Assembly: GCA_034660555.1 (NCBI GenBank)
Contig: JAYEJL010000076.1
Span: 1-13,607 of the forward strand
Direction of reading: 5' to 3'
Source of the DNA: Thermotogota bacterium
GTDB taxonomy: Bacteria; Thermotogota; Thermotogae; Petrotogales; Kosmotogaceae
Length of the DNA stretch: 13,607 nt
The notes beneath the pieces are model-generated. The model searched no databases and was not told where the DNA came from. It saw nothing but the letters and a program-made list of their open reading frames with translations. This document shows positions 1 through 13,607 of the stretch, one piece after another. Every line of letters begins with the position of its first letter. Position 1 is the stretch's first letter. The position numbers were made by a program, and so were the translations under genes.

Positions 1-297
1 CTTTTGGTGAAGGATTTCAGTCAAAAAAAGTCTTCGATTTCATCATACTAAATAACTGAACGAGGTCCTATGATAAGAGATAGTGTTTAGTAAATAGTTA
101 TAAGATTTGTAATAATTTGTCAAAAAACTGGACTCATTTATTCTGCCGCATCAAAAAGAAATCTAAAAAATTGAAACTTTGCCAATTTTTTTATTCTTTT
201 TTAGAATAATAAAGGTTATATCCAAAAGCTTTAATGCTTTTTTAATCTGCATTGTGAAAAAATATAGTATACAAAACTATTATGGAGATGATTATAT

Positions 298-327
298 GGT
301 TGTGTCAAGTACCTGCTGTAAAAATGA
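298..327 (-). repeat. IS256 right terminal inverted repeat (partner IR absent from window)
   Basis: + strand GGTTGTGTCAAGTACCTGCTGTAAAAATG, about 25 nt past the transposase stop. Begins with GG and contains an outward-facing TTGACA. Confidence 0.7.
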
Positions 328-350
328 CCTGAATCCTAAAATAGGTTATA

Positions 351-524
351 TTACATAGTTAAGTATCTCCTTGAAGTTATCCATTCTTCATTTATGTTAA
401 TCAATATAGATACTGCCAATCTCAAAAGAGATTCATCATTTGGAAATGCTCCAACTACTTTAGATCGCCTCTTAAGTTCTTTGTTTAGACTTTCCATCAT
501 GTTGGTTGTTCTTATGGTTCTCCT
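351..524 (-). pseudogene. Truncated IS256-family transposase, C-terminal ~57 aa only
   Basis: TAA stop at 351-353. Similarity to the family is lost upstream of about 524 and the frame closes at 576-578. The N-terminal region and most of the DDE domain are missing. Confidence 0.85.
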
Positions 525-701
525 GGAGCAGGTGATGGAGAAGGACCTGGTAAGGGCAAATTCGAAAATAATATATTAACCGAGGATTTCGATATACTTG
601 AAACAGAGATACAAGAAGAAGAAACGCCCTTTACCTGGATGAGAAAAATTGCAGAAATGTTTCGGAATATTTTTAAAAGAATGGTTTCGTTTGTGTACTA
701 A
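522..701 (+). pseudogene. Orphan 3' fragment of an unknown gene (no credible start codon)
   Basis: Open frame from TAG at 486-488 to TAA at 699-701 reads (GS)PGAGDGEGPGKGKFENNILTEDFDILETEIQEEETPFTWMRKIAEMFRNIFKRMVSFVY*. It looks protein-like (Gly-rich linker, acidic stretch, amphipathic tail) and begins where the IS256 similarity ends. Confidence 0.5.
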
Positions 702-779
702 AGAATGCTGTTAATTATGCTATTTGTATAATTGCTTACAATATCTCATCAAATAAAGTTTATCTGTTTATTATTTGAC

Positions 780-2279
780 TTAATCTTCCATTCTTCTCAT
801 AATATATTTTGTTTGATTGTAAATGTCTTTATATAATTTAAAACACTTCTTGTATTTTAATGTATTTTCTTGATCTGGTTGTATGCAGTCACTATGTTCA
901 ATTAAAGATTCTGCATCTTTTGTATCCTTTATGTATCCTACTGAGAGTCCTGCAAGTATCAAGTTACCTATGGCTCCTGTGTCCTGAGTTTTTAGAGTTC
1001 TCACTTCTTTTCCCAGCACATCTGAAAGGATTTTTCTCCATAATTCACTCTTGCTTCCTCCGCCAACAACACTAACGTAATCAGCGTCAACGCCTAATTC
1101 CTGAACAATGTCCATGCAGTCTTTTAATGAATAAGAGACTCCTTCCATTATAGCTTTTATCATATGTGATTTTTTATGTTTCATTTTTAAACCAAAAAAT
1201 GTACCTTTAGCTTTTGAATCCCAGTGCGGAGTTCTTTCACCCATGAGATAGGGTAAAAAGATCAAGCCTTCAGAACCTGCTGATATTGTTTTAGCGAATC
1301 TGGTGTATTCTTTGAAAATATCTTCACCAGAGTCAGGGTCGAAAGCATTTCTAAACCATTTTAAGCTTGAAGCTGCTGTTTGAGTAACTCCGAGAATATC
1401 CCAGTAGCCTTCCAGTGGATAACTCCAGCAGGAAACCCTTTTTTTAGTTTCTTTTACTGGTTTTGAAATACAGCCTGCAACAACTCCAGCTGTTCCTAAA
1501 ATACATGAAATTCTTCCTTCTCTTAATAATCCCGATCCGATTTCTGCAACAGAATGATCTGAACCACCATTGATTACCGGGATACCTGTTTTTAGTTTCA
1601 AGATATTTGCTTTTTCTCTAGTCAAATAACCCATTACGCTTGTTGATGACTGAACCTCGGGAAATAGATTTTTTGGAATATCTGTCATTTTAAAAGCTTC
1701 TTCTGACCATTTATTTTTCTTTATGTCAAATAAAGCTACTCCTGAAGCATCAGAGGGATCAGTAATCATGTTATTTGTTAACAAATATTTTATGTAATCC
1801 TTTGCAAGCAGTATATGTTGGGTTTTGCTGAATAGATCGCTTCGAAATTTCTTGGTCCAGCAAACTTGAGGAGCTGTGTAAGTTGTGGTTGGAGCAATCC
1901 AGGTTTCTTCAAAAAGTTTTTCAGTAATACCCCTTTGTTCCCATTCTTTGATAACTGAAGAACTTCTCTGATCTAACCATGTTATTGCATTTCCAAGAGG
2001 TTTCATTTTCGAGTCGAGATAAACATGAGTATGCATCTGACCACATAGAGAAATCGCTGTTACTCTTTTATGAAGTTCAACAAATTTATTGGATAGTTCT
2101 TTTGCACATTGTACAATTCCGTTCCACCATAAGTCAGGATCCTGCTCTGCCTGACTTTTTTCCTCAGTGATTAAAGGATATTCATAGTTAGCAACGGACT
2201 CAATAGTGCCTTCAAAATTAACTAGAGCCACTTTTACTGCTGTTGTTCCAAGATCAATTGATAATACTGCATCTTTCAT
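780..2279 (-). CDS. xylB: FGGY-family carbohydrate kinase, xylulokinase-like
   Basis: 499 aa. Motifs IDLGTTAVK, CGQMH, TDPSDASG, LPYLMGERTPHWD, VGGGSKS. RBS GAGGTG upstream of the ATG. Exact substrate not established. Confidence 0.8.
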   Translation of the reverse strand: MKDAVLSIDLGTTAVKVALVNFEGTIESVANYEYPLITEEKSQAEQDPDLWWNGIVQCAKELSNKFVELHKRVTAISLCGQMHTHVYLDSKMKPLGNAITWLDQRSSSVIKEWEQRGITEKLFEETWIAPTTTYTAPQVCWTKKFRSDLFSKTQHILLAKDYIKYLLTNNMITDPSDASGVALFDIKKNKWSEEAFKMTDIPKNLFPEVQSSTSVMGYLTREKANILKLKTGIPVINGGSDHSVAEIGSGLLREGRISCILGTAGVVAGCISKPVKETKKRVSCWSYPLEGYWDILGVTQTAASSLKWFRNAFDPDSGEDIFKEYTRFAKTISAGSEGLIFLPYLMGERTPHWDSKAKGTFFGLKMKHKKSHMIKAIMEGVSYSLKDCMDIVQELGVDADYVSVVGGGSKSELWRKILSDVLGKEVRTLKTQDTGAIGNLILAGLSVGYIKDTKDAESLIEHSDCIQPDQENTLKYKKCFKLYKDIYNQTKYIMRRMED

Positions 2280-2375
2280 ATGTCACCTCGCATTTTTTTG
2301 CAATAATCAATGCTTTCTAATTTAGTAAAATTCAGTTTTTAGATCAGTTTGTACAAAAACGTATTAATTGATAAA

Positions 2376-3815
2376 TTAATTTTGTTTAACCATTTTGATA
2401 AATTTTCCGAATGCTTTATCCCACATAGATGTATTATGAGGTTTGTATTCTTTAAACTTAAATGAATTATTTAATAATTCATATCCCTGTTCAAAGCTTG
2501 AAACATAGTTTAGAGCTAACAACTGTAAAAGTAAATTTCCAATTGTGGTGCCATCAGCAGGCCCTGCTATAACGGGTAGATTGGTTGCATTTGCTATCAT
2601 TTGACAAAGTAGCTTGTTATTTATTCCGCCACCAACTATACGGATTTTATTCAAACGATATCCAAATAATTTTTCTATATTCTCTTTTGTTTTCCTTATT
2701 TTCAGGGCAATACCTTCAAGAGCAATTCTTGCGATTTCATTCCTGGTCTGAGGGACTTTTCCAGATAACTTTTTAGATTCATTTGCAATCTCGTAGTCCA
2801 TCTGCCTTGTTTTTTGAAAAATTTCTTCATCTACATTTATGTAACCAGAAAAACTGGATGCATTTTCTGCCATTTTTACCAATTTCTCATATGTAACTGG
2901 ATTATCAGTACTATTCCATTGTTCCTTCAATTTCTGAAATAACCATAACCCTGTTGTATTTGCAATTACTCTCAATCTTCCATCTGCACAACCTTCAACT
3001 GCATAATTATATTCTAATATTTCTTGTGTTTTGGGTAATTTGGAAACAACAACACCGTTCAAACACCATGTTCCAAGACTGATTATCATCACTTGATTTG
3101 ATTTTGCTGAAACTGATGCAAAAGCTGAACCTGTATCATGTGATGCAGGTAGAACGACTTTATATTTTTGATCACTGTTAAAAACTGTTCCAGGAGGTAC
3201 TACTTCTGGGAAAATTTTAGGTATTCCCAGTGTTTTAATCATTTCATAATCCCATTTCTTCGCTCTATAATCGTAAAGTTGAGTTGTGGTAGCTTGTGTA
3301 AACTCATAGTACTTTTTACCTGTTAATTTATAAGCAAATAATGAAGGAATGGATAGAATTCTATCAGCTTTTTTCAATAATTCTTTATGAGTTTTCTTGT
3401 AGAAAAGTAGCTGGTAAACTGTATTAAATGGTTGAAACTGGGTGGGAATTCTTTCGCTTATATAATTTTTGTTTTCATCGATAACGTTTCTAATGTAATC
3501 TTTTGCTTTGAACATTGTTCTATACTGTAAAGGATCATTTATCAGGATTCCTTTTTTGTCAAGAAGTCCAAAATCAACACCCCACGAATCGAAGCCAACT
3601 GATTCTACATCATAGTGTTTTGTAACTTTATCTATTACTTCCATTACAGAATCATAGATTTTGCTGAAACTCCACCAGCTAAGATTATTTTTTTCATAAT
3701 GGAAGCTATTTACATAACCAATTTTTTTAATATCTAATAGTTTTCCGTTAAAACTACCTAGGATTATCTTGGTGCCAGAAGCGCCAAGATCAACTGCGAT
3801 AAAATTAGAAGTCAT
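2376..3815 (-). CDS. FGGY-family kinase, rhamnulokinase/fuculokinase (RhaB-like)
   Basis: 479 aa. AVDLGASG, DSWGVDFGLLD, QPFNTVYQL, HDTGSA, SLGTW, IVGGG and CQMIANAT are typical of the RhaB subfamily. Confidence 0.8.
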   Translation of the reverse strand: MTSNFIAVDLGASGTKIILGSFNGKLLDIKKIGYVNSFHYEKNNLSWWSFSKIYDSVMEVIDKVTKHYDVESVGFDSWGVDFGLLDKKGILINDPLQYRTMFKAKDYIRNVIDENKNYISERIPTQFQPFNTVYQLLFYKKTHKELLKKADRILSIPSLFAYKLTGKKYYEFTQATTTQLYDYRAKKWDYEMIKTLGIPKIFPEVVPPGTVFNSDQKYKVVLPASHDTGSAFASVSAKSNQVMIISLGTWCLNGVVVSKLPKTQEILEYNYAVEGCADGRLRVIANTTGLWLFQKLKEQWNSTDNPVTYEKLVKMAENASSFSGYINVDEEIFQKTRQMDYEIANESKKLSGKVPQTRNEIARIALEGIALKIRKTKENIEKLFGYRLNKIRIVGGGINNKLLCQMIANATNLPVIAGPADGTTIGNLLLQLLALNYVSSFEQGYELLNNSFKFKEYKPHNTSMWDKAFGKFIKMVKQN

Positions 3816-3828
3816 GGTTATCGACTAA

Positions 3829-4464
3829 TTATTGTAGATAGTTTTCTCTATAATTTTTTCTTAATAGTGGGAGCTTATCTTCCGGAATATAAGAGATTTC
3901 TCCACCTAATTTGAGTGCTTCTATATATACTTGAACATTTTTCTCAGTTACTTTAGCCCCCGTTAATACCTCACTAAATCTCTTGCCTACATTAACTAAA
4001 CCGTGATTGCTCAGAATTGCTGCGCCATTGTCTTCTAAGGCTTTTGCAACATTGTTTGCCAGTTCCCATGAACCAGGATCAGCATATTCTGCAACCTTAA
4101 TCTCAGGTCCACAGATCATAGCACTATCCTCTATTAGTGAAGGCACAGTTTTAAAAGCAACAGAAGCAATAGAAGAATATATGGGATGAGTATGTAATAT
4201 TACATCAACGTCTTCTCTCGCTTTGTAGATAGCAACATGCATTTTCCATTCTGACGATGGGTTTCTATCGCCTTCGAGAATATTCCCTTCAAAATCAATT
4301 ACAGAGATATCTCGCTCTGTCATTTTTTCGTAGGAATAACCACTTGGTGTGATGAAAATTTTATTTAATTCTCTAATAGAAACATTTCCCCATGTTCCTT
4401 TAACAAGTTCTTCTCCGATCATTTCTTTGCACGCTTCTACAACTAACTTTTTGAAATTCATCAT
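3829..4464 (-). CDS. Class II aldolase/adducin-family protein (L-fuculose-1-phosphate aldolase/AraD-like)
   Basis: 211 aa. GNVS, ITPSG, PSSEWKMH, HTH and NHG motifs (Zn ligands and phosphate site). Confidence 0.88.
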   Translation of the reverse strand: MMNFKKLVVEACKEMIGEELVKGTWGNVSIRELNKIFITPSGYSYEKMTERDISVIDFEGNILEGDRNPSSEWKMHVAIYKAREDVDVILHTHPIYSSIASVAFKTVPSLIEDSAMICGPEIKVAEYADPGSWELANNVAKALEDNGAAILSNHGLVNVGKRFSEVLTGAKVTEKNVQVYIEALKLGGEISYIPEDKLPLLRKNYRENYLQ

Positions 4465-4480
4465 CTTATCATCTTCCTTT

Positions 4481-5035
4481 CTATGTAATATTTTTTATTG
4501 ATTTTCTTTCAACAATAGTTGCCTTTAAAACAATTTGAGAAACATCTTTATTACGGTTTTCAATCCTTGTTAGCATAGCTGTGGCAGCTATATTACCTAT
4601 TTCCAAAATTGGTTGCTTGATTACTGTGAGTGGAGGATTTATTATTTCATTTTCTGGCACTTCACTAAAACCAAGCAATGATATATCATCTGGTACTTTT
4701 ATGTTGTATTTTTTGGCTATTCTTAAGAATGAATAAGAAATATCATGGTTGGTTGCAATCACAGCTGTGGGTTTATTATTTAATTCAAAAAAACTGTTTA
4801 AATCCTCCTCTGCTAAACTTGAAGGATATAAATTTTCTAAAATCCATTTGTTTTCTGTTTTCAAATTGAAGTATCTTAAAGCCTTTCTGAATCCTTTATA
4901 TCTTTCTTCAATACAATAATTACCTCGTTTTGAAAGGAGTATTCCAATTTTTTTATGGCCTTTTTCCTTATGTTTTTGCTTTATTACTCCAGGAAATGTT
5001 AAAAGAAATAATTTACCAAGATCATCTTTTGTCAC
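4481..5035 (-). pseudogene. Chimeric ORF: ~23 aa resembling a GH3 glycosidase N-terminus fused to the C-terminal half of a LacI-family regulator (no HTH)
   Basis: GTG start at 5035 with AGGAGG RBS at 5045-5050, overlapping the ROK stop. From about aa 24 it reads EKGHKKIG..ERYKGF..KPTAVIATN..VPDDISLLGF..PPLTVIKQP..IVERKS, the LacI C-terminal sensor subdomain. The LacI HTH and first subdomain are absent. Confidence 0.7.
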
Positions 5036-6134
5036 TCTTGCGTGCCTCCTTTTTGAGACAATTTAGAAAGTTAGTGAGTTGTTCATCATTATTGAATAAC
5101 TCAAGGAGAAAATTTAAAGATGCACCAATTGCGTTTAGGGCGTTCTCTTTTCTTTCTCTTATAAACTGAATTTTTCTCTTATTAGCCATAAATACATTTT
5201 TTTGGATTTTTTCAGTCATTGTATTCAGGACACTATCTGGCAAAAATCGAATGTTACCGTTAATAATGACCGTATCGGGATCGAAGATGCTTATAAGAAG
5301 GGCAAGCTTTTGTGAAATGTTATCGATGAAGTATTTAACTTCCTTACATATCTCGCTTTCAGAATACTTTTCAAGAAAGGTAAAATAATCAAGCATTTTT
5401 GTATTTTTATTTTCCGTCAGACAAAGATTGAACTCATATTCACCTGCGTGATTATTTGAACCATGATAAAGTTTGTTCAAAAGAGATATACCTACTCCTA
5501 CACCAACAGGGTCCTTTAGTTTATAAGGCACTGAAATATAAAAATATAGAATATTTTTTGCTTTTTCCCACAATTTTGAATTGTAATATGTTACTCCAAT
5601 ATTTGAATCATTTTCCATAACAATCGGGATTTCAAGTGAACTGGAAAGTTTTTTCATAAGATTTAATTGGGAAATGTCAAGTGCCTTGGAATAAACAATT
5701 ACACCGTTCTTTGAATCAATAATTCCCGGTAAAGATATTCCTCCACCATAGAGTTTATACTTAGTACTCTTTTCTTTAATTGTAGTTGTGATCAGCGAAG
5801 CAATATTATCCTTCGTTATTTGCTCATGAACAGAAAAGCTTTCTTCAGTTTCTCCTGCAAGATTTGTTATGACGCCTTCTATACCATCTTGATGAACATC
5901 CAAGCCGACTATATAAAAACGGTCTCTTGAGAATGAAAATACGTTTGTTTTTCTCCCACCAGCTGAACCCGGTGCAATTTCGCCATCAGGATGTAAAAAT
6001 CCTATATCTTTCAACTGATTAATCCTTCTTGAAACGGTTGACTTGTTTATCCCAAGCTCATATGAGATTTCAGCGTTTGTTGTTGATTTTGTTTTCCACA
6101 TAAATCTTGATATGTCTAACAGAGTTTTTGTCAT
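5022..6134 (-). CDS. ROK-family transcriptional regulator (XylR/NagC-like)
   Basis: Start revised to ATG 6134 (MTKTLLD, 370 aa) because GGAGGA lies just upstream. N-terminal HTH (AEISYELGINKSTVSRRINQL), GGRK, GLDV, GISLPGIID, ENDSN, GVGVGI, GSNNHAGE. The CxCGxxGC zinc motif is absent. Confidence 0.9.
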   Translation of the reverse strand: MTKTLLDISRFMWKTKSTTNAEISYELGINKSTVSRRINQLKDIGFLHPDGEIAPGSAGGRKTNVFSFSRDRFYIVGLDVHQDGIEGVITNLAGETEESFSVHEQITKDNIASLITTTIKEKSTKYKLYGGGISLPGIIDSKNGVIVYSKALDISQLNLMKKLSSSLEIPIVMENDSNIGVTYYNSKLWEKAKNILYFYISVPYKLKDPVGVGVGISLLNKLYHGSNNHAGEYEFNLCLTENKNTKMLDYFTFLEKYSESEICKEVKYFIDNISQKLALLISIFDPDTVIINGNIRFLPDSVLNTMTEKIQKNVFMANKRKIQFIRERKENALNAIGASLNFLLELFNNDEQLTNFLNCLKKEARKSDKR

Positions 6135-6154
6135 TAGGATTCCTCCATAAGTGA

Positions 6155-6177
6155 TAGTTGCTTGCAACATGCAACTA
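6155..6177. promoter_or_regulatory. Putative ROK-family operator
   Basis: TAGTTGC-TTGCAACAT-GCAACTA: perfect 7-bp arms, 9 of 11 symmetric positions, 20 bp upstream of the ROK start. The TAGTT-N13-AACTA layout resembles the Bacillus XylR operator. Confidence 0.7.
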
Positions 6178-6410
6178 ACTAAATAATATAATTTTATTAC
6201 TATTTAATACAAATTATGTGAACGCCAATGTGAGTTGATTATTTTTATGCAAATACGATTAGAAGTAAAATGCTTTGTTTTACAGAATAATGAGATCAGT
6301 TCAAAGTTCTAATAAAACTATTAAAAAAGTTTTGTGAAAAATTTAGAACAAAAGAACCGAGAAGGACTAGAAGAAGAGAACACGAGAGAAATTCAAAAAA
6401 TACTAAAACA

Positions 6411-6730
6411 CGTGAACCGTTTCCCGTGAACCGATTGGAGCAAAAACCAATGATATTCGCCTTGGGAGAATAGGTGGATATTCTGAGCGGAGCTTAGGAT
6501 GAGCGAACCAATGAAATGATTCGGATTTGCGCCTATGGCGGAAAACACACCTCCCCGCTTTGCGGTACTCCTCTCAGAGAGGAGAATAAAGTTAAAAACA
6601 CGTTATGCGATAGTTCGTGGTAGGTTGTATGTGAGTGCAAAAAATCAAAACGAGAAACCGATAAAGACAGAAAAGATGAGAAGTCGATAGTGCGAGAATC
6701 TGGGAAAGTTTAGGAAAACCAGGATCCTGG
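6411..6730. repeat. Non-coding mosaic of short hairpins/palindromes (REP-like)
   Basis: Direct repeat CGTGAACCG at 6411-6419 and 6425-6433. Hairpins with 3-nt loops at 6454-6472, 6480-6500, 6530-6540, 6555-6565 and 6568-6584 (CTCCTCT-CAG-AGAGGAG). Perfect palindrome CCAGGATCCTGG at 6719-6730. Confidence 0.5.
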
Positions 6731-6836
6731 ATACATTGAAAACTTTTTAAAATGAAAAAATGTATTTTGAAGAATAAATCATTGATGAGAAGACAGAATT
6801 AGAGGCTATTGGAAAAAAGAAGATATTAAAAGCAAG

Positions 6837-6866
6837 AAGAACCGCTGGGTAGGCGGTTCTTTTTTT
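6837..6866. terminator. Intrinsic terminator, likely bidirectional; positioned to end the tRNA operon
   Basis: Stem AAGAACCGC (6837-6845) / GCGGTTCTT (6853-6861). T-run follows on the + strand and TTCTTCTTGCTTTT on the - strand. About 35 nt downstream of the tRNA-Met CCA. Confidence 0.75.
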
Positions 6867-6898
6867 ATACGCGTACCTTTTTAGACCTTTATATCTTC

Positions 6899-6975
6899 TG
6901 GTGGCGGTGGACAGACTCGAACTGTCGACTCTGCGGGTATGAACCGCATGCTCTAGCCAACTGAGCTACACCGCC
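6899..6975 (-). tRNA. tRNA-Met(CAT), elongator
   Basis: GGCGGTGTAGCTCAGTTGGCTAGAGCATGCGGTTCATACCCGCAGAGTCGACAGTTCGAGTCTGTCCACCGCCACCA. Fully paired acceptor stem, anticodon arm TGCGG-TTCATAC-CCGCA, encoded CCA. Resembles elongator Met more than Ile2. Confidence 0.93.
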
Positions 6976-6985
6976 AATAAAAAAA

Positions 6986-7062
<77 letters not shown>

Positions 7063-7108
7063 CCGTATAACTTCTATATAATGACCATTTATGTCTTTTA
7101 GCCTTCTA

Positions 7109-7197
7109 TGGTGCCGGGGGCGGGACTTGAACCCGCACGAGGTTTACACCTCAACGGATTTTAAGTCCGTTACGTCTGCCAATTCCGTCACCCCGGC
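7109..7197 (-). tRNA. tRNA-Leu(TAA)
   Basis: GCCGGGGTGACGGAATTGGCAGACGTAACGGACTTAAAATCCGTTGAGGTGTAAACCTCGTGCGGGTTCAAGTCCCGCCCCCGGCACCA. Anticodon arm ACGGA-CTTAAAA-TCCGT, long variable arm, encoded CCA. Confidence 0.96.
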
Positions 7198-7207
7198 GCC
7201 GTATATT

Positions 7208-7236
7208 ATAATAACACCAGCCATTATGGTTGTCAA
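7208..7236 (-). promoter_or_regulatory. Sigma70-type promoter of the tRNA operon
   Basis: Minus strand TTGACA (7236-7231), 17 nt spacer, TATTAT (7213-7208) preceded by TG (extended -10), about 10 nt before tRNA-Leu. Confidence 0.8.
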
Positions 7237-7251
7237 GTTATTATAAAACCT

Positions 7252-8592
7252 TCAAAACTCTATGAATTCAAGATTTGCTGGAATTTCTATGTCGAATTCG
7301 TATTGTAATTCATCTTTTAGGTTTAAAAGTGCTTCTTTATCTCCGTGAACATATATTAACTTAGATGGTTGAAGATCACGAGGTAACTGAATTAATTCAT
7401 CATAACTTGCATGACCGGAGAAGTTGTAGATATCCACATCGCTTTTTAACTCTATCGGCTTAAAATCCTCTCCATTTTCCGAAAAGACTATTTCCTCTTC
7501 TCTGTTTCTGTGAGCTTCGAGTAACCTATAACCATTTGATTCAGGGCTTTGATATCCCATAAAAAGCACAGCGTTATTATGTGATTTAATTATTTCTTTA
7601 GCAAAAATGTATGAAAGTGTGTCTTCTATGAGCATTCCTGAACTTAGGATCAAGATCATTGGTTTATTTGAATTAAGAACAGGTTCGATTCTCTTTGGCA
7701 TAACTTTCACGTACTGTGAAATTGATTCTGCGAACCATTCTCTTTGTTCATCGTTTATGCCCAAGTAATCTTTCAAATATAATTCTGTTATCACAAGAAC
7801 CATTCCATTAATATATATGGGTACTCTTGGTATTTTTTCTTCATCCATCATCTTCAATATCATATGTAATACTTCTTGGCCTCTTCCAAGAGCAAAGACG
7901 GGTAGAAGTGCACATCCTTTGTTTTCAAGAACGGAAGATAATTTTTCGTTTAATCTTTTAAGTTCATCATATCTTGTAGCTCCATATCCTTCTTTAAGCC
8001 CATAAGTTCCTTCTGAAATTAAAACATCGATGTCTTCTGGTAGTTTTGCTGCTGGAATTGTGTACTGATCAGATAATGAAATATCGCCCGTGTAAAAGTA
8101 CCTATTTTTTTGGTGTTCTATCAATACCGAAGATGCACCCATGACATGACCGGCAGGATACAGTGTGAGATAAGCTCCTTTACTGAGTTTATAACGTTTA
8201 TAATAAGGTAAAGAAATAATATGTCTTTTTGTTTCTTTGACCTGTTTGTGACTGTAAAGGATAGGTTCATTATCTTTTTCAAATTTCTTTTTCATAATCT
8301 CTACTGAATTCCTCAGGATTCGGACAGAAAGAGCCTTATTTTGCTTTGCAGTTAAAACCTTCACATTAGGAAATTCTTTTATTATGTAGGGCAAAGAAGA
8401 TAGATGATCATAATGAGCATGAGAAACAATTACATAGTCAACTTTCTTTAGATTTTCAATGTAAGGAAGCGACTCGTAGCCTTCTCTAACCGGATGGCGA
8501 CCGGCATCTATTAATATATCAAGTCCAGCGACATTAACCAGATAACAGTTGGCACCTATCTCTCTGCCGCCACCAAGGGGTTTAAACTTCAT
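7252..8592 (-). CDS. MBL-fold beta-CASP ribonuclease (CPSF73/Ysh1-like, COG1236 type)
   Basis: Start revised to ATG 8592 (MKFKPLGGGREIGANC, 446 aa) with RBS AGAGGAGG upstream. Motifs DAG, SHAHYDH, AGHVMG, YTGD, SEGTYG, PVFALGRGQE, SGML, GYQ, FSGHA, VHGD. Confidence 0.9.
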   Translation of the reverse strand: MKFKPLGGGREIGANCYLVNVAGLDILIDAGRHPVREGYESLPYIENLKKVDYVIVSHAHYDHLSSLPYIIKEFPNVKVLTAKQNKALSVRILRNSVEIMKKKFEKDNEPILYSHKQVKETKRHIISLPYYKRYKLSKGAYLTLYPAGHVMGASSVLIEHQKNRYFYTGDISLSDQYTIPAAKLPEDIDVLISEGTYGLKEGYGATRYDELKRLNEKLSSVLENKGCALLPVFALGRGQEVLHMILKMMDEEKIPRVPIYINGMVLVITELYLKDYLGINDEQREWFAESISQYVKVMPKRIEPVLNSNKPMILILSSGMLIEDTLSYIFAKEIIKSHNNAVLFMGYQSPESNGYRLLEAHRNREEEIVFSENGEDFKPIELKSDVDIYNFSGHASYDELIQLPRDLQPSKLIYVHGDKEALLNLKDELQYEFDIEIPANLEFIEF

Positions 8593-8730
8593 TATATATT
8601 TGCCTCCTCTGCATGTTAATTCTATCAGAAATGGGAAATACTTTCTTCTTTGTTTAGAAGCTTCAAAGGAGTAAAATAATAACAACGTTCTTTATTCATC
8701 GTATTCTTAAAAAGTGGCAGGAGGGTTATA

Positions 8731-10086
8731 ATGGAAAATGAATGGGGATATATCATCAATCTACTTTACCTTGCTTTACTTTTTGGCGCAGTAGCAATTA
8801 TAAAAAGCCTTATCAGACCTCTAAAAAAGCTATTATTACCCAACTCTGTTCTTGCCGGATTTCTTGGAATTTTATTTGGTCCCAGTGTACTGGGAATACT
8901 TAATTTTTCGTATGATCGCCTTGGCGTTATGGTCTATCATTTGATGGCCATTGGGTTTATAGCAATTGCTTTAAAGAGCCGGAAGAAAAATTCTACACGG
9001 ACAGCTGTTAACACAGGTTTTATGATTGCTGTTTCTTATGCGATTCAGGGAATTCTTGGTTTTAGTGTAGCGCTTTTCATATTCTTTACGTTTTTCAAGG
9101 ATGTTTTTATGCCTTTTGGGTTGTTATTACCCCTGGGATTTGCGCAGGGACCAGGACAGGCATATTCAATGGGAACGCAATGGGAAGCTTTGGGATTTAT
9201 TAACGGAGGTACAATAGGTCTTGCCATTTCGACTTTTGGTTTTTTATGGGCAGCTTTTGGAGGGATAATTCTGCTAAATGCTCTAGTTTTCAGAAAAAAG
9301 GTTGGACCTTTCAAGATGGAAAAGCCAAAGGTTAGGAGAAGCGTTGAAACAACAGTTAAAGACTATGAATTTTCTGATATTGATGGTATGACTATTCAAA
9401 TGCTTACGATAGGTCTTGTCTATTTTGTAACTTATATGTTTTTGAAGTGGTTTACGGGGTTTTTAGGCGATTTTGGTGCTTTTGGTGAAACATTTGCCCA
9501 GGTGTTATGGGGATTTCACTTTGTAATTGGAGTTATGTTTGCGTTTATTTTTAGAAAGTTTTATGACAAATATCGGAATAAGAAAGAAAAAATTGAGTAC
9601 GTTAATAATTTCCTTCTTCAAAGGGCAGCTGGAGTTGTTTTTGATTTCATGGTTGCGGCTTCTATTGCAGCAATATCCTTTGAGCTAATAAGTGAGTACA
9701 TTGTTCCAATTATTTTGTTAACTACTATAGGTGGTTTTGGAACAATGCTATATTCTATTTGGTTTTGCAAAAGGATCTACAAAAATGCTGTTCTTGAGCA
9801 TATTATAGCGTTTTTTGGAATGCATACGGGTACAATATCTACGGGCATGGCACTATTAAGAGAGGTTGATCCACAATTCGATTCAGGAACTGCTGAAGAT
9901 ATGGTTATGGGTAGTGGACTTGCACTGTTTCTTGGTTTACCTTTAATGCTTATAATAAACATTCCTATAATGGGGTTCAGACTCAATCAACCCATTTACT
10001 ACCTTTATACAATTTTAGCATTAATAGCCTATTTCGCAGTTATGTATATATTCTGGTTTAGGAAAGTGCGCGTGGATAAAGAATAA
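8731..10086 (+). CDS. Sodium:glutamate symporter (GltS/ESS family) membrane protein
   Basis: 451 aa with many hydrophobic helices. Re-entrant loop motifs GFAQGPGQA and GMHTGTISTGMALLREVDP. RBS GGAGGG. Substrate inferred from family only. Confidence 0.8.
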   Translation: MENEWGYIINLLYLALLFGAVAIIKSLIRPLKKLLLPNSVLAGFLGILFGPSVLGILNFSYDRLGVMVYHLMAIGFIAIALKSRKKNSTRTAVNTGFMIAVSYAIQGILGFSVALFIFFTFFKDVFMPFGLLLPLGFAQGPGQAYSMGTQWEALGFINGGTIGLAISTFGFLWAAFGGIILLNALVFRKKVGPFKMEKPKVRRSVETTVKDYEFSDIDGMTIQMLTIGLVYFVTYMFLKWFTGFLGDFGAFGETFAQVLWGFHFVIGVMFAFIFRKFYDKYRNKKEKIEYVNNFLLQRAAGVVFDFMVAASIAAISFELISEYIVPIILLTTIGGFGTMLYSIWFCKRIYKNAVLEHIIAFFGMHTGTISTGMALLREVDPQFDSGTAEDMVMGSGLALFLGLPLMLIINIPIMGFRLNQPIYYLYTILALIAYFAVMYIFWFRKVRVDKE

Positions 10087-10092
10087 AGTCTT

Positions 10093-10124
10093 AATTTGGT
10101 TACCAAATTTTCAGGTGATATAAT
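10093..10124 (+). promoter_or_regulatory. Promoter of the lipoprotein-protease operon with an overlapping palindromic operator
   Basis: TTGGTT (10096-10101), 17 nt spacer, TG-A-TATAAT (10119-10124, extended -10). Perfect inverted repeat AATTTGGT-T-ACCAAATT (10093-10109) covers the -35. Confidence 0.65.
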
Positions 10125-10174
10125 TGTTTAATGAATTAACATTCTAATTACTTTAACCAAAGGAGGTGAGGTTC

Positions 10175-11665
10175 GTGAAGAAATTTTTACTTTTTGGGCT
10201 GGTTCTATTGATGGTTCTAATGATGGCTTCGTGTTTCAAAGCTTCATTTGCCGTTATTGAGCTTACGATAGAACCGTTAAAATGTAACATTGCTAATGGA
10301 ACAGAAATAACATTTTCATGGGAGTATGAGTCTCAAGATGATGTGAAAGTTTCAAATCAGGTACTGAATATCGGTGATGAGGAAATTCCTGTTACAGGTA
10401 CATCTTATGTAACAGAATTGGCAACCGGTGTATACTATGTATGGCTGGAAGCTGAAGTACAGAATGATAATATGTTTGCCAAGAAACCAACAACGGTAGA
10501 ATCAAAACATTATAAACTTGTTGTTTATGATCCAGGAGTAAAATTCTTGAATGAAGAAACAGCATATGCTACAACAACAGTAACTGTAGAATGGGAACCT
10601 GTTGATGGTCTTGAACACAGCTATTCATGCTCTATTGACGGGAAAGAACCTGAAATTATTGATAGTACTTCTAAAACATTTGAAGGATTATCAGAAGGGG
10701 ATCATACATTGTCTGTGAAGATTGCCGAAGATGAAGGTTACCCTTCCGAATTTAATTTTAAAGTAGATATGACAGGTCCTTCTGTTTCAGTTTACGGTAC
10801 AGATCGATATACTACTGCTCTTGGTGATGGAGATTTCAGACCCTTTGGGAGATATGCGTTAATATACTGGGGATTCAGCGAACCTGTGAGTGCTGCTGAA
10901 ATCAGGATCAGGCAGTTTACAGATGACGGACTTAAATGGGTGACCAACTGGATTCTCTGGGATCCAGAATATGACTGGATTTTAATTAACGATGATAAGG
11001 TCACATTATACATGCCACAGGGTGTGGCATATATGGAAGACGTTTTTGTACTTGGTGAGAGTTATCTCATATATATCGCAGGCTATGATGAATTAGGTAA
11101 TTGGAACTATAATTATGCGTCATTCAAGCTTGAAGAAAGATATACTGATGATACAAAACCCGAGATTTTAGTCAAGCCTGTTGCAGTAACATCAGCAACT
11201 GAAGATGCTTCAGGGACGCTAACTGTTTCAGTAATTACGCCAAATGTCAAGGAATACATAGCCAATCTTTTTCAGGAGTATTTCGCACCAGATAACACTG
11301 AGAATAGCTCTCTCATGTATTTGCAAACAACATTGAAACACAGTGAAGGATTAAAAGTTGACTCTGTTGAAATGCCTAACTACATGGAGAAAATGAGGGA
11401 TCTTTCTCAATATCGTGTAGGAGAAAGTGCTGTTACATTCTTTAAAGGATTTGTCGCTGGTTTGGGTATAGAGGAAGAAGCTTACGATATAATTGCTGAA
11501 GTCACTTTCAAATTTGGAACAGAACTGAATGGAACCAATGCTCAAGTCGGTCTTGGTTATGATTACTATATAAGAGACTTCAATAACAGGACAATTGACG
11601 GGATAGTTGTGGATAATTTCATGTACAATGTTGAAATTCCCACCCCGGAAGAACTGGGAATGTAA
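10175..11665 (+). CDS. Multi-domain lipoprotein with beta-sandwich (Ig/FnIII-like) modules and a putative C-terminal cohesin domain
   Basis: Start revised to GTG 10175, 8 nt after AGGAGG (496 aa). Signal peptide II MKKFLLFGLVLLMVLMMAS-C (Cys codon 10232-10234). YSCSIDG..SKTFEGLSEGDHTLSVK is an Ig-like module pattern. The C-terminal ~160 aa has a cohesin-like strand pattern. Confidence 0.75.
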   Translation: MKKFLLFGLVLLMVLMMASCFKASFAVIELTIEPLKCNIANGTEITFSWEYESQDDVKVSNQVLNIGDEEIPVTGTSYVTELATGVYYVWLEAEVQNDNMFAKKPTTVESKHYKLVVYDPGVKFLNEETAYATTTVTVEWEPVDGLEHSYSCSIDGKEPEIIDSTSKTFEGLSEGDHTLSVKIAEDEGYPSEFNFKVDMTGPSVSVYGTDRYTTALGDGDFRPFGRYALIYWGFSEPVSAAEIRIRQFTDDGLKWVTNWILWDPEYDWILINDDKVTLYMPQGVAYMEDVFVLGESYLIYIAGYDELGNWNYNYASFKLEERYTDDTKPEILVKPVAVTSATEDASGTLTVSVITPNVKEYIANLFQEYFAPDNTENSSLMYLQTTLKHSEGLKVDSVEMPNYMEKMRDLSQYRVGESAVTFFKGFVAGLGIEEEAYDIIAEVTFKFGTELNGTNAQVGLGYDYYIRDFNNRTIDGIVVDNFMYNVEIPTPEELGM

Positions 11666-11677
11666 GGGGGGATTGAG

Positions 11678-13120
11678 ATGAAAAAATTACTAATTATAAT
11701 TTCATTGGTTTTAATTGTTGGAAGCTTATTTGCTGGTGAGATTTATGACCAAGCAGTTGTGAACGCGAATGAAATCAACGAGAAAATTGCTGAATTAAAA
11801 TTACCTTGGACTGCTGGAGCTCCTGAATCTTTGAAACAGTTTGAAGCCCGTGGTATAAAGGAGCTTGAAGCTATTTTCGACAAGTGGCATGGGTATAGGG
11901 ACCTTCCTGAACCTGCGCAAAGAGATATTCATAAGTACTTTTTTGCTGACAAAGCCACAACAAGGGATTCTCAGATAGTTTCAAGTCAGTTCATGTATTT
12001 CGCTAATTTTGACATTGTTCTTCCTGATTCTTTTATACAGGTTCACACATCAATCAAGAATCAGGCATATCATGGAACTTGCTGGGCTTTTGCCACGGTT
12101 GGTGCTTTTGAAAGTGCGATGATGGTTCAAAAAAACGGTTTGTTTGGTAGCGAAACAGCTTCACCTGTTACACAGCAGCTGGATAATTGCGATTTCTCAG
12201 AACAATTCCTCTCTTTCCACAATATAGACTGGAATGTTTATATCGAATCATATTACGATCCGACAGAGTCTGACCTTATTATTCAGGATGCAAGTCACGA
12301 CGCAGGTGGTAATATGCATTTTTCAACCTATAATAGTATCCGTTATGGATTGCCATTGGAAGAAGATTTCCCATACAAAGGGTTCGATGTAAACCCGTGG
12401 ATTTTATGGAACCCTGTGGTTGATGATTGGAGAGATCGAGTAGAAAAGAGCACAAAGACTATACAGATTTATTATGGAGATGAACTAAGCTGGATGGGTT
12501 TGCCTTATGAATACTATAACTGGGCAATAAAAGAAGCTTTATTAAAATTCGGTGCTATCGGAGTATCATTTAGTGTACCAGATGATTTCCACTATTATAG
12601 TGAAGGAATTTATATTCCTATGACAGATGAAAAAAGTGGCGGACACGCTGTAACACTTGTTGGTTGGTTTGATATGGATGCAATAAAAGAACTTGGATGG
12701 GCTTCCGAAAATGCAACTAGTATCGAAGTAAATGATCCATTTTCTGGATTAACCTGGGATGCAACGGAATTCTGGGTTATCAAAAACAGCTGGGGAAAAT
12801 GGGGATGGAATGGTTACTATGTTGTTCCTATGGCTTCCAAAGAATTGTATAATATCTCCGCTGAATATGGTTATGGTATAACACCCTGGATGATAGAATT
12901 CAGAAACATGTTCGTTCCACTTTTTGAAGAAGCCTATACAGATCTTGAAAATATTGACTTTAACAATGATGGAAAAGTCGATGAGGAAGATTACGAACTT
13001 ATAGTAGAAGCTTATGGTACTTACAATTCAACTTATGATATCTCAATCCCAAGAGATGGTTATGTAGACCATGAAGACATTGCGAGATTTTTGCTTATAG
13101 CTAATTCGATAGCTGATTAA
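11678..13120 (+). CDS. Secreted papain-family (C1A) cysteine protease with a C-terminal dockerin-like domain
   Basis: 480 aa. Signal peptide I (..GSLFA|G), propeptide with WTAG, oxyanion Gln129 and Cys135 in QAYHGTCWAF, DFSEQF, His323 in GGHAV, Asn370 in WVIKNSWG..WGWNGY. C-terminal paired Ca-binding loops DFNNDGKVDEED and DISIPRDGYVDHED. Confidence 0.92.
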   Translation: MKKLLIIISLVLIVGSLFAGEIYDQAVVNANEINEKIAELKLPWTAGAPESLKQFEARGIKELEAIFDKWHGYRDLPEPAQRDIHKYFFADKATTRDSQIVSSQFMYFANFDIVLPDSFIQVHTSIKNQAYHGTCWAFATVGAFESAMMVQKNGLFGSETASPVTQQLDNCDFSEQFLSFHNIDWNVYIESYYDPTESDLIIQDASHDAGGNMHFSTYNSIRYGLPLEEDFPYKGFDVNPWILWNPVVDDWRDRVEKSTKTIQIYYGDELSWMGLPYEYYNWAIKEALLKFGAIGVSFSVPDDFHYYSEGIYIPMTDEKSGGHAVTLVGWFDMDAIKELGWASENATSIEVNDPFSGLTWDATEFWVIKNSWGKWGWNGYYVVPMASKELYNISAEYGYGITPWMIEFRNMFVPLFEEAYTDLENIDFNNDGKVDEEDYELIVEAYGTYNSTYDISIPRDGYVDHEDIARFLLIANSIAD

Positions 13121-13132
13121 GCAATATCAAAT

Positions 13133-13606
13133 TTATTGATTGTTATTTTCAGGGCTTCCATTTTGGAGGTCCTGTTTATTTGTTTCTTCGTAGCTGTAGT
13201 TTCTCAATTTTTTTATACCCAGGAAAACGATAGTACCAACGACTATTATGAGATGGTAGGTAAGTATTCTCCATACTGCAATACCTACGCCCAGCATACT
13301 TTCAGAAACAGAACCATCGAGCATAAAGAATAGTCCTGCTTCCATGGCCCCGCTGGCACCAGGTGAAGGAACATAGTATGCGACAAGGTAAAGTAGTTCC
13401 TGAATGCCCCATATTTCTATTAGCGAAGCGTTAAGCACTTCTCCAGATGAGCTAGCTATTCCCACCAGTATGAAGTACAAAATGAACTTAAATACAAAAC
13501 TGAAGGAAATTGCAAGAAAAACATCGAGGATCATAAATTGTGGCCCTTTTCTCCAGAGGATATACATATACTTATGGAATTCTTCAAATTTTTCTCTCAA
13601 TATTTC
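13133..13606 (-). CDS. UPF0104/lysylphosphatidylglycerol synthase TM-region (flippase-like) membrane protein, 5'-partial
   Basis: PSPGASGAME and WRILTYH motifs with hydrophobic helices. The frame stays open to the window edge, so the true start lies outside. Confidence 0.82.
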   Translation of the reverse strand, partial: EILREKFEEFHKYMYILWRKGPQFMILDVFLAISFSFVFKFILYFILVGIASSSGEVLNASLIEIWGIQELLYLVAYYVPSPGASGAMEAGLFFMLDGSVSESMLGVGIAVWRILTYHLIIVVGTIVFLGIKKLRNYSYEETNKQDLQNGSPENNNQ

Positions 13607-13607
13607 T

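Follow-up and report, generated by a model that had tools for sequence, protein, structure and literature searches.

A probable lipid-anchored cohesin-dockerin tether for a C1A protease in Thermotogota

Introduction

In the window analysed here (the whole stretch of 13,607 nucleotides), a lipoprotein gene directly precedes the gene for a secreted papain-type protease, which raises the question of what the lipoprotein does for the enzyme. A first-pass annotation, made from the letters alone, had proposed a cohesin-dockerin system outside the cellulosome. The analysis reported here points to a dedicated protease tether, in which a lipid-anchored cohesin would hold a dockerin-tailed C1A protease on the membrane, a reading made highly probable by fold models, complex modelling and gene pairing.

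Gene layout and expression signals

The features of the locus are as follows.

10116..10124, + strand: extended -10 promoter-like element TGATATAAT, the sole match in the window, missed by the sigma-70 scan
10160..10169, + strand: ribosome-binding site of the lipoprotein gene, AAGGAGGTGA (sequence)
10175..11665, + strand: lipoprotein gene, 496 aa, with leader, three beta-sandwich domains (probable stalk) and C-terminal cohesin-fold domain
10175..10234, + strand: predicted lipoprotein signal peptide with lipobox, Cys20 (sequence; conservation; Lgt and LspA in the genome)
10250..11128, + strand: three tandem Ig/FnIII-like beta-sandwich domains, about aa 26-118, 122-200 and 204-318 (AF2 model, Foldseek)
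11153..11647, + strand: cohesin-fold domain (aa 327-491) in which an insertion separates strands 2 and 3 (AF2, VIA, Foldseek)
11666..11677, + strand: intergenic 12-bp gap in which the protease gene has its G-rich ribosome-binding site (sequence)
11678..13120, + strand: C1A protease gene, 480 aa, with signal peptide (about aa 1-19, by eye), pro-region, catalytic domain and dockerin-type tail
12047..12868, + strand: Peptidase_C1 domain, aa 124-397, with Q129, C135, H323 and N370 (PF00112, E 2.9e-22)
12956..13108, + strand: dockerin-type module, aa 427-477, two calcium loop-helix repeats (PF00404 below cut-off; PDB matches)
13150..13174, + strand: terminator-like hairpin, 30 bp past the protease stop, within the end of the convergent gene

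As first described, the two genes share an orientation and lie 12 bp apart. The ORF listing puts the start of the lipoprotein gene at 10166; because AAGGAGGTGA occupies 10160-10169, the start is placed at the GTG at 10175, where the first-pass annotation had also set it. As to that annotation's single promoter, a sigma-70 scan upstream of the lipoprotein gene returned no site, and the candidate is TGATATAAT, a perfect extended -10 inside the 88-bp gap in front of the gene. A mean of 1.30 such matches per window is expected by chance (one was observed), so the support lies in recurrence among relatives: the motif stands at the equivalent place in three of the five displayed, with TGCTAAAAT or TGCTAGAAT in the other two. 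A near-palindrome at about 10094-10110 was rejected as an operator, as it is not kept in these relatives. The terminator scan of the region returned 5 sites against 2.9 expected by chance. The single RNA run concerned only contigs of relatives; all 30 bins were covered, flanking genes included, and DNA was possibly present, so the run counts neither for nor against transcription. The nearest homologue of the protease, at 88% identity, bears the name of a Kosmotogaceae bacterium, in agreement with the earlier guess of a Thermotogota source.

A C1A protease with a dockerin-type tail

The downstream product is the signal-peptide C1A protease that had been suspected: Q129, C135, H323 and N370 follow the papain order and are invariant among 61 sequences, and the best PDB matches are falcipain and cathepsins. 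Dockerins are recognised by a pair of calcium loop-helix repeats, each some 22 aa long and carrying Asp/Asn at loop positions 1, 3, 5, 9 and 12, and both calcium-loop repeats reported at the C-terminus of the protease are present (D427-D438 and D454-D467). The first loop is canonical; the second carries two extra residues (DISIPRDG) and has Ser at position 3. This longer second loop had gone unmentioned in the first-pass annotation. A few family members have a plain second loop, and a few have lost key second-loop aspartates. Overall, D427, D431, D438 and D454 are found in 44/44 tails, and N429, D460 and D467 in 41/44.

Comparison with Dockerin_1 (PF00404) gave a divided result. The window's copy scores 19.3 bits, below the cut-off of 22.9, and EF-hand_1 outscores it on the same tail at 21.2 bits; 43 of the 44 family tails match (E up to 0.1; best 1.8e-9). 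Three protease homologues bear a precomputed PF00404 annotation, and the best seven PDB matches of the tail are dockerins. Of the type I layout claimed earlier, the dockerin-type repeats hold and the near-identical recognition residues do not: positions 10/11 and 17/18 read E-E and V-E in repeat 1 versus H-E and L-L in repeat 2. Because the recognition residues thus differ between repeats, a single binding mode appears likelier than a dual one.

A lipoprotein ending in a cohesin fold

The hydrophobic leader of the upstream product ends in MASC, with Cys20 at least 90% conserved among 18 homologues. The signal peptide II lipobox cysteine, together with Lgt and LspA, both found in the host genome, predicts lipidation. 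The lipobox pattern is present in 53 of 69 partner frames longer than 400 aa, the 16 misses being, on inspection, 5'-cut loci or pattern misses. The AF2 model is all-beta, and its three tandem beta-sandwich domains, with boundaries read by eye from DSSP, form a probable stalk. Foldseek with the whole lipoprotein is dominated by FnIII/Ig arrays, the cohesin becoming visible only once the domain is folded alone. When 1.84 billion representatives were searched with a profile, one Ig-like repeat dominated the result and the cohesin family gained nothing beyond the members already found; aa 130-210 resemble repeats of giant proteins, and aa 200-330 gave Ig/fn3-like leads that fall under the Atlas bar. 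Pfam and NCBIfam returned nothing meaningful for the lipoprotein, a Trp_halogenase match (E 0.004-0.02) being treated as chance.

The strand segments from which a cohesin had been proposed are all present in the C-terminal sequence, and modelling bears the proposal out: the predicted nine-stranded beta-sandwich (pLDDT 86.5) matches solved cohesins. Among 48,161 chains compared with VIA, ranks 1-19 are all cohesins (Z 13.0-9.6), led by 4uyp_A (Z 13.0, rmsd 2.6, 136 aligned), with the non-cohesin CLIPPER (Z 9.5) level with the weakest cohesin rows. The best Foldseek match of the isolated domain is likewise a cohesin, 2jh2 (E 4.7e-6). The Pfam check that had been suggested failed for the window's copy, which has no PF00963 match; the profile touches 9 of 29 homologues at E up to 1 (best 7.3e-5), and a more distant partner lipoprotein, from genome G033, exceeds the cut-off (30 bits). 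A profile of the domain found no cohesin among PDB sequences.

Pairing across Thermotogota

The lipoprotein family occurs in 49 of the 151 Thermotogota genomes searched, about a third. Co-occurrence, named at the outset as a check, is close: 57 of 60 cohesin-domain copies lie directly upstream of the protease (in 46 genomes), as do 28 of 31 among the copies left out of profile building. Seen from the protease, a cohesin-type gene is directly upstream in 58 of 65 tail-bearing copies and missing from that position in 11 of 13 whose match ends before the tail. The association of tail with upstream cohesin holds across nine families, and the spacing of the two genes stays between -4 and +32 bp in each of the 80 distinct pairs.

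In genome G017 the two genes are naturally fused into one 868-aa frame that has no signal peptide and only part of the pro-region, a case that rests on one assembly. A search for longer or fused versions, limited to 8,000 scored candidates, yielded 14 proteins and no fusion, so the absence of further fusions is weak evidence. Named thermophiles in culture would allow a direct test of the pair: Tepiditoga spiralis carries it under adjacent locus tags (OSSY52_10760 and OSSY52_10770), and protease homologues are listed under Marinitoga piezophila KA3 and Thermosipho melanesiensis.

Modelled cohesin-dockerin complex

Complex modelling predicted a confident interface, scoring 0.81 versus 0.39 for the best control; the pass mark is reached by 116 of 157 solved pairs and 2 of 215 mismatched pairs. 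Between runs, at least 97% of contacts coincide, and partner pLDDT is at least 87. The modelled contacts involve cohesin strands 3, 5, 6 and 8 (numbering of the present analysis), on the same face as the 8-3-6-5 sheet by which cohesins bind dockerins (PMC5429695). They include cohesin Y382 and Q384 (41/43) and dockerin N476 (40/44); interface columns are only modestly more conserved than the rest (0.50 vs 0.41). Since cohesin and dockerin are a textbook pair, the pass may reflect solved look-alikes. Covariation over 80 pairs (effective number 42) gives a mean Z of 0.36 at 25 modelled contacts, a value reached by 3.6% of random draws; none of the top 25 covarying column pairs lies in the interface, and these look like clade markers. 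Sequence identities in the cohesin and dockerin domains correlate (r 0.91; partial 0.44 once the catalytic domain is allowed for), as co-inheritance would lead one to expect, and this correlation is given no weight.

Proposed mechanism and location

In the proposed tether, the lipoprotein would be exported, acquire its lipid at Cys20 and use its three beta-sandwich domains as a stalk to present the single cohesin-fold domain. The C1A protease would be exported via its ordinary signal peptide, and its C-terminal dockerin would fold on two Ca2+ ions and bind the flat sheet of the cohesin one-to-one, retaining an active endopeptidase on the membrane. Because the two proteins carry matching cohesin and dockerin, one fold shown by modelling and the other by profile, the protease is probably held there and not released; its binding would presumably be Ca2+-dependent. 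No LolA was found in the host genome (95.5% complete) with the query used, and the complex is therefore likely to be periplasmic, attached to the cytoplasmic membrane on its outer side and covered by the toga. As to purpose, cutting of proteins or peptides beside uptake systems is the first choice, cautiously preferred; processing or turnover of envelope proteins is a lesser but appreciable possibility.

Relation to known systems

OlpA and OlpC of Clostridium thermocellum (type I dockerins, PDB 3ul4 and 4dh2) likewise place one cohesin on a surface anchor and bind one dockerin enzyme; these structures match the window cohesin at Z 11.7 and 11.4, with the same binding face in the model. They anchor through S-layer homology domains and work for a cellulosome whose clients number in the dozens, whereas the window pair has a predicted lipid anchor, one client and adjacent genes. 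Cohesin folds outside cellulose degradation also include that of Archaeoglobus fulgidus (2xdh, Z 12.3) and the non-cellulosomal cohesins of Clostridium perfringens glycoside hydrolases (2jh2, the best Foldseek match, 2w1n and 2vo8). These differ in carrier and share 10-16% identity with the window domain, and to our knowledge none is a lipoprotein paired with a C1A protease.

Dockerins that anchor proteases to the envelope are described for Ruminococcus flavefaciens RflaF_05439, an NlpC/P60-type cysteine peptidase whose X-dockerin binds ScaE (PMC12484212), and for a C. thermocellum S8 protease with a double dockerin (PMC3573020). These belong to other protease families and use anchors shared with the cellulosome, whereas the window protease has its own. 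A protein-degrading cohesin-dockerin complex is not a new idea, being in print for Planctomycetes as the hypothetical 'planctosome' of polypeptide degradation (PMC6461901) and for Cloacimonadota as the cellulosome-like complex for polypeptide degradation of Ca. Stygibacter (PMC8542988), both proposed from genomes, as is ours. The scaffolds described there are large, multi-domain or multi-cohesin, and the peptidases are M12B, M14, S8 or C25, in contrast to a two-gene lipoprotein unit.

No paradigm is thus overturned, the joint being known and protease-bearing versions already proposed in other phyla. The models do suggest a function for an unannotated lipoprotein family of Thermotogota, and a specific means by which toga-wrapped bacteria could keep hold of a secreted enzyme. 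Divergent cohesins escape Pfam, and cohesin-dockerin counts outside cellulosome producers are therefore too low. If the binding is real, the family would be a source of cohesin-dockerin pairs, adapted to heat by nature and probably orthogonal, from which designer enzyme assemblies could be built. The literature searched, with supplements and the survey of Peer et al. (2009) outside its scope, yielded nothing on Thermotogota cohesin-dockerin systems; that survey is reportedly the standard one for non-cellulosomal cohesins and dockerins and may list Thermotogae proteins.

Alternative readings and the range of clients

The lipoprotein could instead be mainly a regulator of the protease, a folding or activation factor or an inhibitor, with the cohesin-dockerin joint only finding the partner; staphopain/staphostatin and SpeB/Spi are known protease-plus-inhibitor operons. 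Strict one-to-one pairing would suit such a role, as would the motifs conserved outside the cohesin face (PFGRY, D-x-LGN, ERY), the family-specific cohesin insertion, which could touch the catalytic domain, and the truncated N-terminal part of the protease in the G017 fusion. However, tail-less protease relatives mostly lack the lipoprotein, so the catalytic domain is generally independent of it; a permanent fusion suits an anchor better than an inhibitor; and the N-terminal domains differ widely in length and sequence (family length 427-643 aa), as spacers might. A mainly regulatory role is on balance improbable. Still harder to credit is that the two domains, one cohesin-like and one EF-hand-like, do not bind each other at all; the tail would then act as a calcium-stabilising module, and its operon partner would be an unrelated lipoprotein of adhesin type. 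The EF-hand score on the window's tail, the pilin and adhesin domains that come after the cohesins at Z 8-9.5 in VIA and the weak covariation at modelled contacts point that way, but the joint occurrence of tail and upstream cohesin, the fusion, the conserved residues on the modelled face and a complex score far above controls argue for binding.

The first-pass annotation had gone further than a tether, casting the lipoprotein as a minimal scaffoldin with other dockerin clients elsewhere in the genome. This part found no support: among 32,120 six-frame ORFs of the host genome, PF00404, PF00963 and four custom profiles matched no dockerin or cohesin beyond the window's protease and lipoprotein, a weak PF00963 match (E 0.59) belonging to an unrelated DUF4350 protein. 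A scaffoldin or cellulosome would have several cohesins or several dockerin clients, with carbohydrate-active enzymes; here the client is a protease, and one cohesin with one dockerin argues for a dedicated one-to-one tether. Across the phylum, every placeable match to the window's dockerin type at E <1e-12 is the tail of a C1A protease. Some relatives do carry several paired copies, and a second type of dockerin occurs there on an M6 peptidase as well as on large lipoproteins; at 95.5% completeness a client could have been missed; docking of several different dockerin proteins in this organism is nevertheless quite unlikely. A broader reading, less likely than not, is that cohesin-dockerin joints form a general envelope docking system of Thermotogota to which Pfam is mostly blind; the result would be a protease-centred assembly of several tiers beneath the toga, with two or more orthogonal specificities. 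In genome G012, a lipoprotein of 2,891 aa that has the second dockerin type, and two cohesins at its C-terminus, lies upstream of another lipoprotein, which combines this dockerin type with the protease-binding cohesin and is followed by the protease. On such a general reading, these tiers resemble primary scaffoldin, adaptor and enzyme, and the window pair would be the minimal unit, which in some lineages forms the last tier of a hierarchy, in a phylum that appears to be without a Lol route.

A conserved lipoprotein–protease gene pair

The window, one whole contig of a 2.1 Mb genome that is 95.5% complete, contains two genes in the same orientation, separated by 12 bp, which form a real and conserved pair, very probably one in which a cohesin–dockerin joint tethers a C1A protease.

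Features of the gene pair
10116-10124, +, extended -10 element (its count in the window is at chance level)
10175-11665, +, lipoprotein gene, 496 aa, GTG start preceded by AAGGAGGTGA
11678-13120, +, protease gene, 480 aa
13150-13174, +, terminator-like hairpin, 3' of the protease gene

The extended -10 element recurs in the five relatives displayed, identical in three and as a variant in two. The surrounding genes include a beta-CASP metallo-beta-lactamase nuclease (7252-8685, -; best model aCPSF1, below cut-off) and, divergent from it, a 451-aa membrane protein (8731-10086, +) that had no match in Pfam and NCBIfam searches; both also flank the pair in one relative (L209) and not in other genera. 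A convergent LPG-synthase-type flippase gene, cut at the contig end (13133-13606, -), is also found 3' of the protease in several same-family relatives. In a cluster farther away (780-6170, -), translations judged by eye resemble two sugar kinases, an aldolase, a LacI fragment whose frame is without an obvious N-terminus, and a ROK regulator.

Domain architecture of the two proteins

The lipoprotein carries a lipobox cysteine (Cys20), and genes for Lgt and LspA are present in the genome. Pfam and NCBIfam searches of its sequence found nothing useful. Structurally, the full-length model consists of four all-beta domains, the first three Ig/FnIII-like. The last domain, modelled alone from 29 sequences (pLDDT 86.5), was compared with 48,161 chains: ranks 1 to 19 are exclusively cohesins (Z 13.0 to 9.6; best match rmsd 2.6 across 136 residues). 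The next ranks, at Z 9.5 or lower, go to CLIPPER and pilin domains. Foldseek agrees (best E 4.7e-6), every displayed match except one being a cohesin. The link in sequence is faint: PF00963 touches 9 of the 29 family members, and the domain profile found no cohesin among PDB sequences. The cohesin assignment proposed in the first-pass annotation is thus upheld by the modelled fold; Pfam is silent on the window copy. Strands 2 and 3 of the domain are separated by an insertion that one subgroup lacks.

The protease matches PF00112 at residues 124-397 (E 2.9e-22), and Q129, C135, H323 and N370 are invariant in 61 aligned sequences (the window plus 60 near full-length picks from the 120 homologues listed). 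Among the matches listed, the nearest homologue (88%) carries the name of a Kosmotogaceae bacterium; further ones are named for Kosmotoga, Tepiditoga, Thermosipho, Fervidobacterium and Marinitoga.

The C-terminal tail is ambiguous when taken alone because it falls below the cut-offs of both Dockerin_1 (19.3 bits; cut-off 22.9) and EF-hand_1 (21.2 bits; cut-off 25.4). At the family level, Dockerin_1 matches 43 of 44 tails (best E 1.8e-9) and EF-hand_1 matches 39 (best E 7e-7); searched against the PDB, the family profile returns dockerins as its top seven matches and the first EF-hand protein as the eighth. The dockerin reading is therefore borne out by the family profile and its PDB matches, with the window copy itself under the Dockerin_1 cut-off. 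The calcium-loop aspartates are invariant or present in 41/44 members. Two additional residues, usually with a proline among them, lengthen loop 2; the few tails lacking these read as plain dockerin loops. Since the two repeats are unlike at their recognition positions, a single binding mode seems likelier.

Modelled cohesin–dockerin complex

An interface between the two domains, as first proposed, is predicted by modelling: given both domains, their alignments and two Ca2+, the complex scored 0.81 against 0.39 for the best control. Of 157 solved complexes, 116 attained the score mark, as did 2 of the 215 mismatched pairs; these rates apply only roughly here, and a textbook cohesin–dockerin pair may pass this test through its likeness to solved structures. 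Between runs, at least 97% of contacts were the same, and partner pLDDT was 87 or more. The modelled lipoprotein contacts (residues 381-384, 410-414, 421-429 and 465-471) would fall on strands 3, 5, 6 and 8 by our own count, the sheet described as dockerin-binding in PMC5429695; both helices contribute on the dockerin side. Predicted interface residues include Y382 and Q384 (41/43) and N476 (40/44), and mean conservation is 0.50 for interface columns versus 0.41 for the rest. Covariation between the two domains at the modelled contacts is weak.

Pairing across Thermotogota

Genomic neighborhood analysis of 151 genomes of the phylum bears out the expected co-occurrence in relatives. Protease matches occur in 58 genomes (78 places) and cohesin-domain matches in 49 (60 places); 57 of the 60 cohesin-domain copies, in 46 genomes, lie on the same strand no more than 500 bp upstream of a protease. 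Although 29 copies were used to build the profile, 28 of the 31 outside that set are paired. Two of the three unpaired copies are at a contig edge, and the third is a remnant preceding a truncated signal-peptide-like stretch. Kinship makes these genomes non-independent, and the counts are therefore given without a P value.

Viewed from the protease, 55 of the 65 whose match reaches the tail are paired by the cohesin-domain profile, and three more directly follow a PF00963-matching lipoprotein or frame that is more distantly related, giving 58/65; of the remaining seven, four are truncated at contig ends, and the ratio counts the three unexamined ones as unpaired. Conversely, 11 of 13 proteases whose match ends short of the tail are without a cohesin-type neighbor; the one inspected is fused to a clostripain domain. 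In the best 80 metagenome loci, a redundant set, 47 of 51 tail-bearing frames with upstream room were paired by an automatic rule. The intergenic gap in 80 distinct pairs is -4 to +32 bp. Genes flanking the pair vary between genera, so conservation is limited to the pair.

In one assembly (G017:C3, L035:2316-4919) the two genes form a single 868-aa frame without the protease signal peptide and part of the pro-region, with cohesin and dockerin both kept. The sole other fused frame found encodes the identical protein, so the fusion counts as one observation. Its joint could be intramolecular or link molecules into chains.

A related tail-less C1A domain lies on a probable lipoprotein, fused to a clostripain (C11) domain (G102:C40, L054:692-3418); this two-protease protein seems to anchor itself. 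Some genomes carry tandem or multiple divergent pair copies, up to three (L009, L037, L039), which provide natural material on specificity; L010 and L049 each include one copy that has decayed to a remnant.

Probable anchoring and possible role

In all likelihood, the lipoprotein would act as a lipid-anchored stalk that catches the secreted protease through its dockerin. LolA was not found in the 95.5% complete genome, and passages of a preprint (10.1101/2021.05.31.446380) describe the Lol system as practically missing in Terrabacteria, among which Thermotogae are counted; the anchor therefore probably remains in the cytoplasmic membrane, which would place the protease in the periplasm beneath the toga. 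The main rival is a regulatory role for the lipoprotein. Under tethering, we would guess at peptide supply for uptake or, as a second guess, envelope protein processing.

A full-text literature search, working mainly at title and abstract level, returned no paper on cohesins or dockerins native to Thermotogota and no match for dockerin with Kosmotoga or cohesin with Thermotogota; a papain-family review (PMC10380794) mentions neither domain. Proteases on cohesin–dockerin joints are published for Clostridia and Ruminococcus (PMC12484212, PMC3573020) and hypothesized in Planctomycetes (PMC6461901) and Cloacimonadota (PMC8542988), and cohesin/dockerin proteins are recorded in ANME archaea and partners (PMC9012536, PMC10553843).

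A single pair here, possible larger assemblies in relatives

The suggestion that the lipoprotein is a scaffoldin with other dockerin clients elsewhere found no support in a census of the window's 95.5% complete genome. PF00404 found the protease tail only and PF00963 nothing real; four custom profiles (for the lipoprotein cohesin, the protease dockerin and, from relatives, a second-type dockerin and a cohesin of more conventional kind) and a motif scan, run on 32,120 six-frame ORFs, found only the window's two genes. One cohesin and one dockerin thus make one socket and one plug rather than a multi-client scaffoldin, and the custom profiles found neither the second-type dockerin nor the conventional cohesin in this genome.

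The second type, with a long second loop, is weakly matched by the family dockerin profile in other Thermotogota proteins. Among those examined, large lipoproteins of 670-2,900 aa (L060, L061, L062, L063, L065, L067, L072, L074) begin with a small beta domain, continue with a cohesin-like domain of conventional type and the second-type dockerin, and then carry cargo such as caspase-like C14, solute-binding SBP_bac_5 or FnIII domains. Secreted beta-propeller-like proteins (frames of ~900 aa; L055-L059, L071), present in many family-f9 genomes, and a secreted M6 peptidase (L069:2924-4519) end in this dockerin, and two partner lipoproteins themselves bear it. In G012:C5, a run of lipoproteins (L205:6052-14724 and L205:652-6039, with L038:1731-5113) lies directly upstream of the protease: a 1,796-aa protein with a PF00963 match, a 2,891-aa protein with a second-type dockerin near its N-terminus and two C-terminal cohesins, and a 643-aa protein joining a second-type dockerin to a predicted protease-binding cohesin. 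Judged by the sequences, this run and the protease look like scaffold, adaptor and enzyme.
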